From an uncultured Campylobacterales bacterium (GTDB lineage Bacteria > Campylobacterota > Campylobacteria > Campylobacterales > CAZCQG01): a stretch of 64,000 nucleotides of DNA. Positions within the stretch are counted from its first letter, which is position 1. Each line of letters opens with the position of its first letter. The notes under the pieces were generated by a model. That model saw only the letters and a program-made list of their open reading frames with translations. It made no database searches and was not told the origin of the DNA. Position numbers and translations under genes: made by a program. Of the stretch, positions 1 through 64,000 are shown piece by piece. The stretch covers positions 2,179 through 66,178 of the forward strand of contig CAZCQG010000007.1 in the NCBI GenBank assembly GCA_964500775.1, written 5' to 3'.

Positions 1-423
1 TTGTGGATTATGATTCCCATACTTACCCTTTTAGGAATCGCCTTTATTAGGATGACGTTTGGATTTTCGCACGGTTTTGAGAAAATGGAACCTATCGGTT
101 CGATTTTATTTATTCTGACTTCTAGCGTGTTTTCATTGCAAATTATGTTTGGTTTAGTCGGATATATGACCATGAAAAAAATCGGCTATTTTAGTGAGTA
201 TATATTCGGGGAGGAGAAGAAGCCTTCAAGTTTTGCGATCGTTTGTCCCGGAGTGGCATTTTTCGTGTTCGGGATGTTTTTTATTTTTATCGGGCTAGTC
301 AAAACGGGAATCGTCGCAAAATTCGGTATCCCTATGTTTGTTTTAATGCTCCCCTTTATCTACGTGCAGTACAAAACAGTCCGTGTGGCGCTATTGCTCA
401 ATAAAAAGATACTCAAAAAGTAA
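1..423 (+). CDS. integral membrane protein, C-terminal fragment (5' end outside window)
   Basis: ORF open at the window edge; translation is a series of hydrophobic helices; no family motif recognised. Confidence 0.4.
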   Translation: MWIMIPILTLLGIAFIRMTFGFSHGFEKMEPIGSILFILTSSVFSLQIMFGLVGYMTMKKIGYFSEYIFGEEKKPSSFAIVCPGVAFFVFGMFFIFIGLVKTGIVAKFGIPMFVLMLPFIYVQYKTVRVALLLNKKILKK

Positions 424-426
424 CGG

Positions 427-1302
427 CTAGGCGATAAGCTTTTTGAGTATCGCCATCCTTACGGCTACGCCGTTTTCTACTTGTTCCAAGACCTTGCATC
501 TCGGATCTTTGAGCACCTCATCGTCTATATCGATGTTTCGGTGAACGGGACCGGGGTGGAGGATGAGTATATCTCGCTCTCTGATCACCTCTTGGGTGAT
601 GCAATAATCGCTGGCATAATCTTTGAGTCCCGCATAGATAGGGTGGCTGTGGCGCTCTGTCTGCGTACGAAGCGACATAATGACGGAGAGATCGTCTATC
701 ACCTCTTTGATAAATCGTACGCTTTTGATATTTTTCACCTTCGGCGTAAATTGGGGCGGAGCGACGAGTATCACCTCCATACCGAATCTGCTCAAAAGCT
801 CTATGTTGCTATTGGCTACGCGGGAGTTTTTTATATCGCCGACTATAGCGACTTTCTTCCCTTTTATATCTTTAATGTGTCGCTTGATGGTGAAGAGATC
901 CAAAAGCGCTTGCGAAGGGTGAGCGTGTGAGCCATCCCCGCCGTTTAAGATAGAGCATTTGACGTGTTTTGAGAGTATCTGCGGCACACCCGAGTTTTTG
1001 TGGCGCACGACGATGGCATCGGGCTGCATCGCGCTTAGATTGGCTGCTGTGTCATAAAGTGTTTCCCCTTTGCTTGTCGAGCTTTTGGAGACATCGAGCG
1101 TCACCACGTCCGCCCCTAAACGTTTCGAAGCTATCTCAAAACTAGAGAGTGTCCGAGTCGAATTTTCAAAAAAGATGTTGATGACAAGCTTGTTTTTGAG
1201 TACGTCGCGCTTTTCGCCGTCCAAAAATAGCTCCGCCTCTTTGAAAAGTTCCGTGATCTCATCGACGCTAAAATCTTTCGTATTGATCAAATGTTTCGCC
1301 AA
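427..1302 (-). CDS. pyrB: aspartate carbamoyltransferase catalytic subunit
   Basis: [13 protein letters not shown] carbamoyl-phosphate motif, HPSQ and LHPGP motifs, 291 aa. Confidence 0.95.
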
Positions 1303-1339
1303 GCGATTTCCTCATATTTTTGGATTATATTACACCAAC

Positions 1340-2269
1340 TCAATTTAAGGTAACACCGTTTTTGAGATAGTAGATTATCGGTTGCAGGTCTAATAATAGC
1401 GTAAGTGTTGCAACGGAAATTATCGCAACGAGTGCGATTTTTTTTGATGCTTTGTCGCAAAATAGGTATGTAAAAAAGTAGAGCAAGGTGGATTGCAACG
1501 CGATAAAGTATGCGATAAAAATAGCAAAACCTATAAAATAATAGTGGGACGAAAGGGCACAATACGGGCATTTGTGCGTAGGAAGCTCGTATATGTAGGG
1601 TGAGTAAAAATAGACATACGAAAGATATGCAAAAAATGCAAATAAGAATATGGAGATAAATCCTAAAAGGGCGTTTTTGTAAATCATCGAAAAAAGGACG
1701 GAAAATACCGTTACGTTAAAAAGTATGGCAGTGAATAACGGGTCGATAGGAAAGGTGAGAAAAGCAGGAGCGGCGGCAAAGAGCGAGGAGCAGCAGCTCA
1801 CGATCTTGCTGCTTTCAAAAGTGCTTGCTGCCGAAAAGATGAGTCCTGATTCCGCAAAAAGCGAAAGGAGAAAAAGGGCGAAAAATATCGCGATCTTTTT
1901 GTCGTATTTACGTACGCTTAAGCGCTCATTCTCGCTATATAAGCTCACCGTAAAAAGGGCGAAGAAAAAGGTGATTCCTTTTGCGAGGATAAAAGGCTCC
2001 AAGAGTGCGTTTGCGCCCACCACTCCGGCCCCACACATCGCCCCTTTCAAAATCTCGGCGAGATCGTCTATGGCGTAGAGCGTGTAGATAAGGAGGAGAA
2101 AATGGAGCACGAGGTATAAAGCGAGCGAATAGGCTAGCAGGTATACGTTTTTATACTGTTTTACGGGGTCTTTGGCATAGTCGTACCACTGTTTTGCGAC
2201 AAATCCAAAATATATGACGCTCACCGCTTCTATGAGCGAGAGGATGTTAAGATTATACGAATCCCCCAC
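1340..2269 (-). CDS. polytopic Cys-containing membrane protein, last gene of the Trx/ABC operon
   Basis: About 8-9 hydrophobic segments; Cys motifs MCGAG, VSCCSS, HKCPYC; GTG start overlaps the stop of the ABC ATPase by 1 nt. Confidence 0.6.
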   Translation of the reverse strand: MGDSYNLNILSLIEAVSVIYFGFVAKQWYDYAKDPVKQYKNVYLLAYSLALYLVLHFLLLIYTLYAIDDLAEILKGAMCGAGVVGANALLEPFILAKGITFFFALFTVSLYSENERLSVRKYDKKIAIFFALFLLSLFAESGLIFSAASTFESSKIVSCCSSLFAAAPAFLTFPIDPLFTAILFNVTVFSVLFSMIYKNALLGFISIFLFAFFAYLSYVYFYSPYIYELPTHKCPYCALSSHYYFIGFAIFIAYFIALQSTLLYFFTYLFCDKASKKIALVAIISVATLTLLLDLQPIIYYLKNGVTLN

Positions 2270-2919
2270 TAGAGTGCCTCTGTATCAAAATCCAAGAGCG
2301 TATCTTGTATGCCGCTTTCTAACAACGTCGTATCATGCGTAGCGACGATGACGATTTTTCCCTCCGCTTTAAACTCTTTGAGTATCTCGATAAAGTGTCT
2401 TGTCAGACCTCCGTCGAGATTTGCGGTGGGTTCATCTGCGAGAATGACCTTTGGATTGCATGCCAAAGCCCTTGCGGCAGAGACTCTTTGCGCTTCGCCC
2501 CCTGAAAGAATCGATGCTTTTGCCCCTAATTTATGTTCGATCTTGAAGATACTTGCACATGTGCGCACTCGCGCCTCGATTGCATTGAGGGGTAATTTTT
2601 GACGTAGGAGCGGGAGGGCGATATTGGAATCTACACTTAGATCGGGGATGAGGGTAGGGCTTTGAAAGATAAGTCCAAACTCTTTGTTCCTAATTTCACA
2701 TTTGAGGTAGTTTGAAAGTCCGCAGATGCGCGTATCATCGAGCCACACCTCCCCGCTATCGGATTCTAAAAGGGCACAGATGATATTTAAAAGGGTGCTT
2801 TTCCCCGAACCGCTCCTCCCTTTGATAAAAAGGAGTTCGCCCGCTTCAAGGGTAAAATTGATATTTTCGAGGATTCTTTTTTCGCCGTAGCTTTTTGTGA
2901 TATTTTCTACCCGAATCAT
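2269..2919 (-). CDS. ABC transporter ATP-binding protein (LolD/MacB-ATPase-like)
   Basis: Walker A GRSGSGKST, signature LSGGEAQR, Walker B ILADEPT. Start chosen at MIRVENITK (ATG 2919), which overlaps the permease stop as ATGA; the longer track ORF to 2979 is probably an over-extension. Confidence 0.9.
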   Translation of the reverse strand: MIRVENITKSYGEKRILENINFTLEAGELLFIKGRSGSGKSTLLNIICALLESDSGEVWLDDTRICGLSNYLKCEIRNKEFGLIFQSPTLIPDLSVDSNIALPLLRQKLPLNAIEARVRTCASIFKIEHKLGAKASILSGGEAQRVSAARALACNPKVILADEPTANLDGGLTRHFIEILKEFKAEGKIVIVATHDTTLLESGIQDTLLDFDTEAL

Positions 2920-4088
2920 CGCATACCCCTCGTATCTTCTTTCGTGCTTTTTCTCCAAATAGGAATAAGCGAAGCGCACATAAAAAGGACGCTAAGCGCG
3001 ATAAATCCGCCGAAAACATCCAAAAAGTCGATAGCAGGGACAAAAGTGATTTTTTCATTGAGCCGTGAGTAGCCCAAGAAAATGTCCCTAAAAATAGGTG
3101 CGTCAAGCGCAAAAACGAACAAGTACGCCAAGAACGTACCGATGATAAACGCACTCAATAATACGATCGTGCTTTTGAGCGCCTCGATGGCTAGAAGATG
3201 GTCGGTATGGTAGCCAAGGGCTTTTAGCAAGCCGTAATCTCTGCTTTCCGCCCCGCTTGCGCTTGAATATCTATCAAAAACAAGGAGCGCGAGAGAGAGG
3301 AAAAGGAGGATGTATATGAGTGCTTGCGTCCCTTTTGTCCTATCAAAAAACGAGGCGGTATTAAGGATAATATCCTCTTTGAGGGTGACCAAAAGATCGC
3401 TATCGAGCTCCAAGAGTTTTCGTTTTATATTGCCTATTTCGTCGTTGTTGTAGACGGCGATTCCTATGTCGCTGCATTCATTACGTTTGAAGTCCAAAAT
3501 AGCGCGCGCCTGCTCCATAGGGAGCAAAACAAGATCGTTAGTGTACATACTTGATTCTGCGCTAAAGATTCCGGCGATGGGGATATTGGTCACGTTTGAG
3601 CCTTTGATAAAAGGAATCGCCTCTTTTCCCGTATAGCGTTTTATCGCTTCATACACCCCTTTGCCTACTAGCGCTCCTTCTTTGAGGGCGGTTTTGTTAT
3701 CAAGGTTTTGCAATAGCGCATTTATCCGTGTTTCACCGTTTTCTAAAAAGCGCTCATATCCGATGACGGTAAAATTTGATGCGATATTTTCGAAGTAGTA
3801 GATTCCCCAAATGCGAGGTTCGATAAGTTTCACCCCTTGAATCTTCTCTATCTTATCCGCCAATGAGCAGGGTATCTTCCCTACGCTTCCTCCGCGGAGC
3901 TTTTGGAGAGTGATGTCGTCTTGGGAAAGTGCTGCTAAGGTAAGCTCGTTTTTTATGGAAGAGGCGAGAAACGAGAGGGTAGAGTGGGTGAAAAAAATCA
4001 TTGATACGATAAGGAGGGTGATAAAATTCTTTGCCCGCTCTTTTGATAAAAACAAGAGGCTGACATAAAGGATATTACGCAAACTCAT
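2916..4088 (-). CDS. ABC transporter permease, FtsX/MacB type
   Basis: N-terminal TM helix, large periplasmic domain, then three C-terminal TM helices; 390 aa; ATGA overlap with the upstream small ORF. Confidence 0.85.
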   Translation of the reverse strand: MSLRNILYVSLLFLSKERAKNFITLLIVSMIFFTHSTLSFLASSIKNELTLAALSQDDITLQKLRGGSVGKIPCSLADKIEKIQGVKLIEPRIWGIYYFENIASNFTVIGYERFLENGETRINALLQNLDNKTALKEGALVGKGVYEAIKRYTGKEAIPFIKGSNVTNIPIAGIFSAESSMYTNDLVLLPMEQARAILDFKRNECSDIGIAVYNNDEIGNIKRKLLELDSDLLVTLKEDIILNTASFFDRTKGTQALIYILLFLSLALLVFDRYSSASGAESRDYGLLKALGYHTDHLLAIEALKSTIVLLSAFIIGTFLAYLFVFALDAPIFRDIFLGYSRLNEKITFVPAIDFLDVFGGFIALSVLFMCASLIPIWRKSTKEDTRGMR

Positions 4089-4372
4089 CGTATCGTTCCT
4101 AGGGTTGAGATGGGATAGGCTTCTATAGTGAATGGAGCTTGATTCCGATACAAGGTGGGATTGGCGTAGGTGAGTAAAAAGCGGGCGTTTACGGTTTCGT
4201 TGTATATACTTAGTCCGCTGCTATTTGCAAAACGGACGGTATCTTGCAAACGCCGCATCTCTTGCACATCGTATTTTTGCCCTTGATAGAGAAAAATAAA
4301 CGAACAAATTATCGCTATAAAAACAATCGTGCCATACGTAAAGAATCGAAAAAGGCGCTGTATTTCAAACAT
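4085..4372 (-). CDS. small membrane-anchored protein (one N-terminal TM helix)
   Basis: 95-aa ORF with overlapping junctions to both neighbours (TAATG upstream, ATGA downstream); hydrophobic segment TIVFIAIICSFIFL. Confidence 0.5.
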   Translation of the reverse strand: MFEIQRLFRFFTYGTIVFIAIICSFIFLYQGQKYDVQEMRRLQDTVRFANSSGLSIYNETVNARFLLTYANPTLYRNQAPFTIEAYPISTLGTIR

Positions 4373-4848
4373 TAAAAAAGCGCCATCACCCGTTTTTTAA
4401 ACGCGCCGTATTCTAGCTCTCCGATGATAACGTCTCGCACGATATTATTACCGTCAAGAATGAAAGAGGTTGGGGTAGCGAGTACGCCGAAATTGCGCCC
4501 GCTTGTTTTCTCTTTGTCTCGTAAAATCGTATAGGTGATGTCGTTTTTTTTGATAAAGGCTTCTATCGGCTCTGTGTAGTCGGCGAGATTTATAGCGACT
4601 ATCTCGACTTTGTCGGAGTGTTCTTTGTAAAACGCCTCTATTTGGGGCATCTCGATGAGGCACGAGGGGCAGTTGAGCTCCCAAAAACGGACAACTTTAA
4701 TTTTATCCCCCAAAGAAGAAAAATCATACGTTGCTCCGCGTAAATCGAGGGCCTCGATTCTTGGTGCGGCTTCCCCGATTTTTATATTCTTTTTAAACTC
4801 GCACCCCCCTAATAATAGGAGTAACAAAACCGTTACGACCTTACCCAA
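4372..4848 (-). CDS. TlpA/ResA-family thiol-disulfide oxidoreductase lipoprotein
   Basis: Lipobox LLGGC; thioredoxin CxxC motif WELNCPSC; 158 aa. Confidence 0.85.
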   Translation of the reverse strand: MGKVVTVLLLLLLGGCEFKKNIKIGEAAPRIEALDLRGATYDFSSLGDKIKVVRFWELNCPSCLIEMPQIEAFYKEHSDKVEIVAINLADYTEPIEAFIKKNDITYTILRDKEKTSGRNFGVLATPTSFILDGNNIVRDVIIGELEYGAFKKRVMALF

Positions 4849-4929
4849 AACTCCCCCTGCGCTTAAAACTAGTTCGCTATAATACAGTCATTTACGTTAA
4901 TAGAAAATTTACAGTATTCGGAGCAATTT

Positions 4930-6255
4930 ATGAATTTATGCGTCGTCGGGACGGGATATGTAGGACTTGTGAGCGGAGCGTGTTTTGCCGAAATGGGAAA
5001 CAAAGTCGTTTGCGTAGATGTCGACGAAAAGAAAATATCAAAACTGAAACAAGGAATCATCCCAATCTATGAACCGGGATTGGAAGATGTCGTTATGAGA
5101 AATTATGAAGATAAACGACTTATTTTTAGTACGAATCTCGAAGAGGGTTTGGAGAAGTGCCAGATAGCTTTTATAGCCGTCGGTACGCCGATGGGAGAGG
5201 ATGGTAGTGCCGATTTGCAATACGTCTTAGCCGTCGCTAGAGAGATCGGTCAGAAGATGACCCGACCGCTTGTGGTGGTAGATAAATCGACCGTCCCCGT
5301 GGGTACGGCGGATAAAGTGCGTGCGGCGATACAAGGGGAGCTAGAGAAACGAGGCGTAACCATCGAGTTTGACGTAGTGAGTAACCCCGAGTTTTTAAAA
5401 GAAGGGGATGCCGTCAATGATTTTTTAAAGCCCGATAGAGTCGTCATCGGTGCGGACAGTCAAAAGTCTATGGAGCTTTTAAAAGAGTTGTATGCCCCGT
5501 TTACTCGAAGTCACGAGCGATTTATCGGGATGGGAATCCGCAGTGCGGAGATGACCAAATACGCTGCAAACGCGATGCTAGCGACGAAAATCTCCTTTAT
5601 GAACGAGATGAGTAATATCTGCGAAGCGGTAGGTGCAAACGTCAACGACGTCCGCGTAGGAATCGGCAGCGACAAACGTATCGGATATAGTTTCATCTAT
5701 CCGGGATGCGGGTATGGCGGGAGCTGCTTTCCAAAAGACGTAAAAGCGCTTGAGAAAATCGCACTAGATGCAGGAGTAGAACCAAAGGTCATAAAAGCGG
5801 TAGAAGATGTCAATAGAGCGCAAAAATATGTGATTAGCAACAAAATAGCGAAGCGATTCGGTGAGGATTTGAGTGGGAAAAAATTCGCGATTTGGGGGCT
5901 TAGTTTTAAACCCGAGACCGATGATATGCGCGAAGCTAGCTCCATTACCATCATAAAAGAACTCGTGCGACGAGGTGCTAGTATCGCGGCATACGATCCA
6001 AAAGCGATGGAAGAGGCGAAACATTTTTACCTCAAAGATGTAGCGGTAGAGTATTTTAATAACAAGTACGATGCACTCAACGGATGCGAGGCGATGATAC
6101 TCGTGACGGAGTGGAAAGAGTTTCGAAGCCCCGATTTTTATGAGATAAAAAATAGACTCAACGCCCCGATAATCTTTGACGGCAGGAATCAGTACAAAAG
6201 AGAGAAGCTCAAAGAGTTGGCGTTTGAGTATTATCAAATAGGGGTAGCGGAGTAG
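4930..6255 (+). CDS. ugd: UDP-glucose 6-dehydrogenase
   Basis: N-terminal Rossmann motif VVGTGYVGLVSG; catalytic GGSCFPKD motif; 441 aa. Confidence 0.93.
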   Translation: MNLCVVGTGYVGLVSGACFAEMGNKVVCVDVDEKKISKLKQGIIPIYEPGLEDVVMRNYEDKRLIFSTNLEEGLEKCQIAFIAVGTPMGEDGSADLQYVLAVAREIGQKMTRPLVVVDKSTVPVGTADKVRAAIQGELEKRGVTIEFDVVSNPEFLKEGDAVNDFLKPDRVVIGADSQKSMELLKELYAPFTRSHERFIGMGIRSAEMTKYAANAMLATKISFMNEMSNICEAVGANVNDVRVGIGSDKRIGYSFIYPGCGYGGSCFPKDVKALEKIALDAGVEPKVIKAVEDVNRAQKYVISNKIAKRFGEDLSGKKFAIWGLSFKPETDDMREASSITIIKELVRRGASIAAYDPKAMEEAKHFYLKDVAVEYFNNKYDALNGCEAMILVTEWKEFRSPDFYEIKNRLNAPIIFDGRNQYKREKLKELAFEYYQIGVAE

Positions 6256-6293
6256 CTCTTTGAATCTCTAATCAAAATAGCAAGAGGTGAGGG

Positions 6294-6521
6294 ATGGCGA
6301 AAATCGATGAAATAAAAGAGGAGTTGAATTATCTCAAGATTTGGCTCGGAATCGTCGTGGTGACGGCTATTAGTCTCATAAGTTGGTTAGTGAATAATTA
6401 TGAGACTTCTAGTTTCGTAAAAATAATCGGAGATGTCGCGGCGGTAGTGATTCTAACGTTTGCTATAATCATAATAGACAGAAAAATTAAGTTAAAAATT
6501 AAAAGTTTAAAGGATTTGTGA
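6294..6521 (+). CDS. small two-TM membrane protein
   Basis: 75-aa ORF with a GAGGTGAGGG Shine-Dalgarno just upstream; two hydrophobic helices. Confidence 0.45.
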   Translation: MAKIDEIKEELNYLKIWLGIVVVTAISLISWLVNNYETSSFVKIIGDVAAVVILTFAIIIIDRKIKLKIKSLKDL

Positions 6522-6594
6522 TGGAGTTTTTGGTAATCGCAACGATAGCTTTTTTTGTGATAACTATCGTTTATATCGGTACGCACGCTGTTTC

Positions 6595-7311
6595 TTGAAA
6601 AATAGGCTCGATACGTATCTAGTAGAAAAAGGGTTCTTCCAAAGCCGCAATAAGGCGAGTGAAGCCATCAAAGACGAGAAAGTCAAGGTCGATGGAAAAA
6701 CTATCTGCAAGCCCTCTTTTGAGGTGTGCGAAGAATCTACTGTAGAGATAGAGGAGGCGCTCCAATACGTGAGCAGGGCGGCGTATAAGCTCCTCTCTTT
6801 ATTGGAGCATTATTCGGTGGAATTTTACGGCAAAAGGGTGCTTGATGTCGGGGCGAGCACGGGGGGATTTACCCAAGTAGCACTCCAAAACGGAGCGGAA
6901 AGTGTCGTTTGTGTCGATGTGGGCAAAAGCCAACTACATCCAAAGATACAAGCCGATACTAGAGTGCAAAGCTTGGAATCGTGTGACATTCGGGATTTTG
7001 TCGATGAAGCGGGGTTTGCGATCGTGTTATGCGATGTCTCGTTTATCAGCGTGACGTATATCGCGAGTGCTTTGGCGAGCTTGGCAAAGGAATCTATCAT
7101 CCTCCTTTTTAAACCGCAGTTTGAAGTGGGGAAGGAATCCAAAAGGGATAAAAACGGCGTAGTGCAAAATAGAGCCGATATAGAATTAGCAAAAGAGCGC
7201 GCCGTAGCGGTATTTCAAAAATTAGGTTGGAAAAAAATTTATGAGCAGTTTTCAGAGGTTAGCGGTAAAGAGGGCAACAGAGAGATATTCTTGTGCTTTG
7301 GTAGAGCGTGA
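6595..7311 (+). CDS. tlyA: TlyA-family rRNA 2'-O-methyltransferase (hemolysin A-like)
   Basis: S4-like N-terminus RLDTYLVEKGFFQSRNKA; FtsJ-type SAM motif VLDVGASTGGFTQ; apparent TTG start. Confidence 0.9.
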   Translation: MKNRLDTYLVEKGFFQSRNKASEAIKDEKVKVDGKTICKPSFEVCEESTVEIEEALQYVSRAAYKLLSLLEHYSVEFYGKRVLDVGASTGGFTQVALQNGAESVVCVDVGKSQLHPKIQADTRVQSLESCDIRDFVDEAGFAIVLCDVSFISVTYIASALASLAKESIILLFKPQFEVGKESKRDKNGVVQNRADIELAKERAVAVFQKLGWKKIYEQFSEVSGKEGNREIFLCFGRA

Positions 7312-8122
7312 GATAGAAGAGCTTGCTATCGGCAAATTTGACGGTATGCACGTGGGGCATCAGAGCCTCTTTAAAGAACTGGGGGAGAATGGAGCTATTT
7401 TGGTCATAGACAACGGAAGTGCGACCCTCACCCCAAATAGCCTCAAGCAAGAGATAATCAACAAACCGGTATTTGTCACGGACTTGGATGCCGTGCGTGA
7501 TGTAGAGGGGGAGGATTTTATCGCGAATCTCACTGTGACTTTTCCTAGATTGCGAAAGATTATCGTGGGGTACGACTTTCGATTTGGCAAAGATAGACGC
7601 TACTGCGCCCAAGATATTGCGAGATTCTTCACAGGAGAGAGTGTAGTAAAAGAGGAGGTCAAGGTCGATAATATCTCGGTACATAGCGGTATTATCAAAG
7701 AGCTGCTCTACCACGGCGATATAGCACAGGCAAACAAACTCCTCGGTCGGGCGTTTGCGATAGAGGGGAAACATATACGAGGTCAAGGTATCGGCGCCAC
7801 GCAGCTTGTAGCGACGATAAATCTAGATTGCGACGGATATTTGATACCGAGTGAAGGAATCTACGCCACAAGAAGCAGAGTGGATGGAAAGGTGCTTGAT
7901 TCGGTGACGTTTGTAGGGCACAGATACAGCACCGATAGGGCTTTTAGCGTAGAGACCCATATTTTGGACGAAAAAATCGAGATACAAAACGATACGGTGC
8001 GGATAAGCTTTTATGAAAAATTGCGCGATAATAGGCTCTTTGATTCCCTAGAGGCGCTGAAAGTACAAATAGGGCACGATATAGTTGAAGCGAAAAAGGT
8101 GCTTGCAAATGTCGATAGATAA
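7241..8122 (+). CDS. ribF: bifunctional riboflavin kinase / FAD synthetase
   Basis: AIGKFDGMHVGHQ nucleotidyltransferase motif and a C-terminal riboflavin kinase region (ETHILD). True start is uncertain; TTG at 7298 is an alternative because 7241 overlaps tlyA by 71 nt. Confidence 0.9.
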   Translation: MSSFQRLAVKRATERYSCALVEREIEELAIGKFDGMHVGHQSLFKELGENGAILVIDNGSATLTPNSLKQEIINKPVFVTDLDAVRDVEGEDFIANLTVTFPRLRKIIVGYDFRFGKDRRYCAQDIARFFTGESVVKEEVKVDNISVHSGIIKELLYHGDIAQANKLLGRAFAIEGKHIRGQGIGATQLVATINLDCDGYLIPSEGIYATRSRVDGKVLDSVTFVGHRYSTDRAFSVETHILDEKIEIQNDTVRISFYEKLRDNRLFDSLEALKVQIGHDIVEAKKVLANVDR

Positions 8123-8819
8123 GGTTTTTGAGAACGACATCAAATCTAAATTTACGTTTGATGAGACGGTAGCATCGGTGTTTGATGATATGCTGCTCCG
8201 CTCCGTCCCGTTTTATAAAGAATCCCAGTCGCTTATCATTGCCATCCTCACCCAAAGGCTAGAAGCAGGCGACACCGTTTGCGATCTCGGATGCTCGACG
8301 GGAAATATGCTTTTAGAGATCGCCCAAAAGATTCCTCTATCGCTTGTTTTAAAGGGGATAGATAGTTCATTGCCCATGGTGGAGCAGGCGAGGAAAAAGA
8401 GCGCGGCATTCGGGTGTGATGCAGAATTTATACACGGTGATTTCAATGAGGTCGATTTTGAGGGCGCAAAAGCGATACTCTCCAACTACACCTTACAGTT
8501 TATCCGCCCGATAAATAGAGGGGCGCTTGTGAAAAAGGTGTATGATTCTTTGGCACAAAACGGCTTGTTTATTTTTAGCGAAAAGCTTGTAAGTAAAGAG
8601 GCGATGTTTGACAAAGAGATGATCGATATGTATTATGATTTCAAGCGAAAAAACGGCTATTCAAACACCGAGATCGCTAAAAAAAGAGAAGCACTAGAAA
8701 ACGTCCTCATTCCTTATAGTGAAGAGGAGAATATTCTCATGGCAAAGAGCGCGGGTTTTAGGCATTGTGAGATACTTTTTCGCTGGGTAAATTTCGCGAC
8801 GTTTGTCGCATTCAAATAG
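8109..8819 (+). CDS. cmoA: carboxy-S-adenosyl-L-methionine synthase
   Basis: N-terminus FTFDETVASVFDDMLLRSVPFY and SAM motif VCDLGCSTGN; start taken at MSIDKVF. Confidence 0.88.
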   Translation: MSIDKVFENDIKSKFTFDETVASVFDDMLLRSVPFYKESQSLIIAILTQRLEAGDTVCDLGCSTGNMLLEIAQKIPLSLVLKGIDSSLPMVEQARKKSAAFGCDAEFIHGDFNEVDFEGAKAILSNYTLQFIRPINRGALVKKVYDSLAQNGLFIFSEKLVSKEAMFDKEMIDMYYDFKRKNGYSNTEIAKKREALENVLIPYSEEENILMAKSAGFRHCEILFRWVNFATFVAFK

Positions 8820-8828
8820 GAAAATAGC

Positions 8829-9926
8829 GTGGATTGCGTAGAGATATTAAAAAAACTCATAACCTGTAAAAGTGTCACTCCCGATGACGGCGGAGCTTTG
8901 GAGTATATTAAATCGTTATTTCCCGATTTTGCTTCCATAGAGCAAGAGATACACGGCGTAAAAAATCTTTTTCTCTACAAAAAAAACGGCGAAGGGAAAC
9001 ATCTCTGCTTCGCAGGGCACGTCGATGTCGTACCTGCAGGCGAGGGATGGAGCTGTGATCCTTTCGGTGCGGAAGAGAAAGACGGATATATCTATGGACG
9101 CGGCACGCAGGATATGAAAAGCGGTATCGCGGCGTTTATGAGCGCTATCGCTCAAAGCGATTTTCAAGGGACTATTTCGATGCTCCTCACAAGCGATGAA
9201 GAGGGGGACGGAATCTACGGCACGAGAGAGATGCTAGCGCATTTGCAAACAATAGCGATGCTTCCCGATTTTGCTATCGTTGCCGAGCCTACAAGCGATA
9301 CCAAAGTGTGTGATGCCATAAAAGTGGGAAGAAGAGGCTCTATAAACGGAGTGCTCAAACTCTACGGCAAACAAGGGCACGCCGCGTACCCGAATAAAGC
9401 GAAGAACCCGATAGACCTTATCGCCCCTTTACTACCGAAATTAGCGGGGCATTATTTTGATAGCGGAGATGATTTTTTTGAACCTAGCCGCCTTACGATT
9501 ACGGACATTCGATCGGGCATAGAGGTCTCAAACGTCACGCCGAGCGAACTAAAGATGCTATTTAATGTTAGAAACTCTACAAATACAAAACCCGAAGATA
9601 TACGAAGCTACATCGATTCGCTTTTTAGCGGGATGGAATATACGCTAGAGCTAAAACAAGGCTCAATGCCGTTTTTGACCGATAGGGATTCGGAGCTTGT
9701 GCACAAATCCAAAGTCGCGGTACAAAAAGTATGCGGCTATCTTCCCGATTGTAATACCAAAGGGGGGACGAGCGACGCTCGCTACTTCGGAGGGGAATAT
9801 GGAATCGACACGGTGGAGATAGGGGTGGTGAATGATAGAATCCACGCTACCGACGAACGGGTAGGAATCGATGAATTGCGAATCTTAGAAGCGGTGTATG
9901 CTACCTTGATACGGAGCCTCTCCTAG
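8829..9926 (+). CDS. dapE: succinyl-diaminopimelate desuccinylase (M20 peptidase)
   Basis: GHVDVVP and TSDEEG metal-binding motifs; 365 aa; GTG start. Confidence 0.9.
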   Translation: MDCVEILKKLITCKSVTPDDGGALEYIKSLFPDFASIEQEIHGVKNLFLYKKNGEGKHLCFAGHVDVVPAGEGWSCDPFGAEEKDGYIYGRGTQDMKSGIAAFMSAIAQSDFQGTISMLLTSDEEGDGIYGTREMLAHLQTIAMLPDFAIVAEPTSDTKVCDAIKVGRRGSINGVLKLYGKQGHAAYPNKAKNPIDLIAPLLPKLAGHYFDSGDDFFEPSRLTITDIRSGIEVSNVTPSELKMLFNVRNSTNTKPEDIRSYIDSLFSGMEYTLELKQGSMPFLTDRDSELVHKSKVAVQKVCGYLPDCNTKGGTSDARYFGGEYGIDTVEIGVVNDRIHATDERVGIDELRILEAVYATLIRSLS

Positions 9927-11095
9927 CCGATACTTACCGTATTTCTCCCTTTTTCTTTTGAGGCATAGAGTGCTTCGTCGGCTCTTTTGAAAATACTCTC
10001 TTTGGAGTCTTGTGTTCGCCATTCTGCGATACCGATACTAATCGTCACCGTCCTTTTGATGCCAAAATCGCTCTCTTCAACGTTTTTTCGTATTTTTTCC
10101 GCAAGCATCTGCGCGTTATCTATCTCTGCTTCGGTGGCGATGATGGCAAATTCTTCTCCTCCGATTCTGCAAAACAGGTCACTTTTCCGAATGCTACTCG
10201 CGATTAAAGCGGTGACTTTTTTAAGAATCTCATCCCCGACATCATGACCGTATCTGTCGTTTATCTGTTTAAAATGATCTATATCGAGTAGTAGTAGTGA
10301 AAATTTATATCCGTATCGCTTTCCGCGCTCTATTTCGAGATAGACCTCTTCGTTGTAGACGTTGCGATTGAAGATGCCCGTGAGCGGATCGATCCTAGAG
10401 TGTATTTCGAGATTCTTCCGTACGAGTGAATTGATGAGCCAAATGATGGCGATAATAAGGACGAAATCGGCAAAAAAGACTACGAACATCAGCTGGAACG
10501 TCGACATCTTCGCTTCAGAGAGGGCTTGTGCCATCCCCACGGTTTGATTTGCCATCTCCCAACACCGTTCGCTTTGCAGGACTATCCTCTCTTTGTACGG
10601 AGCCGTGGATGTTTTTTTATTGTCATCGATGTATTTTTTGAGCAAGATCCATTCGCTATGGAGATTTTGGAGCTGCTCCAAAAAGGCATCCATATTTCTA
10701 GCCTGTATCGCGCTCTTGTCCGTATGTAAAAACTCATAGAAATAGGTATCGATTTTTTGAATATCTTGCGATGCATCGATTCCGTTTGTCTCAAGCTTGC
10801 TGATTTTTTGTATGCCTCCGCGAATCATACCGCTGCGGTTGATGATGCGCGCGTCGTCTTCGACCATCGAAATACCGTGATAAGCGATATAGCCGTTCCC
10901 TATGATGATGAGAATATGGAGCGAGACGATGAGTATGAGTCGAAGACTTGGGGTGATTTTTTTACCGATTTTTGCAAGAGCATAGCGCAGTTCTATTTGG
11001 GAGCCGTTCACGAATACCTCAAATTTTTTCCGTAATTGTAGCGCATTAGCGAGAAATCCCCAAGATAAGGAGCGCATCCCTGTATATCGGCTCAT
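9923..11095 (-). CDS. diguanylate cyclase with an N-terminal membrane-bound sensor (PilJ/NIT-like helix)
   Basis: GGDEF domain (RIGGEEFAII, RYGHDVGD); sensor segment IINRSGMIRGGIQKISKL resembles the PilJ/NarX P-box; two TM helices; start overlaps the upstream gene. Confidence 0.85.
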   Translation of the reverse strand: MSRYTGMRSLSWGFLANALQLRKKFEVFVNGSQIELRYALAKIGKKITPSLRLILIVSLHILIIIGNGYIAYHGISMVEDDARIINRSGMIRGGIQKISKLETNGIDASQDIQKIDTYFYEFLHTDKSAIQARNMDAFLEQLQNLHSEWILLKKYIDDNKKTSTAPYKERIVLQSERCWEMANQTVGMAQALSEAKMSTFQLMFVVFFADFVLIIAIIWLINSLVRKNLEIHSRIDPLTGIFNRNVYNEEVYLEIERGKRYGYKFSLLLLDIDHFKQINDRYGHDVGDEILKKVTALIASSIRKSDLFCRIGGEEFAIIATEAEIDNAQMLAEKIRKNVEESDFGIKRTVTISIGIAEWRTQDSKESIFKRADEALYASKEKGRNTVSIG

Positions 11096-11939
11096 CGATA
11101 AATCCGTATCGTTCGTCGCTAAAGCCGCTCTCCCCTAGTAAGTGCGCCCCCTCAAACACCTCTTTGATATATCGCGCTTTTTCTATCTCATCCTCGCTAT
11201 GGCCAAATACCGAGTTGGCTATTTCTACTTGGTTTGGCGCGATGCACCCTTGCCCTGCCATACCCGATGCTTTCGATATGCGACACCATTCTTCGTAGTC
11301 GATGCTGTTTGTATACTCTTGATAGGTAAAAGAGACGGGTATCGCTCCGCTTGTTCTGCATTTGAGTACGAATCTTGAAAGGATGTATCGTGTCGTAGGG
11401 TTGTCAAAGGCGAGCATCGATTGGGGCAATCCAAGATCGGCGTAGAGATCGAGGATTCCCAAATAGAGTACTTTCACTCTTGGGTGCGAGGCAAATACGG
11501 CGATATTTTCAAACGCCTCTTTTGTCTCGATAGTGAGGTAAATATCTACCGAAGTGTCGCTCACAAAAAGCGCCTCTTCGAGCTGTCGCAGATTCTTAAG
11601 CTTTGGAATCCTAAAAGCATCGGGCTTATATGGTTTAAGTGCGCGTATCTCTTCTAGACCGCCGCTATCGATGTCGTTTACCCTCACGGCTATTTTTGCG
11701 TAGGAGCGTTTGAGATGGGATAGAAATACTTTTGTAAGTTGCAAAGCATAATCTTTATTTGCAATGCCGTCTTCGAGGTTGATAGTCGCTACGTCGGCTT
11801 TGAGTTCATCGAGTTTATTGAGATGCTTTGGGTTGTCTCCACGCACCATGAGATTTGAGCGATAGAGGTTTGAGGCAGGAGGCTCTCTTTTTGTTTCTTT
11901 TGGATTTGGCAGTTGGTGTAGCTCTTGAAAAATCATCAC
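11046..11939 (-). CDS. HpcH/HpaI aldolase / citrate-lyase beta (CitE)-like protein
   Basis: 297 aa; overall resemblance to CitE/malyl-CoA lyase family (INLEDGIA, TIETKEAFENI segments). Family-level call only. Confidence 0.7.
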   Translation of the reverse strand: MMIFQELHQLPNPKETKREPPASNLYRSNLMVRGDNPKHLNKLDELKADVATINLEDGIANKDYALQLTKVFLSHLKRSYAKIAVRVNDIDSGGLEEIRALKPYKPDAFRIPKLKNLRQLEEALFVSDTSVDIYLTIETKEAFENIAVFASHPRVKVLYLGILDLYADLGLPQSMLAFDNPTTRYILSRFVLKCRTSGAIPVSFTYQEYTNSIDYEEWCRISKASGMAGQGCIAPNQVEIANSVFGHSEDEIEKARYIKEVFEGAHLLGESGFSDERYGFIDEPIYRDALLILGISR

Positions 11940-11998
11940 CCCTCCATATTGTTTAGGTAAAGGCGTGATTATAGCATCAAGGGTATAAACGTATCTTT

Positions 11999-12015
11999 CC
12001 CCCGAATCTCGGGGG
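11999..12015 (-). terminator. GC-rich hairpin just downstream of acs
   Basis: CCCCCGA-ATC-TCGGGGG, 7-bp stem, 9 nt after the acs stop; no clear U-tract. Confidence 0.4.
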
Positions 12016-12023
12016 CTTAGATA

Positions 12024-13991
12024 CTAGAGTACGCAGGTTTGTATTTTTGCGACGATACTCGGGTCTTCGAGAGTGGAGGTGTCTTGATTGATCGCTTCCC
12101 CTTTTGCGATGGAGCGTAAGATTCTTCGCATAATCTTACCGCTTCTTGTTTTCGGGAGACCGGGGACGAATTTTATATCATCTGCCTTTGCGATCGGTCC
12201 TATCTCTTTTGTGATGACTTGGTTTATCTCTTTATAGAGCTCCACTTCCTCTGCAGCATTGTCTTTGACTTCAGGTTTGAGTACGACGTATGCAAATACC
12301 GATTCCCCTTTGAGATCGTTTGGTTTGCCTACTACGGCGACTTCGGCTACGCTTGGGTGCTTGGCGATGGCTGATTCTATCTCCGCCGTACCCATTCTAT
12401 GACCGCTTACGTTGATGACGTCATCTACCCGTCCCGTGATAGTGATGTAGCCGTCTTCGTCGTATATCGCTCCATCTCCGGAGAAGTATACGGGTTTTCC
12501 GTCTTTTTTGCACGTACCGAAATAGCTACTTTGGTATCGCTCGGGATCACCCCAAATGTTTCGAATCATACTTGGCCAAGGCTTGGTGATGCAGAGATAC
12601 CCTTTTTCATCGATCGCTTTTGGATTCCCTTCTTCGTCGATGATCTCCGCGATGATACCCGGTAGCGGCATCGTAGCACACCCAGGTTTGATAGGAGTGG
12701 CTCCGGGGAGCGGGCTAATCATATGTCCGCCCGTTTCGGTTTGCCACCAAGTATCCACGATAGAGCATCTGCCGCCGCCGATTTCGTTGTAGTACCACAT
12801 CCATGCATCAGGGTTGATAGGCTCCCCTACGGTACCGAGAATCTTGAGTGAAGAGAGATCGTATTTCGCGGGCTCCTCTTTTCCTTCTTTGTGGAGTAAT
12901 CGAATAGCTGTCGGCGCAGTGTAGAATTGATTGACCTTGTACTCCTCTATCATTCTCCACCATCGACCCGCATCGGGATAAGTAGGCACCCCTTCAAACA
13001 TTACCGTCGTAGCACCGCACGCCAACGGACCGTAAACGATATAGGTGTGTCCGGTGATCCAACCCACGTCCGCAGTACACCAATAGGTGTCGTTCTCTTT
13101 CATATCAAACACCCATTCCATTGTGGTTTGTGCCCAAAGGATGTAGCCTGCTTGGTTGTGTTGCACCCCTTTTGGTTTCCCTGTAGAACCTGAAGTATAA
13201 AGCAAGAAGAGCGGGTCTTCGCTATCCATTGCTTCGGGCTCGCAATAGGGTTTTTCTAGCCCAACAAGCTCTTCATAAAGATAGTCACGTCCCGGAACAT
13301 AGTTTATCTCTTGTTTATTTCTCGTCACGATGAGTACTTTTTTAACCGAATCACAGTCCTTGGAGAGCGCCTCGTCTACGACGTGTTTAAGCATATACGG
13401 TTTTCCGCGTCTAAATGCACCGTCAGCGGTGATGACGAGTTTCGCTTGGGCGTCGATGATCCTATCGCGCAACGCTTCGGCACTAAAACCGCCGAAAACC
13501 ACCGAGTGGATAGCGCCAATTCTCGCGCATGCGAGCATCACAAACGCTGCTTCGGGAATCATAGGCATATAGATAACGACCCTATCCCCTTTTTTGATGT
13601 CGAATTTATTTTTGAGCATATTTGCGGTTTTGTTTACTTCGTAATAGAGTTCGCGATACGTAATGACTTGTTTGTCTCCGAGTTCCCCTTCGAAGATAAT
13701 CGCCGCTTTGTTTTTTCTCGATTCTAGGTGTCTATCGATACATTGTACGGAGACGTTCATTTTTCCGCCGTTGAACCACTTGTAAAACGGAGCGTTGCTC
13801 TCATCAAGTACGGTGTGGTACGGCGTCATCCAACTTATCTTCTCATCCGCCAATTTTGCCCAAAAGCCTTCATAATCTTCAGAGGCTTGCAGTGCAAGCT
13901 CTTTATATTCACACATATTTTTTATATTTGCCTCTTTGGCAAAAGCCCTATTTGGCTCAAAAATCGGTTTTTTGTGTAGTTCGCTCATCAA
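12024..13991 (-). CDS. acs: acetyl-CoA synthetase
   Basis: AMP-binding motif [20 protein letters not shown]-terminal SGKIMRR; 655 aa. Confidence 0.97.
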
Positions 13992-14048
13992 ATCTCCTTT
14001 GTGTTATCTTTATCAAAAGATTAGTTGTAGTTTCGCTAAAAACCACAA

Positions 14049-14666
14049 CTAAGCTCTCAAACTCTTTACGCTCTGTAACTTCACATACATCATCGCAGTC
14101 ATTAGCGCGTCGTTATATGCACTATGTTTTCCTAAAGAGGGTATCTTTAAATCCTCCATTATAGTATCAAACCTGAGGTCAATATTTCCTTGCGGAATTA
14201 GTTCTATTTTCTTATCGTAATAGAGAGCCGATAGCTCTATCGCCTTGTTAGGCAGGGCAAAGCCGAAAAGGGGTTTGATTGTTTTGTTGATCATCGCGAT
14301 GTCAAACTCCAAATAATATCCTAGTAAAGGGCGATTTCCTATAAAGTCTAAAAACAGCTCCATCGCATCTTTTTTTTCCATCCCCTCTTTGAGGTCTATT
14401 TCGCGTATATGGTGAATTTTTATACTCTCACTACTCACCTCTCTCTCCGTTTTTATGAGGATACTTAGTTTTTGACTCGCTAGAATCTTATTTCCTTTGA
14501 TTTTGATAGCCCCTATGGATATGATCTCGTCTTCTTTGGGATTGAGACCCGTCGTCTCACAGTCGAAGCTGACTACTTCCTCGCCTCTGTATTTTTCAAA
14601 AAGGGCTTTATGCTTCTCTTCTTTTATCCTCCTTTTGTAGTAGAGATTCCTAAGCGTATTGACCAT
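14049..14666 (-). CDS. DEDDh 3'-5' exonuclease (DnaQ/epsilon-like), copy 1
   Basis: ExoI FDCETTGL, ExoII-like YYLEFDIAMIN, ExoIII HSAYNDA; ATG abuts the stop of the upstream DUF294 gene (TAAATG). Confidence 0.85.
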   Translation of the reverse strand: MVNTLRNLYYKRRIKEEKHKALFEKYRGEEVVSFDCETTGLNPKEDEIISIGAIKIKGNKILASQKLSILIKTEREVSSESIKIHHIREIDLKEGMEKKDAMELFLDFIGNRPLLGYYLEFDIAMINKTIKPLFGFALPNKAIELSALYYDKKIELIPQGNIDLRFDTIMEDLKIPSLGKHSAYNDALMTAMMYVKLQSVKSLRA

Positions 14667-16496
14667 TTAGCTCACCATATTGAGTTTAAAATGGTATGTG
14701 ACGTATTTTTTGAACCTATCGACTATCTTAAAAACATCCCGCAATAAATCTCGCTCAAACTTGCTTATCTCGCTCGGGTTGATGTAGTTGTCCGCATCGT
14801 GTTTGAGTGAGATCATATTGAGTTGGTGTTGGAGTCGCAACGTCAATAAAAAAGTAAACGCTTCAATGAGCTCGGTGGAGAAGATCCTCTCAAGTATTCC
14901 CATATTATTGAGTTCTTTGATTCTTTCGATGGTGTTAGTGCTTTTGCATTTTTTTTCTAATGCCAAACTTCTGATGCCGTGTACGATGGGGAAAATCGCC
15001 CCTTTTTTGATGTCAAGCTTGTCTTTGTGTTGGTCTTTTTCGGTGACAAAGTTGGAAAATAGAGACAAAGGGGTCTCAAAAATAATCGTAGCTTTCGCGA
15101 AATGTGCGAAAAATCCTTTGTTGTCGTCTATATAGGGGTAGATCTTCTCTTTGAGATCATCCAAAAGACTCTTCTCGCCTGCGACAAAAGAGGCATCGAA
15201 TAAAATTGCCAGATTCATAATATTGTTCCCGCTTGGATCTGCTATCCACGTGGCGATGTCTTGATGAAAGCTTTTTTGATCTTTGCGCCATAGCGGATTG
15301 TTTATCATAATACCGCCGCTACAAGCAGGGAATCCAAAATCAATTAAAGCGGCGTTGAATTTGTTCGCAAAATTCTCAATGTCTGCATAATTGTAGCCGT
15401 CTTTGATGATGAGTGCATTATCTTGATCGGTGCGAAGCGTTTGCTCTTTTCTCCCCTCGCTACCTAGGACGATGAGTGCCGAGTTGTCGATAAGCTCTTT
15501 TGGCGCAAGCAACTCAAAGAGCCGCTTATAAATTTTTGCGTTGAGATCGGAGAGGAGTTTGGTGATATGGCGCACCTTTACGCCGTGTTGCTGCAGTGAT
15601 TTGATGAGGTAGATGATATTGCTGCTCGCCACTTTGAGTTCATCGAGATTCTTCGCTCGTAAGATTTGCATATTTGAGAGATGCGCTTTTGAGGAGACGG
15701 CGCTTAGGAGATCCACCTGCTCCAAAATGCCTATAATATCTCCCCCTTCGGTTACCGCAAGACGCTGAATGTTGTTCTCTATCAAGAGCAAAAGAGCGTT
15801 AAATAAAAAATCCGACGCTTTGACGCTTATGAGTTTTTTTATCGCGATAGAGCCTATGGGCGCATCGTAATCTCTATTTTGGAGTATCACCTTTTCTCTC
15901 AAATCGGTATTCGTAACGATACCGAAACCTCCGTCGTCAAAGGAGACGATCAGCGAATCGCTCCCGTTTGCGGACATAATCTTTACTCCTGAAAGTATCG
16001 ATTCTCTTTCGTTGATAAAAAAGGGATCACGTAGGTGGATGTCCTCGACTTTTGTCGCCATAAAAGTCGCCGCTTCTTTATTCGAATCCCGCTCCAATAA
16101 TGCGTGCATTTTTTTTGAGATGTCGGCGAGATAATAGCTTTCAAATGCGCTATCGGTTTGTAGTAGTTTGGTAAAAAACTCTTTTTTTATACAGAAACAG
16201 ATCGCCTCTTCGGCGCAAATATATCCGTTTATATACTTGTTTTGGAGTATGGAGGCGGCATCGAAACTATCTTTTTTAGTCAAGATTCCGACGTTATCTT
16301 CGGCATCTATCTCTTTGATGGCACCTTTGCCTATGATGACGTAGTATTCGGGCTCGCTCCCGATTTTTGCAACCGTATCGTTTTTTTTGAAATATAGAAT
16401 GTCGAGGTTGGATAATGTTTCTTCAAACACGCTGCCGTGTAAAGTATTAAAAGGTTCAATAGATGATAGAAAACTTCTATAGTCTAGTGTTTCCAA
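14667..16496 (-). CDS. cNMP-binding / CBS-pair / DUF294-type nucleotidyltransferase signalling protein, copy 1
   Basis: cNMP-binding-like N-terminus, CBS region, pol-beta NTase motif GSEGRKEQTLRTDQDNA, C-terminal helical substrate-binding region; TTG start. Confidence 0.8.
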   Translation of the reverse strand: METLDYRSFLSSIEPFNTLHGSVFEETLSNLDILYFKKNDTVAKIGSEPEYYVIIGKGAIKEIDAEDNVGILTKKDSFDAASILQNKYINGYICAEEAICFCIKKEFFTKLLQTDSAFESYYLADISKKMHALLERDSNKEAATFMATKVEDIHLRDPFFINERESILSGVKIMSANGSDSLIVSFDDGGFGIVTNTDLREKVILQNRDYDAPIGSIAIKKLISVKASDFLFNALLLLIENNIQRLAVTEGGDIIGILEQVDLLSAVSSKAHLSNMQILRAKNLDELKVASSNIIYLIKSLQQHGVKVRHITKLLSDLNAKIYKRLFELLAPKELIDNSALIVLGSEGRKEQTLRTDQDNALIIKDGYNYADIENFANKFNAALIDFGFPACSGGIMINNPLWRKDQKSFHQDIATWIADPSGNNIMNLAILFDASFVAGEKSLLDDLKEKIYPYIDDNKGFFAHFAKATIIFETPLSLFSNFVTEKDQHKDKLDIKKGAIFPIVHGIRSLALEKKCKSTNTIERIKELNNMGILERIFSTELIEAFTFLLTLRLQHQLNMISLKHDADNYINPSEISKFERDLLRDVFKIVDRFKKYVTYHFKLNMVS

Positions 16497-16624
16497 AAAA
16501 ATAGTCTCCGCATTTCTATTAGTATTTCTTATTCTATTTTTACTTCATAGCATAAGCGTAGCAAACTAAAAATACCGCAATAAAAAAGGTGAAAAATGTA
16601 GATCGTGTGTAGAATCTAAACATT

Positions 16625-16648
16625 ATTCACGAGGAAACCCTCGTGAAT
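16625..16648 (-). terminator. perfect 10-bp hairpin immediately after actP
   Basis: ATTCACGAGG-AAAC-CCTCGTGAAT, 2 nt after the actP stop; weak U-tract, so it could be a terminator, attenuator or processing site. Confidence 0.5.
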
Positions 16649-16650
16649 AC

Positions 16651-18309
16651 TTAATGCGAGGATGCCCCCTCTGCTCCGATACCTGTTTGAGAACGGACAT
16701 ATTGTGCTTCGAAATCATCTTTCTCTTTTTGTGCGTTATCACTCTTATCCGTGATAGAAAATAGCCAAATACCGACAAACGCTACGGTGACCGAGAACAG
16801 CGCAGGGTATTTGTACGGGAACGGAGCCGAACCTGCAGGATTGCCCATAACCGCTTCCCAGACCGTCGGGCTTAGGATAACGAGTATTACCGCCGTTGCA
16901 AGACCCAAGCTACCGCCGATAACTGCACCTCTTGTGGTGAGCTTGCTCCAAAACATCGAAAGGAAAAGAATCGGAAAGTTTGCAGATGCCGCGATAGCAA
17001 ATGCAAGCCCCACCATAAAGGCGATGTTTTGCTTTTCAAACGCGATTCCGAGGAATATCGCGATAATACCTAGTGCAACCGTAGTGATTTTAGAAACTCT
17101 CACTTCGCTCATCTCATCCGCCTCACCTTTTTTTAGGACGCTTGCATATAAGTCGTGTGAAATAGCGGAAGCACCTGCGAGTGTGAGTCCTGATACAACA
17201 GCCAAAATAGTCGCAAACGCAACCGCGGATATGAATCCAAGGAACATACTTCCCCCTACCGCGTCCGCTAAATGGATAGCTGCCATATTGTTTCCGCCCA
17301 TTATTTTGCCTGCCGCATCAAGATATGCGGGGTTTTGTGACACAAGGACGATAGCGCCGAAGCCGATAACAAACGTCAAGATATAGAAATATCCGATAAA
17401 GCCCGTCGCATAGAAGACAGATTTTCTCGCCTCTTTTGCATCCGCAACGGTAAAAAATCTCATAAGGATATGCGGAAGTCCCGCCGTACCGAACATAAGC
17501 GCGATACCGAGCGAGATAGCCGAGATAGGATCGCTCACCAAGCCTCCGGGAGCCATAATAGAATCGCCACCCGTATGTGTTTCTATTGCTTTTGTAAAGA
17601 GCGTCTCAAGGCTGAAGCCCATCATATAGAGTACCGCCAAAGCCATAAACGTAGCACCCGAGAGGAGGAGTACGGCTTTGATGATTTGTACCCAAGTGGT
17701 CGCTAGCATTCCGCCGAATGTGACGTAGAGAATCATAAGTACCCCGACGATAACGACCGCATATTCGTACGGCAGACCGAAAAGGAGTTGGATAAGTTTT
17801 CCCGCACCTACCATTTGCGCGATGAGGTAGAGGATGACCGTGGCGATAGAGCCAAGTGCCGCCAATGTTCTAATAGGCATTTGTCTTAGTCTATAGCTTG
17901 CGACATCGGCAAAGGTATATTTACCGAGATTTCGAAGTTGCTCGGCTATGAGGAAGAGGATGATAGGCCATCCGACTAGGAAACCTATGGAATATATAAG
18001 ACCATCGTATCCTTTGAGGTATACGAGACCTGAAATTCCCAAAAAGCTTGCCGCAGACATATAGTCGCCCGCGATTGCCAAGCCGTTTTGAAAGCCGGTG
18101 ATTCCGCCGCCGGCAGTATAGAAATCTTTTGCCGTTTTTGTTCTTTTGGCTGACCAGTAGGTGATCCCGAGTGTCGCAGCGACAAAGAGAAGGAACATAA
18201 TGATAGCCGAGGAGTTCACCTCTTGTTTTTGTACTTCGCCGCTGATGGCATCTGCCCCGAAGGCAAACGTGGCAAGAAAAATAAGTGCTAGCGTAACAAT
18301 ACTTTTCAT
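16651..18309 (-). CDS. actP: cation/acetate symporter (SSS family)
   Basis: 552 aa, about 14 TM helices, preceded by a DUF485 gene as in yjcH-actP. Confidence 0.92.
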
Positions 18310-18312
18310 CCC

Positions 18313-18618
18313 TTACTCCTTTATACTTTGTTTGATATTGTGGGTGAGTTCGTCAAATTCGGTATTGGCTCTTTTGACATAAATGCCCGTCAAGGCGAAT
18401 GCAAATATGATTACCCCGATACCTACGGGAATCCCTAGTGTAATCACTCCGCTGATTTTCGCCGCAAATAGGCTCGGGGCGAAAGCGATAATAAGTATAA
18501 ATAGGTAATAAACTACCAACATAGCAATCGATAGTTGCCATGCAAACTTGCTTCTTTTTGTAACAAGTTCATTGAATTTCGGGTTGCTTTTGATCTTAGC
18601 AACAAGCGCTTTATCCAT
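18313..18618 (-). CDS. DUF485 (YjcH-like) inner membrane protein
   Basis: Two-TM protein directly upstream of actP; start set at MDKALV, preceded by AAGGAG. Confidence 0.85.
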   Translation of the reverse strand: MDKALVAKIKSNPKFNELVTKRSKFAWQLSIAMLVVYYLFILIIAFAPSLFAAKISGVITLGIPVGIGVIIFAFALTGIYVKRANTEFDELTHNIKQSIKE

Positions 18619-18721
18619 GTTCACTCCTTGTAATATTATTGACACGAAGCTATTGTATGGGATGAAAATAGCGTGAATATAGCAATGGAGAAATAGTCGT
18701 ATTTAAGCGTAAAAAAAAGAT

Positions 18722-19339
18722 TTATGTGGGAAGTTTTGAAACATTTTGAAGTTTTATGTACATAAGCGCGGTCATAATAGCATCATTGAGCGCATCGTGC
18801 TTTCCCAAAACAGGGAGGTTGAGATCTTTTAGGATCGAATCAAACCGCAGATCTACGATTCCTTGGGGAATGAAGCCGATTTTTTTATCGTGATAGATCG
18901 CCGAAACCTCTATTTGTTTATTGGGCAGAGTGATGCCGAGTCTCTTCTTGAGGTATTTATTGATCATCGCTATGTCAAACTCTAGATAGTAGCCCACAAG
19001 CGTTCTATTGCCGATAAATTCCAAGAAGTCTTCCAATACTCCATCTAGCTCTTCGGCATCATGCAAATCACACTCCCGTATCATATGCACCTTGATGCTT
19101 GTCTCGTTGAGCTTCCCTTTGGGTTTTACAAATCGTTGGAATTTACTTTCGCTTAGGATTCTGTTTCCCCGCACTTTTACCGCGCCGATAGAGATAATAT
19201 CGTCCTTTTTGGGATCCAATCCCGTAGTCTCCGTGTCAAAAACCACCACTTCATCCCCGTCATAAGGTGCAAAAAGGTAGTCGTATTTTGGATCGGTGAG
19301 TTTGCGTCTATTGAGCCGACGTGCAAATTTTTCAAACAT
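18722..19339 (-). CDS. DEDDh 3'-5' exonuclease (DnaQ/epsilon-like), copy 2
   Basis: FDTETTGL, YYLEFDIAMIN, HDALNDA; ATG at 19339 overlaps the upstream stop (ATGTTTGA). Confidence 0.85.
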   Translation of the reverse strand: MFEKFARRLNRRKLTDPKYDYLFAPYDGDEVVVFDTETTGLDPKKDDIISIGAVKVRGNRILSESKFQRFVKPKGKLNETSIKVHMIRECDLHDAEELDGVLEDFLEFIGNRTLVGYYLEFDIAMINKYLKKRLGITLPNKQIEVSAIYHDKKIGFIPQGIVDLRFDSILKDLNLPVLGKHDALNDAIMTALMYIKLQNVSKLPT

Positions 19340-21170
19340 ATTCAAGTTTGTATCTCGCAATGAGAAATTTTTTAAAACGATTGACTACTTTGAAAGCGTC
19401 TTTGAGCATATCTTTGTCGATCGTACGCAAAGAATCGGGGTTAATATAGTTGTCCGCCAAAGAGCCCGTATCTATTTTTTGGAGGCTTGTGCGGAGTTTT
19501 AACGTATGAAAATAGTTAAAAGATTCAATAAGCTCCCCCGCGAATTCTTTATCCAAGATTCCGAGGTTATTTAGCGCTTTTATCCGCAAAACCGTATTTG
19601 TCTCCGCAAGGGCATTTTCAAGTGCCAAGGTTCGTATCCCGTGCACGATAGGAAATACCCCGCCTTTTTTGAGGTCAAGTTCATTTTTGTGTTTATTCTT
19701 GTCTACTTTGAAATCGCTAAAAAGCCCGATGGGTGTGGGGAACAAAAGGGCGAACGAACCGAAAGTGTTTAAGAACGCGGTGTTTTTTTCTATTTTTGCA
19801 AATACTACCGTTTTGAGCTCTTGGAGGAGTTTGGGATCGCCCGCGATACAGTATGCGTCAAAAAATATCGCAAGATTCATAAAGTCGTCCCGATCTTTTC
19901 TATTGACCCACTGGAGGAGCTGTTCGCTAAACTGCGTAAATCTTTTTCTCCATAAAGGATTATTTACCATAATATCCCCCTCGCATTTGGGGTAGCCGAA
20001 ATCACAAAGCGCTTCGCTAAACCTTTCGCAAAATTCGGCAATGACGGTATCGTCAAACGGACACGAATCGGCAATTATCAGCGCATTGTCTTGATCGGTA
20101 CGCAATATCTGCTCACCTCGCCCCTCGCTTCCCATCACAAGTAGTGCGGTGTGTGCTTCAAGACCTTTGGGTGCGAGCAGAGTAAAAAGTTTTTCAAAGA
20201 GTTTTCGATTGAGTTCGCTTAGGAGTTTAGAGATGTAGCGGACTTTCACCCCTTGGGCGAAGAGGGCTTTGATGATTCTTATAAATTTGACACTTGCCGC
20301 TTTGAGCTCCGCTAGGTCACGCGCTCGTTCTATCTCGTTTGCGATGGCATAGGTGTGAGATGAGAAAAAACTTGTGAGTGACATTTGGTCTAAGATTCCG
20401 ATTATCTCCCCTATTTTATTTTTGACGACGAGCCTTTTTATGCCGTAGCGTGTCATAAGGAGTTGAGCGTTAAATAAAAAATCATCCTCTAAAACGCTCT
20501 TTAGCCCAAACGTGGTGATGTGCTCCACTTTGGCATCGAAACTAAGACGCTCTAAAATTACCTTTTCTCTAAAATCGGTATCCGTAGCGATACCGAACTC
20601 TTCCCCTTTTTTTACGAGTATCGAAGTAAGCGAATGACTTTTCATAGTACGTACGGTCTCGTATATCGATTCGCTTGCGTCTACAGAGTAGGGCTTTTGG
20701 ATGTATGCGTCGCTCACTTTGGCGATCATAAAGCTTGCAAGCTCTTTATTTTGGGTGGTTGCGAGATTTTCGCTCAATTTCTCCGAAATGCTTTGGAAGA
20801 AAAAATGCTCTATTTTTTTGTTTTGATGGAGGATTTTTAAAAAGATCTCTTGGGGTAAGAGGTAGCAGATACTCTCCTCTAATGCTTTGAATCTGTTTTT
20901 GATTCTCCGCTCTATTAATGAGAGGGGATCAAAGAAGGCGTGCTTTTCAAGGATAGATACGTTCTCGTCCGCTTCGGATGCTAGCTCTTGTACTTTTCCT
21001 TTGATGATGAAATAGAGGAAATGCTCTTGCGTGTTTGAATCAAGAATATATTGCCCTTGCTTAAAATACTCAATTGAGAGATTGTTGCACAGCATCTCGA
21101 TTTCACGATCTTCAAGTGCGTCGAATGGAGGAATGGAGAGGATAAAACTTTTTTGCTCATGAAAGCTCAT
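19332..21170 (-). CDS. cNMP-binding / CBS-pair / DUF294-type nucleotidyltransferase signalling protein, copy 2
   Basis: Same architecture as copy 1; NTase motif GSEGRGEQILRTDQDNA; start set at MSFHEQ, preceded by GGAGG. Confidence 0.8.
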   Translation of the reverse strand: MSFHEQKSFILSIPPFDALEDREIEMLCNNLSIEYFKQGQYILDSNTQEHFLYFIIKGKVQELASEADENVSILEKHAFFDPLSLIERRIKNRFKALEESICYLLPQEIFLKILHQNKKIEHFFFQSISEKLSENLATTQNKELASFMIAKVSDAYIQKPYSVDASESIYETVRTMKSHSLTSILVKKGEEFGIATDTDFREKVILERLSFDAKVEHITTFGLKSVLEDDFLFNAQLLMTRYGIKRLVVKNKIGEIIGILDQMSLTSFFSSHTYAIANEIERARDLAELKAASVKFIRIIKALFAQGVKVRYISKLLSELNRKLFEKLFTLLAPKGLEAHTALLVMGSEGRGEQILRTDQDNALIIADSCPFDDTVIAEFCERFSEALCDFGYPKCEGDIMVNNPLWRKRFTQFSEQLLQWVNRKDRDDFMNLAIFFDAYCIAGDPKLLQELKTVVFAKIEKNTAFLNTFGSFALLFPTPIGLFSDFKVDKNKHKNELDLKKGGVFPIVHGIRTLALENALAETNTVLRIKALNNLGILDKEFAGELIESFNYFHTLKLRTSLQKIDTGSLADNYINPDSLRTIDKDMLKDAFKVVNRFKKFLIARYKLEYV

Positions 21171-21380
21171 AGGAAACCTCCGTGTAAATATGGAAGTGTA
21201 ACACACGAAAAATTATGTTACTAAAATATACAGCGCTATATTGATGCTACACTACTGTAACATTTTGTAGCATTGAGATTCAATTTCTCGGTGAATTTTC
21301 ACATTTTTGTCAAATGCTATGTTCATGCTACGTTTGGAGAATACTATAAAAAGTGTGAAAAAATTACAGAAGGAGTGTTT

Positions 21381-21641
21381 ATGGAGTTATCTGAAAAGAT
21401 GCAAGCCTATTGGCAAGCAAACGTAAAGTTGCTTTTGTCATGCTTGGCAGTGTGGTTTATCGTCTCTTTTGGCTTCGGAATAATATTGGTGGATGTCTTT
21501 AACGGCATCTCGCTAGGCGGCTATCCGTTAGGGTTTTGGTTTGCACAACAAGGGTCGATTTTCGTCTTTATCGCGATCATCTTTTATTATGCAAAGAAGA
21601 TGAACACGATTGATAGAGCCTTTGACGTTCACGAAGAGTAG
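21381..21641 (+). CDS. DUF4212 small subunit of a sodium:solute symporter
   Basis: 86-aa two-TM protein (WFAQQGSIFVF) directly upstream of a VC_2705-type symporter; AAGGAG Shine-Dalgarno before ATG 21381. Confidence 0.8.
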   Translation: MELSEKMQAYWQANVKLLLSCLAVWFIVSFGFGIILVDVFNGISLGGYPLGFWFAQQGSIFVFIAIIFYYAKKMNTIDRAFDVHEE

Positions 21642-21650
21642 GGGGAGAGT

Positions 21651-23408
21651 ATGGAATTACAAACAATGATATGGCTTGTAGTAGGAGCTTCATTTGCACT
21701 CTATTTTGCTATCGCTATTTGGTCGAAAGCAAAAAGTACGAGTGAGTTTTACGTAGCGGGCAAAGGAATCCATCCCGTTGCTAACGGTATGGCTACGGCG
21801 GCGGACTGGATGAGTGCCGCTTCGTTTATTTCGATGGCGGGTCTTATCGCATTTATGGGATACGGCGCATCGGCATACCTTATGGGTTGGACGGGCGGAT
21901 ACGTTTTGCTTGCGTTGTTGCTTGCTCCGTATTTGAGAAAATTCGGTAAGTTTACCGTTCCTGATTTTATCGCCGATAGATTTTACTCGCAAACGGCAAG
22001 AATCGTTGCGGTAGTCTCGCTACTAGTTATTTCGCTCACATATATCGTCGGGCAAATGACGGGTGTGGCGGTTGCGTTTTCGAGATTCCTCGAATTGGAT
22101 CTCTTTTGGGGGATGGTCGTCGGGATGGCGGTTGTTTTTAGCTATACCGTTCTAGGCGGTATGAAAGGAATCACCTACACGCAAATAGCGCAATACGTGG
22201 TACTAATATTTGCTTACACCGTTCCTGCGATATTTATTTCCTTGCAACTTACAGGCTGGGTTTTACCGCAAATAGGTTTGGGTGCGACGCTTAGTGATGG
22301 AAGCGGAATGTTTATGCTTGATAAACTCAACCAAGTAGCAACCGATCTAGGTTTTGCCGAATATACGACAAACTCAAGTTTTGGGATGATGAACATTTTC
22401 TTGCTTACGCTTTCACTTATGATAGGGACGGCGGGCTTACCGCACGTAATCGTGAGATTCTTTACCGTGCCGAAAGTAAAAGATGCTAGAAAATCTGCCG
22501 GCTGGGCACTCGTGTTTATCGCTATCCTCTATACTACTGCCCCTGCAGTCGGTGCGATGGCGTTTTATAATCTTTCAAAAACAATTCACGTAGGCGAAAA
22601 TATAAAAGACAATCAAACGCTTGCGTATGAAGAGCGACCGCAATGGGTGAAAAACTGGGAACAAACCGGTCTTTTGAAGTTTGAAGATAAAAACGGCGAT
22701 GGACACATTCAGTTTTACAACGATAAAAATGCGAAATTTGCCGCGCAAGCCGAAGAATACGGCTGGAAAGGGAATGAGCTAAGCGTAAATAGAGATATTA
22801 TGGTACTTGCAAACCCTGAAATCGCGAAACTTCCTAATTGGGTAATCGCTCTTGTTGCCGCGGGCGGTATCGCTGCTGCACTTTCTACGGCAGCAGGTTT
22901 ATTGCTTGTTATCTCATCGTCTATTTCACACGACTTGTTAAAAGGGGTATTCGTGAAAGACATTAGCGAGAAAAATGAACTTCTCGCAGGTAGACTAGCG
23001 ATGACGGTTGCGATTTTGGTCGCAGGGTATCTCGGTCTCAATCCTCCCGGATTTGCCGCGCAAACGGTTGCTTTGGCATTCGGACTTGCCGCTTCGAGCC
23101 TTTTCCCTGTCCTTATGATGGGAATCTTCTATAAAAAGATGAATAGACAAGGTGCGATCGCAGGTATGGTTTCAGGTCTGCTTATAACCGTAGGCTATAT
23201 CTTTATGTATAAAGGAATCTTCTTTATTCCGGGGACAAACCTTCTTGCTGATAACGCGAGTGGATGGATACTCGGTATCTCTCCTCAAGGTTTTGGAGTA
23301 ATCGGAGCAATAGTGAACGTGGTAGTCGCGATAGCGGTATCAAAAGTAACTCCTCCGCCTGCACAAAATATTCAAGATCTCGTAGAGAGTGTGCGGATTC
23401 CTCGATAA
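21651..23408 (+). CDS. sodium:solute symporter, VC_2705-like large subunit (probable acetate/monocarboxylate uptake)
   Basis: 585 aa SSS-family protein; similar to ActP in the conserved GTAGLPH(I/V)xxRFFTV segment. Confidence 0.85.
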   Translation: MELQTMIWLVVGASFALYFAIAIWSKAKSTSEFYVAGKGIHPVANGMATAADWMSAASFISMAGLIAFMGYGASAYLMGWTGGYVLLALLLAPYLRKFGKFTVPDFIADRFYSQTARIVAVVSLLVISLTYIVGQMTGVAVAFSRFLELDLFWGMVVGMAVVFSYTVLGGMKGITYTQIAQYVVLIFAYTVPAIFISLQLTGWVLPQIGLGATLSDGSGMFMLDKLNQVATDLGFAEYTTNSSFGMMNIFLLTLSLMIGTAGLPHVIVRFFTVPKVKDARKSAGWALVFIAILYTTAPAVGAMAFYNLSKTIHVGENIKDNQTLAYEERPQWVKNWEQTGLLKFEDKNGDGHIQFYNDKNAKFAAQAEEYGWKGNELSVNRDIMVLANPEIAKLPNWVIALVAAGGIAAALSTAAGLLLVISSSISHDLLKGVFVKDISEKNELLAGRLAMTVAILVAGYLGLNPPGFAAQTVALAFGLAASSLFPVLMMGIFYKKMNRQGAIAGMVSGLLITVGYIFMYKGIFFIPGTNLLADNASGWILGISPQGFGVIGAIVNVVVAIAVSKVTPPPAQNIQDLVESVRIPR

Positions 23409-23428
23409 ACTTTTCATATGTGTCCGTA

Positions 23429-23447
23429 AAAAGGAGTTTCTCCTTTT
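23429..23447. terminator. bidirectional hairpin between the symporter gene and crcB
   Basis: AAAAGGAG-TTT-CTCCTTTT, 8-bp stem in the 46-nt convergent gap. Confidence 0.5.
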
Positions 23448-23454
23448 GCGGTCA

Positions 23455-23844
23455 CTAACCTCTCATCAATAACAACGTAATCTTATAACCTATTGCCGCT
23501 GCTATTACGGAGCCAAAAAGATTGAGCGCCATATTTGAAAACCCCATAAGGATATTTCTATTTTCAAAAAGGATAAAAGTCTCGATAGCAAATGTAGAAT
23601 AGGTGGTGAAAGCTCCTAAGATTCCGGTAGCTATAAAAGAGCGGATATGCGGCGGAATAAGCTCTAAGTTGTGTGATAAGACGAATATCGCCCCCATAAG
23701 AAACGAACCTAATACATTTACGGTAAATGTCCCTATCGGTATGTCGTGCGAAAAGGTTTTACTTGCCCATCCATTGACGTAGGCACGTAAAATAGCCCCT
23801 AAAAATCCGCCGCTACCGATTGCTAGAAAGCTCTGCCAGCTCAT
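23455..23844 (-). CDS. crcB: fluoride channel CrcB/FluC
   Basis: GSGGFLGAILRAYV N-terminal motif, four TM helices; start set at MSWQSF and overlaps the plsC 3' end. Confidence 0.85.
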   Translation of the reverse strand: MSWQSFLAIGSGGFLGAILRAYVNGWASKTFSHDIPIGTFTVNVLGSFLMGAIFVLSHNLELIPPHIRSFIATGILGAFTTYSTFAIETFILFENRNILMGFSNMALNLFGSVIAAAIGYKITLLLMRG

Positions 23845-24508
23845 CATCATGTACTTTTTGCATCTTTTCTCGCAAATCTTCGTACCAATCACTCCCTTTT
23901 TCAGGAGTAAATGATTCCATAAAGACGGCGCTTCCTTGGACTTTTTTCACGAGTTTCGAGTCAAAATCGAGTATCTCCCTCGTATTCACAAGGACGACGG
24001 GCTGAATCTTGAGATTATATTTTTCGGCTATCATCTTGGCACCTGCCTTAAACGGGAGAAATTTTCCGCTTTTAGCACGTGTCCCTTCGGGGAAAATAGT
24101 GATGATTCTTTTGTCATCAAGTGCGTTTTTCGTCTCTTTTAGGAGATAGACCAACCCCTTTTTATCCTCTCTATCTACGAGTATCATTTTCGGGGCTTTC
24201 ATCAGATGACCGTATATCGGAACATCGCCCAACTCTTTTTTTGCTATCCAACAAAGGTTGCTCGGATGTACGGCTTCGATGTAGATGACATCCAAAAAAC
24301 TTTTATGGTTTAAGATAATCATATTTGCAGTCGTATCAAACTCCCCTTTGCGGCGTATCTTGATATTAAAAAGCCAAATATAAAACTTGGAGATTCCTGC
24401 TCGGTAGGGCTTTTGATCGTTTTTAAAGAGATACATAAGACCGATGGCGATGGGGAGAAAAACCAAAATCGCGCCGATAAATAGGTATCCTTTAATCTTC
24501 TCTAGCAT
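23813..24508 (-). CDS. plsC: 1-acyl-sn-glycerol-3-phosphate acyltransferase
   Basis: NHKSFLDV (HX4D) and FPEGTR motifs. Confidence 0.88.
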   Translation of the reverse strand: MLEKIKGYLFIGAILVFLPIAIGLMYLFKNDQKPYRAGISKFYIWLFNIKIRRKGEFDTTANMIILNHKSFLDVIYIEAVHPSNLCWIAKKELGDVPIYGHLMKAPKMILVDREDKKGLVYLLKETKNALDDKRIITIFPEGTRAKSGKFLPFKAGAKMIAEKYNLKIQPVVLVNTREILDFDSKLVKKVQGSAVFMESFTPEKGSDWYEDLREKMQKVHDDELAELSSNR

Positions 24509-25640
24509 CCTCTTTCCTTATCCATCCTATTTTATCTTCGCCGATTTGAATCTTATAAAAGTCGCCCCGTTTGAGTAGTACTTTAGATGCTATCTCTCCG
24601 TCGGTGACGTAAAAAATCGTAGAGTTCTCGGTCGGAAGTATCGACATCCTCGCCCCGCTTTTTACGACTATCTCTTTTTGAGGTTCGAGGAGTTGCAGTA
24701 GATACAAAAGGAGAGGCAAGGATAGTAGTACGTAGAGGATTCTCCTTCTTCTAAAAGCAAAATAGAGCAAGACGGCAATCCCGATAGCAACCAAGAAGAT
24801 TTTATATACCTGATAGGTCTGCTTGGGCTTTATATCACTTTGCGTGCTCACCCCTTCGTCGTTTGCATCATTTTCAACTACAAGAGGGATGAACTTATTT
24901 TGTATTTTGTTGAAGTATTCAAAACGTAAAACGGTCATGGTTTTCGGCACTATCGTAAAATACACTATCTTGCTTCTGGGGTAGTTGAGCTCTAGGGTTT
25001 CAATCCCTTGCTTTTCAATGTTGTTAATAAAAAATTCGCTTATATTTGCGTTGTTCGCCTCTATTTCCAAAACTGCCAAGTTGTGCATTTTGTCATACGT
25101 AGTCACTTTTTCGTTTGTGATATAGAGGTCGTTGGCGATGACATTGCAAGAAAATTGACCGTTTTTCAGACGTATCGGAGACAAAGGTTTCGGAGCTATA
25201 GATTCTTCTTGTGTAATGCCGCTCGCAAATTCTACGCGCATATCTACACCGGGCAACACCGCTTTTTCATTGAGAATCTTTACGTAAACGGTATTGGTGT
25301 ATTTATTATCACCTTGACTGACCCAGCGAGAATCCTTATTCATTATCGTGACGTTGCTTTCGCCGAAAAAGGAGGTTTTCGTATAAGAGGGATTTTCGCC
25401 TAGTACCATCGCCTCATACTCTATCGCCAGTATCTCTCCTACATAGAGATAGCGGGTAGGAAGGCGAAGATTCATATAAATAAGTTTTGTTTCGGAAGTA
25501 GTCATTGGGGCAGGGGCTTGCTCGTTTATATTTTGCGTATGCCCGATATTCGTCTCTTGTTCGGAGATATTTTGGTCTACATTCGCATAAATAAACGGAG
25601 TGCAGGCAAAAAAGAGGGCAAGGAAAAAAAGTTTTTTCAA
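24492..25640 (-). CDS. secreted/membrane-anchored hypothetical protein with a C-terminal SH3-like domain
   Basis: Signal peptide MKKLFFLALFFACTPFIYA, extracytoplasmic domain, two TM helices, C-terminal GDFYKIQIGEDKIGWIRKED. Confidence 0.5.
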   Translation of the reverse strand: MKKLFFLALFFACTPFIYANVDQNISEQETNIGHTQNINEQAPAPMTTSETKLIYMNLRLPTRYLYVGEILAIEYEAMVLGENPSYTKTSFFGESNVTIMNKDSRWVSQGDNKYTNTVYVKILNEKAVLPGVDMRVEFASGITQEESIAPKPLSPIRLKNGQFSCNVIANDLYITNEKVTTYDKMHNLAVLEIEANNANISEFFINNIEKQGIETLELNYPRSKIVYFTIVPKTMTVLRFEYFNKIQNKFIPLVVENDANDEGVSTQSDIKPKQTYQVYKIFLVAIGIAVLLYFAFRRRRILYVLLSLPLLLYLLQLLEPQKEIVVKSGARMSILPTENSTIFYVTDGEIASKVLLKRGDFYKIQIGEDKIGWIRKEDARED

Positions 25641-26293
25641 CCTTTTATAAGCCCTTCTAACATTTTCAGACCGGCATCCTCGCCTAAATGCTTATCGACG
25701 GCTCTTTCGGGGTGAGGCATAAGCCCAAAAATATTCTTTTCCTTGTTGCAGATTCCTGCGATACTATCGATTGAGCCGTTAGGATTGTTTACATACGTAA
25801 GTATTACTTGGTCATTGTCGTAGAGCGATTTGAGCCCTTCGGGATCGATGTAATAGTTTCCTTCGGCATGCGCGATAGGAAGTGTTATTTCGTCTCCGAT
25901 GTTAAAAAATTTCAGAAAATCATTATTGTTTTGCTCTACTCGCAACGTCTCTTTTTTTGAGATGAAGTGCATCGATTCGTTTTTTTTCATAGCCCCGGGG
26001 AGGAGGTGTGATTCTAGTAGAATTTGAAAGCCGTTGCAGATTCCAAGGACTTTCCCCCCTTTTTTAGCATATTCGCCCACGCTTTGCATAATCGGGGCAA
26101 ATCTCGCTATCGCCCCGCTTCTTAGATAGTCGCCGTAGCTAAAACCGCCAGGGACTATGACTAGATCCGTCTTGTGGGGTAGCGCAGTTTCACCGTGCCA
26201 CGTGATCACGGTCTTTGCTCCTGCGAGCGTATAAGCATACTCCATATCATACTCGCAGTTCGTGCCGGGGAATCGGAGAATCGTTACGTTCAT
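25637..26293 (-). CDS. purQ: phosphoribosylformylglycinamidine synthase, glutaminase subunit
   Basis: GGFSYGDYL, GICNGFQ and MPHPER motifs. Confidence 0.95.
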   Translation of the reverse strand: MNVTILRFPGTNCEYDMEYAYTLAGAKTVITWHGETALPHKTDLVIVPGGFSYGDYLRSGAIARFAPIMQSVGEYAKKGGKVLGICNGFQILLESHLLPGAMKKNESMHFISKKETLRVEQNNNDFLKFFNIGDEITLPIAHAEGNYYIDPEGLKSLYDNDQVILTYVNNPNGSIDSIAGICNKEKNIFGLMPHPERAVDKHLGEDAGLKMLEGLIKG

Positions 26294-26532
26294 TTTGCTA
26301 GCTCAATCGTGTAGTTTTCTATGACGGTATTTGCCAGTAGGGTTTCGCACATCTTAGTGACTTCTGTCCTCGCTTCGTTTTCGTTGTCGCTCTCAAGAAC
26401 AAGTTCGATTTTTTTATTGACCTTCACGTCTTTTATGCCGTGAAAACCGAGTGCTTCGAGCGCGTGGGAAATCGTTTTGCCTTGCGGGTCAAGCACCCCT
26501 TCTTTAAAACTTATATAAACTGTTGCTTTCAT
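26290..26532 (-). CDS. purS: phosphoribosylformylglycinamidine synthase subunit PurS
   Basis: 80 aa; GVLDPQG motif; located between purC and purQ. Confidence 0.9.
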   Translation of the reverse strand: MKATVYISFKEGVLDPQGKTISHALEALGFHGIKDVKVNKKIELVLESDNENEARTEVTKMCETLLANTVIENYTIELAK

Positions 26533-26544
26533 CGGTATCGCCTT

Positions 26545-27255
26545 TTAGTTAAGAATTCTATTGAGGACCTCTTCATACGCCATTTTGACGTTGCCTAGCC
26601 CTTGTCTAAATCTATCTTTGTCGAGTTTTTCATTGCTTTTTATATCCCAAAATCTACAGCTATCGGGGGTGATCTCATCTGCCAAGAGTATCGTTCCGTT
26701 TGCATCTATCCCGAATTCAACCTTGAAGTCGATAAGGTTTAACCCTTTTTTCTCAAAAAAGCCTTTGAGGATGACATTGATTTCACGTCCGAGTCTCTTT
26801 AGCTCCTCAAGTGCACTCTCGTGCTTCACAAGCCCCATCGCCATTGCATGTTCATCATTGATGAGCGGGTCGCCTAGTTCGTCGTTTTTATAGTAGAACT
26901 CCACTATAGTAAAAGGGAGTTTCGTCCCATCTTCAATACCGAGTCGCTTTGTCAAAGAGCCGGTGGCTGTATTGCGGACGACGACCTCTATTAGAATGAT
27001 GTCTACTTTTTTTGCCGCTACGTGCGTATCGTCTAGCGTGCTTATGTAGTGGCTTTTGATGCCATTAGATTCCAAGAGTTTAAAAATCTCCGTCGTTATC
27101 TTGCAATTAAGCGCGCCTTTCCCCTCTTCGCTCCCTTTTTTGAGGTTGTTAAAAGCAGTTAAGTCGTCTTTAAATTCCATGATGACGATATTTCGGTCGT
27201 CGGTGGCATATATCTTTTTTGCTTTGCCTTCGTATAGCAGCTCTCTCTTCTCCAT
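26545..27255 (-). CDS. purC: SAICAR synthetase
   Basis: [11 protein letters not shown]-terminus, [14 protein letters not shown] motifs. Confidence 0.95.
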
Positions 27256-27275
27256 TCATTCACCCCGTTTAAAAA

Positions 27276-28592
27276 TTATTTTTTAAATACATTCCAAGCT
27301 TTTAACACGTCTATCGCACTTTTGAGCTGAATATCTCGGTACACGTTTTCTTTTGTCACCGTTGCACTATTTTCGTCAAGCGCCGTTTCGTCTTCACCTA
27401 AAACTTGATTTTCCGGTTCTATTTTTTTAAGCTCGTTTTCGAGATGTTTTTTGAGCTCTGATTCTTTTAGCTTAAAGTCGCCGTTATCGTTTGGTACTTC
27501 ACCGGGATAGACTATGATGTCGGGAGTGACCCCTACTGCTTGTATCGTTCTGCCGCTAGGGAGATAATATCTTGCAATAGTCAGACGCAGCCCCTCTTCG
27601 TCATCAAGAGGCAAAATCACTTGCACGCTCCCTTTTCCGAAGGTTTTTTCTCCGACGATAATCGCCTTTTTGTGGTCTTGGAGCGAACCGCTTACGATCT
27701 CACTTGCGCTTGCACTCCCGTTGTTTACGAGAACGGTGAGCGGGATGTTTTCGTACGTGCCTGCTTTTGTGGCTTTAAAGTCTCTATTTTCGGATTCGCT
27801 TCGCCCTTTTTGGGAGACGATTACACCGCTGTCGATAAACAAGTCACAAAGTCCGACGGCTTGGTCTAGTAGTCCGCCCGGATTATTTCTTAGATCAAGT
27901 ACGACACCTTTCATCCACGAAGCATTTTTCTTCAGTTCGTCTCGGACGTTATCTACTACGTGCTTGTCAAACGAGCTCACTCGGATATAGAGGAGTTCTT
28001 CATCTTCAATCTTCTTGGCATGTACCGACTTTACGACGATTATATCTCGGGTGATGGTAACGTCAAAGGGCTTGGGTTCTTTTTTTCTTACGATCGTTAG
28101 GGTAATTTTTGTTCCGGGCTTACCTCGCATAAGGGATACGGCTTCGTCTATGGTCATATTGAGGGTTGATTTATCCCCTATTTTTAAAATAATATCGCCT
28201 GATTTAAGTCCCGCTTTGTATGCAGGGGTATCATCAATCGGTGCTATGACGGTGAGTGCTTCATCTCGCATACCTACCGTGATTCCAAGTCCGCCGAATT
28301 CCCCTTCGGTTTGGATTTTAAGCTCTTTAAATTTCTTTTTACTAAGGTAAGAGGAGTGGGCATCAAGATTGCTAAGCATTCCGTCAATCGCTTTGTCGAT
28401 GACATCGTCGATAGGGATTTCGTCTACATAGTAGTTTTCAACGGTATTTATCACTTTTCGGAGTTTGCCGTACGCATCTAAACGGCTACCGCTCTCATCT
28501 GTTTGTTTGGCTAAGACATCGGTAGTCAATAGGAGTGATACCGCCGTTATCGTGCTGATAAAACCCGATAAAATCAGTTTGTTGTTTTTCAT
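27276..28592 (-). CDS. ctpA: carboxy-terminal processing protease (S41)
   Basis: Signal peptide, PDZ (AGLKSGDIILKIGD), DLRNNPGG, GSASASEI and TFGKGSVQ motifs. Confidence 0.9.
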   Translation of the reverse strand: MKNNKLILSGFISTITAVSLLLTTDVLAKQTDESGSRLDAYGKLRKVINTVENYYVDEIPIDDVIDKAIDGMLSNLDAHSSYLSKKKFKELKIQTEGEFGGLGITVGMRDEALTVIAPIDDTPAYKAGLKSGDIILKIGDKSTLNMTIDEAVSLMRGKPGTKITLTIVRKKEPKPFDVTITRDIIVVKSVHAKKIEDEELLYIRVSSFDKHVVDNVRDELKKNASWMKGVVLDLRNNPGGLLDQAVGLCDLFIDSGVIVSQKGRSESENRDFKATKAGTYENIPLTVLVNNGSASASEIVSGSLQDHKKAIIVGEKTFGKGSVQVILPLDDEEGLRLTIARYYLPSGRTIQAVGVTPDIIVYPGEVPNDNGDFKLKESELKKHLENELKKIEPENQVLGEDETALDENSATVTKENVYRDIQLKSAIDVLKAWNVFKK

Positions 28593-28690
28593 ATTTTTAG
28601 TAAGCCTCTTGTTTGTTTTTGAGCGTATTATTATAGTGAAGTGATTGCTAAAACTTGTTTAAGAGGCAACGCAAAATAGCAAGAATTGTA

Positions 28691-28717
28691 TTAGCAGAAT
28701 AAAAATTATAGTGCTAA
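28691..28717 (+). promoter_or_regulatory. CIRCE-like inverted repeat upstream of clpB
   Basis: TTAGCAGAA-N9-TAGTGCTAA versus the CIRCE consensus TTAGCACTC-N9-GAGTGCTAA (14 of 18 arm positions by hand count). Confidence 0.35.
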
Positions 28718-28730
28718 TCTGATATAAAGC

Positions 28731-28759
28731 TTGACACTAAACGACTAAAGTTATATAAT
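28731..28759 (+). promoter_or_regulatory. sigma70-type promoter of clpB
   Basis: TTGACA, 17-nt spacer, TATAAT, 30 nt upstream of the clpB ATG. Confidence 0.6.
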
Positions 28760-28788
28760 ATTTTCAACTAAAAGCAAAGGAGTTTACA

Positions 28789-31377
28789 ATGAACATTTTT
28801 GAAAAACTGACCAATCAACTAAGAGAGAGTATAGAATCCGCAATCTCACTCGCGCTTCACTCCAAGAATCAAGAAGCACAAGTAGCGCACCTTATTTGGG
28901 CATTGCTGACAAACAGCGGCTCGATTCTCAATCAAGCTCTGAACAAGATGAACATCGACAAAGCCGCCATAGAACTCGAAGCCAAAAGCGCAGTCGAGCG
29001 CCTCCCAAAAAGCTCTAGCGTAAGCAAGGAAAACATCAAAGTCTCTAAAAATCTCGTCGATTCGTTAACTCTTGCCGAAGGGGAAGCGACGAAAAACGGC
29101 GATAAATTCATCGCGGTTGATAGCTGGATCATCGCAAATATCGGCTCTAAAGAGTTTAAAGAGATTCTTACCAAATACCTTGATTTAGGCGAACTCAAAA
29201 AGAATCTCCAAGCCATCCGCGGCACTAGCAAGATAGAGAGCCAAAGTGCCGATGAACACCTCGAAGCCCTCGCCAAATACGGTGTGGATCTCACTCAAAT
29301 GGCGATTGACAACAAACTTGATCCCGTCATCGGTAGGGATGAAGAGATAAGCCGAATGATGCAAATCCTCATCCGAAAGACCAAAAACAACCCGATTCTC
29401 CTCGGTGAACCGGGCGTAGGAAAAACGGCAGTAGTCGAAGGGTTGGCGCAAAGAATTATCAATAAAGACGTCCCTTTAAGTCTCCAAAACAAAAAAGTAG
29501 TAGCACTAGATATGAGCGCGCTCATAGCGGGAGCGAAGTACCGCGGGGAGTTTGAAGACAGGCTCAAAAGCGTCATTAATGAAGTAAAAAAGAGTGCAAA
29601 CGTGATTCTCTTTATCGATGAGATTCATACTATCGTCGGCGCGGGCGCTAGCGAAGGGAGTATGGATGCCGCAAATATTTTAAAACCTGCCCTCGCGCGC
29701 GGCGAACTCCACACCATCGGCGCCACGACGCTCAAAGAGTACAGAAAGTATTTCGAGAAAGACACCGCGTTGCAACGCCGTTTCCAACCTATTCCAGTCA
29801 ATGAGCCTACTATCAACGAAGCGCTCCAAATCTTGCGAGGAATCAAAGAGCGCCTTGAAGCCCACCATAACGTCACCATCGAGGACGGCGCATTGGTAGC
29901 CGCGGCGAAGCTCTCTAGCCGCTATATCGCCGATAGATTTCTCCCCGATAAAGCCATAGACCTCATAGACGAAGGGGCGGCGGAGCTTAAGATGCAGATA
30001 GAATCCGAGCCTACCGAATTAAGTAAAATAAAACGAGAAATCCAACGCCTCGAAGTGGAGCGTGAAGCTCTCTCTATGGAAAAAGGGGACAAGAATAAGC
30101 AACGAATCGCCGAGGTGGGCAAGGAACTCGAAGATGCAAAAGAGAAGATGCGCGCGCTCCAATCGCAGTTTGAAAACGAGAAAAAGGTCTTTAACGAGGT
30201 AGCGGGGATAAAATCTAAAGCCGACGAACTTCGCAGGGAAGCGGAACTCGCCAAGCGGGGAGGGGATTTCAACAAAGCCGCCGAGATAGAATACGGCAAG
30301 ATCCCCGATCTCCTCGCGCACGAAAAAGAGCTGAACGACAAATGGGCGCAGATGCAAGAGGCGGGAGTGCTGCTCCAAAACTCGGTCAACGAAGAGCTCA
30401 TCGCCAAGATCATCTCGCGCTGGACGGAGATCCCCGTCTCTAAAATGCTCCAAAGCGAAAAAGAGAAAGTGCTCCACGTCGAGGATGAACTCCGTAAAGA
30501 TGTCGTCGGGCAGGACAAAGCACTCAAAGCAATTGCAAGAGCAATCAAACGCAATAAAGCGGGACTAAGCGAGCAAAACCGCCCCATAGGCAGCTTCCTC
30601 TTCCTCGGTCCAACGGGCGTTGGTAAGACGCAGAGTGCCAAAACCTTGGCAAAATTCCTCTTTGACACCGACAAAAACATCGTCCGAATCGATATGAGCG
30701 AATATATGGAGAAACACGCCGTAAGTAGACTCGTCGGTGCTCCTCCGGGATACGTCGGATACGAAGAGGGCGGTCAGCTCACAGAAGCTATTAGGAGAAA
30801 ACCCTACAGCGTCATCCTGTTTGATGAGATAGAAAAAGCCCATCCCGATGTGTTTAATGTACTTTTGCAGGTGTTAGATGAAGGGCGATTGACCGATAAT
30901 AAAGGGGTGACGGTGGATTTTAGAAACACCATCATCATCCTCACCTCAAACATCGCAAGCGACAAAATAATGGAGATAGGGGACGAAAACGCCCGCGAAG
31001 AGGCGGTAAAAAACGAACTCAAACGCCATTTCAAACCCGAATTTTTAAACAGGCTAGATGACGTCATCATCTTCAATGCCCTTGGAATCGCACAGATTCG
31101 CGAGATAGTTTTTATCCTTTATGAAGGAATCAAAGCCAAACTCAAAGAAAAAGGGATAGAAAGTGCTTTAAGTAAAGAGGTCGCAGAAAAAATCGCCGAA
31201 GCGGGATTTGATCCCGTATACGGTGCCAGACCGCTCAAACGTGCCCTCTATGAGATCATAGAAGACACACTAGCGGAGCTGATACTCGATGATAAATTGC
31301 ATGAGGGGGATTTTGTGAGTTTTGATATGCTAGATGGTAAGATTGTGCCAAATATAAATAAACAAAGGGCAGGGTGA
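28789..31377 (+). CDS. clpB: ATP-dependent chaperone ClpB
   Basis: Two AAA+ modules ([17 protein letters not shown]), middle coiled coil, 862 aa. Confidence 0.97.
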
Positions 31378-32249
31378 AATATTTAATCGCGCTAATTTTT
31401 TTCGGTATGAGTGTTTGCGCCGTAGAGCTCGAAAAAGAGTATTTCTTCACCGATAGAAATATCACCTCTCGATTCTTTGATTCTTCTGCGGAGGAGTTTG
31501 ACGTTATGTCGATTCCTCCCGATAAAAACGTCTACAAGGTCTATGCCGATCTTATAAAAGAGCCTTTTGAAAAGCACAACATCGCAGTACATTCTAAACA
31601 TTCCGTCGTCGTGTTTATCAAAAAAGGGTTGTTTGAGATGGATGCTATCAAGGAGTATATCGCGACGCTTTACGAGGATGCGTATGCGAAATACGGCATC
31701 GACGTAGAAACGATAGAGTTAAAACCCCTCTCATCACTCGACTTTACAAACCCCGAGATAGAAAAGATACATTTTAACGAATCGCTTTTAGGGCGTGATG
31801 GCGGGACGTTCAGCGTCGATTTTCTAGATGCGGGTGTAAAAAAAAGAATCTATTTTAGTTTTGACATTACGGCAAAAATACATGTACTCAAAGCAAAAAG
31901 GGACATACGAAGCGGTGAACGGATAGATATTTGGGATTTTGAGGTTACGAATGCGGAGTTTAAGAATCTCACTAAAAAACCCGCGCAGATTCAAGATACG
32001 GCAAATGCGACCGTGAAGGCGTATTTGCGAAAGGGAGCGATACTCTCTTCACGGCATCTAAAGTATACGAAACTCGTACAAAAAGGGGATAAACTAAGCG
32101 CGATGATGCAAGAGGGGGGATTTGAGCTTCGATTTAACGCGGAAGCGCTCGAAGAAGGGAATATCGGGGACACGATAAAAATAAAAAATAGTTCAGATAC
32201 AATCCTGGAAGCAAAAATTGTAGAAGCGGGAAAAGTAGAGGTGCGATGA
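31374..32249 (+). CDS. flgA: flagellar basal-body P-ring formation chaperone FlgA
   Basis: Signal peptide; C-terminal SAF/FlgA motif [26 protein letters not shown]; GTG start overlaps the clpB stop. Confidence 0.75.
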
Positions 32250-32767
32250 AATTAGTGATAGGAATAAGCGGTGCAAGCGGATATAGGCTAGGTGAACGGC
32301 TGCTTGAGTTATTGCCTAGCGGTATAGAAAAGCACGTCGTGGTGAGCGAGAGCGCAAAAGTCGTTGCAAAATATGAAGAGATGAGAATCTATGGAAATGA
32401 CGACATCTCCGCCCCGATCTCTTCGGGCTCGTTCGGCGCGGATGCGATGATAATCGTCCCGTGTTCTATGAATACACTCGCCAAAATCGCCTGCGGTATC
32501 GCCGACAATCTCCTCACTCGTGCGGCAAGCGTGATGATAAAAGAGCAAAAAAAGCTCCTCCTTGCTCCGCGCGAGATGCCGCTAAGTCCCATCGCGCTAG
32601 AGAATATGCTCAAACTCTCTCGTTTGGGCGTTATCGTTTCGCCGCCGATGCTAAGCTATTATGCCGAATGCGGCAGCTTAGAGGAAATGGAGCGTTTCGT
32701 CGTGGGAAAGTGGCTCGATTCGCTCGGAATCCAAAACGATCTCTATATAAGATGGGGAGCAGAATGA
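32246..32767 (+). CDS. ubiX: flavin prenyltransferase UbiX
   Basis: [13 protein letters not shown]-terminus, IVPCSMNTLAKIA and LLAPREMPLS motifs. Confidence 0.88.
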   Translation: MKLVIGISGASGYRLGERLLELLPSGIEKHVVVSESAKVVAKYEEMRIYGNDDISAPISSGSFGADAMIIVPCSMNTLAKIACGIADNLLTRAASVMIKEQKKLLLAPREMPLSPIALENMLKLSRLGVIVSPPMLSYYAECGSLEEMERFVVGKWLDSLGIQNDLYIRWGAE

Positions 32768-33255
32768 AACAAAAAATCGCGGTCTATCCCGGGACGTTCG
32801 ATCCCATCACCAACGGACACTTTGACGTGATAGAGCGGGCAGGAAAGCTCTTTGATAGGATTATCATCGCCGTGGCGAAATCGACCCAAAAATCGCCGAT
32901 GTTTGACCTAGACACGAGGGTTTTTATGGCGGAACAAGCGGTAAAAGGTTTTCAAAACGTCGAAGTACGGTCATTTGGGAATCTCTTAGCCGATTTTGCC
33001 AAAGAGTGCGATGCGAATATCGTAGTGCGCGGCTTGCGTGCGGTGAGCGATTTTGAGTACGAACTCCAAATGGGATATGCCAACGCTTCGCTCAATCCTA
33101 ACCTAGAGACAATCTATCTGATGCCAAGTCTTAGTAACGCTTTTATCAGCGCCACGGTGGTACGGACTATCATCTATCACAAAGGCGATTTTTCCCACCT
33201 TGTTCCCGAAGTGGTGCAAAAGATCGTAAAGGAGAAGTTTTGTATGTCGCGATAG
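32764..33255 (+). CDS. coaD: phosphopantetheine adenylyltransferase
   Basis: AVYPGTFDPITNGHFDVIERA motif; ATG 32764 overlaps the ubiX stop (ATGA). The track ORF from 32461 is an out-of-context extension. Confidence 0.93.
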   Translation: MKQKIAVYPGTFDPITNGHFDVIERAGKLFDRIIIAVAKSTQKSPMFDLDTRVFMAEQAVKGFQNVEVRSFGNLLADFAKECDANIVVRGLRAVSDFEYELQMGYANASLNPNLETIYLMPSLSNAFISATVVRTIIYHKGDFSHLVPEVVQKIVKEKFCMSR

Positions 33256-33806
33256 AGGGGATTGACACCTGCGGAAAAAGTACGCAAATAGAGTTACTCA
33301 AAAAGCAATTTAAAGATGCTATCTTCGTCAAAGAGCCGGGGAGTACGCCGCTAGGCGAAAAACTCCGAGAGTTGTTGCTCAATTTCGAGATCCGCTCACA
33401 CAGAGCGGAATTTTTACTCTTTTGTGCCGATAGAGCGGAGTTGATGGAGAGTGTCGTCGAACAAAATGAGGATAAGCTTATAATCAGCGATCGAAGCGTC
33501 ATATCGGGCATTGCCTATGCCGACAAATACGATATGGAAACGACGTTATTTATCAATAACTTTGCCCTCGGCGGCATATTCCCTCAAAAAGCGATTATGC
33601 TCGAACTCGATCGCGATACGCTCCTCTCTCGGATGTCAAAAAAATGCGAAGACAGAATCGAACAAAGAGGCACTGAAAAGCTCTTGCAATACCAAGCAAG
33701 AATCAAAGAGGTAATCCAATCGTTAAAAATTGAATCTATGATTGTGGATGCAAAGTTGCCGATAGAGGAGATTAACCGTCAAATCAGTAAATTTTTGGCA
33801 CAATAA
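33240..33806 (+). CDS. tmk: thymidylate kinase
   Basis: P-loop IEGIDTCGKST and DRSVISGIAY motif. Confidence 0.9.
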   Translation: MYVAIEGIDTCGKSTQIELLKKQFKDAIFVKEPGSTPLGEKLRELLLNFEIRSHRAEFLLFCADRAELMESVVEQNEDKLIISDRSVISGIAYADKYDMETTLFINNFALGGIFPQKAIMLELDRDTLLSRMSKKCEDRIEQRGTEKLLQYQARIKEVIQSLKIESMIVDAKLPIEEINRQISKFLAQ

Positions 33807-33831
33807 TTTAAAAATAAATTAAGGATTTGCT

Positions 33832-34614
33832 ATGAAAACGATAGCGGTTTATAATATTAAGGGCGGTGTAGGCAAAACTGCAACTGCCGTAAACTTATCC
33901 TACAACTGCGCCAAAGAAGGCTTCAAGACGCTCATTTGGGATCTCGATCCGCAGGGTGCGGCGAGCTATTATCTCAAAGTAAAAGCGAAGGTAAAAGGGG
34001 GGACGAAAAAGCTCCTCAAAGCCAAAGACATCGAACCTTTTATTAAAGAGAGCGAGATAGAGCATCTCGATATTTTGCCTGCCGATTTTTCATATAGAAA
34101 TATGGATTTGATGTTGGATGGCTCAAAAAAATCGCATAAAAAAATGGAATCGCTTTTAAAAAATATCCAAGAGGATTATGATGTGGTATTTTTGGATGCG
34201 CCGCCCAATATCTCGCTGGTCTCCGAAAACGTCTTTGAAGCGGCCGACTATATCGTCGTCCCCGTGATTCCCACGACGCTTTCGATAAGGACGTATGAGC
34301 AAATAATCGAACATTTCAAAGAGCATAAACTTGATACTTCGAGAATCTATCCATTTTTTTCAATGGTGGATTTGCGAAAAGGGATGCATCGAAGTTTTAT
34401 CCATGAAAATAATCTCATAAACCTTTTGCGCGCCACCGTGCCCTATTCATCGTATGTAGAGAAAATGGGATTGACGCAAGCTCCCGTAGGCGAGTTTGCA
34501 AAAAATACTCCCGCATCCAAATCATACGAGATGCTTTGGGAGGAGATGAAAAATATCGCTCAAATAGGATACGTAGACGCATTACCTAAAATATTCGGAA
34601 AAATAAAAGGGTAG
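33832..34614 (+). CDS. ParA/MinD-family ATPase (orphan)
   Basis: Deviant Walker A NIKGGVGKTATAVN; VVFLDAPP Walker B. Confidence 0.85.
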   Translation: MKTIAVYNIKGGVGKTATAVNLSYNCAKEGFKTLIWDLDPQGAASYYLKVKAKVKGGTKKLLKAKDIEPFIKESEIEHLDILPADFSYRNMDLMLDGSKKSHKKMESLLKNIQEDYDVVFLDAPPNISLVSENVFEAADYIVVPVIPTTLSIRTYEQIIEHFKEHKLDTSRIYPFFSMVDLRKGMHRSFIHENNLINLLRATVPYSSYVEKMGLTQAPVGEFAKNTPASKSYEMLWEEMKNIAQIGYVDALPKIFGKIKG

Positions 34615-34619
34615 GGGGG

Positions 34620-35210
34620 GTGTTTACCTGCATCATTTGCGGGAAATATTCGCTTTCTAGTGTTTGCGGTGGTTGCAAAAAAGCGTTTTTTGCTCCCGTC
34701 CCTGCTACGAGAATCGTAAAAGATGATTTTAAAGTACACTCGTTTTTTAAACTCGGAGAGCTGCAGGACATCGCACACACGAAATATTGTTTACTCGGCT
34801 CTAGGATGTATAGATTCTTATCTAAAGAGGCGCGAAAGTTTTTTTATCAAGGATTTGATCCGACAAGCAAGGTCTACCTCATACCCATTGACGACGTACC
34901 AAAGAGGGGATATTCTCAAAATGCGATTATGGCAAAAGAGTTTTCAAATAAGAATCTTATACCCCTTTATGCCTCGCTTGGAGCGCAAAACGATGTAAAT
35001 TATGCGGGCAAAAAACTTGATTTTAGAATCGCGAATAAAAAAGGTTTTCGGTATAAAGGGAAAAAAGGAATAAGCGCCATTTTGCTCGATGATATTATCA
35101 CAACCGGAACGACTATGAATGAAGCCTATGAGACGCTGACACAAGAAGGCATAGATGTCCTTTTCGGACTTACTTTGTTTGATGCGAGAGATAAAATGGA
35201 GGATAATTAA
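34620..35210 (+). CDS. ComF-family phosphoribosyltransferase-like protein
   Basis: N-terminal zinc-ribbon CIICG...CGGCKK; C-terminal PRTase motif ILLDDIITTGTT; GTG start directly after a G7 tract. Confidence 0.8.
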   Translation: MFTCIICGKYSLSSVCGGCKKAFFAPVPATRIVKDDFKVHSFFKLGELQDIAHTKYCLLGSRMYRFLSKEARKFFYQGFDPTSKVYLIPIDDVPKRGYSQNAIMAKEFSNKNLIPLYASLGAQNDVNYAGKKLDFRIANKKGFRYKGKKGISAILLDDIITTGTTMNEAYETLTQEGIDVLFGLTLFDARDKMEDN

Positions 35211-35977
35211 TGATAGCTATTTTTGATTGTGAGACGATACCCGATACTAAGTTAGTGCGGGAATGTTTTGAGATTGATACCGATGACGACTATGAGGCGA
35301 CAAAGGAGGCGTTTGCGCTCAATCACGAAAAAAAAGGGAGCGATTTTCTCGCACTCCCCTATCATAAGGTAGTCTCCATCTCTGCGGTCATTTGTGATAA
35401 TTTCGGGAGATTTGTAAAGGTCGGATGTTTCGGTGTGGATGAGATTCCAAACGAAGAGAAGATACTCGGAGAGTTTTTATCGTTCATCGACAAAAAAAAG
35501 CCTAGATTAGTGAGTTTTAACGGGAGGGGATTTGATCTGCCGATGCTATTTATCCGTGCTATGCGATATAACATTGCTTGCCCCGCCTATTTTGATGCGA
35601 CCAACAAATGGGAGAATTATAGAACCCGTTTTGCCGAGGCATTTCATCTGGATTTGATGGATACTTTGGGTGGATTTGGCGCGGTACGGGGGCTCAATCT
35701 GAATGAATTGTGCAAAATGGCGGGGATTCCCGGAAAATATGACGTGAGCGGGGACGACGTGTTTGAATTGTATTACGCCAAAGAGTACAAGAAAATCGAT
35801 GAATATTGTGAAAGTGATGTATTGAACACATACCTCCTTTTTTTAAAATATGAATTATTAAAAGGGAATCTTTCGCTTAAAGAGTATAAAGAGTTAATTT
35901 TGGATTTTAAAGATAAAATTCCGCAAGATAAAGGCTATACCGAGGTATTTCGAGCCTTTGCAGACAAAGAGGTATAA
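35210..35977 (+). CDS. PolB-exonuclease-domain-like 3'-5' exonuclease (RNase H fold)
   Basis: ExoI IFDCETIPD, SFNGRGFDLPML, ExoIII YCESDV. Confidence 0.75.
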   Translation: MIAIFDCETIPDTKLVRECFEIDTDDDYEATKEAFALNHEKKGSDFLALPYHKVVSISAVICDNFGRFVKVGCFGVDEIPNEEKILGEFLSFIDKKKPRLVSFNGRGFDLPMLFIRAMRYNIACPAYFDATNKWENYRTRFAEAFHLDLMDTLGGFGAVRGLNLNELCKMAGIPGKYDVSGDDVFELYYAKEYKKIDEYCESDVLNTYLLFLKYELLKGNLSLKEYKELILDFKDKIPQDKGYTEVFRAFADKEV

Positions 35978-36889
35978 ATGCTCGCACACGAGATAAACTT
36001 ATTCGCAGAGTATAGATATGAGCTTCGTGCCTATCTATGCTACCTTTTCCAAAGAAACATCAGCAATAATCTTCCGCAAGTGGAGTTGAGCAAGCTGCTT
36101 GACGGACTAGAAAAGATAAAAGGGGAGATCTCCCTGTTTCATGCGATGTATGTGCTTGATAGATCGGGCACGCAGGTCATAGAGTGCATCACCGATAATT
36201 TTGAACACGTCTCATCCAAAGGGATGAATTTTAACGACAGAGCATACTTTTACAGGGCCGTCAAAGAGAAGAAATGTGTTTTGACCGACCCGTATCCTTC
36301 GAGAATCAAAGGGGTGATCGTCGTCACGGCGGCGTATCCGGTATATAACGAAGCGCAAGAGTTGCAGTATGTGGTGTGTATGGACTTGCCCTTTGACGAG
36401 GCGACGCGTATCGTCAATCCTACGGCGACGAACAGATTCGCATCATCCGTCTCAAAAGCCGTTTACGGTGTTTTAAGCCTCTCGCTGTTGGCGGTGACGA
36501 TGCTTTTGTTTTTAAAAGGACTCGTAAGTACGTACGATGCGATTATTCATTTCAATAAATTTGAAATAAAAGATATGTTTGAGGCGACGATATTGCTTAC
36601 CCTCTCCCTTGCTATATTTGATTTGGTGAAAGCGATTTTTGAAGAAGAGGTGCTTGGGCGGCACAAAAAAGATCATAACTCCAACATCCACTCGACGATG
36701 ATACGATTCCTAGGTTCGATCATCATTGCCATATCTATAGAAGCGTTGATGTTGGTATTTAAGTTTACCCTTATCGATCCCGATAAGATAGTATATGCCG
36801 TGTATCTGATAGGGGGTGTTATGATGCTTCTTATCGGATTAGCATTCTATGTCAGATCATCACAAAATAACGAGTGTTGTAAAAAATGA
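35978..36889 (+). CDS. Cache/PDC-like domain protein with a C-terminal multi-TM domain
   Basis: YVLDRSGTQV...FNDRAYFYRAV...LTDPYPS...VVTAAYPV resembles a Cache sensor fold; at least 4 C-terminal TM helices; no output domain recognised. Confidence 0.5.
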   Translation: MLAHEINLFAEYRYELRAYLCYLFQRNISNNLPQVELSKLLDGLEKIKGEISLFHAMYVLDRSGTQVIECITDNFEHVSSKGMNFNDRAYFYRAVKEKKCVLTDPYPSRIKGVIVVTAAYPVYNEAQELQYVVCMDLPFDEATRIVNPTATNRFASSVSKAVYGVLSLSLLAVTMLLFLKGLVSTYDAIIHFNKFEIKDMFEATILLTLSLAIFDLVKAIFEEEVLGRHKKDHNSNIHSTMIRFLGSIIIAISIEALMLVFKFTLIDPDKIVYAVYLIGGVMMLLIGLAFYVRSSQNNECCKK

Positions 36890-37512
36890 ATGAAGTAACG
36901 ATCGTAGATTACAATATGGGGAATCTCGCGAGTGTGGCGAATGCGATTCAGAAGATAGGTGCAAAAGCCAACTTCGCGAAAACCAAAGAGGATATTTTAA
37001 AATCAAAAAAGCTCATATTGCCCGGCGTAGGTGCGTTTGGAGAAGCGATGGAGCACTTGCGAGAAAACGGGCTGGATGTCGCTATCACGGAGTATGCAAG
37101 AAGCGGCAGGGAGCTACTTGGAATCTGCCTCGGGATGCAGCTTTTGTTTGAAAAAAGCGAAGAGTTCGGCGCGCACGAGGGATTGGGGCTCATTCCCGGT
37201 TCGGTAGTAAAGTTTGATGAGAGCAGATTTAGCGAGCGATTAAAGATACCCCAAATGGGATGGAATAAACTTTTTGTAAATAAGGACCATTTTCTATTTA
37301 ACGGTTTGGATAAAGAGATGTATCTCTATTTTGTCCATAGTTATCACGCGCAGTGCGACGAAGAGTACATTATCGGCAAGACGCTCTATGGATACGAATT
37401 TCCGAGCGCGGTAGCAAAAGATAATGTCTGCGGTTTTCAACCGCATCCGGAAAAAAGTCATGAAGTAGGCTTGGAAATACTAAAAAATTATATTGAAAAA
37501 CAGGGGAGATGA
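36886..37512 (+). CDS. hisH: imidazole glycerol phosphate synthase, glutamine amidotransferase subunit
   Basis: [17 protein letters not shown] and QPHPEKS triad motifs. Confidence 0.93.
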
Positions 37513-38219
37513 TGGATATTTATCCCGCGATTGATCTAAAAGAAGGGAAAGCCGTCAGGCTGTATAAAGGAGTTATGGAAAGTGCAAAGATATATAGTGA
37601 CGAGCCGTATAAAATTGCACAAGCTTTTGAAAAAATGGGGGCAACGTGGCTGCACTTGGTAGATTTGGACGGCGCGTTTGCAGGCGGTCCGGTCAATTTC
37701 GAGGCGATACGACAAATACGTGAGCATACGAATCTAAAGATCGAACTGGGCGGCGGGATTAGAAGCGAGGAAATCATATTAAAATATAAAGAACTCGGAA
37801 TCGATAGATTTATTTTAGGCTCTATTGCCGCAAAAGCACCCAATTTCGTAAAAGATATGGCACAGAAATATAATATTGCAGTAGGGTTAGACGCAATAAA
37901 CGGCTATGTTGCCACCGAAGGTTGGGCGTCAGAGACGACCATTCCTGCAGAAGAGCTTGCGTTGAAGTTTAAAGAGAGCGGCGTACAAGCGATTATCTGC
38001 ACCGATATAGCCCAAGACGGGACGCTTGAGGGTGTAAATATAGATTTTACGCTCAAGATAAAGCAAGCATCTGCTCTTTATACAATAGCAAGCGGCGGCG
38101 TGAAAGATTTGGAAGACATTTTGCTTGCAAATAAAAACGGAATCGACGGTATTATTATCGGTAAAGCATATTACGAGGGAAAAGTTGACTTATCCGAGGC
38201 TTTTTTGTCAATTCGGTAA
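37509..38219 (+). CDS. hisA: ProFAR isomerase
   Basis: [29 protein letters not shown] motifs. Confidence 0.92.
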
Positions 38220-38305
38220 TAAATATGTTAAAATCCGTTAATTATTTTTTGTATTAATTTGGTAATATTATATATGAACCTTCTAGTACTCTAAAGGAGA
38301 AGAAT

Positions 38306-38680
38306 TTGAAATTATTGGTAGTTGATGATAGCTCTACAATGAGAAGGATTATAAAAAATACGCTTCAGAGACTCGGTTATAATGATATATTAGAGGCGGA
38401 GAACGGCGCGCAAGGTTGGGAGATAATGGACGGGAACAAGGATATAAACGTTCTTATTACCGATTGGAATATGCCTGAGATGAACGGTCTAGAGCTAGTG
38501 AAGAAGGTTAGGGCGGAAGAATGCTACAGAGACGTTCCTATTATTATGGTCACGACAGAGGGCGGAAAAGCTGAGGTTATTACTGCTTTGAAAGCAGGGG
38601 TGAATAACTATATCGTCAAACCCTTTACGCCGCAGGTACTGAAAGAAAAACTCGAAGCGGTTCTCGGTGTCAATGACTAA
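38306..38680 (+). CDS. cheY: chemotaxis response regulator CheY
   Basis: Stand-alone receiver, VVDDSSTMRR, ITDWNMPEMNG, KPF; TTG start after AAGGAG. Confidence 0.92.
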   Translation: MKLLVVDDSSTMRRIIKNTLQRLGYNDILEAENGAQGWEIMDGNKDINVLITDWNMPEMNGLELVKKVRAEECYRDVPIIMVTTEGGKAEVITALKAGVNNYIVKPFTPQVLKEKLEAVLGVND

Positions 38681-38686
38681 TACCGC

Positions 38687-39520
38687 ATGCAGGACATTTA
38701 TTATACTTTAAAGCTTACTCCAAATAAACACTACCAGCTATTCTTAGATTTTATACTAGAAACAACCGATACGGCTATCGAGGAGCTAGAAGGCTCTTTG
38801 ATACTCCGATCAAGCGACCCCATGGAAGACATTACCCAAAACATTACACTTTTTTCGGAATCGTTACGTGAAGCGCTTGATGAGGATATAACGGTAGTAA
38901 TCGAAACCGCAAATGAAAAAAACGAAGACTGGATTGAAAAATATAAAAAATCGATTTCACCCATAGCGGTTGCTTCGTTTTTTATCAAACCGAGTTGGAG
39001 CGTCGAGAAAAGCGATGCTCCGTATCAGCTGACTATCGATCCATCGCTCTCTTTTGGCTCGGGACATCATGAAAGTACACGCGGCTGTTTAACGTTTATA
39101 GAGAAGTATGTAAAAAAAGATGCTCTTTTGCTCGATGTCGGGTGCGGGAGCGGTATTTTAGCGATGGCAGGGGCGAAGCTAGGTGCGATTTGCGATATGT
39201 GCGATACCGACGAAGTTGCGGTTGAAGAGGCAAAAAAGAATTTTTCTCTCAATGGTTTGCATTATCAAAATGCTTGGGTAGGATCGGCAATAGGTGCAGA
39301 AAAAAAATATGATATAGTCGTGGCAAATATCATAGCCGATGTGCTAGTGCTCATAAAAAAAGATTTGATACAATCGCTAAAAACCGGCGGAATTTTAATA
39401 ATGTCGGGCATCATTGATGCGAGATTACAAAACGTACTTAAAAAATATACGGATCTACAACTACTTGAAACACTCAATGACAAAGAGTGGAACACGGTAG
39501 TATTTAAAAAAGGAGACTGA
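38687..39520 (+). CDS. prmA: ribosomal protein L11 methyltransferase
   Basis: IDPSLSFGSGHHESTRGCL and LLDVGCGSGILA motifs. Confidence 0.9.
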   Translation: MQDIYYTLKLTPNKHYQLFLDFILETTDTAIEELEGSLILRSSDPMEDITQNITLFSESLREALDEDITVVIETANEKNEDWIEKYKKSISPIAVASFFIKPSWSVEKSDAPYQLTIDPSLSFGSGHHESTRGCLTFIEKYVKKDALLLDVGCGSGILAMAGAKLGAICDMCDTDEVAVEEAKKNFSLNGLHYQNAWVGSAIGAEKKYDIVVANIIADVLVLIKKDLIQSLKTGGILIMSGIIDARLQNVLKKYTDLQLLETLNDKEWNTVVFKKGD

Positions 39521-41511
39521 TGTCGAACAAGAATCAAAAAAAACCAAATCCAAACAATTTTTTTAATCAAAATCCCTTAATGCTTTTCATAGTCTTTTCG
39601 GTGGTTGCGGTGATTATCTTTCGCGGCTTTTTCGAAGGTGACCAAGGGGGTATGACGCAGGATGGAGCACAAAATCAAGGAGTAGTTAAAAGCTCAAAAA
39701 GCGTTAGCTACTATGAAATGAAAAAGCTTATCGAAAATAAAGAGGTTGATTTCGTCGCGATCGGCGATACGATTATCCGAGCTACGAGCGATAAGAATGG
39801 AATGAAAAGTATTTACACGACAAAAAAGGTCGGAAACGATCAAACACTTATTCCTCTTCTGGATGAAAAAAATATCCCCTATTCGGGCTTTAGTGAGAGC
39901 AATTGGCTCACCGACATTTTGTTCGGCTGGGTTTTGCCTATTTTTATTTTCTTTGGAATCTGGATGTTTTTGGCAAGCAGAATGCAAAAGAACATCGGCG
40001 GTGGAATACTTGGGATGGGGAGTTCGAAAAAACTCGTAAATGCCGAAAAGCCAAAAGTCAAATTTGACGATGTGGCAGGGAATGATGAAGCCAAAGAGGA
40101 AGTTGTAGAGGTTGTAGATTTTCTCAAACACCCCGATAGATACGTGAATCTCGGTGCGAAAATTCCCAAAGGCGTTTTGCTTGTAGGACCTCCGGGGACT
40201 GGGAAGACTCTTTTGGCAAAAGCGGTTGCGGGCGAGGCGAGCGTACCGTTTTTCTCCGTAAGCGGCAGTAGCTTTATCGAAATGTTTGTCGGCGTTGGCG
40301 CTAGTAGGGTAAGGGATTTGTTTGAGAATGCGAAAAAAGAGGCCCCCTCAATAATATTTATAGATGAAATCGATGCTATCGGTAAAAGCAGAGCCGCAGG
40401 GGGAATCATCAGCGGAAATGACGAGCGTGAGCAAACGCTCAATCAGCTCTTGGCGGAGATGGATGGTTTTAGTTCCGATTCTTCACCCGTCATCGTGCTT
40501 GCCGCTACCAACAGACCGGAAGTGCTTGACCCCGCACTTCTTAGACCGGGGAGATTTGATAGACAAGTGTTAGTAGACAAACCCGACTATGAGGGGAGAA
40601 TAGCGATACTTAGCGTCCATATCAAAAATATCAAACTTGCAAAAGACGTGAGCTTGGAAGAGGTTGCAAAACTAACCGCGGGGCTTTCGGGTGCTGACTT
40701 AGCGAATATAGTGAATGAAGCGGCACTTTTAGCAGGAAGAAATAATAAAAACGAAGTCGAGCAGTCTGACTTTGGAGAAGCGGTTGAACGTAGTATCGCA
40801 GGACTAGAGAAAAAAAGCAGAAGAATCTCTCCTAAAGAAAAAAGAATCGTCGCCTATCACGAGAGCGGGCACGCGTTGCTAGCAGAAACGACCAAGGGGG
40901 CAAAAAGAGTTTCCAAGGTCTCCATCATCCCAAGAGGGCTAGCGGCGCTTGGGTATACACTGAATACTCCCGAAGAGAATAAGTATCTAATGCAAAAGCA
41001 TGAGCTGATAGCCGAAGTAGACGTATTGCTTGGCGGCAGAGCGGCGGAAGAGGTCTTTATAAAAGAAATATCTACCGGTGCGAGCAATGACTTGGAGCGA
41101 GCTACCGATATTATAAAAGCGATGTTGAGCTACTACGGGATGACCGATATTACGGGACTAATGGTTTTAGAGAAGCAAAAAAATACTTTTTTAAACGGCG
41201 GCTTTACTTCGCAAAGAGAATATAGCGAAAAGACTGCGCAAGAGCTTGATGAATACATAAAGAGCTTTCTAGAAGAGCGGTATAAAGCCGTGAAGGAGCG
41301 ATTGGCGGAGTACAGCGGCGCGATAGAAGATATAGTAAAAGAGCTTTTTGAAAAAGAGACGATCGAAGGTTCTATGGTTAGGGATATTATTAAAAGATTT
41401 GAAGAAGAGAACAAGAAAAATAGTTTAATCATAGAAGATGAGGATATATTAGAGGACAAAGTTCAAACAGACAATGATTCTCGCTCCAATATAAAAGAAG
41501 ATAATTCATAG
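39520..41511 (+). CDS. ftsH: ATP-dependent zinc metalloprotease FtsH
   Basis: [14 protein letters not shown] region, HESGHAL zinc site. Confidence 0.97.
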
Positions 41512-41520
41512 GCGGATAGC

Positions 41521-42141
41521 ATGACAAAAACAGAAATTATCGCAAGGGAAGGATGGGGGAAAGCCGCTATATTTTTCACGCTTTTTGTTTTTTTTGAAAT
41601 GATGGAGTGCAAGCTTTTGGCATTTATATTCGTTGTAACTTTTGTACTTTCCCTCTATTTATATCGAAACCTCGAAAGAGAGCCGCAGGATTATAGCGAG
41701 GGTGTCGTTATAGCTCCGATAGACGGCGAGATTACGGAGATTAAGACATTAGAAGACAGAGTAAGTGTTACATTGAAAAATGAGCTATGGGATTCCCATA
41801 TATTGCGAGCACCAAGCAATGGAAAAATAATCGAAGCCGATATGACGAAGGGATATGCATTTTTTAGCGGTGAGTATGCTCAAAAACTTAATTCAAGGGG
41901 AAGCCTCAAGCTAAAATTCAAAAAACACGAGATATTGCTAGAGTTTTTTGGAAAAATATTTAGAGATTCTCTTGTTGTGTATACGAAAAAAAATGGAACA
42001 GATATAAAAATCGGTAGCAGATTAGGGGTTTTACTAAGCGGTGAAACGCGAATATCTCTTCCGTTGAATACAAGGCTTGTGGTGGATATAGGAAGTAAAG
42101 TAATCGGCGGCGAGAGTGCGGTAGCATTTATCGGAAAATAA
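41521..42141 (+). CDS. phosphatidylserine decarboxylase-related membrane protein
   Basis: N-terminal TM helices; APIDGEI segment resembles the Psd family; sits between ftsH and pssA as I recall for Campylobacter and Helicobacter. Confidence 0.5.
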   Translation: MTKTEIIAREGWGKAAIFFTLFVFFEMMECKLLAFIFVVTFVLSLYLYRNLEREPQDYSEGVVIAPIDGEITEIKTLEDRVSVTLKNELWDSHILRAPSNGKIIEADMTKGYAFFSGEYAQKLNSRGSLKLKFKKHEILLEFFGKIFRDSLVVYTKKNGTDIKIGSRLGVLLSGETRISLPLNTRLVVDIGSKVIGGESAVAFIGK

Positions 42142-42143
42142 TA

Positions 42144-42878
42144 ATGAATAAAAAAATATCACCGCTCTATATACTTCCAAATCTTTTTACCGCAGCATCG
42201 CTGTATATCGGATTCCTAAGTATAGTATATGCGTTTAAAGGCAATTTTGAGCTTGCTTGCTGGTTGATCTTTTTAGCGACGATATTTGACGGTTTGGACG
42301 GCAGGGTCGCAAGAATGACGGGAACAACGAGTAAATTCGGGGTAGAGTTTGATTCGTTGGCGGATGTGATTTCATTTGGCGTAGCACCTGCAGTGATATT
42401 GTTTTTTTACACAGGTCAGGATTACGGAAAGCCCGGAGTATTGGTGTCGGGTCTTTTTGCACTTTTGGGTGCTGTTCGATTGGCGAGATTTAATGTCTCA
42501 ATAGGAGAAGTAGAGCCCAATGTTTTCATCGGTATACCCATCCCCCTGGCGGCGGTTACGCTTATGATGTGGTTATTGATATTTATAGGGTATGACGTGC
42601 CTAGAGAGCAAAATTATATTTTATTGATTCTAGGAATGCTCCTCGCACTTTTGATGGTGAGCAATATCAGGTACCCGAGTTTTAAAAAGTTCGATTTTCG
42701 GGCGAAGTACAAAATACGTGTTTTTTTGGGCGTAGTGCTGTTTGTCTCTGTTATTTATCTTTTTCCCAAAGAAGGGATAGCGTTCATAGCTACGATTTTC
42801 ATCATAAGCGGTATTGTAAGAGCTGCTTATTATTTACTAAAACGAAAGAATCTAAATTCGAAATTAACTAAAGATTAA
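42144..42878 (+). CDS. pssA: CDP-diacylglycerol--serine O-phosphatidyltransferase
   Basis: CDP-alcohol motif DGLDGRVAR...EFDSLADVISFGVAPA. Confidence 0.93.
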   Translation: MNKKISPLYILPNLFTAASLYIGFLSIVYAFKGNFELACWLIFLATIFDGLDGRVARMTGTTSKFGVEFDSLADVISFGVAPAVILFFYTGQDYGKPGVLVSGLFALLGAVRLARFNVSIGEVEPNVFIGIPIPLAAVTLMMWLLIFIGYDVPREQNYILLILGMLLALLMVSNIRYPSFKKFDFRAKYKIRVFLGVVLFVSVIYLFPKEGIAFIATIFIISGIVRAAYYLLKRKNLNSKLTKD

Positions 42879-42927
42879 AAAATTTAAAAGTACAATTCCC
42901 CACTTTCAATTTTACAAGGAGGAGAGA

Positions 42928-43014
42928 ATGGTTCGAGAAAAGATTTGCGTAATACACAACAAACAAAGCATTAATAACCTGCTCCTGCTGCAAAACCTGC
43001 CTATTCTGCTATAA
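42928..43014 (+). promoter_or_regulatory. candidate leucine leader peptide (28 codons) upstream of leuA
   Basis: AGGAGG Shine-Dalgarno 6 nt upstream. Translation MVREKICVIHNKQSINNLLLLQNLPILL has 7 Leu in the last 11 codons, including LLLL. The stop lies 52 nt before the leuA ATG and is followed by a T-rich run. Confidence 0.5.
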
Positions 43015-43066
43015 CCTTTTTACGAATAATTTTTATTTTTTTTAAACAAATACAAGGAAAACGACA

Positions 43067-44623
43067 ATGGATAAGAATAAGATTTTAATATTTGATACGA
43101 CTTTAAGAGACGGAGAACAAAGCCCCGGTGCCTCTATGAATACGGAGGAAAAAATTAAAATAGCCAAACAATTGGAAAAAATGGGAGTAGATATTATTGA
43201 GGCGGGTTTTGCTGCCGCTAGCCCGGGAGATTTTGACGCGATTAAAAGAATCTCCGAGGTTGTTTGCGAATCTACCGTATGCTCCTTGGCGAGAGCGTTA
43301 GATAAAGATATAAAAGCCGCCGGCGATGCTATAGCTTCGGCAAAAAAACGGAGAATCCATACATTCATCGCAACAAGCCCGATACATATGCAGTATAAAT
43401 TGCGTATGGAACCGAGCGAAGTCGTGAAAAGGGCCGTAGAGGCGGTACGCTATGCAAAATCTTTTACCGATGATGTGGAATTTAGTTGCGAAGATGCAGG
43501 CAGAAGTGAAATGCCGTTTTTAAAAGAGATCATAGATGCCGTCATAAGTGCCGGTGCGACGACTATCAACATACCCGATACGGTAGGGTACAGGCTCCCG
43601 AATGAGATGGGAAAAATGATAGAAGAATTATACGGCTTTGTGAAAGATAGAGCAGTTATTTCGGTGCATTGCCACAATGATTTAGGACTAGCCGTCGCCA
43701 ATTCATTATTTAGCGTAATGAACGGTGCAAGACAAGTTGAGTGTACGATAAACGGGCTTGGAGAGAGGGCGGGCAATGCCGCGTTAGAAGAGGTCGTGAT
43801 GGCAATACGGACGCGCAAAGATATGTTTGGAGATTTTTACACGGGTATCAACACTACCGAAATCTACCCCGCAAGTAAAATGGTCGCAACGATTACGGGA
43901 ATCGAACCCCAGCCCAATAAAGCGATAGTAGGGAAAAATGCCTTTTCACACGAGAGCGGCATCCACCAAGATGGTGTTTTAAAGCATAGTGAGACGTATG
44001 AAATAATGAAGCCTGCCGATATTGGATTGAAAGCCGATCACATAATTCTAGGAAAGCATAGCGGAAGACACGCTTTTAAAGAGCGCTTGAAGTCGCTTGG
44101 TTTTGACGTAAATGAAGAGGAATTAAATAGGGCTTTTGATAGGTTTAAAAAACTTTGTGACAAGAAAAAAGAGATATACGACGAAGATTTACGGATGATA
44201 ATATCCGAAGAGACCTCAAATATTCCTCAAACGTTTGAGATAGTGTCGTTGCAGTTGAGTGATTGCACGAACGGCTTCCCGTATGCGGCAATTAGCATTA
44301 AAAACGGTGAAAACGAGATAATTGAAGCTGCAATAGGAAATGGTAGTATAGATGCTATTTTTAAGACGATTGATAGAGCGAGCGGGTATTCCGGAAAGTT
44401 GTTGGATTATAAAGTCGAGGCAGTAACGGAAGGGAAAGATGCGCTTGCGAAAGTGGTCGTAAAAGTAATGTTTGATGATCAAAAACCCGCGGTAATAGGA
44501 CACGGATTAAATATTGACACTATGTTTGCGAGTGCTAAAGCGTATTTGAGTGCACTAAATAGCTTTTTGTCGATGAAAGAGTTGATGAGTAAAAAAATAA
44601 GCGCAATGGATGAGGGTATATGA
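43067..44623 (+). CDS. leuA: 2-isopropylmalate synthase
   Basis: [34 protein letters not shown]; C-terminal LeuA dimerisation/regulatory domain. Confidence 0.96.
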
Positions 44624-44650
44624 ATCTAGCGGGGAAATTCCCCCTAGATT
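44623..44650. terminator. bidirectional hairpin between leuA and the rhodanese gene
   Basis: AATCTAG(C)GGGG-AAATT-CCCCCTAGATT, 11 bp with one bulge, filling the 28-nt convergent gap. Confidence 0.6.
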
Positions 44651-44651
44651 C

Positions 44652-45818
44652 TTAGTATTCAAAAGGGATAATTTTACAGTTATCCGTGTTTTCGCATTTT
44701 ACCTCGGCATCCAAGTAAAAAACTCTTGAAATGTCGGCAAGTTTGATGTCGTCTTTTAACCGCAAATAGGTTTCAAGCGAACGAGTACCCGTAGCACAAG
44801 TGAGTACTATGTAGCCCTCTTTGGGAAGCTTTGCGACAAAATCCGCATCGCTTAAATCCTTGGGAATATTTACCGAGCCTTTTAAGTGTGCAGTTTTGTA
44901 TTCTGCGGGCTTCTTAACATCCACTATAGTGATTTTAACGTCTTTGGGCTCACCTGTTTTTACGTAGTTCTCTACAAATTTTGCGTCAACCGTCCCCTTG
45001 TCTTGCCCTTGTGGTATAGGACCCGTGGCTACGGTCTGCTTATCGGCACTTTTTGTACTGCCGCCGCTAGTAGTGGTAGGCAGCCCTGCTTGTTTCCATT
45101 CGGGAAAACCCCCTGCGTAGACAAAAACACTTTTATAGCCCATATTCTTCATTAGCATTGCTACGTGGTGAGATTTTTCACAAGCATATCCTCCGCAGTA
45201 GGCAACGACCTTTTCATTTACATCCGTCGGCAATCTTCCCCATAGTTTTCCAAAATCTACGTCATGTATATTGAGGGAGCCTATGATAGTACCTTGCGCA
45301 AATTTAGGAAACGGTCTAGCGTCAATAAAGAGCGCCCCGTTTGATTCATACATTTTTTGCGCGGTAGGCAGGCTGATTTCGATGTAAGATTTTTTACTCC
45401 ACTCAGGCATACCGGCATTATAAACTTTGAGGTTTGTGTATCCCCGTTTTTTCAGCTCGATAGCGACCAATGGGCTTTTTTCGCACTTTACTCCGCCGCA
45501 GTAAACGATAATCTCCTTGTCAAGCGCTACCCCTTTGAGCGAATCTGCGTATTTGTCCATTTCCGTATCGGGAAAAGGCATAGAAGAGGGAATATGCCCC
45601 TGTACATATTTCGGGTAAGGTCTTGCATCCAACAAGAGCGCTTTAGCTCCAGCGGAAGTACCGTTGCCGATAGCCTTTTTCACATATGAGAAATCAACAG
45701 TTTCCAACTTGTTACTTTTTATGAGATTCTCGACGTATTCCGCAGTAATTTCGGCAGCATAAGAAGAGAAGCTCATAAAGCCCGCTAGCATCAGTGCATA
45801 GAAAATTTTCTTAACCAT
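44652..45818 (-). CDS. periplasmic triple-rhodanese-domain sulfurtransferase
   Basis: Signal peptide; three rhodanese active-site loops CGGVKCEKS, CGGYACEKS, CATGTRS. Confidence 0.8.
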   Translation of the reverse strand: MVKKIFYALMLAGFMSFSSYAAEITAEYVENLIKSNKLETVDFSYVKKAIGNGTSAGAKALLLDARPYPKYVQGHIPSSMPFPDTEMDKYADSLKGVALDKEIIVYCGGVKCEKSPLVAIELKKRGYTNLKVYNAGMPEWSKKSYIEISLPTAQKMYESNGALFIDARPFPKFAQGTIIGSLNIHDVDFGKLWGRLPTDVNEKVVAYCGGYACEKSHHVAMLMKNMGYKSVFVYAGGFPEWKQAGLPTTTSGGSTKSADKQTVATGPIPQGQDKGTVDAKFVENYVKTGEPKDVKITIVDVKKPAEYKTAHLKGSVNIPKDLSDADFVAKLPKEGYIVLTCATGTRSLETYLRLKDDIKLADISRVFYLDAEVKCENTDNCKIIPFEY

Positions 45819-45984
45819 TTTTGCCTCCTAAAAAAAGATATATGACCATATTAACATATTAGTTGCATAATTTATTCTTATCTTTTGAGATTTTTTCAAA
45901 AAAGCAAAGGTAAGCTTCTAGTTTATCAAGTTGGATTAAGCTATAACATTTTATTATTAGAAAATTTTATATAAGGAGCTGAAA

Positions 45985-47541
45985 TTGAAAAAGTTCACTG
46001 TCGTTTCGATCGCTTTGGCTTCGGCACTTTTTGCCGGAGATGCTACGAGCATGAGTAATGAAGAGATACTCAAAGAACTTCAAAAATTAAAAACTGAACT
46101 TGCCGAATTGAAAGCTACCGTCAAAAGTAGCAATTTGGAAGGTATGAAGAGTGAGTTGTCCGCAATAAAAAGAAATACCGCCGGAGATAATATTAAGTTT
46201 AAAGCAGATCTACGCACAAGTTATGACAATATTAACTATAAGTATGCGAACGGTAGTACCTCGAGCAACAAAGATTTATTGTCCAATAGGCTATTGCTTG
46301 GAATGGAATATCAACCTAGAGAGGATTTGGTGTTCAAAGGTGAATTGGCTTATAACAAAGTATTCGGTGATACTGCAAGCCATTCACAGGCTAACGTAAA
46401 TGCAGGTTGGTCAGATTTTGACTGGTTGGTTAACGAAAATCTTACTGATAACTCTTTGAAGGTGAAGCAGGCATATATGCTCTATTTCGGAAATATGGGT
46501 GATGTGCCCTATACTGCTAGCTTTGGCAGAAGACCATCTACAAACGGCTACCCCGTTAATTTAAGAGATGATGATGACGCGCAATCTCCGCTCGGGCACC
46601 TAATAAACGTAGAGTTTGACGGAGCGAGTTTCGGCTTTGACTTATCCAAGGTCACAAGTATTCCCGGATTTTATTTTAAAGCGTGCTTGGGTAGAGGTTT
46701 AACAAACGCCAAGCCGGCATTTGCTTTAGCGGGTGATGATTACGGCAAAGACTACACATTTGGATATGATAATAATGACATCAATATGTATGGCTTTTTG
46801 TTCAACCCTTATGATAACGGACAATATAGCGTGAGGACACAATTCGTTTGGGCTGACAATTTGATCGGTTTTTCAAATGAGCAAATGACAAGATATAACA
46901 ATGCTTGGGGAAATTATCTGCAAGCTCCCGATGATGGAAACTACACGGCATTTATGAATGCAATGAACGGAATGCAGTTTATTGATGTCGGTGATTATCA
47001 GGGCGGTACCATCACTTTTGAAGCCGATGGTATCGGCGATATGATAAGTGATTTTCTTGATGACACTAAAGTTTTCGTAAGCTACTCATTTAGCAAGACT
47101 ATGCCTAATAACAAAGAGCAAAACTCATCTGGAAGCACTATAGGTATGCTAGGAAGCAATGAAAATAAAACCGGTTACTCTTGGTATGTAGGGACGCAAT
47201 TCCCGTGTCCGTTGGTTGATAAAGCGAGAGTCGGGGTCGAATATAACAAAGGAAGTAAATACTGGAGAAGTATGACGTACGGAGAAGACACGCTAGCAGG
47301 GTCTAAGCTTGCCGCAAGAGGGGATGCGTGGGAAGTGTACTACCTTCTTCCATTGCTTGGGAAAGAGTTGACCGCAGAACTTCGATATACGTCGATAAAA
47401 TATGACTATACCGGAAGTAATATGTTTTTCGGTGACGATGGAGCTCCTATGAGCATGGAAGATGTGAAAGCATGGGGTCTTGGCGGCAATTACGTAGAAA
47501 AAGCAACGGATTTACGAGCTTCTATACGATATAAATACTAA
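45985..47541 (+). CDS. outer-membrane beta-barrel protein with an N-terminal coiled coil (DUF3373-like)
   Basis: Signal peptide, EEILKELQKLKTELAELK coiled coil, alternating beta-strand pattern, C-terminal aromatic IRYKY; TTG start. Confidence 0.55.
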   Translation: MKKFTVVSIALASALFAGDATSMSNEEILKELQKLKTELAELKATVKSSNLEGMKSELSAIKRNTAGDNIKFKADLRTSYDNINYKYANGSTSSNKDLLSNRLLLGMEYQPREDLVFKGELAYNKVFGDTASHSQANVNAGWSDFDWLVNENLTDNSLKVKQAYMLYFGNMGDVPYTASFGRRPSTNGYPVNLRDDDDAQSPLGHLINVEFDGASFGFDLSKVTSIPGFYFKACLGRGLTNAKPAFALAGDDYGKDYTFGYDNNDINMYGFLFNPYDNGQYSVRTQFVWADNLIGFSNEQMTRYNNAWGNYLQAPDDGNYTAFMNAMNGMQFIDVGDYQGGTITFEADGIGDMISDFLDDTKVFVSYSFSKTMPNNKEQNSSGSTIGMLGSNENKTGYSWYVGTQFPCPLVDKARVGVEYNKGSKYWRSMTYGEDTLAGSKLAARGDAWEVYYLLPLLGKELTAELRYTSIKYDYTGSNMFFGDDGAPMSMEDVKAWGLGGNYVEKATDLRASIRYKY

Positions 47542-47544
47542 TTT

Positions 47545-47570
47545 TTATGCCCTTCGCAAGAAGGGCATAA
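47545..47570. terminator. bidirectional hairpin
   Basis: TTATGCCCTTC-GCAA-GAAGGGCATAA, 11-bp stem between convergent genes. Confidence 0.6.
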
Positions 47571-47573
47571 CTT

Positions 47574-47906
47574 CTAGTTTCCCAATATTTTCTTCTTTTC
47601 CGAGTTAAATTCCGCCTCGGATAATATTCCGCTCTTTCTAAGTTCTCCAAGCTCTTTGAGCGCCGTAAACTTCGAATCGCTGGCAGATTTTTTTTCATAA
47701 TCTTCTTTGCACTCCGCTAATTCTTTCTCATATTTGGCTATAACGCTAAGCAATTCCTCTTTTGAGCTATTTTCCGAATAGGATTTTATAGCCGCATCAG
47801 CAGCGGTAGCAGCGGCATTTTGTAGTAAAGCACCACCGATTCCTCCAAAGTCGATAGCAAAAATAGACGTGCCGACAAACATTACAGAAAAGATTAGTTT
47901 TTTCAT
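47574..47906 (-). CDS. secreted SHOCT-domain protein
   Basis: Signal peptide; C-terminal LRKSGILSEAEFNSEKKKILG typical of SHOCT. Confidence 0.6.
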   Translation of the reverse strand: MKKLIFSVMFVGTSIFAIDFGGIGGALLQNAAATAADAAIKSYSENSSKEELLSVIAKYEKELAECKEDYEKKSASDSKFTALKELGELRKSGILSEAEFNSEKKKILGN

Positions 47907-47968
47907 AGAACCTCCAAAAATTTTGAAGATTCTATCGAGAATTCGGTAAATTGAAGTAAAAATCGGGG

Positions 47969-48898
47969 TTAAAACTCGCCAAATTTCCCTAGGCTCATAA
48001 GTTTTTGATACCTAAGCTCTAGCATAGTTTCAGTTTTTATAGATGATAAGGATTGGAGAAAATATTCCTTTATAGCCCTCGCCGCTCCCTCTTTGTCTCT
48101 GTGTGCTCCGATTAGCGGCTCATTTATAATATCATCTATTAAATTGTGTTCCTTGAGGTCTTCAGGGGTTATTTTGAGTGCTTTCGTCGCGCTCTCAACT
48201 TTGGATGGATCGTTCCAAAGTATTGCCGCACACCCTTCGGGTGAAATGACGCTAAACACCGAATAGCGCATCATAGCAAGTCTATCGGCTACACCCACGG
48301 CCAAAGCACCTCCACTTCCGCCTTCGCCTATGACTACCGAGACGGTTTTGGTTTTAAGCATGCTGAATTCTTGCAGATTCTTTGCGATCGCCTCACTCTG
48401 TCCTCGCTCTTCTGCACCGATACCAGGATATGCTCCCGGGGTGTCTATAAGTAGTAAAATGGGCAAATTAAATTTCTCTGCGAGTTTAGCGATTCTTAGT
48501 GCTTTTCGATAGCCTTCCGGATGAGGCATACCAAAATTTCTTTTTAATTTGTTTTTTGTTCCTCTCCCCTTCTCTTCGCCGATTACTACACATTTGATTC
48601 CATCGATATAACCTATATAGCTCACAATAGATTCGTCATCTCTAAAATGTCTATCTCCGTGTATTTCATAGGAATCTTTGAGAATGAGACTGATGTAATC
48701 AAGGGTGTAAGGTCTGTCGGGATGTCGAGCTAATTGCAATTTTTGGTAATCGTTGAGATTTTTATAGGTCTTTTCGACCTCTTTGGCAAGCTCTTTTTTT
48801 TGTATCTCGCAGGCGTGCGTATCGCCTCTAGCAAGTGAGCTTTCGAGTTCATCTTGTATGCTTTTTATCTTTTGCTCAAAATCAAGATACGATGCCAA
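47969..48898 (-). CDS. accA: acetyl-CoA carboxylase carboxyltransferase alpha subunit
   Basis: [23 protein letters not shown] and [10 protein letters not shown] motifs. Confidence 0.95.
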
Positions 48899-48913
48899 AG
48901 AGATTCCTTATTA

Positions 48914-50137
48914 CTAAATTTTCTTGAAGATCAAAACACCGTTAGTGCCGCCGAAGCCAAATGAATTGCTCATAACAACATCAATTTTCTTCTCTCTAGC
49001 ACCGGTAGTTATATAGTCAAGGTCACAATCGGGGTCGGGAGTCTCATAATTTATTGTCGGAGGCATTATGCCACGCTCCATCGCCATTATAGAAATAACC
49101 GCCTCAATACCGCCTGCTGCACCTAGACAATGTCCTATTTGTCCTTTTGTAGAGCTAACGGGAGGGACGTTTTCTTTGCCGCCGAAAGCCTCTTTAAGTG
49201 CAGCTGTTTCGTTCTTGTCATTGACCGGAGTACTCGTTCCATGTGCGTTTACATAGTCAATCGTCGAGACATTTGCCATAGTTAGAGCTGCTTTCATAGC
49301 TCTGTATGGACCGTCCATTGTAGGAGTGGTAATGTGATTCGCATCACCGCTCTCTCCGTAGCCCACGACTTCAGCGTATATTTTTGCCCCTCGTTTTTTT
49401 GCGCTTTCATATTCTTCCAAGATAAGAACACCGGCACCTTCGCCCATAACAAACCCATCTCTTCCTGCGTCAAACGGTCTAGAGGCACTTTGTGGATCTT
49501 CGTTTCTTGTAGAGAGTGCTTTCATAGCCGCAAAGCCACCCACTCCTATGTCGCAAATCGCCGCTTCCGCAGCAATAGCCATCATTTTATCCGCACCGCC
49601 GAGAACAATCGTCTTGAATGATTCGGTAATAGCGTGCACGCCCGCAGTACATGCAGTGACATTTGAAAGATTTGGTCCCATAAGTCCGTGATAAATAGAT
49701 GCAAAACCACCGAGCATATTAGAAAGAGCCGATGGGATGAAGAACGGTGAAATTCTCTTTGGACCTTTGGTGAGGGCAATCTCGCTATGCCTTTGAATGG
49801 TAGGGAGTCCCCCTATTCCCGAAGAAGAGCTTACGCCGAATCGAAGTTTTTCTTCGTCGCTTAGATTCGTTAATCCGGCATCTTCCATAGCCTCTTTAGC
49901 GGCTACTAGTCCTAGTTGAATAAATCGGTCTGCCTTTTTTACCTCTTTTGCATCCATAACACATGTCGGATCAAAGTCGATAACTTCGCCCGCTATACTT
50001 ACGGAATGGTTCGTGGTGTCAAAAAGGGTTATTCCTCTAATGCCGCATTTGCCATTAATGATAGCATCAAAAGAATCGCTCTTGTTTTTGCCTACCGAGT
50101 TTATCATGCCTATTCCGGTGACGACAACTCTTCTCAA
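48914..50137 (-). CDS. fabF: 3-oxoacyl-ACP synthase II
   Basis: Active-site TACTAG region, NAHGTSTP, SFGFGGTNG. Confidence 0.95.
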   Translation of the reverse strand: MRRVVVTGIGMINSVGKNKSDSFDAIINGKCGIRGITLFDTTNHSVSIAGEVIDFDPTCVMDAKEVKKADRFIQLGLVAAKEAMEDAGLTNLSDEEKLRFGVSSSSGIGGLPTIQRHSEIALTKGPKRISPFFIPSALSNMLGGFASIYHGLMGPNLSNVTACTAGVHAITESFKTIVLGGADKMMAIAAEAAICDIGVGGFAAMKALSTRNEDPQSASRPFDAGRDGFVMGEGAGVLILEEYESAKKRGAKIYAEVVGYGESGDANHITTPTMDGPYRAMKAALTMANVSTIDYVNAHGTSTPVNDKNETAALKEAFGGKENVPPVSSTKGQIGHCLGAAGGIEAVISIMAMERGIMPPTINYETPDPDCDLDYITTGAREKKIDVVMSNSFGFGGTNGVLIFKKI

Positions 50138-50171
50138 GAAAACTCCTTGGTATTTTTTAGGTTTTATGTAG

Positions 50172-50189
50172 AGCCCCGAAAGAGGGGCT
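50172..50189 (-). terminator. hairpin between acpP and fabF (partial terminator/attenuator)
   Basis: AGCCCC-GAAAGA-GGGGCT, 6 nt after the acpP stop. Confidence 0.4.
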
Positions 50190-50195
50190 GATGTA

Positions 50196-50429
50196 TTAAG
50201 CTTTGTTTGCTTCGATGTATTTTACTACGTCTGAAACCGTTGCTACTTTTTCTGCTTCACTATCGGGAATTTCGATTTCGAATTTCTCTTCGATAGCCAT
50301 TACTAGCTCTACAATGTCTAGTGAATCGGCACCCAAATCATCAACGAACTTAGAATCTTCTTTTACTTCATCCGGATTAACATTGAGTTGCTCAACTACA
50401 ACTTCTTTCACTTCGTCGAATATAGCCAT
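50196..50429 (-). CDS. acpP: acyl carrier protein
   Basis: [20 protein letters not shown] phosphopantetheine site; start set at MAIFDEV. Confidence 0.95.
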
Positions 50430-50537
50430 AAATTTCTCCTTGAATAAACTCATAAAATAAGTAGTGCAATATTAGCACACAATTTCTAAAAAATATTAGC
50501 TCCGAACAATCAATCGGACGAAGCCAACGTGCAACCT

Positions 50538-51281
50538 TTAAGTGTATAAACCGCCGTTCACTTTGAGCGTCTCGCCGGTAATATAACTTGCGCTATCGCT
50601 TAGCAAAAAAGCCACGGCTTCGGCGACCTCTTTTCCTTCGCCAAATCTTTTTAACGGTATCGCATCAATATACGTTTGTTTGATCTCTTCTTTGAGTTTG
50701 TCGGTCATATCCGTGCGTATGAATCCGGGTGTAACCGAATTGTACCTAATGCTTCGCGCAGCCCCTTCTAGAGCAAAAGATTTTGTCATCGCGATCATTC
50801 CGCCTTTACTTGCACTATAGTTTGTTTGTCCCGCATTCCCTTTTTCGCCTACGATTGATGCGATGTTTACGACCGCTCCAAACCGTTTTTTAGACATATT
50901 TTTTAGCGCCTCTCTACATCCGATAAAAGCTCCGGTGAGATTGGCATCCACCACTCCTTTGAAGTCTTCTACACTCATTCGCAAGGCGAGCTTATCGTTG
51001 GTCACTCCTGCGTTGTTTACGAGGTATGAGAGTTCTCCGTCACATTCATTGATGGTTTTAAATGCGTTTACAAAATCTTCTTCGTTCGTGATGTCAAATT
51101 GTATAACGGCAGCCTCGCCGCCTAAATCTTTTATCTCTTTCATTACGTTATCGGCAGATTCGGGATTACTTCTATAGTTTATCCAAACCTTTAATCCGTA
51201 ACCTGCAAGTGTTTTTGCTATTTCGGCACCTATTCCCTTGCCTGCACCGGTAACTAAAACATTTTTACCGCTAAATTTCAT
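50538..51281 (-). CDS. fabG: 3-oxoacyl-ACP reductase
   Basis: VTGAGKGIGAEIA, NNAG, YSASKGG SDR motifs. Confidence 0.93.
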   Translation of the reverse strand: MKFSGKNVLVTGAGKGIGAEIAKTLAGYGLKVWINYRSNPESADNVMKEIKDLGGEAAVIQFDITNEEDFVNAFKTINECDGELSYLVNNAGVTNDKLALRMSVEDFKGVVDANLTGAFIGCREALKNMSKKRFGAVVNIASIVGEKGNAGQTNYSASKGGMIAMTKSFALEGAARSIRYNSVTPGFIRTDMTDKLKEEIKQTYIDAIPLKRFGEGKEVAEAVAFLLSDSASYITGETLKVNGGLYT

Positions 51282-51350
51282 ATGCAATCCTTGGTGTTGG
51301 TTTTAAAAACGAGGTGTATTCGTGTAGTAGTCGCATAGGCGAACCGAGGC

Positions 51351-51563
51351 TTAAAGCCTTGATTCGTATCTCCTAAGCATGTAGAGTCTTTTAAGCATCT
51401 TTTTTCTTGCACTAATCTTTTGTTTTTTTCTTTTTTCCGTCATAGTCTCATAAAATCTTCTTGCTCTACATTCGGTAACAACTAAGTTCCTATCCGCTTG
51501 CTTTTTGAATTTTCTATAAGCCTCGTCAAAAGATTCGTGCTCTTTGACCATAATGCCCGGCAT
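51351..51563 (-). CDS. rpsU: 30S ribosomal protein S21
   Basis: 70 aa, basic; [10 protein letters not shown] and RRFYE segments. Confidence 0.9.
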
Positions 51564-51721
51564 TATGTATCACCCACCTTTCAGTTTGTATTTACCCCGT
51601 TTTCGGGAGACGGAATTATAGTAGAAAAGGGATTAAATAGCAAGTTTGGGCTTGTTGCGGCGGGTTTGTTGCAGTATTATGACGAAATAATGAAAAAAGT
51701 GACGAAAAAACAAAAATCATA

Positions 51722-51750
51722 TTGACTTTTATCGTCAAAAGTTGTAGAGT
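51722..51750 (+). promoter_or_regulatory. sigma70-type promoter with an embedded inverted repeat
   Basis: TTGACT, 17-nt spacer, TAGAGT. The spacer contains ACTTTT-N6-AAAAGT. It lies about 33 nt upstream of the ATG at 51783. Confidence 0.4.
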
Positions 51751-51782
51751 TGCAATCGTACTTACACAGAGGAGCAAAAGCA

Positions 51783-52481
51783 ATGGTTTTTACGTTATAC
51801 CGTTCCAATAGCGCTTTTGAATCTTTACTCACCCAAGAAAAAGGGGTTAACGATTATTTGAAAATGATCGGTCTAAAAGGTTGAGGAATTTTTACCGATT
51901 TCTCCCCTATAAGCCGTGAATTGGACGATAGAGTTGATTTTAAAGATTTTCTTCAAGGGAATATTAAAGATTCGGATGTTGTGGTAGTATATGATCTTTG
52001 GTGTCTTAGTCATAAGGCTGGGGAGCTAGTAAAAATCTTTACATGTCTCTTCAAAAAAAAGGTTTCCGTTCATATTGCGAAAGCGGAAATTGAACTTCGA
52101 AACGATTCACCCTCTTTTCTTCTTCTGGGAATCATTAATGATGCTAGGGAGAAAAATCTTCAAATTAAGAGTTCGATAAATTCAGGCAGACCGAAAGGGA
52201 GTATATCGAGATCGAAATTTGACGAATTGCGGGCAAGAATCATCGATCTTTTAAGAGAGGGGACGAATGTGAGTGAAATGTCTCGAATCTTGGAGGTAAA
52301 CCGAAGCTCTTTGAAAGATTATATACATTCCAGAGAGCTAAAAGAGATAGCCTTTAGTGCGACAAACATTAAGGACGTGAAAGAGAGCTCTGTCATACTC
52401 GAGCAGGCTCAAGATAATCTTATGCGAAGTATCGAGTGCCCTTTTGTAAAAAAGCAAAATAAGTCAAAGGAGAGGAAATGA
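51783..52481 (+). pseudogene. degenerate serine-recombinase (resolvase/invertase)-like gene with an in-frame TGA at 51882-51884
   Basis: A 33-codon ORF with a strong GAGGAG Shine-Dalgarno and the 186-codon track ORF (51921-52481) are in the same frame, separated by one TGA. The joined product aligns by eye with gamma-delta resolvase (Y6, S10, IFTD, GRPKG, C-terminal HTH NVSEMSRILEVNRSSL), but the DRLGR arginines are replaced (YDLWCLS). Confidence 0.5.
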
Positions 52482-53899
52482 GCGAGCAAGTCGAAGAAAA
52501 GAAAAAAAGTGAGGTAGTGAAGGAGTATCTGAAAAATTGGACTCCTTACTTTAAACAACGATATGTAGTGTTTTTCATTATTAGTGTAATAAGTTTGGCA
52601 CTCCCTTTTATTACGATAAACGGGAATCATATATTTTTGCTATCGTTTGATCATAAGCAGCTCCACTTAATGGGCGTAGCTTTTGATATGCAAGAGTTGT
52701 ATCTAATGCCGTTTTTGTTGATGTTGTTGTTTTTGGGAATCTTTTTCGTTACTACCCTTGGGGGTAGAGTTTGGTGTGGCTGGGGCTGTCCGCAGACTAT
52801 CTTTAGGGTTATATACCGAGATGTGATTGAGACGAAACTTTTGGGTTTAAGAAAGTCTTTTAAAGACAAGCAAAAAGAGCCTGATATGAGTCTTGGGGTA
52901 AATAAAGTAAAAAAAGTCGTTGCAATATTGCTTTGGGGTGTTTTAGCGCTTGTAGCGGCATCAAACTTTACTTGGTATTTCGTACCGCCGGAGGATTTTT
53001 TCGCATATATGGCAAATCCGAGCGAACACTCCGTTCTTTTTGGCTTGGTTACGATTCTTACACTATTTTTGATTGCGGACGTAGTGTTTATAAAAGAGAA
53101 TTTTTGCGTGTATATTTGCCCTTATAGCAGAGTGCAATCGGTTCTTTACGACAACGATACCGTTATGACCGTGTATGACTACACAAGAGGCGGCACGATA
53201 TATGACAATGACGGCGTGAAGCTCTGGAAGAAGCCACCGGAGGGAGAAGGGGATTGTACCGGTTGTGAAGCGTGCGTAAAAGTATGTCCGACGCACATAG
53301 ATATTAGACGCGGGATGCAGTTGGAGTGTATCAACTGCCTAGAATGTGCAGATGCGTGTACGAAAGTGATGGCGGCGTATGAAAAACCTTCATTGATTGA
53401 TTGGACGAGTTATTATGCGATAGACAACAAAGCCAAAACAAGATACGTGAGATTTAGAACCGTCGGATATGCAGTTGTCCTGACGCTAGTTATGATAGCG
53501 CTAGTGTTTATGAGCGGTAAAAAAGAGTATATGCTTTTAAATATCAACAGAACTACGGAACTTTATAGCGTTAAACCGAATAAAGTCGTTGAAAACAGCT
53601 ATGTGTTCTTGTTTCAAAATACCGATCGAAAAGACCATAAATACTTTTTTGAAGTCATTGATAACGATAAAATCTACATTAAGCGCCCTACCGAACCTAT
53701 CTTTTTAGGTGCAGGCAAAAAAGTGAAACAAGTCGTTATTTTGGCAACCGATGAGGTTTTGGTCGATAGCGACAGAAAAGACACTCCTATTGCGGTAAAA
53801 ATAAAAGCGTACGCACTAGACGAGAAAGAGAAAATCGTTGTAGATCGGGATACGGTATTTATTTACCCTAGAATCGACATATTAAACAAAGGGGAGTAA
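52478..53899 (+). CDS. ccoG: cytochrome c oxidase accessory protein CcoG/FixG (4Fe-4S ferredoxin)
   Basis: CGWGCPQT, CVYICPYSR, CTGCEACVKVCP, CINCLECADAC; ATGA overlap with the upstream gene. Confidence 0.88.
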   Translation: MSEQVEEKKKSEVVKEYLKNWTPYFKQRYVVFFIISVISLALPFITINGNHIFLLSFDHKQLHLMGVAFDMQELYLMPFLLMLLFLGIFFVTTLGGRVWCGWGCPQTIFRVIYRDVIETKLLGLRKSFKDKQKEPDMSLGVNKVKKVVAILLWGVLALVAASNFTWYFVPPEDFFAYMANPSEHSVLFGLVTILTLFLIADVVFIKENFCVYICPYSRVQSVLYDNDTVMTVYDYTRGGTIYDNDGVKLWKKPPEGEGDCTGCEACVKVCPTHIDIRRGMQLECINCLECADACTKVMAAYEKPSLIDWTSYYAIDNKAKTRYVRFRTVGYAVVLTLVMIALVFMSGKKEYMLLNINRTTELYSVKPNKVVENSYVFLFQNTDRKDHKYFFEVIDNDKIYIKRPTEPIFLGAGKKVKQVVILATDEVLVDSDRKDTPIAVKIKAYALDEKEKIVVDRDTVFIYPRIDILNKGE

Positions 53900-53921
53900 A
53901 GCAAGGAAACCCTTCCTTGCT
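53900..53921 (+). terminator. hairpin immediately after ccoG
   Basis: AGCAAGGAA-ACCC-TTCCTTGCT, 9-bp perfect stem starting at the first nt after the stop. Confidence 0.55.
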
Positions 53922-53943
53922 TGCCCTATATACAAGGTGAGAG

Positions 53944-54909
53944 ATGGATAAAGAATTGCAAGAAATAGGTAGATTGAGGTTTTTTCCTATTACGTTATTC
54001 GCCGTGATTATGGGATTTTCTGGGTTGGCTATTTGCTACCAAAAAGCAAGCGAGATATTCGGTATTACGGATATTGTAGGAAATGGGCTTGCTACGATAG
54101 ATTTATTGTTGTTTGCCCTAATATTCGGCACTTATATGCTAAAGTGGATTAAGTACCCTTCTGAAGTAAAAGAAGAGTTTATGCATCCCATTAGGTTAAA
54201 TTTTTTCGCCGCTATATCGATTTCAATGTTGCTGCTAGCAATCGTGTTTCATCCTATTTTTTCTCCTTTAGCGCAAGCGTTGTTTTGGGTCGGTGTCGCA
54301 GTGCATACTTTTTTGACGTTTTACACTATCAGTTTTTGGATCAACCATAACTTCGAGATTACTCACAGTAATCCCGCTTGGTTTATTCCTATTGTCGGAA
54401 ATGTTCTTATCCCTGTTTCGGGGAGCGGTTTTGCCGATCCGGCATTTTTGATGTTTTACTTTTCGCTCGGGATGCTTTTTTGGATTGTTCTATTTACGGT
54501 GATTTTTTATCGTATCATTTTTCACAACCAATTAGCGCAAAAATTTATTCCGACGCTATTTATCCTCATTGCTCCTCCAGCAGTGGGTTTTATCGCATAT
54601 ATAAAAGTAGGCGGGACATTTGATATGTTTGCCCATTTTTTATTGAACATCGCACTCTTTTTTACGTTTCTGCTCTTTTTTATGTTTAAAAACTTCACAA
54701 AACTGAAATTTTTTATCTCTTGGTGGGCTTTCACGTTCCCCTTGGCGGCGATAACTATCGCAAGTATGCTTGCATACCATTTGAGCGGGTTCTTGACCTA
54801 TAAAATCTTTTCGGTATTTTTTCTTGCCGTCACTACCGTCGTAGTATCTATTGTAGCGGTTCGAACGGTAGAGCATATGATCAAAAAAGAGGTTTGTGTA
54901 CAGGAATAA
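53944..54909 (+). CDS. TehA/SLAC1-family (TDT) anion channel/transporter
   Basis: 321 aa, about 10 TM helices; family call from overall pattern (NPAWFIPIVGN segment). Confidence 0.65.
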   Translation: MDKELQEIGRLRFFPITLFAVIMGFSGLAICYQKASEIFGITDIVGNGLATIDLLLFALIFGTYMLKWIKYPSEVKEEFMHPIRLNFFAAISISMLLLAIVFHPIFSPLAQALFWVGVAVHTFLTFYTISFWINHNFEITHSNPAWFIPIVGNVLIPVSGSGFADPAFLMFYFSLGMLFWIVLFTVIFYRIIFHNQLAQKFIPTLFILIAPPAVGFIAYIKVGGTFDMFAHFLLNIALFFTFLLFFMFKNFTKLKFFISWWAFTFPLAAITIASMLAYHLSGFLTYKIFSVFFLAVTTVVVSIVAVRTVEHMIKKEVCVQE

Positions 54910-54933
54910 AAAGTGTTATTCTAGAATCCGATT

Positions 54934-54962
54934 AAAGAATTGGGGTTTTTCCCCGATTCTTT
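54934..54962 (+). terminator. hairpin after the TehA-like gene
   Basis: AAAGAATTGGGG-TTTTT-CCCCGATTCTTT, 12 bp with one G-U pair. Confidence 0.45.
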
Positions 54963-54995
54963 GATAGAATAGCGATATTTTTCTCGAGGATTCTA

Positions 54996-56792
54996 GTGTA
55001 TTTTTCAAAAACAACCATTGAATGCGAAAACGTAACCAAGGCAATTAGCGAATTTGCAAAGCAAAATCAGATTAAAACGCACGAAATTGACTATAAGCTA
55101 CTAGAATACAACACCCTCTACAAAAAGAACACGGGAGATCTTACACGGGATTTCAGCACCCTTAGCGAAGAGGAACAAGAGGAGATTGCGCGCACCGAGG
55201 CGCTTATTTGGCAAACCTACAAGATAGAGCTTTATCCCGCAGAAAGAATCCGACACGACATCATCATACTTTCATTCGTAAGCGATAAATACCAAACCTC
55301 TCTTAGTGCTATCGTGAGTAAAAGCTCCAAGATATATCTTTGTGACGAGCTAGAAGAAGAGCTGTATGAGTTTTTTATCAAAAAAAAGCTTTCCATGTCG
55401 GTGATGATAGGGGTTTTTGATCCGCTGTTTCAGATGAGCATCGATGATTTGGCTCAAGAGGTGCGTGAGCACAAAAAACTTACCAAAGATTTTACGATAA
55501 AAATGGCGCACTTTCCCGCTCCCGTGATGCCTAGGGATGATGCGATAATTTTTCGTTACTTGGATTCTAAAAAGTACACCAGAAAAGGGGATAAGCGACT
55601 TTACTACGTAAATCAAGGAAGCATACTCATCGAATACATCGGACCAAAGGAGGGGAAAAACGGTCGCGATTACAGAGGGGAGGGTGTGCACACTCCTTTA
55701 CCTAAGAAAGAACATCTCATTAAGTATAGACTCGGAAGCGGCGTAGAGGAAGTGCCCACCGAAGACGGTTTTACTTATGTTTCAAAAAATGAAGGATATG
55801 TGACTATCGAAGAGGGGAGAATTGATGTCGATAATGAGCTCTCGTTGCAACAAATATCGCAAAAAGAGACGGGCTCGATAGATTTTGGCGTAGATTCCGA
55901 GATGGAGATCGACGTGAGCTTAAGTGATGCCGCCTTGGAGGCAGTCGATAGCAGTATGGTCGTGAAAAGCAATCGTCTCAACGTAGCGGGAAACGTAGCG
56001 CAAGGAGCGCATATAGAGACTCGTTCGGTAAAAATTGACGGGCAAACGCATAAAGATTCTTTTGTGAAGTCGGATGAAGCACTTATTAATATTCATAGAG
56101 GATATTTTGAGGGCAGTACCGTAAAAATAAATAAGCTTGAAGGAGGGTTCGTCAAAGCCGATTATGTAGAGATAAACGACGGGCTTCGAGGAGAAATCAA
56201 GGGGAAAGAGGTGAAAGTGACCAACCTCTTTCCGGGGGTAAAAATATTTGCTTCATCGAGCATCTACGTGCAAAACTTCAAAAATGAAGGGGCAAGCCTC
56301 GTCATTGATTACGATCTCAACGAGATAGAAGGCGAAAATATCGAATCATTGTTAAAGAATATCGAGAATTATGAAAATGACAAAATAAAACTCGCCGAGA
56401 AAATAAAAAGGCTTGATTTTCTCGTAAATAGAGATTTTGCCTTAGTGAAAGGCGAGATAGAAAAATACAAAAAAATTCACGGTTTTATCCCCGAGGGTTT
56501 AAAAAGAAGACTTGCCGCTACTAAAGAAAAAAATATGGAGCTTAATAGCCTCAATAATTCCTACACCGAGGTATCTTCAAAAAGCGCCGATTCTAAGCGA
56601 AAAATCACCGCATTGAAAGACGGAATAGAGCAGTGCAACGTCGCATCTAACGGAAATTGGGGGAAGCTTACTTTTGTCTCTTTTGTTTCAAAAGCGTTTG
56701 GTTTTACATTGCGAATCAAAGCGAGGCAGGGTGATTTGAAATATGCGCTGGCAAAAGACGGTGCGGGTTATAAGATAATTCGAGCCGAGTAA
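54996..56792 (+). CDS. FapA/DUF342-like protein (flagellar assembly protein A family)
   Basis: 598 aa. The central region has a repetitive beta-helix-like pattern (NVAGNVAQGAHIETRSVKIDG...VKINKLEGGFVKADYVEIND...), followed by a coiled coil. Family call made by eye only. Confidence 0.5.
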   Translation: MYFSKTTIECENVTKAISEFAKQNQIKTHEIDYKLLEYNTLYKKNTGDLTRDFSTLSEEEQEEIARTEALIWQTYKIELYPAERIRHDIIILSFVSDKYQTSLSAIVSKSSKIYLCDELEEELYEFFIKKKLSMSVMIGVFDPLFQMSIDDLAQEVREHKKLTKDFTIKMAHFPAPVMPRDDAIIFRYLDSKKYTRKGDKRLYYVNQGSILIEYIGPKEGKNGRDYRGEGVHTPLPKKEHLIKYRLGSGVEEVPTEDGFTYVSKNEGYVTIEEGRIDVDNELSLQQISQKETGSIDFGVDSEMEIDVSLSDAALEAVDSSMVVKSNRLNVAGNVAQGAHIETRSVKIDGQTHKDSFVKSDEALINIHRGYFEGSTVKINKLEGGFVKADYVEINDGLRGEIKGKEVKVTNLFPGVKIFASSSIYVQNFKNEGASLVIDYDLNEIEGENIESLLKNIENYENDKIKLAEKIKRLDFLVNRDFALVKGEIEKYKKIHGFIPEGLKRRLAATKEKNMELNSLNNSYTEVSSKSADSKRKITALKDGIEQCNVASNGNWGKLTFVSFVSKAFGFTLRIKARQGDLKYALAKDGAGYKIIRAE

Positions 56793-56850
56793 AAATAAAA
56801 ATAAACTTAATAATATTTCTTTTTCTATCAATATAAAATAGATTTATAAA

Positions 56851-56866
56851 GGTACTATTTTTGCTT
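56851..56866 (+). promoter_or_regulatory. sigma54 (RpoN)-like -24/-12 promoter
   Basis: GGTACTATTTTTGCTT: GG and GC separated by 10 nt as in TGGCAC-N5-TTGCW; -12 element reads TTGCTT; 26 nt from the GC to the ATG at 56890. Confidence 0.5.
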
Positions 56867-56889
56867 CTCCTCCGTTTCGGAGGTGTAAA

Positions 56890-57885
56890 ATGAAAATAGC
56901 GTCTCATAGTTTTACGACGTATGCCGAGCATACACTTTTGGAATCTTCAACCACGAGTTTTTCCCTCGGAAAGTTCTCTTTCGGTAATATGATCGAAACG
57001 GAACAGAGTGGATTTGACGACATAAAAACAATCGGTGAGAAACTCAAAATCTCATTAGTTTTTGAGCTTTTACAGGCTCTCGGTAGGGAGGGCGGAGAAG
57101 AGATAAAGAACTATTACGGCGAGCATGAGGATTTGCTACGCAACGCACAAAAATTGAAGAGCGGTGTGCCAACGGAAGCCCCCGTCTCGTTACTGTCGAG
57201 TTTTTTTGAATCGGTGCAGAAGTTTAGCGAAAAAATAGAGACCAAGATACAAGGCAAAGTGTATACGGAAGATGGACGCGAGATTGTCATCAATGCCGAT
57301 TTGCGGCTTTCACAATCTTTTTACGCGAAAATTGAAAAAAGCGCAGCGTTTATAGACCCGCTTGTCATCACGTTTGACGGAAAACTCCCTGAGCTTGACG
57401 GTACGAAATTTTCGTTCGATATAGATTGCGACGGTGAAAAAGACCAAATAAGCAGGCTGGTCAAAGGGAGCGGCTTTTTAGCGCTCGATAGAGACGGCAA
57501 CGGAAAAATCGACGACGGTTCGGAGCTTTTCGGGACAAAAAGCGGCGATGGATTTGAGGAATTACGCACGTTTGATGAAGACGGGAATGAGTGGATAGAT
57601 TCCGGAGATTCGGTATTTGATAGATTGCGAATCTGGTCAAACGACGAGGGTGAGAGTAGACTGATCGCTCTTGGAGAAGCGGGTATCGGCGCGATATATC
57701 TCGGCGGCGTGAATGCGGAGTTTGGATATAGAAGCAGCAACGGAGCCGCACTGGGGCAACTTCGTAAAAGCGGTGTTTTTTTATATGAGGACGGCAGGAT
57801 AGGCAATGTCTCTCAAGTAGATTTTGCAAAAGAGGGCGAATCTAGCGAGGGATTTGGATTAAAGAGTATGTTGGAGCAGATATAA
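56890..57885 (+). CDS. DxDxDG calcium-binding repeat protein, paralog A
   Basis: 331 aa; FDIDCDGEKD, LDRDGNGKIDDGSELFG, FDEDGNEWIDSGD loops; no Sec signal peptide apparent; GGAGG Shine-Dalgarno. Confidence 0.7.
   Translation: MKIASHSFTTYAEHTLLESSTTSFSLGKFSFGNMIETEQSGFDDIKTIGEKLKISLVFELLQALGREGGEEIKNYYGEHEDLLRNAQKLKSGVPTEAPVSLLSSFFESVQKFSEKIETKIQGKVYTEDGREIVINADLRLSQSFYAKIEKSAAFIDPLVITFDGKLPELDGTKFSFDIDCDGEKDQISRLVKGSGFLALDRDGNGKIDDGSELFGTKSGDGFEELRTFDEDGNEWIDSGDSVFDRLRIWSNDEGESRLIALGEAGIGAIYLGGVNAEFGYRSSNGAALGQLRKSGVFLYEDGRIGNVSQVDFAKEGESSEGFGLKSMLEQI
57475..57545 (+). repeat. 71-bp perfect inverted repeat, arm 1 (inside paralog A)
   Basis: Hand alignment: exact reverse complement of 58200-58270. 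Confidence 0.9.
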
Positions 57886-57892
57886 AACGGTA

Positions 57893-57912
57893 CGGCGGGA
57901 GCTACCCCGCCG
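57893..57912. terminator. bidirectional GC hairpin between the convergent paralogs
   Basis: CGGCGGG-AGCTAC-CCCGCCG, 7-bp stem; overlaps the last codons of paralog B. Confidence 0.55.
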
Positions 57913-58789
57913 CCATATCTATGTGGTAGATTCCCCCGCTAAATCTATCATCGGTAAAATCTATCGCCGCACTTTTTTGTAGCATCCCCGCTAAATTTCC
58001 TTTGCCGTCATACAGCGCTTCTTGCGTTTTAAAAGCATTGAGGTAAATCACCCCCACACCCGCTTCGCCTAGCCCGATAAGCGAATCTTCCCCGTTGTCG
58101 TTCTTTTTCCAGATTCGTAATTTATCGTAAATGAAGTCTTCGGTATCTATTTTGCCGTCCTTGTTTGTGTCGTACATTGAGAGGTCTAAAAAGCCATCCC
58201 CGCTTTTTGTCCCGAAAAGCTCCGAACCGTCGTCGATTTTTCCGTTGCCGTCTCTATCGAGCGCTAAAAAACCGCTTCCGCGTTTCAAAAGCGAGATCTG
58301 ATCGCTACGTCCGTCGCTATCGAGGTCGAATGTAAATTTTTGATCGGATAATTCCGCACCTTTTCCATCGAAATTCACCACGAGGGGGTCAATGAGTTTC
58401 GTCTTCTCTAGTTCTTTGTCTTCATAGATTCCTATCTTTCGTAAGAGCGATTCGCTGATATTTATGAGAATCTCGCTATTAAAATTCCCATCGGTCGCGG
58501 TAATCTCTAGGTCGATGACGGTTTGTCTGATATTTTCGACGTATACCGTCTTGCTATCCCCTTTATCGAGAGCTTCGAGCAGAATGTCGGAGGATTCTTT
58601 TTTGATTGCCTTTAGTCTTTGAAGCGTCTTGTCGAGAAGGCTTTTTTCAAAAGTGTCACGTGATTCTTTGAGGCTGTTCGACGTGCTTGTTTGCGGTGCC
58701 TCTACCGCTTGTGTATTCGCTACCGAGGCGTTTTTTGTTACGACCTCTAAACTTATGCTGACTTCCGAAAAACGTGCAGAAATATCCAT
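57902..58789 (-). CDS. DxDxDG calcium-binding repeat protein, paralog B
   Basis: 295 aa; FDLDSDGRSD, LDRDGNGKIDDGSELFG, YDTNKDGKIDTED loops; no Sec signal peptide apparent. Confidence 0.7.
   Translation of the reverse strand: MDISARFSEVSISLEVVTKNASVANTQAVEAPQTSTSNSLKESRDTFEKSLLDKTLQRLKAIKKESSDILLEALDKGDSKTVYVENIRQTVIDLEITATDGNFNSEILINISESLLRKIGIYEDKELEKTKLIDPLVVNFDGKGAELSDQKFTFDLDSDGRSDQISLLKRGSGFLALDRDGNGKIDDGSELFGTKSGDGFLDLSMYDTNKDGKIDTEDFIYDKLRIWKKNDNGEDSLIGLGEAGVGVIYLNAFKTQEALYDGKGNLAGMLQKSAAIDFTDDRFSGGIYHIDMAAG
58200..58270 (-). repeat. 71-bp perfect inverted repeat, arm 2 (inside paralog B)
   Basis: Exact reverse complement of 57475-57545. Confidence 0.9.
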
Positions 58790-58856
58790 AACAAATCCTT
58801 TTGTTGAGGTTCGACATCCTTGTCGTTATCGTGTGATGTAAATTGTGAGTGAGGAT

Positions 58857-58884
58857 ATATCGGGTAAAACGGAAAAAAAATTTA
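58857..58884 (-). promoter_or_regulatory. sigma28 (FliA)-like promoter
   Basis: Minus strand reads TAAA-N17-CCGATAT (consensus TAAA-N15/16-GCCGATAA); the -10 element lies about 68 nt upstream of the paralog B ATG. Confidence 0.45.
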
Positions 58885-58894
58885 GCGGATGATG

Positions 58895-60073
58895 TTAGTC
58901 GTGTTTTTTTATGATCCCAAGCCACTCTTTGAGCTTTTTCTCAAACCCGATGTCGCTTAGCTCTACGACTTTAAACCTTTCGTCAACGTATTTTTGCTCC
59001 ACCCAGCCGCCGAAATCGTGTGGATAAAGATAGTTTTCATTGAAATGAGTAATGTTCTTTGGGGTGTCGTATATTTCGCCGTTTCTGATTCTAGCTTGTG
59101 CGCTTTTTATCGCTTTGTAGGCGGTGTTGGATTTTGGGGAGGCACATAGGTAGAGGGCGCACTCCGAGAGGAGGATACTCGCTTCGGGATAGCCTATTTT
59201 GCTCACACTTAGCATACAAGAGGTGGCGAGATTGAGAGCGTTTGGATTTGCAAGACCGATGTCTTCGGCGGCGAGTATTGTGAGGCGTCTAGCGATGAAT
59301 TCGGGATTCTCCCCACATTCGATGAGGCGGGCGAGGTAGTAGATCGCTGCATCGGGGTCGCTGCCGCGGATGGACTTGATAAGTGCACTCGCAAGGTCGT
59401 AGTGGGTATCATCCTCGCTGCTCCCTTCACTCAAAGAAAATGGGCGGATTCTTTTGAGGTCGGCGAGGGTAGGGGTATTTGATAGTTTTGAGCTGAACTC
59501 TAAGAGATTGAGCATGGCACGTGCATCTCCGTTGCTGCTTTCCAAAAGGTAAGTATACGCATCATCTCCTATCTGAATACCAAATTTTGACAGCGCGTTA
59601 TCGAGAATTTGTCCTAAGTGTCTTTTTGTAAGTTTTTTAAACTCAAAGAGTAAGATTCTAGAACGCAAAGCTTGCGTGAGCGAGAAAAACGGATTTTCGG
59701 TCGATGCGCCGATGAGGGTGATAATATTTTCTTCAAGGATGGGCAATAAAACCTCTTGCTGGTTTTTCGAGAGTCTATGTATCTCGTCAATAAATATTAG
59801 CGGTTTTAAGAGCGAGCCGCCTTGGGCTATTTTGCGTATCTCTTCGACTTTGATACTCGTCGCATTCAGATAGCTGATAGGTTGCCCTAATGATTCTGCG
59901 GCGAGTTTGGCTAGGGTCGTTTTTCCCGTCCCGGGAGGTCCGTAAAGTATGGCGTGCGGAAAAATGGAGGAATCGATGAACTTCTGAAAAACCCCGTCAT
60001 TTCCCACGAGATGTTCTTGCCCGATAAACTCTTCAAACCTCGTCGGTCTTAGGGCGCTTGCGATATTTGTCAA
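58895..60073 (-). CDS. rarA: replication-associated recombination protein A (AAA+ ATPase)
   Basis: [20 protein letters not shown], MgsA C-terminal region; apparent TTG start. Confidence 0.9.
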   Translation of the reverse strand: MTNIASALRPTRFEEFIGQEHLVGNDGVFQKFIDSSIFPHAILYGPPGTGKTTLAKLAAESLGQPISYLNATSIKVEEIRKIAQGGSLLKPLIFIDEIHRLSKNQQEVLLPILEENIITLIGASTENPFFSLTQALRSRILLFEFKKLTKRHLGQILDNALSKFGIQIGDDAYTYLLESSNGDARAMLNLLEFSSKLSNTPTLADLKRIRPFSLSEGSSEDDTHYDLASALIKSIRGSDPDAAIYYLARLIECGENPEFIARRLTILAAEDIGLANPNALNLATSCMLSVSKIGYPEASILLSECALYLCASPKSNTAYKAIKSAQARIRNGEIYDTPKNITHFNENYLYPHDFGGWVEQKYVDERFKVVELSDIGFEKKLKEWLGIIKKHD

Positions 60074-60133
60074 AAGAAAACTTTATCTATTTTTGGGGTA
60101 CAATCACCCCTAAAATTTAACAAGGAGCAACCG

Positions 60134-60226
60134 TTGCAAAAATATCTACCCCTCGCCATAGGAACGTTTATGATAGCTAGTATTTTATTTATGATGTATG
60201 GACTGGGAAATCCTATCTTCAAGTAA
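60134..60226 (+). CDS. candidate 30-codon hydrophobic peptide, antisense to the hspR-rarA spacer
   Basis: TACAAT at 60099-60104; AAGGAG 6 nt before TTG 60134; translation LQKYLPLAIGTFMIASILFMMYGLGNPIFK is a single TM helix. Below the ORF-track length cut-off. Confidence 0.3.
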   Translation: MQKYLPLAIGTFMIASILFMMYGLGNPIFK

Positions 60227-60236
60227 TAAATAGCCC

Positions 60237-60611
60237 TCACTCCTTAAAAAGAATGATCTCGTAACTGGCTTTTTTCGATACTACCGATTTATTCGGCGGA
60301 ACCGATCCGTTGCCGTTGGTTTTCGAGATCTCTATTCTCAACTCTTCGATGTCTTTATTCATAACCTCGATTTGTTCTTTGAGTCGTAAAATGATGTCGA
60401 CACCCGCCAGATTCACTCCAAGATCCCTAGTGAGGCGCAAAATCGTCTTGATTCTGTCTATATCTCTTTGTGAGTAGAGACGCATTTTCCCCTTTGTCCT
60501 GCCGGGGTCTACTAGCCCTTCGCGTTCGTACTGCCGCAGCGTTTGCGGGTGTATCTCAAGTATCTTGGCGACTACGCTTATTAGGTATACCGGCTCGTCA
60601 TAGCTGTACAT
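60237..60611 (-). CDS. hspR: MerR-family heat-shock repressor HspR
   Basis: HTH YLISVVAKILEIHPQTLRQYEREGL; follows cbpA as in Helicobacter and Campylobacter. Confidence 0.88.
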   Translation of the reverse strand: MYSYDEPVYLISVVAKILEIHPQTLRQYEREGLVDPGRTKGKMRLYSQRDIDRIKTILRLTRDLGVNLAGVDIILRLKEQIEVMNKDIEELRIEISKTNGNGSVPPNKSVVSKKASYEIILFKE

Positions 60612-60620
60612 CTTTACTCC

Positions 60621-61481
60621 TTAAGGCAGTTTTTCTTGCATCATTTTCACTAATGCTGAATCGAGTTCATCGACTTTTGGAACGGTTATTTCGACTTTAA
60701 CAAACAAATCACCCTTTTGCCCGCTTTTTCTGTTGACCGCGCCGAGTTCTTTTACGCGGAATTTTTGACCGCTCTTGGTATCTTGCGGGATTTTTAGCGT
60801 AATGTCTTTATGGATAGTCTTGACATCTATTTTGCCACCGAACATCGCTATCTTGAGAGGAACGGAGATTGTCTTGATGAGGTCGTCTCCTTCACGCTGG
60901 TATTCGGGATCAGGGGCGACTTCTACTTTTAAAAGGAGATCACCGCTCATGCCGCCGCCTCTTCTCCCCTTTCCTTTGACGCGCACCGTATCGCCGTTTT
61001 TTACCCCTTCGGGGATTTTAATGTCAAAGTTTTCGCCGTTAATTCCGACATTGTGTTTCCCTCCGATGATAGAGGTCAAAAAAGGTATCGTTATCCTAGC
61101 GGTGATGTCCAAATCGGGCTGTTGAAACGAATCAAACCCAAATCCGCCTCTTCCGCCCATGCCTCCAAATCCGCTGCCGCCGCCGAAGATGTTTTTTAAA
61201 ATCTCGTCGAGATCGACGTTGTGGGAGTATTGATTTCTTGCAAAATCGTGGAAATTTTGCCCGCCGAACATACTATCGCCAAATCTATCGTATTGCGAGC
61301 GTTTTTCTTTGTCGCTCAAAATCTCGTATGCGGCGTTTATTTCTTTAAATTTTTCCTCCGCTCCGGCTTCTTTATTTATATCGGGATGGTATTGTCGGGC
61401 GAGTTTTCTGTATGCCCGTTTTATCTCTTCTTCATTGGCGCTACTACTCACGCCGAGTGTCTCATACAGGCTTTTTGACAT
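60621..61481 (-). CDS. cbpA: DnaJ-like curved-DNA-binding co-chaperone
   Basis: J domain [13 protein letters not shown]-rich linker, no zinc-finger region. Confidence 0.9.
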
Positions 61482-61670
61482 AGCCTACCTCCGTGTAAAA
61501 CTTTTCATAAATTAATATGGATTATATCACATAAGTTTAGTATGTGTCAATCAACTTTTAGGATAACTCATTGTATACTTTTTAAGTAATGATGTCGCAT
61601 AATGTTTCGATTTTGTAGCTTATAATTACTAAAATACTTAAAATAAAATTATATAAGAGGGCGGAGAGAT

Positions 61671-63323
61671 ATGGACGCATTGAGATTTGTAGATAGCAAA
61701 TACAACACTAAAGTTGCTTATTTCAGTATGGAATTCGCGATTCATCAAGCATTGAAGATTTATTCGGGCGGCTTAGGTTTTTTGGCAGGCTCGCATATGA
61801 GAAGCGCATATGAGTTAAAACAGAATCTCATAGGAATCGGGATACTGTGGAGCTACGGCTACTACGACCAAAGCCGTAATGAGGACAATACGATGCGTGT
61901 GGCGTACAGAAGAAAATCGTACTCGTTTCTCGAAGATACCGGTATAAAAGTGAGCGTAAAAATTAACGGCGTAGACGTATATGTAAAAGCGATGTTGCTT
62001 AAGCCCGATACATTCGGCTCTGCGCCTATTTATCTCCTCACCACGGATATTCCCGAAAATGATTATCTTTCTCGAACAATTACGCATAAACTGTACGAAG
62101 CGCACGAAGAGACGAGGGTAGCACAAGAGGTCGTGCTTGGAATCGGCGGTGCGAAAGTGATAGAAAAACTCGGATTTGAACCGGAGATCTACCATATGAA
62201 CGAAGGGCATGCTGTACCGATGGCGTTTTATCTCTATTCGCAGCTCCAAGATTCTCAAAAAGTCAAAGAAAAAGTGGTCTTTACTACCCATACACCCGAA
62301 GTGGCGGGGAATGAAGAGCACGACATCCATCTTCTAAACGCCATGGGATTCTTTAACGGAATCTCGGTCGAAAAAGTGAAAAAAATCGTGGGAATGGGTG
62401 AGCACGACACGATGTTCTCGCTCACTGTAGCCGCACTTAGACTTTCCAAAATAGCCAATGCCGTCTCGAAAAAACACGGCGAAGTTGCTAGAGAGATGTG
62501 GAAAGGGATCGTCGATGCCGCACCTATCATCTCCGTGACGAATGCACAAAACAAAAAATATTGGGCGGACAAGCCATTGGTGAATGCCTTGGAAGAACAC
62601 GATGATTATGGGCTATTGGCGAGAAAAAGGCATTTAAAGAGAAAACTTTTTAACGAAGTCGCCGATCAAACGGGGAAACTATTTGACCCCGAGGTGCTTA
62701 CGTTTGTGTGGTCGAGAAGATTTGCGGAGTACAAAAGGGCGGGTCTCATCAAAAGAGACTTTGAGCGCTTTCATGACCTCGTCACTAGAAACGATAAGCC
62801 GATTCAAATCATTTGGGCAGGGAAACCGCATCCAAACGATACAAAAGGTATCAACCTTTTCAATGAACTGGTATATGCCACAAAAGACCTCAATCGATGT
62901 GCCGTCCTCACGGGCTACGAGCTAGACCTCTCCGCGCTTCTCAAAAAAGGGGCTGATGTGTGGATAAATACCCCAAGAGTCACGAGGGAGGCATCCGGTA
63001 CTAGCGGGATGTCTGCGGCGATGAACGGTGCGGTGAATCTCTCTATGAACGACGGGTGGCATTTGGAGTTTGAAAAACACGGAATAAATTGTTTTACGAT
63101 TTATCAAGACGGCAATAAAAGTATCGTAGAACAAGATGAGGAAGATTTTAACAATCTTATGCGAATCATTGACAATGAGGTGATTCCGATTTATTATAAT
63201 GATCCTGCAAGATGGCTTGAGATATTGAAAAATTCGGTAAATGACGTAGTGCCATATTTTGATAGCGGCAGAATGGCAAATGAGTATTATGTGCAACTAT
63301 ATAACTATAAAGGATATTATTGA
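61671..63323 (+). CDS. alpha-glucan phosphorylase family protein
   Basis: GGLGFLAGSH, HMNEGHA, TNAQNKKYW, EASGTSGMSAAMNG (PLP-lysine replaced context typical of the short glucan phosphorylase clade); 550 aa. Confidence 0.8.
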   Translation: MDALRFVDSKYNTKVAYFSMEFAIHQALKIYSGGLGFLAGSHMRSAYELKQNLIGIGILWSYGYYDQSRNEDNTMRVAYRRKSYSFLEDTGIKVSVKINGVDVYVKAMLLKPDTFGSAPIYLLTTDIPENDYLSRTITHKLYEAHEETRVAQEVVLGIGGAKVIEKLGFEPEIYHMNEGHAVPMAFYLYSQLQDSQKVKEKVVFTTHTPEVAGNEEHDIHLLNAMGFFNGISVEKVKKIVGMGEHDTMFSLTVAALRLSKIANAVSKKHGEVAREMWKGIVDAAPIISVTNAQNKKYWADKPLVNALEEHDDYGLLARKRHLKRKLFNEVADQTGKLFDPEVLTFVWSRRFAEYKRAGLIKRDFERFHDLVTRNDKPIQIIWAGKPHPNDTKGINLFNELVYATKDLNRCAVLTGYELDLSALLKKGADVWINTPRVTREASGTSGMSAAMNGAVNLSMNDGWHLEFEKHGINCFTIYQDGNKSIVEQDEEDFNNLMRIIDNEVIPIYYNDPARWLEILKNSVNDVVPYFDSGRMANEYYVQLYNYKGYY

Positions 63324-64000
63324 TGAGTATTCGAGCTAAAATCGTCTCCACGCTTGGACCTGCTTCAAATAGCGACGAAGGGGTAGCGGAGTTAATCCAA
63401 GTAGGCGTAAATGTCTTTAGGTTAAATTTTTCCCACGGTTCGCGCGAAAGTCACAAAGAGACGTTAGAGCGTATTAGACGCGTCTCCGAGAAGATGGGCA
63501 AGGTCGTCTCCGTGTTGCAGGATATTTCAGGTCCGAAAGTGCGAATCGGAGTAGTGGAAGGAGAGATACTCCTTGAAGCGGGCGATACGTTATGCTTTAA
63601 CAAAAACGAAACCGTAGGAAATAATGAGACCAAATGCGTCTCTTTGAGTTATCCCGAGATTATAGATTCTCTGAATATCGGCGATAAAATCTTTTTAGCG
63701 GACGGAACGATAAAAGTCGAAGTGATCGCAAAAGAGGGGGAGAAGGCAAAATCAAAAGTCCTTGTCGGCGGCAAGCTCACCTCCAAAAAAGGGGTAAATT
63801 TCCCGGGCGTGAAGCTCCCGATTCCTACTATTACCCAAAAAGATAGAGACGATTTGGTATTCGGTGCCGAGATCGGTGTCGATCTTATCGCCCTTTCGTT
63901 CGTGCGAAAAGGTGCGGATATACTAGAGGCGAAGAAGATACTTCAAACGTGCGGAAAAGATACCCCGATTTTCGCGAAGATCGAGATGGTCGAAGCAATG
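63323..64000 (+). CDS. pyk: pyruvate kinase, N-terminal 226 codons (3' end outside window)
   Basis: KIVSTLGPAS, NVFRLNFSHG, QDISGPKVRIG, LSFVR motifs; ATG overlaps the previous stop by 1 nt; not in the ORF track because it runs off the window. Confidence 0.93.
   Translation, partial: MSIRAKIVSTLGPASNSDEGVAELIQVGVNVFRLNFSHGSRESHKETLERIRRVSEKMGKVVSVLQDISGPKVRIGVVEGEILLEAGDTLCFNKNETVGNNETKCVSLSYPEIIDSLNIGDKIFLADGTIKVEVIAKEGEKAKSKVLVGGKLTSKKGVNFPGVKLPIPTITQKDRDDLVFGAEIGVDLIALSFVRKGADILEAKKILQTCGKDTPIFAKIEMVEAM

Follow-up and report, generated by a model that had tools for sequence, protein, structure and literature searches.

A 64,000-nucleotide stretch of DNA from an uncultured Campylobacterales bacterium (the window) carries two copies of a sensor nucleotidyltransferase gene (NT1, NT2), each followed by a DEDDh 3'-5' exonuclease gene (EXO1, EXO2), in one island with acetate-related genes. 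What does such a pair do there, and why does it occur twice? The window holds two copies of a widespread two-gene module sited beside sodium-coupled uptake transporters. The module is of the family of PP_0354/PP_0353 from Pseudomonas putida (alloputida) KT2440, PA3233/PA3232 from P. aeruginosa and Pflu5625 from P. fluorescens SBW25 (a COG2905 protein plus an RNase_T-like exonuclease), a member of the CrbS/R (MxtR/ErdR) regulon.

Layout of the island

The minus-strand order is NT2-EXO2-DUF485-ActP-NT1-EXO1-Acs, with DUF4212/VC_2705 divergent on the plus strand. Pfam and NCBIfam identify the neighbours (Acs, ActP, DUF485, DUF4212 and a VC_2705-type symporter) as an earlier sequence-only reading of the locus had named them.

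12024 to 13991, minus strand: Acs, acetate--CoA ligase (NF001208 1045 bits; TIGR02188 1004 bits, cut-off 725)
14021 to 14052, minus strand: predicted terminator-like 14-bp hairpin directly 3' of EXO1, before acs (consensus scan only)
14049 to 14666, minus strand: EXO1, DEDDh 3'-5' exonuclease, 205 aa (NF006601 288 bits)
14667 to 16496, minus strand: NT1, sensor nucleotidyltransferase, 609 aa (Pfam domains)
16651 to 18309, minus strand: ActP, cation/acetate (monocarboxylate) symporter of the SSF family (NF006903 966 bits, cut-off 750; SSF 408 bits)
18313 to 18645, minus strand: DUF485 (YjcH-like) small membrane protein, ActP partner (Pfam DUF485 120 bits)
18722 to 19339, minus strand: EXO2, DEDDh 3'-5' exonuclease of the NF006601 family, 205 aa from ATG 19339 (full ORF before start correction, 18722 to 19360)
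19332 to 21170, minus strand: NT2, cNMP-binding-like domain, CBS pair, DUF294 NTase and DUF294_C, 612 aa from ATG 21170 (full ORF before start correction, 19332 to 21206)
21171 to 21380, no strand: intergenic region between the divergent NT2 and DUF4212/VC_2705, bounded by the corrected starts
21381 to 21641, plus strand: DUF4212 small subunit of the VC_2705-type symporter, 86 aa from an internal ATG (DUF4212 111 bits, TIGR03647 108 bits)
21651 to 23408, plus strand: VC_2705-family sodium/solute symporter, SSF (TIGR03648 838 bits, cut-off 321)

The likeliest start of NT2 is ATG 21170, which has GGAGG ahead of it and agrees with the end coordinate in the sequence-only reading; for EXO2 it is ATG 19339, which gives an 8-nt overlap with the NT2 stop (ATGTTTGA junction). 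The EXO1 ATG (14666) abuts the NT1 stop TAA (14667 to 14669; junction TAAATG), and from its translation DUF4212 most likely starts at 21381.

Domains and folds of NT and EXO

The domain calls made from sequence hold for both ~610-aa products, in which Pfam finds cNMP_binding, CBS, DUF294 and DUF294_C (NT1: DUF294_C 159 bits, DUF294 131 bits, cNMP_binding 29.5 bits, plus CBS; NT2: DUF294 137 bits, DUF294_C 144 bits, cNMP_binding 37 bits, plus CBS). The NTase motifs quoted with those calls were located in the NT pair as GSEGRKEQTLRTDQDNA and, in NT2, GSEGRGEQILRTDQDNA. The catalytic residues of NT1 (G345, S346, D357, D359 and D434) are invariant across 66 homologues, with GS...DxD and a third Asp kept in 66/66. 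NT carries the G-S-x-G-R-x-E...D-x-D motif of the protein nucleotidylyltransferases GlnE, GlnD and Legionella DrrA/SidM, and its DUF294_C shares a Pfam clan with the GlnD and GlnE C-terminal domains; GlnE/GlnD models in Pfam and NCBIfam gave no NT match. Foldseek (NT1 AF2 model, pLDDT 84.5) matches the catalytic module plus helical C-terminal domain best to DrrA (6yx5), the GlnE N-terminal half (1v4a) and the GlnE C-terminal half (3k7d), each a protein adenylyltransferase. The sensor domains are unlike those of GlnE, GlnD and DrrA; the CBS pair carries an adenosyl-ligand motif, and in the NT subfamily alignment the cNMP-like pocket is without the canonical Gly-Glu and Arg-Ser/Thr residues.

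The exonuclease call likewise stands, with RNase_T found by Pfam in both ~205-aa products (100 bits for EXO2) and scores above the cut-off of 189 for NF006601 (PRK09145 3'-5' exonuclease; EXO1 288 bits, EXO2 275 bits). The motifs FDCETTGL and FDTETTGL, YYLEFDIAMINK and H-x4-D lie where the sequence-only reading had seen them, in the EXO pair. Alignment of 28 EXO homologues shows invariant DEDDh residues (EXO1 D35, E37, D122, H181 and D186) and an invariant Y-x-D-x-K...IPQ...DL..D block; a helical extension at the N-terminus is conserved as well. Best Foldseek matches to EXO1 (AF2 model, pLDDT 86.8) are the DnaQ domain, the DinG and PolC exonuclease domains, Pol III epsilon and Cap18, with Orn also among the matches; in sequence and fold, the nearest relatives of EXO are nucleic-acid exonucleases. 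Fold and the five catalytic residues are common to EXO and the DnaQ-type DEDDh enzymes (Pol III epsilon, PolC, the DinG domains, Cas2-DEDDh, Cap18 and RNase T), but EXO has its own equivalog model and conserved blocks and is encoded right after a DUF294 protein.

These folds bear on two alternatives. It is possible but unlikely that control is exerted on RNA, with NT adding untemplated 3' nucleotides to transporter mRNA, a small RNA or tRNA and EXO trimming them, thereby governing how long the transporter message lasts or how well it is translated (compare the CCA-adding enzyme and RNase T on tRNA ends). The enzymes nearest to EXO, namely DnaQ, PolC, DinG, RNase T and ExoI, each degrade nucleic acids 3'-5', and mRNA degradation was speculated by the P. 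putida authors (PMC9927547). However, the NT module matches protein AMPylases, with no RNA nucleotidyltransferase or cGAS-type enzyme among its top 50 Foldseek matches; neither NT nor EXO has an RNA-binding domain by Pfam; and the pair follows unrelated SSF and BCCT transporter genes, whose mRNAs have no obvious common feature. We consider it improbable that NT makes a small-nucleotide signal (an oligonucleotide, linear or cyclic, or else a conjugate of a nucleotide) that EXO degrades, as Orn does pGpG, and that modulates the transporter or, by way of the cNMP-like domain, NT. That domain and the DEDDh enzymes Orn and Cap18 among the EXO fold matches speak for such a signal, as does the pairing of a synthase with a hydrolase, typical of second-messenger systems; against it are the non-canonical cNMP-like pocket and the lack of any nucleotide-binding receptor domain in ActP, VC_2705, DUF485 or DUF4212 by Pfam, and we know of no GlnE/DrrA-like nucleotidyltransferase that makes one.

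Pairing, descent and linkage to transporters

NT and EXO are paired and inherited together almost without exception. Both occur in an identical set of 44 among 251 Campylobacterota genomes, EXO lies directly downstream of NT in 52/53 NT genes and NT directly upstream of EXO in 52/52 EXO genes; seven of the 44 hold two pairs, as does the window's own genome besides. Among 251 Pseudomonadota genomes, a DEDDh match falls within 4.5 kb of 86/115 NT genes, and 9 of 17 'unpaired' NT loci tested have a more divergent RNase_T protein downstream. Some NT genes are orphans lacking any exonuclease, with GS type III, NAD-GDH or PTS genes, among others, as neighbours. The EXO and NT trees agree with each other (r = 0.85 between pairwise identities), although such co-clustering may simply be inheritance as one block. 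That NT and EXO are functionally unrelated neighbours, EXO serving housekeeping DNA proofreading or repair and NT being an independent sensor, is scarcely credible: EXO does go in some sources under the name 'DNA polymerase III subunit epsilon', but its NCBIfam scores stay below the equivalog cut-offs for dnaQ (TIGR01406 52-69 bits against 223), RNase T and Orn, the NT stop and EXO start are coupled and the trees congruent, and the co-occurrence (44/44 genomes) and adjacency (52/53) already contradict it.

The two copies are 44% identical in NT (609 aa, E 2e-174) and 57% identical in EXO (193 aa, E 7e-83). By sequence comparison they are distinct lineages and no recent duplication, each grouping with orthologues from other genomes in a separate clade, which agrees with the old duplication proposed earlier. 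The closest NT2 relatives are at 67% (L016) and 62% (G177/L087). The idea that each copy serves one transporter fared less evenly: comparison of indels with the closest relative has NT2-EXO2 present or absent jointly with DUF4212/VC_2705, as that idea would have it, but in the trees NT2 and EXO2 group in an ActP-linked clade, outside the Campylobacterota VC_2705-linked clade. Arcobacteraceae islands (such as L035, L036, L037, L040, L041, L052 and L061) resemble the window in having two NT-EXO pairs with DUF4212-VC_2705 and DUF485-ActP. Their genes all run in one direction (DUF4212-VC_2705-NT-EXO-DUF485-ActP(-DUF485-ActP)-NT-EXO), whereas the VC_2705 operon of the window is inverted, and one of their pairs belongs to the VC_2705-linked NT clade, which holds neither window pair.

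Gene-neighbourhood counts across genomes bear out the synteny as real and very strong. The usual order across 80 loci is [DUF485-ActP or DUF4212-VC_2705]-NT-EXO, with a transporter directly upstream of about 70 of 92 NT genes. ActP or VC_2705 is present in 44/44 pair-bearing Campylobacterota genomes, and among the 251 VC_2705 is found only with the NT-EXO pair (14/14). NT clades track transporter type, the VC_2705 label changing 3 times on the tree against 24.9 with shuffled labels. ActP itself can do without the pair: 40 of 80 ActP-bearing Campylobacterota genomes have no NT-EXO, and the same holds for E. coli, our control (no strong DUF294 match and no EXO match above cut-off). Divergent NT-DEDDh pairs also lie downstream of a BCCT transporter in Desulfurispira, Marinobacterium and one Rhodocyclaceae contig. 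This sister pair (a cNMP-CBS-DUF294 protein plus an NF006602/PRK09146 exonuclease) has the same two-gene layout directly downstream of a sodium-coupled LeuT-fold transporter, but of a different family from those of the window; its NT is 25-31% and its EXO about 24% identical to the window's, and its cNMP domain scores much higher, at 60 bits. NT-EXO is attached to transporter genes of three families, although gene order could reflect co-regulation and not direct action on the transporter.

Pseudomonas genetics and a possible switch on uptake

The PA3232-PA3235 cluster cited in the sequence-only reading is published in P. aeruginosa, and that no biochemical function is known for the pair was still so as of a September 2026 preprint. 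Window pairs and PP_0354/PP_0353 have in common the architecture (cNMP-like, CBS pair, DUF294, DUF294_C), a likeness taken from published descriptions, the NT-then-EXO order and the linkage to actP/yjcH and acs. The window differs in having two paralogous pairs in one island of a 2.2-Mb Campylobacterota-type genome, directly flanking DUF485-ActP and diverging from DUF4212/VC_2705. In P. putida on pyruvate, loss of EXO (pp_0353) phenocopies loss of ActP and deletion of NT (pp_0354) does not (PMC9927547; preprint); actP-I and pp_0353 are reported to matter jointly at 5 mM acetate (PMC9927547). The DUF4212 symporter has a neighbour with an 'RNase T domain' as a cofit gene in Shewanella and P. stutzeri.

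That the target is instead Acs or another acetate/propionate enzyme, by the logic of GlnE, we hold to be very unlikely. Pair 1 of the window does lie between actP and acs, Acs comes after EXO in many Campylobacterota loci, and both P. putida deletions cut growth on propionate, where actP-I is dispensable (preprint). But the transporter is the tightest partner, Acs adjoining the pair in only about one third of the 80 loci; the BCCT-linked sister pairs have no acs nearby; and on 20 mM acetate, where acsA-I is essential, EXO and NT deletions grow intact (PMC9927547; preprint). Acs is thus disfavoured as the object of the proposed writer and eraser.

We tentatively favour, with a little less than even confidence, a reading in which NT, gated by its CBS pair, is the writer and turns the adjacent transporter off, with EXO as the eraser. 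The pair would be a two-enzyme, post-transcriptional switch on the adjacent sodium-coupled (LeuT-fold) uptake transporter. NT would be a soluble sensor whose CBS pair and non-canonical cNMP-like domain respond to a signal of metabolism or energy state and gate the GlnE/DrrA-like module, which would add one or a few nucleotides to a target hydroxyl (most likely on the transporter, its small subunit or a transporter-bound factor) and lower uptake. EXO, a DnaQ-fold DEDDh hydrolase held in proportion to NT by translational coupling, would free the nucleotide as 5'-NMP and restore uptake. We infer that both enzymes handle the same bond and that NT is the negative arm, with target, nucleotide and sensor ligand as proposed. 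One island of the window joins two monocarboxylate symporters (DUF485-ActP and DUF4212-VC_2705) and Acs with two pairs of separate descent, which would not be interchangeable.

In favour of this reading, DEDDh enzymes cut an R-O-P(5'-NMP) bond to free 5'-NMP, a geometry that Tyr-O-AMP shares, and glutamine synthetase is classically de-adenylylated with snake-venom 3'-exonuclease/phosphodiesterase; against it, we know of no DEDDh enzyme that de-nucleotidylylates a protein. Removal by a separate DEDDh protein would differ from GlnE (a second NTase domain), GlnD (an HD domain) and DrrA (SidD). A mechanistic precedent only is MntA/HepT, a type VII toxin-antitoxin, unrelated in sequence and without an exonuclease partner: as in NT, a pol-beta-fold NTase works with a KNTase_C/HEPN clan domain, and MntA enzymes build oligo-AMP chains on protein tyrosine (PMC7641770, PMC13000451), chains that would suit a true 3'-5' exonuclease as substrate. 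The proposed writer/eraser logic is consistent with the DrrA/GlnE fold matches and the EXO/ActP phenocopy on pyruvate, and the propionate phenotypes mean that a simple one-target on/off model is insufficient for all phenotypes. Also counting against it are the genomes with ActP and no pair, the orphan NT genes and the kinship of EXO to nucleic-acid exonucleases. The co-occurrence counts in Campylobacterota, the transporter link, the BCCT-linked pairs and the fold matches of NT and EXO are new, and NT-EXO modules may switch uptake off and on.

Gene content and layout of the island

Open-reading-frame listing and Pfam/NCBIfam searches confirmed the two minus-strand pairs and the neighbours that the sequence-only reading had described, each pair comprising a DUF294 sensor nucleotidyltransferase (NT1, NT2) and a DEDDh exonuclease (EXO1, EXO2). 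The minus strand runs NT2, EXO2, DUF485, ActP, NT1, EXO1, Acs and a CitE-like lyase, with DUF4212/VC_2705 divergent on the plus strand.

Genes of the island (coordinates within the window, strand, product and basis of assignment)
19332–21170, minus, NT2 (ORF listing, Pfam/NCBIfam; start refined from the junction)
18722–19339, minus, EXO2 (Pfam/NCBIfam; start refined from the junction)
18313–18645, minus, DUF485 protein (Pfam), directly upstream of ActP
16651–18309, minus, ActP (NF006903, 966 bits, cut-off 750)
14667–16496, minus, NT1 (Pfam)
14049–14666, minus, EXO1 (Pfam/NCBIfam)
12024–13991, minus, Acs (ORF listing, Pfam/NCBIfam)
11046–11939, minus, CitE/HpcH-like lyase (Pfam/NCBIfam), after acs in the same direction
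21381–21641, plus, DUF4212 protein (TIGR03647, 108 bits), directly upstream of the VC_2705-family symporter
21651–23408, plus, VC_2705-family symporter (TIGR03648, 838 bits, cut-off 320.75)

The two symporters are identified by above-cut-off scores combined with their small partners: NF006903 with an adjoining DUF485 gene for ActP, TIGR03648 with TIGR03647 immediately 5' for VC_2705/DUF4212. Reading the junctions places the NT2 start at ATG 21170, preceded by GGAGG, and the EXO2 start at ATG 19339, with an 8-nt overlap at the NT2 stop; the NT1 TAA is directly followed by the EXO1 ATG. From these overlapping and abutting junctions, NT and EXO are predicted to be translationally coupled in pair 1 and pair 2 alike. 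Transcription units were deduced from gene spacing only; a consensus promoter scan gave 20 matches versus 18.9 in shuffled sequence, no excess, and was left unused. Between EXO1 and acs is a 14-bp hairpin (14021–14052, minus) that resembles a terminator and has a T-rich tail, so acs may be transcribed from a promoter of its own. Further along, after acs and in the same direction, is a GGDEF diguanylate cyclase gene (9923–11095) whose start overlaps the lyase gene. The host genome (2.18 Mb, 99% complete, with relatives in the Campylobacterota) encodes NT1 and NT2 as its only strong DUF294 genes; a third, weak match falls within an 845-aa frame that is probably GlnD.

Domains and predicted folds of the two proteins

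The earlier domain calls (cNMP_binding, CBS, DUF294, DUF294_C and RNase_T) were upheld by Pfam, and every catalytic motif quoted for the NT and EXO copies is present. NT1 and NT2 share the COG2905-type architecture of ~600–640 aa, formed by a cNMP_binding domain, a CBS pair, DUF294 and DUF294_C. The CBS pair (residues 148–290) also matches solved CBS-pair proteins, and its first repeat retains the G-h-h-T-x-x-D adenosyl-ligand motif. Catalytic residues G345, S346, D357, D359 and D434 are invariant across 66 homologues, both window copies included. The cNMP-like domain is divergent, barely exceeding the Pfam cut-off (29.5 and 37.2 bits for the two copies against 27.5) and having lost the canonical Gly-Glu and Arg-Ser/Thr contacts of the CAP/PKA cassette. 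At this position (NT1 residues 70–100, window about 16197–16289) the subfamily consensus reads D-S-F-D-A...K..F...E-E, with the Lys missing from NT1. Judged from these residues, the ligand is probably not a cyclic nucleotide, and we doubt that cAMP occupies this sensor domain.

An AlphaFold2 model of NT1 (pLDDT 84.5) was searched with Foldseek, its catalytic half giving DrrA as the best match (6yx5_B, E 1.6e-8, TM 0.63 on target), followed by both halves of GlnE (1v4a, 4e-8; 3k7d, 7.7e-8). The model is consistent with an NTase fold joined to a helical substrate-binding domain like that of GlnE/DrrA. Neither NT1 nor NT2 matched any GlnE/GlnD family model in Pfam or NCBIfam at E ≤ 0.001.

Both EXO copies match RNase_T and pass the equivalog cut-off (189) of NF006601 (PRK09145), at 288.2 bits for EXO1 and 274.7 bits for EXO2. 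They fail the dnaQ equivalogs (52–69 bits versus 222.7 for TIGR01406 and 196 for NF004316); by these profile scores EXO is not the replicative proofreader of Pol III. The family alignment shows DEDDh residues D35, E37, D122, H181 and D186 to be invariant, together with an extra invariant block that is family-specific, and an AlphaFold2 model of EXO1 (pLDDT 86.8) finds DnaQ-type exonucleases in a fold search. NT and EXO might instead exert control at an RNA 3' end, which we regard as unlikely, or make and remove a small nucleotide signal, which seems less likely still; among the top 50 Foldseek matches of the NT1 model there is no RNA nucleotidyltransferase or cGAS-type enzyme.

Pairing, transporter linkage and descent

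The pair occurs in ~1/6 of sampled Campylobacterota genomes and ~1/3 of sampled Pseudomonadota genomes. EXO exceeds its cut-off in 44 of 251 Campylobacterota genomes, and exactly the same 44 hold strong DUF294 matches. For 52 of the 53 NT genes, EXO follows in the same orientation within a few hundred bases, and each window NT has its DEDDh exonuclease gene immediately downstream, bearing out the synteny described in the sequence-only reading. The lone Campylobacterota exception is a divergent NT ahead of DUF4212-VC_2705 in genome G130. There (locus L086, 3259–5127, on contig C10) the exonuclease-less DUF294 protein precedes DUF4212-VC_2705-DUF485-ActP-NT-EXO-Acs, a cluster with two transferases and one exonuclease in total.

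The 251 Pseudomonadota genomes sampled contain 115 NT genes, of which 86 lie within 4.5 kb of a DEDDh match; in 83 of these 86 the match is downstream on the same strand. A follow-up scan covered 17 NT loci with no NF006601 or NF006602 match: nine are followed by an RNase_T-domain protein that diverges further (in some cases 465–740 aa long, with PAS or receiver partners), and eight have no hydrolase, being true orphans among unrelated neighbours (for example, GS type III and NAD-GDH). In the genomes sampled, no PHP or metallophosphoesterase partner was seen in place of the exonuclease. Orphan DUF294 proteins adjoin genes for type III glutamine synthetase and NAD-specific glutamate dehydrogenase at two loci (L100, 1159–5699; L101, 1042–5170), a hint that some of the family act in nitrogen metabolism, much as GlnE does. 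About 26 Pseudomonadota genomes show a third layout, in which a shorter NT (about 480–540 aa) accompanies a 700–770-aa DEDDh-bearing protein. The DEDDh domain sits at the C-terminal end of this large protein (L099, 3317–5536; L105, 2984–5497; L107, 1262–3802), which carries a PAS domain in L099; a stand-alone receiver protein separates the two genes in L105, and L107 has a 129-aa ORF of equal size.

None of 105 EXO open frames was fused to an NT. A 988-aa ORF in locus L064 was rejected as a natural fusion because it is an artefact: a 100-N scaffold gap carries the frame on into an acetate kinase gene. The trees of EXO and NT agree (the EXO2 clade, of 20 rows, equals the NT2 clade in composition) and the pairwise identities of the two proteins correlate at r = 0.85; NT and EXO have thus been inherited as a unit, without partner swapping. 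That they are unrelated genes which happen to be neighbours is scarcely credible.

In a set of 80 loci spanning several phyla, DUF485-ActP or DUF4212-VC_2705 usually comes first, then NT, then EXO, with Acs after the pair in only about a third. All 44 pair-bearing Campylobacterota genomes have ActP or VC_2705. ActP occurs in 40 Campylobacterota genomes with the pair and 40 without, which form separate clades; VC_2705 occurs in 14, all of which carry the pair, always adjoining. In Desulfurispira, Marinobacterium and one Rhodocyclaceae contig (L089, 5651–10090; L090, 4291–8627; L091, 4274–8638), a BCCT transporter gene is immediately followed by a sister pair, whose cNMP-CBS-DUF294 transferase has 25–31% identity to the window NTs and whose exonuclease matches NF006602. 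The Hahella sister pair (L092) stands by itself. The transporter-first gene orders, the BCCT-linked sister pairs and the restriction of VC_2705 identify a sodium-coupled LeuT-fold transporter, rather than acetate metabolism in itself, as the constant partner of the pair.

The two window copies agree with the by-eye estimate of roughly half-identical paralogues, NT1 and NT2 sharing 44% identity (E 2e-174) and EXO1 and EXO2 57% (E 7e-83). NT1-EXO1 groups with pairs lying after ActP and before Acs, including those of metagenomic contig L084 (75% identity to NT1) and Chrysiogenota (57–58%). NT2-EXO2 groups with L016, L020 and G177 (62–67%), within an otherwise ActP-following clade; the VC_2705-linked clade of Campylobacterota contains neither window pair. 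A simple in-genome duplication is rejected, the copies falling in different, well-supported clades of both trees with orthologues elsewhere. In L084, the closest relative contig (Acs 94% identical), gene order from purC to acs matches that of the window, except that a 5.1-kb block (window 18703–23815 versus L084 3441–3665) is missing. This block contains crcB, NT2-EXO2 and the inverted DUF4212/VC_2705 operon; the second symporter was therefore gained or lost along with the second pair, as a single block. The proposal that each pair serves one transporter is accordingly favoured by position. Phylogeny does not favour it, and an assignment of NT2-EXO2 to VC_2705 on phylogenetic grounds is rejected because the clade is ActP-linked; only the indel speaks for it. 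Arcobacteraceae islands also have two pairs, but in another gene order.

A writer/eraser reading and its alternatives

The family, a COG2905 protein with an RNase_T-like exonuclease, has been studied as Pflu5625 in Pseudomonas fluorescens, PP_0354/PP_0353 (NT/EXO) in P. putida and PA3233/PA3232 in P. aeruginosa. In Pseudomonas, the CrbS/R (MxtR/ErdR) acetate-switch system targets these genes directly, and the pair is part of the acetate-switch regulon in both Vibrio and Pseudomonas. Deletion mutants have existed since 2017, and a September 2026 preprint still terms the function unclear; the window feature is a duplicated addition to an already known, biochemically uncharacterised module.

In P. 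putida on pyruvate, EXO deletion impairs growth exactly like deletion of actP-I or yjcH, and deletion of NT (pp_0354) causes no growth defect (PMC9927547). In transposon fitness data, actP-I and pp_0353 are reported to be jointly important at 5 mM acetate. Cofitness also links the DUF4212 symporter to an adjacent 'RNase T domain' gene in Shewanella amazonensis and P. stutzeri. At 20 mM acetate neither NT nor EXO deletion has a phenotype, under conditions where acs is essential. The sequence-only reading had offered Acs or the transporters as targets. Acs now looks unlikely, given its place beside about a third of loci and the intact growth of the deletion mutants at 20 mM acetate. Three results, namely the almost obligate, co-inherited NT–EXO unit, its position after transporter genes of three families and the resemblance of the NT module to protein AMPylases, lead away from Acs and towards transport control, and we consider action on Acs or another enzyme very improbable.

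A model in which NT and EXO work against each other on the neighbouring transporter system, NT as writer and brake, EXO as eraser and release, fits the obligate pairing, gene coupling, transporter synteny and AMPylase-like fold. It also fits the asymmetric phenotypes, in which eraser loss mimics transporter loss and writer loss is silent. We infer this as the best-supported reading, so that the earlier writer/eraser proposal stands in that form, and hold it tentatively, at somewhat less than an even chance. An AMPylase fold and an exonuclease fold do not clash chemically: DEDDh enzymes cleave R-O-P(5'-NMP), releasing 5'-NMP, and a venom 3'-exonuclease classically frees glutamine synthetase of its AMP. 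MntA enzymes, for their part, assemble chains of oligo-AMP on a tyrosine residue of a protein (PMC7641770, PMC13000451). A fuller scheme, which we find possible but rather doubtful, has a CBS-gated DUF294 writer placing a GlnE/DrrA-type mono- or oligo-nucleotidyl mark on LeuT-fold transporters or their accessory subunits, and the DnaQ-fold DEDDh EXO erasing it; candidate targets would be ActP/YjcH, VC_2705/DUF4212, BCCT or accessory subunits. Both P. putida mutants have a phenotype on propionate, and orphan NT genes exist; a simple writer/eraser model is therefore incomplete.

From the same three results that lead away from Acs, the writer/eraser reading predicts that NT deletion suppresses EXO deletion. 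The mark would act after translation as a reversible brake on nutrient uptake, widespread but hitherto unrecognised, and the host would possess two non-interchangeable writer/eraser pairs placing its two monocarboxylate symporters under independent control. Its duplicated island, like that of Arcobacteraceae, is a natural test of pair-to-transporter specificity. If the model holds, the pairs would represent a new class of post-translational uptake control and would give the DEDDh fold a novel function.

Follow-up and report, generated by a model that had tools for sequence, protein, structure and literature searches.

Compact proteins with a predicted FrpC-type self-processing module, encoded behind flagellar-type promoter motifs in Campylobacterota and Firmicutes

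The self-processing module (SPM) performs a rare chemistry, the calcium-triggered formation of an aspartic anhydride, which has been exploited as the NeissLock ligation tool. To our knowledge, its natural biology is known from just two or three giant RTX toxins. According to the published view, SPM is exclusive to very large (>1,000 residues) RTX proteins that are secreted by the type I route; in the absence of calcium the module is unfolded, and cleavage requires calcium at the levels present outside cells (PMC7078468). Diverse SPM homologs have been assayed by others and all of them cleaved (PMC12538545). The module of FrpC holds four EF-hand-like calcium sites (D419/421/423; D462-E474; D499-D511; D521-E532), a stack of W451 and W519, and a D478/D579 pair near the cleavage site. 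The FrpC mutants D478N and D579N retain cleavage, hence these two positions tolerate change.

In Campylobacter jejuni, FlaC, FspA, CiaI and FedA-D are non-structural proteins that are co-expressed with the flagellum or secreted through it. Two further genes of this species, Cj0391c and Cj0977, belong to sigma28 (Table S6, PMC3656092), for which the -10 consensus is CGAT(AT/TT/TA) (PMC3656092). Neither an SPM nor an Asp-Pro site of self-cleavage is known to us in any of these proteins. The leader of C. jejuni flaA forms two hairpins with ANGGA loops, the second of them over the ribosome-binding site, and is under CsrA-FliW control (PMC4894983). Our literature search found no paper linking SPM with flagella, and none naming DUF8379, the domain that accompanies SPM in the genes described here.

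These genes are a convergent pair in a window of 64,000 nucleotides, i.e. the whole stretch of DNA that was analysed, from an uncultured Campylobacterales bacterium. Paralog A lies at 56890-57885 (+) and has a sigma54-type promoter; paralog B lies at 57902-58789 (-), with its stop codon at 57904-02, and has a sigma28-type promoter. A gap of 105 nt separates the rarA stop (58895) from the ATG of B (58789). That A and B are paralogs had been proposed from the letters of the sequence and agrees with their 45% identity over 248 aa (E 4e-55). A G+C-rich hairpin of 9 bp between the two genes (57892..57913), overlapping the 3' end of B and with a T-run on the minus strand, is a likely terminator. None of rpoN, flgR, fliA, csrA and fliW is found within the 64-kb window, and an Rfam scan of all of it returned no known RNA family. 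The closest match in the species-representative genome set is 45% identical, with no near relative there.

The original prediction described A and B as Ca-binding paralogs and called for HMM and structure searches. These searches yielded SPM both by sequence and by predicted fold. The EF-hand-like loops are indeed present, but the identity of the proteins had been missed: they are made of DUF8379 and an SPM with an invariant Asp-Pro bond. In a phmmer search of the PDB, B matched the FrpC SPM (6sjw/6sjx) with E 3.5e-6 in an alignment that begins at Pro135 of the Asp-Pro, and a family profile made from 100 homologs matched it with E 2.2e-13. The AF2 model of A, which has a pLDDT of 88-97 in its SPM part, matches 6sjx in Foldseek (E 5.4e-9, probability 1.00); this comparison of a predicted with a solved structure gives TM(target) 0.70 and 29% identity over 178 columns. 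Precomputed Pfam annotation assigns PF26745 'SPM' and PF28292 'DUF8379' to A and its homologs, and scans of A and B with NCBIfam and a Pfam copy without these two entries gave only weak EF-hand matches, in B. Profiles and models together support an architecture in which A and B consist of an N-terminal DUF8379, an Asp-Pro bond and a C-terminal FrpC-type SPM (PF26745). The module of A, assigned by profile, Foldseek, invariant columns and PF26745, spans 57358..57885 (+) from Pro157 (57358-60) and contains the EF-hand-like loops D200-E212 (57487-57525) and D229-D240 (57574-57609) and the invariant D311 (57820-22). That of B, assigned by phmmer against 6sjw, spans 57902..58387 (-), beginning with Pro135 (58387-85) and closing with the stop codon.

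The N-terminal DUF8379 of A (residues 1-156; 56890..57357, +; precomputed PF28292) ends with the scissile Asp156 (57355-57). The DUF8379-like domain of B (residues 1-134; 58388..58789, -) is divergent and shorter, and ends with Asp134 (58390-88). A profile search with the N-domain found only the DUF8379+SPM architecture and no named flagellar family. The AF2 models give the N-domain of A three long beta strands of ~27 residues each, with pLDDT up to 97, and these predicted strands resemble the hairpins of giant beta-barrel assemblies. Homology to MACPF, gasdermin or CDC proteins was rejected: the pore-state matches of a fold search with the N-domain have TM 0.1-0.3 and rmsd >30 A, and we treat the likeness between the models and these proteins as a resemblance of long hairpins and not as homology.

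DUF8379-SPM is an undescribed and widely distributed family of ~295-390 aa proteins, found in at least three phyla including Firmicutes and Gammaproteobacteria. Our comparative set comprises 80 related loci with 82 family members, and the promoter counts concern 50 genes of Campylobacterota and 20 of Firmicutes.

An RpoN-like site had been predicted upstream of A, and we recover it as GGTACTATTTTTGCTT at 56851-56866 (+), with the -24 GG at 56851-52, the -12 GC at 56863-64 and a GG-GC spacing of 10 nt. The ATG at 56890 follows the GC by 25-26 nt; transcription is predicted to start at ~56876, which would give a leader of ~14 nt, with the Shine-Dalgarno GGAGGTG at 56879-85. Sulfurospirillum orthologs have the same element likewise 39-40 nt from the ATG, and element and spacing are also found upstream of Sulfuricurvum orthologs. 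The pattern GGAAT-N4-TTTGCT precedes 24/50 Campylobacterota family genes against 7/418 other genes of the same loci (p 2e-20), even if these counts are not fully independent because many sites come from related Sulfurimonas genomes. Scoring of the A site by PWM gave a divided answer. One PWM was made from 23 ortholog sites, leaving out the window; these sites had been chosen by a pattern to which the window site also conforms. With this PWM, 56847-69 comes out on top among 128,000 positions, at 21.2 bits against 16.2 for the runner-up. Yet with a PWM of 8 mapped RpoN promoters of C. jejuni the site comes second of 128,000, at 11.6 bits, in the range of shuffled sequences (mean of maxima 13.3). 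As the C. jejuni model alone is not significant, the weight of the A site rests on ortholog conservation. Sulfurimonas-type genera have larger genomes than C. jejuni, and their sigma54 may serve non-flagellar genes too. A hairpin over the Shine-Dalgarno of A (56869-56883, -8.8 kcal/mol) was set aside as a regulatory element because the predicted sigma54 start falls downstream of its 5' arm and orthologs do not conserve it.

The FliA-like site proposed for B is likewise in place, on the minus strand inside the gap between rarA and B (58857..58884): TAAA (58884-81), N17 and CCGATAT (58863-57), with a predicted transcription start at ~58849. Its spacer, which had been regarded as one nucleotide too long, does measure 17 nt, but this is no misfit, since N17 is as common as N16 among the sigma28 sites of orthologs (8 and 7 sites). 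The window contains 8 matches to TAAA-N15-17-CCGATW against 2.06 expected. The sigma28 motif is found upstream of 10/50 Campylobacterota family genes and of 10/418 others (p 7e-6), and a second Campylobacterota clade has TAAA-N16/17-CCGAT upstream. Among Firmicutes, the sigmaD-type -10 element CGATAW precedes 17/20 family genes vs 20/133 others (p 7.5e-10), and the full sigma28/SigD motif 8/20 vs 4/133.

Promoter type follows phylogeny: the Campylobacterota clades separate into a sigma54-type and a sigma28-type clade. Six MAGs, besides the window, have one copy of each type (locus pairs L017/L009, L052/L022, L023/L037, L053/L030, L061/L035 and L029/L019). The recurrence of this split, together with these two-type genomes, supports the original prediction that A is a middle-class, sigma54 member and B a late-class, sigma28 member of the flagellar regulon. 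The prediction is also backed by the Firmicutes sigmaD promoters and by gene neighbourhoods. Directly next to 14 sigma54-type copies lies a divergent fliK (PF02120), and past it an FlhB-C-like gene. In the Firmicutes/Gammaproteobacteria set, FlaG adjoins the family gene in 4 loci and FliS in 2. Many other family loci have neighbours unrelated to flagella, and a clear flagellar promoter is missing from the gammaproteobacterial members and from L039 and L043, the two loci of Pseudobacteroides type. From motifs, clades and neighbours, the family's place in the flagellar regulon is well supported, and we infer that A is sigma54-dependent and B sigma28-dependent in vivo.

The leader of B adds to its regulatory signals. 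At 58790..58825 (-) it is predicted to fold into two AGGA-loop hairpins, which are putative CsrA sites: SL1 (58825-58812, CGACA-AGGA-UGUCG) and SL2 (58805-58790, AACAAA-AGGA-UUUGUU), the latter in the Shine-Dalgarno region directly 5' of the AUG. The GGA motifs of the two start 21 nt apart, and the folding energy of the leader is not unusual (z -0.8). CAAGGA occurs in 10/20 sigma28-type leaders vs 16/422 controls, and in 9/20 Firmicutes family leaders vs 3/137 controls. A hairpin presents the Shine-Dalgarno GGA in 11/22 and 12/20 family leaders, against 24/436 and 17/145 controls; the stems of these hairpins differ in sequence from one leader to another. The leader of B resembles that of a flagellin controlled by CsrA and FliW.

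The gene upstream of A (54996..56792, +; 598 aa) had been taken for FapA/DUF342-like. It has the size typical of DUF342 proteins and a match to FapA_N (PF20250; 72 residues, 202-273), but the match stands at the threshold (27.1 bits for a cut-off of 27) and no match to the FapA core family turned up in the product. Its homologs of ~635 aa match PF20250 only. Two overlapping sigma28-like motifs at 54907..54958 (+), TAAA-N17-CCGATT (54907-33) and TAAA-N16-CCGATT (54933-58), lie 38-60 nt upstream of the gene start and may function as promoters. FapA families are absent from the 25 commonest neighbour families in each of three neighbour sets. The adjacency of FapA and SPM genes is specific to the window and unconserved.

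How might such proteins work? We find it fairly probable that these observations belong together, i.e. that A and B are SPM proteins of the flagellar regulon which are exported by the flagellum and cut at Asp-Pro by external calcium. A would be made from its sigma54 promoter at the middle, hook stage and B from its sigma28 promoter at the late, filament stage. In the low-calcium cytoplasm the SPM would be unfolded, leaving the protein competent for export, and the flagellar type III apparatus would carry A and B out of the cell. Outside, calcium would fold the SPM, strain the Asp-Pro bond and break it, so that the DUF8379 fragment would end in an aspartic anhydride. Either hydrolysis of this anhydride would set the fragment free, or a lysine close by would react with it and bond the fragment covalently to a partner. 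It is in this sense that we infer the cleavage of A and B and the target of their fragments.

Several sequence features bear on the route of export. As had been noted for A and B, there is no Sec signal: the top 12-residue Kyte-Doolittle means in their first 50 aa are 0.73 and 1.13, and a hydrophobic N-terminus is absent from all 82 family members. GGxGxD is absent from A and B, and none of the 82 members has a tandem RTX repeat. B ends 4 residues past the last conserved SPM strand, and in Firmicutes members only a few residues follow the SPM. Type I secretion was rejected as a general route because of the lack of RTX repeats, the lack of a conserved C-terminal tail and the presence of members in Firmicutes. 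Given that the Sec signal, the RTX repeats and a conserved C-terminal type I signal are all missing, flagellar type III is the most economical route, and sequence features suggest that A and B probably leave the cell in this way. One might go further and see in DUF8379-SPM a conserved group of flagellar type III substrates that has been overlooked, calcium-armed once outside the cell. We regard this broader claim as tentative and, as it stands, rather unlikely.

The family might instead be co-regulated with flagella without being exported by them, either taking another way out or staying within the cell to regulate motility in response to calcium or as a kind of checkpoint, and cleavage would then do no more than set DUF8379 free or inactivate it. 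This has a minor but appreciable chance of being right. The promoter evidence bears on transcription alone, most loci have non-flagellar neighbours, and ABC transporter genes lie near a few of them. Besides, the conserved N-terminus of the family (MKIxxxxIxM) is a confident beta strand in AF2, whereas flagellar export substrates typically have a disordered signal there. Against this reading stand the folding of SPM, which needs calcium far above cytoplasmic levels (PMC7078468), the lack of signal peptide, RTX repeats and conserved C-terminal extension in the family, and the same architecture being found in monoderm Firmicutes. The flagellin-like, CsrA-type leader, for its part, fits a late export substrate.

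The proposed exported, calcium-cut protein also requires an active module. The scissile bond, D156-P157 in A and D134-P135 in B, lies at the N-terminal boundary of the SPM. In an alignment to FrpC, calcium site II is canonical in A and B (DRDGNGKIDDGSE), as is site III (DEDGNEWIDSGD / DTNKDGKIDTED); site I keeps the equivalents of D421 and G alone, with D419/D423 degenerate, and site IV is degenerate. The equivalent of W519 is W249, nearly invariant in the family, whereas FrpC W451 and D478 are both replaced. An invariant D311 stands at the position expected for D579, in a part of the protein that lies past the end of the HMM alignment. We predict from the sequence that A and B are likely competent for Asp-Pro cleavage, and go no further than likely in view of the degenerate sites I and IV and the replacement of W451 and D478. 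The same four differences from FrpC would be expected if the SPM-like domain had lost self-processing and become a calcium-binding structural domain, its Asp-Pro a structural relic. But a relic should hardly remain in the same alignment column in 82/82 family members from related loci, and invariant across 100 database homologs, through three phyla and despite flanking residues that are ~20-30% conserved. D311 is invariant too, the D478N and D579N mutants of FrpC still cleave, and so did every one of the diverse SPM homologs assayed (PMC12538545). We consider loss of activity highly unlikely.

Finally, it is barely credible that the promoter motifs arose by chance and that A and B are ordinary sigma70 genes with no tie to flagella: short motifs are frequent in A+T-rich DNA and the C. 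jejuni PWM score of the A site is in the shuffled-sequence range, but ortholog upstream regions are enriched in the motifs (p 2e-20 and p 7.5e-10), which stand at variable distances within otherwise unalignable sequence, clade predicts promoter type, fliK is a divergent neighbour in 14 loci, and no sigma70-like site lies upstream of A or B on the right strand.

The proposed flagellar-regulon SPM proteins can now be set against the systems they recall. Like Vibrio FapA (flagellar assembly protein A), the gene upstream of A has a FapA_N match and the size of a DUF342 protein, and sigma28-like motifs precede it; unlike Vibrio FapA, it matches the N-terminal family alone, at threshold. The likeness to flaA and flaB of Campylobacter and Helicobacter is one of regulation. 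In both cases paralogs are split between sigma28 and sigma54, for A and B in six further genomes besides the window, and the leader of B, with two ANGGA-loop hairpins of which the second covers the ribosome-binding site, parallels that of flaA (PMC4894983). Yet A and B are related to flagellins neither in sequence nor in fold. They come closer to FlaC, FspA, CiaI, FedA-D, Cj0391c and Cj0977 in being small proteins with sigma28 or sigma54 promoters and no signal peptide, and, like all of these, they are outside the known flagellar structure. In contrast with them, the DUF8379-SPM family reaches well past Campylobacter, being conserved into Firmicutes and Gammaproteobacteria. If the regulatory assignment is true, an unnamed conserved component or cargo is added to flagellar regulons.

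With the SPM of FrpC, A and B share a homologous domain (E 2.2e-13), a predicted fold (TM 0.70), the Asp-Pro at its N-terminal edge, EF-hand-like loops II and III, the Trp equivalent to W519 and an invariant Asp at the place expected for D579. They differ from it at W451, D478 and calcium sites I and IV, none of which is conserved in A and B. Unlike the RTX exoproteins FrpC and ApxIVA, members of the family have 295-390 aa, no GGxGxDxxx repeats, and an SPM that is C-terminal, after DUF8379. Unlike FrpC, they also occur in Firmicutes and, judging from the motifs, are under flagellar sigma factors. What is new is thus a compact two-domain SPM family with transcription signals of the flagellar hierarchy and, in some members, flagellin-like leaders. 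If this is true, SPM gains a second biological context and a second export route is suggested, while short natural variants of the module become available for protein engineering. Should the type III substrate reading also be true, these proteins would bring the first covalent 'clip-and-link' chemistry to flagellar biology, and SPM would have its first natural role outside RTX toxins.

Paralog A (56890-57885, forward strand, 331 aa) and paralog B (57902-58789, minus strand, 295 aa) proved to be real and convergent when the open reading frames of the window were checked. Their products share 45% identity across 248 residues (E 4e-55), and a 9-bp G+C-rich hairpin (57892-57913) lies between their stop codons. 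Neither protein has a hydrophobic N-terminus, in line with the original prediction that both lack a Sec-type signal, and neither contains RTX nonapeptide repeats. [quoted passage not shown] Scans of A and B against the Pfam and NCBIfam libraries gave no assignment; precomputed Pfam annotation of A and its homologs gives PF26745 and PF28292, i.e. SPM and DUF8379. The alignment of B with the FrpC SPM begins exactly at the proline of the Asp-Pro pair, and a profile from 100 homologs matches this module more strongly (E 2.2e-13) than the single sequence does. The AlphaFold model of A has a mean pLDDT of 76, with 88-97 over residues 157-315, and its only significant Foldseek match in the PDB is the FrpC SPM precursor (E 5.4e-9, probability 1.00, TM 0.70, 178 columns). 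The C-terminal domain of A and B is an SPM homolog.

The Asp-Pro pair (D156-P157 in A, D134-P135 in B, corresponding to Asp414-Pro415 of FrpC) is invariant in the 100 database homologs and in 82/82 family members recovered from genomes. The alignment to the FrpC SPM shows canonical EF-hand-like loops II and III, a conserved equivalent of W519 and an invariant Asp at the position of D579; it also shows degenerate calcium sites I and IV, and other residues in place of W451 and D478. Since the FrpC features are kept only in part, we class the domain as an SPM homolog and grade self-cleavage of A and B at Asp-Pro, as read from the sequence, as likely.

The DUF8379 part is predicted to form three beta strands of 25-28 residues each (pLDDT 93-97) and two poorly predicted helices. 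Its profile matches only proteins with the same two-domain architecture, and the N-terminus MKIxxSxIxM is conserved across Campylobacterota, Firmicutes and Gammaproteobacteria. Kinship with pore-state MACPF, gasdermin and CDC proteins, its sole PDB matches, is rejected as a resemblance of shape only (TM 0.1-0.3). Some relatives, whose loci carry L numbers, depart from the basic architecture. Sigma28-type orthologs of a long clade (e.g. L009, L016, L034, L035, L037, L046, L068, L072) have a C-terminal extension of 60-70 aa, absent from both A and B, which is probably helical and gives a second family-HMM match at the positions of the N-domain helix (HMM about 13-109). The unit can also be fused to other sequence, since it forms the C-terminal third of a 983 aa ORF in Campylobacterota MAG092 (L049). 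In Campylobacter sp. M4 (L014, 5216-6350) the full-length gene is closely preceded by two short ORFs with weak partial family-HMM matches (57 and 48 bits), perhaps what is left of a tandem duplicate.

Of 501 loci of relatives in the species-representative genome set we fetched 80. Members of the family are present in Campylobacterota (Sulfurimonas, Sulfurospirillum, Sulfuricurvum, some Campylobacter), in Firmicutes (Clostridia, Oscillospiraceae, Syntrophomonas, Desulfosporosinus, Pseudobacteroides) and in Gammaproteobacteria. Promoter motifs were counted in the 160 nt upstream of each start codon, with other genes of the same loci as controls. In Campylobacterota, GG[ACT]A-N7-TGCT (consensus GGAAT-N4-TTTGCT) precedes 24/50 family genes against 7/418 controls (p 2e-20), and TAAA-N14-18-CGATW 10/50 against 10/418 (p 7e-6). 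In Firmicutes, the CGATAW -10 element precedes 17/20 family genes (controls 20/133, p 7.5e-10) and the full TAAA-N-CGATW motif 8/20 (4/133, p 7.4e-6). Between the sigma54-type sites of orthologs and the ATG there are 38-152 nt, and the upstream regions are otherwise dissimilar. A neighbour-joining tree of the SPM domain sets short sigma54-type clades (307-349 aa) apart from a long sigma28-type clade (373-389 aa). Six MAGs hold both types, with a single locus for each (L017/L009, L052/L022, L023/L037, L053/L030, L061/L035, L029/L019), so that the A/B split recurs in other genomes; outside the window the two copies are not adjacent. Motif enrichment, clade split and these six MAGs support the sigma54/sigma28 regulation originally proposed for A and B.

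Both predicted promoters were found as proposed: GGTACTATTTTTGCTT at 56851-56866 (forward strand) for A, and TAAA-N17-CCGATAT at 58884-58857 (minus strand) for B. Neither gene is preceded by a sigma70-like site in the correct orientation. With a matrix from 23 ortholog sites, chosen by a pattern that A's site also fits, this site ranks first of 128,000 positions (21.2 bits). With an independent matrix from eight mapped C. jejuni RpoN promoters (Table S6 of PMC3656092) it comes second, at only 11.6 bits, a level that shuffled sequence attains. The case for this promoter hence rests on ortholog conservation and context, not on likeness to the C. jejuni consensus. Six Sulfurospirillum species (L001-L006) conserve AGAAT-N4-TTTGCTT 39-40 nt from the ATG, the same distance as GGTACT-N4-TTTGCTT in the window, with AG replacing the normally invariant GG at -24. 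The Shine-Dalgarno of A would be masked by a 6-bp hairpin, CCTCCG-TTT-CGGAGG (56869-56883, forward strand, -8.8 kcal/mol), which orthologs do not conserve and whose 5' arm precedes the predicted sigma54 start. Four sigma54-type loci (L027, L041, L061, L077) share a leader element of ~80 nt, CACGGGTGAAAAATCCCTAAATTTAGGCTAATCGGAGATAGGAGC..., between sigma54 site and ATG, possibly a conserved RNA structure with a regulatory role. The top window match to the C. jejuni matrix is TGGAAGACATTTTGCTT (38110-38126, forward strand, 20.9 bits, above the maximum of 18.5 in 50 shuffles), inside the 3' end of a hisA/hisF-like gene; some 180 nt further on begins the gene for a CheY-like response regulator (38306-38680), with prmA and ftsH behind it. 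By its sequence this match may be a sigma54 promoter for cheY.

The N17 spacer of the B promoter had been flagged as one nucleotide longer than the FliA consensus. The length is correct, but it is not unusual, N17 being as common as N16 among orthologs. From the predicted start (~58849) to the AUG, the computed fold of the B RNA has two hairpins, CGACA-AGGA-UGUCG and AACAAA-AGGA-UUUGUU, both with AGGA in the loop and with GGA motifs starting 21 nt apart; the folding energy is unexceptional (z -0.8). The same two-hairpin architecture was shown experimentally in the C. jejuni flaA leader, the main CsrA target under FliW control (PMC4894983), and by analogy the GGA loops of B are putative CsrA sites. 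Leader features of this kind recur across the family. In the final 100 nt before the gene, 10/20 sigma28-type genes carry CAAGGA (controls 16/422), as do 9/20 Firmicutes genes (controls 3/137). Hairpins with 5 bp or more that display the Shine-Dalgarno GGA were found in 11/22 and 12/20 genes (controls 24/436 and 17/145), with varying stem sequences and conserved pairing.

Gene neighbourhoods also touch on flagella. In 14 sigma54-type loci the immediate divergent neighbour (~537 aa) matches the FliK hook-length-control family, with a small FlhB-C-terminal-like gene beyond it; in the Firmicutes/Gammaproteobacteria set FlaG is a neighbour in 4 loci and FliS in 2. The remaining loci have variable neighbours, often without link to flagella. 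Six divergent intergenic regions (L010, L018, L025, L028, L042, L048) conserve TTATCGAGTAAAAA directly beside the called fliK start codon; on the fliK strand this region reads ...TACTCGATAA and resembles a sigma28 -10 element, and no sigma54 site facing fliK was found there. The FapA-like gene noted upstream of A (start 54996) does match FapA_N, at threshold only, but its adjacency to family genes is not conserved. Just upstream of it, two overlapping sigma28-like motifs, TAAA-N17-CCGATT and TAAA-N16-CCGATT (54907-54958, forward strand), suggest that it could also be a late flagellar gene; the CCGATT variant fits CGATTT, a published consensus of C. jejuni sigma28. In a collection of 15 billion proteins, A is present together with the FapA_N protein of the same NCBI contig; the B product from its sole possible upstream start codon has no exact match, and B may have been annotated with another start or never called.

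These sequence data strongly support membership of the family in the flagellar regulon, with A as putative middle-class and B as putative late-class gene. The flagellar type III apparatus would be the simplest exit, given the lack of a classical signal, an SPM that is probably disordered at cytoplasmic calcium, the same architecture in monoderms and diderms, and some flagellin-like leaders. In FrpC, the calcium-free SPM is unfolded. Calcium at extracellular levels induces folding, by which the Asp414-Pro415 bond is twisted and then broken, and the upstream fragment ends in an aspartic anhydride that can react with lysine, i.e. 'clip-and-link' (PMC7078468). In the proposed mechanism, the SPM of A and B would be disordered in the cytoplasm and the proteins would leave through the flagellar apparatus; outside, calcium would fold the SPM and break the Asp-Pro bond, freeing a DUF8379 fragment with a reactive C-terminal anhydride, which would either undergo hydrolysis or react with a lysine of a partner.

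Published work regards the SPM as confined to very large RTX proteins that leave the cell by type I secretion (PMC7078468). The A/B family has the marks of the module itself but falls outside that class, since it has no RTX repeats and a third or less of the size. The DUF8379 and SPM pair is already catalogued in Pfam; our literature search found no paper linking SPM to flagella and none mentioning DUF8379. The family probably uses an export route new for SPM. Here a self-processing chemistry that was already known is set in a new protein architecture and under a new regulatory programme.

Follow-up and report, generated by a model that had tools for sequence, protein, structure and literature searches.

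A 71-nt stretch of DNA is identical in two otherwise diverged, convergent genes, and this patch is most probably the product of a recent short gene conversion or template switch between old paralogs, rather than a built-in DNA switch. The two genes, here called A and B, lie tail-to-tail and 16 nt apart in the window, the 64,000-nt stretch of DNA that was analyzed. Both include a self-processing module (SPM).

56890–57885, plus strand: gene A, an ORF of 331 aa with an N-terminal DUF8379-type region and a C-terminal FrpC-type SPM.
57902–58789, minus strand: gene B, an ORF of 295 aa encoding a stand-alone SPM protein of a subfamily other than that of A.

Both genes are full length, each with an ATG start codon, a ribosome-binding site, and a distinct N-terminal region. 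Precomputed Pfam matches for A are PF28292 and PF26745 (SPM). The two proteins are 45% identical over 248 aa, and each is nearer to relatives in other genomes than to its partner. The best relatives of A are DUF8379+SPM proteins of Sulfurimonas and Sulfurospirillum (about 40–54% identity), and those of B are a set of proteins with 45–55% identity (P0002–P0012). The N-terminal domains of A and B also differ. Judged by these comparisons, the two genes are ancient paralogs, each from its own subfamily. No conserved gene neighborhood hinting at function was found.

The first-pass annotation had reported a perfect inverted repeat within the two genes. Indeed, the exact 71-mer is found on both strands, where 57475–57545 (plus) is the exact reverse complement of 58200–58270 (minus) at 71 of 71 nt, in a codon phase common to both genes.

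57475–57545, plus strand: left arm, the proposed conversion tract in A, covering codons F196 to S218 plus 2 nt (located by repeat search, codon alignment, permutation, and pS).
58200–58270, minus strand: right arm, the proposed conversion tract in B, covering codons F174 to S196 plus 2 nt (located by repeat search and codon alignment).
57546–58199, no strand assigned: the 654-nt inter-arm segment, which holds both 3′ ends and a hairpin; recombination of the arms with crossover would invert this segment.

In A the tract opens 585 nt from the gene start and in B 519 nt, each time on the first position of a codon. These values were recomputed and agree with the first-pass annotation, as do the 654 nt between the arms, the match of 81 of 83 nt after extension, and the 112 and 98 codons that lie beyond the tract. 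A repeat search of the window yields one significant inverted-repeat pair at this locus, with wider arms of 90 nt (57466–57555 and 58190–58279) that are 96% complementary and have 634 nt between them. The 71-mer occurs in the window as these two copies only (0 matches in 100 shuffles) and exceeds every other exact repeat in the 64 kb, of whatever type, the runner-up being 19 nt. No further copies of the tract or additional SPM paralogs were found in the window. Codon alignment identifies a 30-residue peptide, GSGFLALDRDGNGKIDDGSELFGTKSGDGF, that is identical in A and B. Its codons carry four synonymous differences, all in edge Gly codons (57468, 57474, 57546, and 57552), and the inner 71 nt carry none.

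Synonymous divergence between the paralogs is zero in the tract and saturated in its flanks. By Nei–Gojobori counting, none of the 14.7 synonymous sites of the tract differs (pS = 0), and pS is 0.99 in the flank to the left and 0.74 in the one to the right. The zero value agrees with the earlier claim that every synonymous site in the tract is identical. Where the two proteins have the same amino acid, the same codon is used at 23 of 23 positions inside the tract versus 27 of 64 outside it (Fisher p = 2e-7). Nucleotide identity between A and B in the flanks is 52–57%, slightly below the 55–65% that had been estimated by eye.

Because the tract peptide is the most conserved of its family, one might attribute the identity to chance or to codon choices that converged because of protein constraint and codon bias. 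Against this, independent draws from the codon usage of the window would give 23 matching codons with a probability of about 2e-11, and the longest identical run in 20,000 mismatch permutations was 29 nt versus the 71 nt observed. Furthermore, when the tract motif was compared with 72 loci from other genomes, codon identity at positions with the same amino acid was 40%, and a median of 48 of 72 nt were identical. These three results leave chance or convergent codon choice with a vanishingly small probability, and this explanation was rejected. The assertion of the first-pass annotation that protein constraint alone is insufficient is upheld by the same codon-usage probability and cross-genome codon identity. 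Ordinary synonymous divergence of the motif is what the 72 loci display, and it indicates that protein constraint does not homogenize the DNA and that no nucleotide element is conserved across species.

A wider survey places the pair among other SPM genes. Two SPM genes occur in one of 172 other SPM loci (1.48 Mb), and that pair is tandem and has no common tract; a convergent SPM pair or an identical tract was not found among these loci, in which the other SPM genes are single-copy and have no partner arm. Two control pairs gave much shorter matches, with at most 10 exact nt in common for tandem SPM genes in locus L016 and at most 19 nt for the other duplicated module in the window. The locus with the nearest B ortholog (L086) has an unrelated convergent neighbor. 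Close relatives were not found for either protein, the best match being 55% identical in a homolog search with B and 42% identical for A in 185,579 species genomes. A degenerate search of metagenome contigs for the tract peptide gave 0 matches, a second metagenome scan returned relatives of 38–57% identity only, and an outgroup genome with the same gene pair was not found in the collections searched.

Four properties of an ectopic conversion tract are present at this locus: an identical run longer than background, synonymous homogenization inside the tract only, gene copies older than the tract, and no nucleotide conservation across species. Recent gene conversion had been offered earlier as one option, and it is well supported by synonymous sites that are saturated everywhere but in the patch and by the 40% codon identity elsewhere.

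The SPM of FrpC cleaves an Asp-Pro bond upon calcium binding (PMC7078468). Sequence profile and modeled fold assign an FrpC-type SPM to both A and B, which are small stand-alone proteins with a predicted calcium-triggered clip-and-link activity. The profile match to the FrpC SPM in PDB entry 6SJW has E = 9e-14 (B alone, 3.5e-6), and the AlphaFold model of A matches 6SJX/6SJW in Foldseek with E = 4e-9 and a target-normalized TM of 0.70 over 178 columns. An Asp-Pro pair stands at the N-terminal edge of the module in both A and B (alignments A1 and A2).

57355–57360, plus strand: predicted scissile bond of A, Asp156-Pro157, at the SPM start, invariant in a 24-sequence alignment.
58385–58390, minus strand: predicted scissile bond of B, Asp134-Pro135, read directly from the sequence and invariant in alignment A2.
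57487–57525, plus strand: predicted EF-hand-like calcium-binding loop DRDGNGKIDDGSE of A, placed by motif mapping, phmmer alignment to 6SJW, and the published module (PMC7078468).

Residues D156-P157 of A correspond to FrpC D414-P415, and the phmmer alignment of B to 6SJW begins at P135. The loop DRDGNGKIDDGSE, which is present in both genes, is the counterpart of FrpC D462-E474; the subsequent LFG corresponds to port residues L475 and G477. Second predicted EF-hand-like loops, DEDGNEWIDSGD in A and DTNKDGKIDTED in B, are equivalent to FrpC D499-D511. The tract encodes the most conserved segment of the SPM family, its EF-hand-like calcium loop, and the amino-acid affinities of the tract peptide reveal about equal resemblance to both subfamilies.

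A and B appear to share with FrpC and ApxIVA the same domain, as judged by sequence profile and fold, with Asp-Pro at its start and EF-hand-like loops. However, FrpC and ApxIVA are RTX exoproteins of >1000 residues, with GGxGxDxxx repeats and a signal for export by type I secretion, whereas A and B are 331 and 295 aa. No GGxGxD motif was found in A or B, RTX repeats are absent, and neither protein falls within the FrpC/ApxIVA class. Small stand-alone SPM proteins are very widespread, yet the experimental literature has the module in giant RTX toxins only, and a 2020 paper described it as exclusive to RTX proteins (PMC7078468). In this respect the gene pair is more interesting than the repeat, which is an ordinary event.

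We propose that a short, recent, and non-reciprocal transfer of DNA took place between these anciently diverged tail-to-tail paralogs. This transfer would have occurred by ectopic gene conversion, with either homologous recombination or a template switch at the replication fork as its route, and would have been seeded where A and B were already most alike. They are most alike in the tract segment because it encodes the most conserved peptide of the family, comprising the calcium loop and the LFG port residues. A transfer in this segment alters few or no amino acids and so would be tolerated, and the event was presumably neutral. From cross-genome motif comparisons, we estimate that the segment was probably only about 65–80% identical before the event. 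Classical RecA recombination works poorly on sequences so diverged, and initiation would thus need template switching or a rare homeologous event. The 71-nt identity would now be sufficient for occasional RecA-type recombination, such that rare 654-nt inversions may follow as a side effect, without the repeat having been selected as an inversion device. A single genome fits one recent neutral event or an identity that is repeatedly restored or selected alike, and the exact coincidence of the tract with the most conserved peptide formally leaves room for lineage-specific selection on nucleotides.

A template switch at this locus would resemble quasipalindrome correction, the process reportedly described by Ripley, Lovett and co-workers wherein a template switch at an imperfect inverted repeat rewrites a short stretch of one arm. 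This process yields perfect complementarity without long homology, and in the classical cases the arms are a few to tens of nucleotides apart. The likeness lies in a short patch of one arm being rewritten from the other arm. The difference lies in the spacer, which is 654 nt here and would require a switch across the replication fork.

The inverted tufA and tufB genes of Salmonella, which co-evolve by RecA-dependent conversion (PMC5485169), offer a published precedent for the proposed conversion. Inversion occurs in up to 50% of their conversion events (PMC6735719), and their concerted evolution has been described by Abdulkarim & Hughes 1996, Hughes 2000, Paulsson et al. 2017 (PMC5485169), and Brandis et al. 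2019 (PMC6735719). As proposed for A and B, these are inversely oriented paralogs with non-reciprocal conversion, in which the same recombination can invert the DNA between. However, the tuf genes are near-identical over 1185 nt (12 differences) and 762 kb apart, whereas A and B are about 52% identical apart from the 71-nt patch, their arms are 654 nt apart, and the event, read from sequence alone, would be homeologous.

Another option raised by the first-pass annotation was an invertible C-terminal swap. In this scenario the repeat is a maintained recombination site at which RecA, or a recombinase encoded elsewhere, flips the 654 nt and exchanges the final 112 and 98 codons without breaking the frame. 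Each N-terminal part would then be produced with the C-terminus and 3′ end of the partner gene, which would make the locus a gene-altering inverton. The geometry for such a swap is in place. The inverted repeats reside inside two opposite-strand CDSs, inversion would alter both, and because the arms are in the same codon phase the resulting chimeras would be in frame, with 317 and 309 aa. The long repeat, the 16-nt gene gap, and the tail-to-tail closeness represent three of four attributes enriched in gene-altering inversions (PMC9881135), and inversion often accompanies conversion between inverted repeats (PMC6735719). A nearby recombinase gene is also absent from some invertible regions in the literature.

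For a programmed or selected switch itself no support was found. Among published predictors of a genuine gene-altering inversion, the strongest is a 5′-truncated silent partner (PMC9881135), and none is present, as A and B are complete with their own start codons and ribosome-binding sites. No site-specific recombinase was recognizable among ORFs of at least 130 aa across the 64 kb, although one from outside the window could act in trans. The locus has a single significant repeat pair, and the arrangement is absent from the 172 other SPM loci. The exact chimeric A/B proteins are absent from a collection of about 15 billion proteins, and a homolog search with B gave no partial matches near 100% identity. 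Moreover, the assembly has the parental arrangement on either side of the tract. Identity to the own versus the other subfamily is 26 versus 16% for the N-terminal part of A and 47 versus 34% for its post-tract part, and the corresponding values for B are 24 versus 16% and 57 versus 46%. The retention of subfamily affinity in the N-terminal and post-tract parts indicates either a non-crossover patch or a parental orientation. A swap would also cover only the C-terminal two-thirds of a compact processing domain and not the N-terminal fragment that is released and cross-linked, and would thus generate little functional diversity. On balance we consider an invertible swap unlikely.

The hsdS invertons of Type I restriction-modification systems in Streptococcus pneumoniae, and the loci of Milman et al. 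2023 (PMC9881135), likewise carry close, in-frame inverted repeats in two opposite-strand CDSs. Those loci usually include a 5′-truncated silent partner and a recombinase encoded close by, often with several pairs of repeats, and their heterogeneity within populations has been demonstrated. In contrast, the A/B locus has two complete genes, a single repeat pair, no recognizable recombinase in the 64 kb, and no variant on record. The locus calls for caution in intragenic inverted-repeat screens, since it passes a threshold of a repeat of at least 22 nt in opposite-strand CDSs, yet is probably no programmed inversion.

As the first-pass annotation also suggested, the identity might alternatively be maintained because the nucleotides themselves act, for example as a 71-bp RNA duplex in read-through or antisense transcripts that couples A and B expression, or as a DNA site bound by protein. 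A hypothetical read-through RNA spanning 57420–58330 folds with a long stem (−414 kcal/mol, z = −15.7), but this fold follows from the repeat itself. The intergenic region holds a hairpin that the first-pass annotation had taken to be a terminator shared by both genes.

57892–57913, minus strand: GC-rich hairpin, the predicted B terminator, with 9 pairs (7 GC); a T-run comes after it on the minus strand alone, and it overlaps the last codons of B.

The hairpin between the genes is present as described. However, the T-run is on the minus strand only, and the hairpin is therefore predicted to terminate B alone. Transcripts of A, which meet no plus-strand T-run, might thus enter antisense B. Nevertheless, no Rfam family matches over 56500–59200. 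The nucleotides of the motif are not conserved in other genomes, where the SPM genes are single-copy and have no partner arm, and the tract edges coincide with unremarkable synonymous Gly sites and mark no structural boundary. We therefore regard a nucleotide-level function as very unlikely.

An error in assembly or polishing could also create such a pattern, if the arms were truly non-identical or if the orientation of the inner segment had been an arbitrary choice of the assembly program. All records of A and B come from one NCBI contig (69,867 bp), and k-mers of 71 nt or shorter would leave a de Bruijn graph unable to orient the inter-arm segment. On the other hand, the flanks are about 52% identical, so reads of at least 100 nt would not be mis-mapped between the arms, and a contig that runs through the repeat would imply read support. 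Both genes are also intact, with uninterrupted frames, proper ends, and a terminator, and the assembled orientation gives subfamily-congruent genes. These features render an artefact extremely unlikely.

With gene conversion or template switching as the favored origin of the tract, the locus represents a clean example of concerted evolution at sub-domain scale between otherwise saturated paralogs, and illustrates that a conversion patch creates a substrate for later rearrangement.

A bolder version of the inversion reading, which we find distinctly unlikely, holds that the 71-nt repeat is kept identical for a recombinase-independent, RecA-type flip of the 654 nt, which would re-pair differently regulated N-terminal payloads with alternative SPM halves and tails. 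Within this reading, A may have a sigma-54-type promoter and B a sigma-28-type promoter, and the module halves could differ in cleavage rate or calcium response. If true, the flip would constitute a new class of in-frame inverton in clip-and-link proteins. The candidate upstream of B is a weak lead, in that the sigma-28-like pattern has 7 matches in the window versus 4.9 expected and is not enriched. A candidate element also precedes A.

56851–56866, plus strand: candidate sigma-54-like element GGTACTATTTTTGCTT (GG-N10-GC), 24 nt upstream of the A start codon, weak.

This element is the sole match to its pattern in the window, where 0.25 matches are expected and at least one match occurs in 21% of shuffles. 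A similar sigma-54-like element is located upstream of an A-type ortholog in another locus (L026).

The convergent paralogous genes A and B face one another across a spacing of 16 nt.

56890-57885, plus strand, gene A, open reading frame of 331 amino acids
57902-58789, minus strand, gene B, open reading frame of 295 amino acids

A repeat search of the window identifies inverted arms in these genes at 57466-57555 and 58190-58279 (90 nt, 96% complementary). The arms contain an exact 71-mer that is found at only two sites in the window, 57475-57545 (plus) and 58200-58270 (minus). No other exact repeat in the 64 kb, of whatever type, exceeds 19 nt, and 100 shuffles of the window sequence gave no match to this tract. 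In the codon alignment, the tract begins at a first codon position in A, 585 nt from the gene start, and likewise in B, 519 nt from the start. A 30-residue peptide that encloses the tract (GSGFLALDRDGNGKIDDGSELFGTKSGDGF) is identical in A and B, and its DNA differs only by four synonymous Gly-codon changes at the peptide edges (57468, 57474, 57546, and 57552). The repeat search, 71-mer count, and codon alignment bear out all the numbers that the first-pass annotation gave for the tract. The flanks are indeed diverged, although the computed identity of 52-57% is somewhat lower than the 55-65% estimated there by eye.

Three calculations are concordant in showing that the identity of the tract is more than chance. 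Given the codon usage of the window, tabulated from 32 long open reading frames, independently chosen codons would agree at 23 positions in a row with a probability of ~2e-11. Among amino-acid-identical positions of the shared domain, the same codon is used at 23 of 23 inside the tract versus 27 of 64 outside (Fisher p = 2e-7). The longest identical run after shuffling the A/B mismatches was 29 nt in 20,000 permutations, versus the 71 nt observed. By the Nei-Gojobori method, the tract has no synonymous differences at 14.7 synonymous sites, and the flanks are saturated (pS of 0.99 on the left and 0.74 on the right). An assembly or polishing artefact is very improbable.

The two proteins are 45% identical across 248 residues; closer relatives of each are found elsewhere. 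A clusters with proteins of Sulfurimonas and Sulfurospirillum that combine DUF8379 with an FrpC-type self-processing module (SPM), and B with the Campylobacterales homologs P0002 to P0012 (45-55% identity). Thus, the duplication that gave A and B is old, and the tract arose long after it. No close relative of B was recovered from 5.8 billion protein clusters (best match 55% identity) or of A from 185,579 species genomes (best match 42%, Sulfurospirillum arcachonense). The tract peptide is encoded by no contig in a metagenome contig search, a further metagenome scan returned partial identities of 38-57% only, and none of 172 SPM loci holds a convergent SPM pair.

The motif matching the tract was extracted from 72 loci of other genomes, where the codon is that of the window in 40% (475/1185) of same-amino-acid positions and the median nucleotide identity to the window is 48/72. 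Two further paralog pairs served as controls. Tandem SPM genes of a Bacteroidota MAG, 64% identical, share a longest exact run of 10 nt. The second pair is a duplicated two-gene module in the window (14049-21206, minus strand), in which a PRK09145-type 3'-5' exonuclease precedes a DUF294 nucleotidyltransferase that also has cNMP-binding and CBS domains.

12024-13991, acetyl-CoA synthetase, adjoining the module
14049-16496, minus strand, exonuclease + DUF294 module, copy 1
16651-18309, acetate symporter, between the copies
18722-21206, minus strand, exonuclease + DUF294 module, copy 2

These copies have at most 19 exact nt in common and so lack a conversion tract; neither control pair has an identity tract comparable to that of A and B. 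Codon divergence in the 72 loci and the control pairs indicate that constraint on the protein does not make the DNA uniform and that no nucleotide-level element is common to the species. Judged from these sequences, the A/B tract identity is a within-genome event. Retention of the tract for a nucleotide- or RNA-level function is highly improbable: 56500-59200 contains no Rfam match, and the long stem into which a hypothetical read-through RNA folds is a consequence of the repeat itself. Only one strong hairpin lies between A and B, overlapping the stop codon and last codons of B.

57892-57913, hairpin between the convergent genes, T-run on the minus strand only

Since the T-run serves the B strand only, A is without an obvious intrinsic terminator of its own, and transcription from A past the hairpin into B is conceivable.

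A fixed crossover at the tract predicts that the post-tract part of each gene resembles the other subfamily. The N-terminal part of A is 26% identical to A-type versus 16% to B-type proteins, and its post-tract part 47% versus 34%. For B, identity to B-type versus A-type proteins is 24% versus 16% before the tract and 57% versus 46% after it. Because subfamily affinity is kept on both sides, the assembled orientation is parental and the patch reflects a non-crossover transfer. The best-supported reading is a short ectopic gene conversion between A and B, one of the alternatives offered in the first-pass annotation, given that synonymous homogenisation is confined to the tract between saturated flanks, the paralogs are old, and the motif DNA is diverged in other genomes. 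Probably the tract is a passive conversion patch, a further case of a familiar type of event and of modest interest.

The textbook case of conversion between inverted paralogs is tufA/tufB of Salmonella, where conversion is RecA-dependent (PMC5485169) and up to half of recombination events come with inversion (PMC6735719). A and B are likewise an inverted pair but, judging from orthologs, their segment was probably only 65-80% identical before the event, a divergence at which classical homologous recombination would have worked very poorly. A rare homeologous event would be as likely a route, and so would template switching from one inverted copy to the other at a replication fork. The template-switch idea rests on quasipalindrome correction. 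RecA-type exchange generally requires a few tens of nucleotides of identity, a length that the 71 nt now in place exceeds, so rare inversions of the inter-arm segment may arise as a by-product.

Maintenance of the tract as an invertible swap of the C-terminal parts, also proposed at first, is unsupported and unlikely. The inversion geometry was described correctly, with predicted in-frame chimeras of 317 and 309 amino acids. In the survey of Milman et al. (PMC9881135), real gene-altering inversions were enriched in long repeats, closely spaced CDSs, a gene orientation placing the repeats near each other, and, above all, asymmetry, with the 5' part absent from one partner. The locus displays the first three attributes but not asymmetry. 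The usual nearby recombinase is also missing: none is recognisable among window open reading frames of at least 130 amino acids, and the neighbours are housekeeping genes (FapA-like protein, RarA/MgsA, HspR, CbpA, a SLAC1-type channel, and fatty-acid synthesis genes). Neither exact chimera is present among ~15 billion proteins, a collection in which A and B occur once each, both from a single contig of 69,867 bp. Had a sister strain carried a chimera, the homolog search would have returned a near-100% partial match to B; it returned none, which counts against a swap. Moreover, exchange would affect only the C-terminal two-thirds of a compact calcium-stabilised processing domain plus the short A tail. 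The released N-terminal fragments would stay as they are, yielding little diversity at the risk of an ill-fitting chimeric domain.

The gene pair is more interesting than the repeat itself. Local Pfam and NCBIfam copies give only weak EF-hand matches, and the homolog search assigns the SPM (PF26745) to both proteins and DUF8379 (PF28292) additionally to A. A profile of 24 family members matches the Neisseria meningitidis FrpC module in the PDB (6SJW/6SJX, E = 9e-14), as does B as a single query (E = 3.5e-6). The AlphaFold model of A has pLDDT 83-96 across most of the SPM, and in the PDB it significantly matches 6SJX and 6SJW alone (E = 4e-9, target-normalised TM 0.70, 178 aligned columns). In FrpC, calcium binding leads to folding and to cleavage of Asp414-Pro415 at the module's own N-terminal edge, leaving on the freed N-terminal fragment a reactive aspartyl anhydride able to form cross-links with lysines in other proteins; the scissile bond is shielded by port residues L475 and G477 (PMC7078468). 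Alignments locate the invariant Asp-Pro at D156-P157 in A and D134-P135 in B. The tract encodes DRDGNGKIDDGSE, the counterpart of the EF-hand-like calcium site D462-E474, then LFG, the counterpart of L475 and G477. This is the best-conserved stretch of the entire family in the 24-member alignment.

At 295-331 amino acids (56890-58789), A and B are small stand-alone proteins without RTX repeats. The homolog search returned 3703 relatives, mostly of 300-500 amino acids, from Campylobacterota, Bacillota, Desulfobacterota, Gammaproteobacteria, and other groups. One of 285 amino acids (P0008), 57% identical to B, comes from a Trinity contig of a eukaryotic transcriptome assembly (EukProt) and is probably bacterial contamination. 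The predicted released fragment of A (residues 1-156; 56890-57357) has very long beta strands in the AlphaFold model (3-27, 103-126, and 131-146), with fair model confidence at both ends and weak, non-significant structural matches to beta-pore-forming toxins such as lysenin and Vibrio cytolysin.

Candidate promoter elements precede both genes.

56851-56866, plus strand, sigma-54-like element GGTACTATTTTTGCTT (GG-N10-GC), 24 nt before the start codon of A
58857-58884, minus strand, sigma-28-like TAAA-N18-CGATAT, intergenic, upstream of B

The sigma-54-like pattern occurs once in the window, against 0.25 expected, and 21% of shuffles contain one or more matches. GGAATAGCTTTTGCTT occupies the equivalent place upstream of an A-type ortholog in another genome (L026), as does AGAATAGATTTTGCTT upstream of the one in Sulfurospirillum arcachonense (L006). 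Together with the upstream FapA-like gene, these elements hint at flagellar co-regulation. The sigma-28-like candidate is weak because the window has 7 matches to its pattern versus 4.9 expected, which is no enrichment; CGAT-type elements also occur upstream of several orthologs (L005, L007, and L091).
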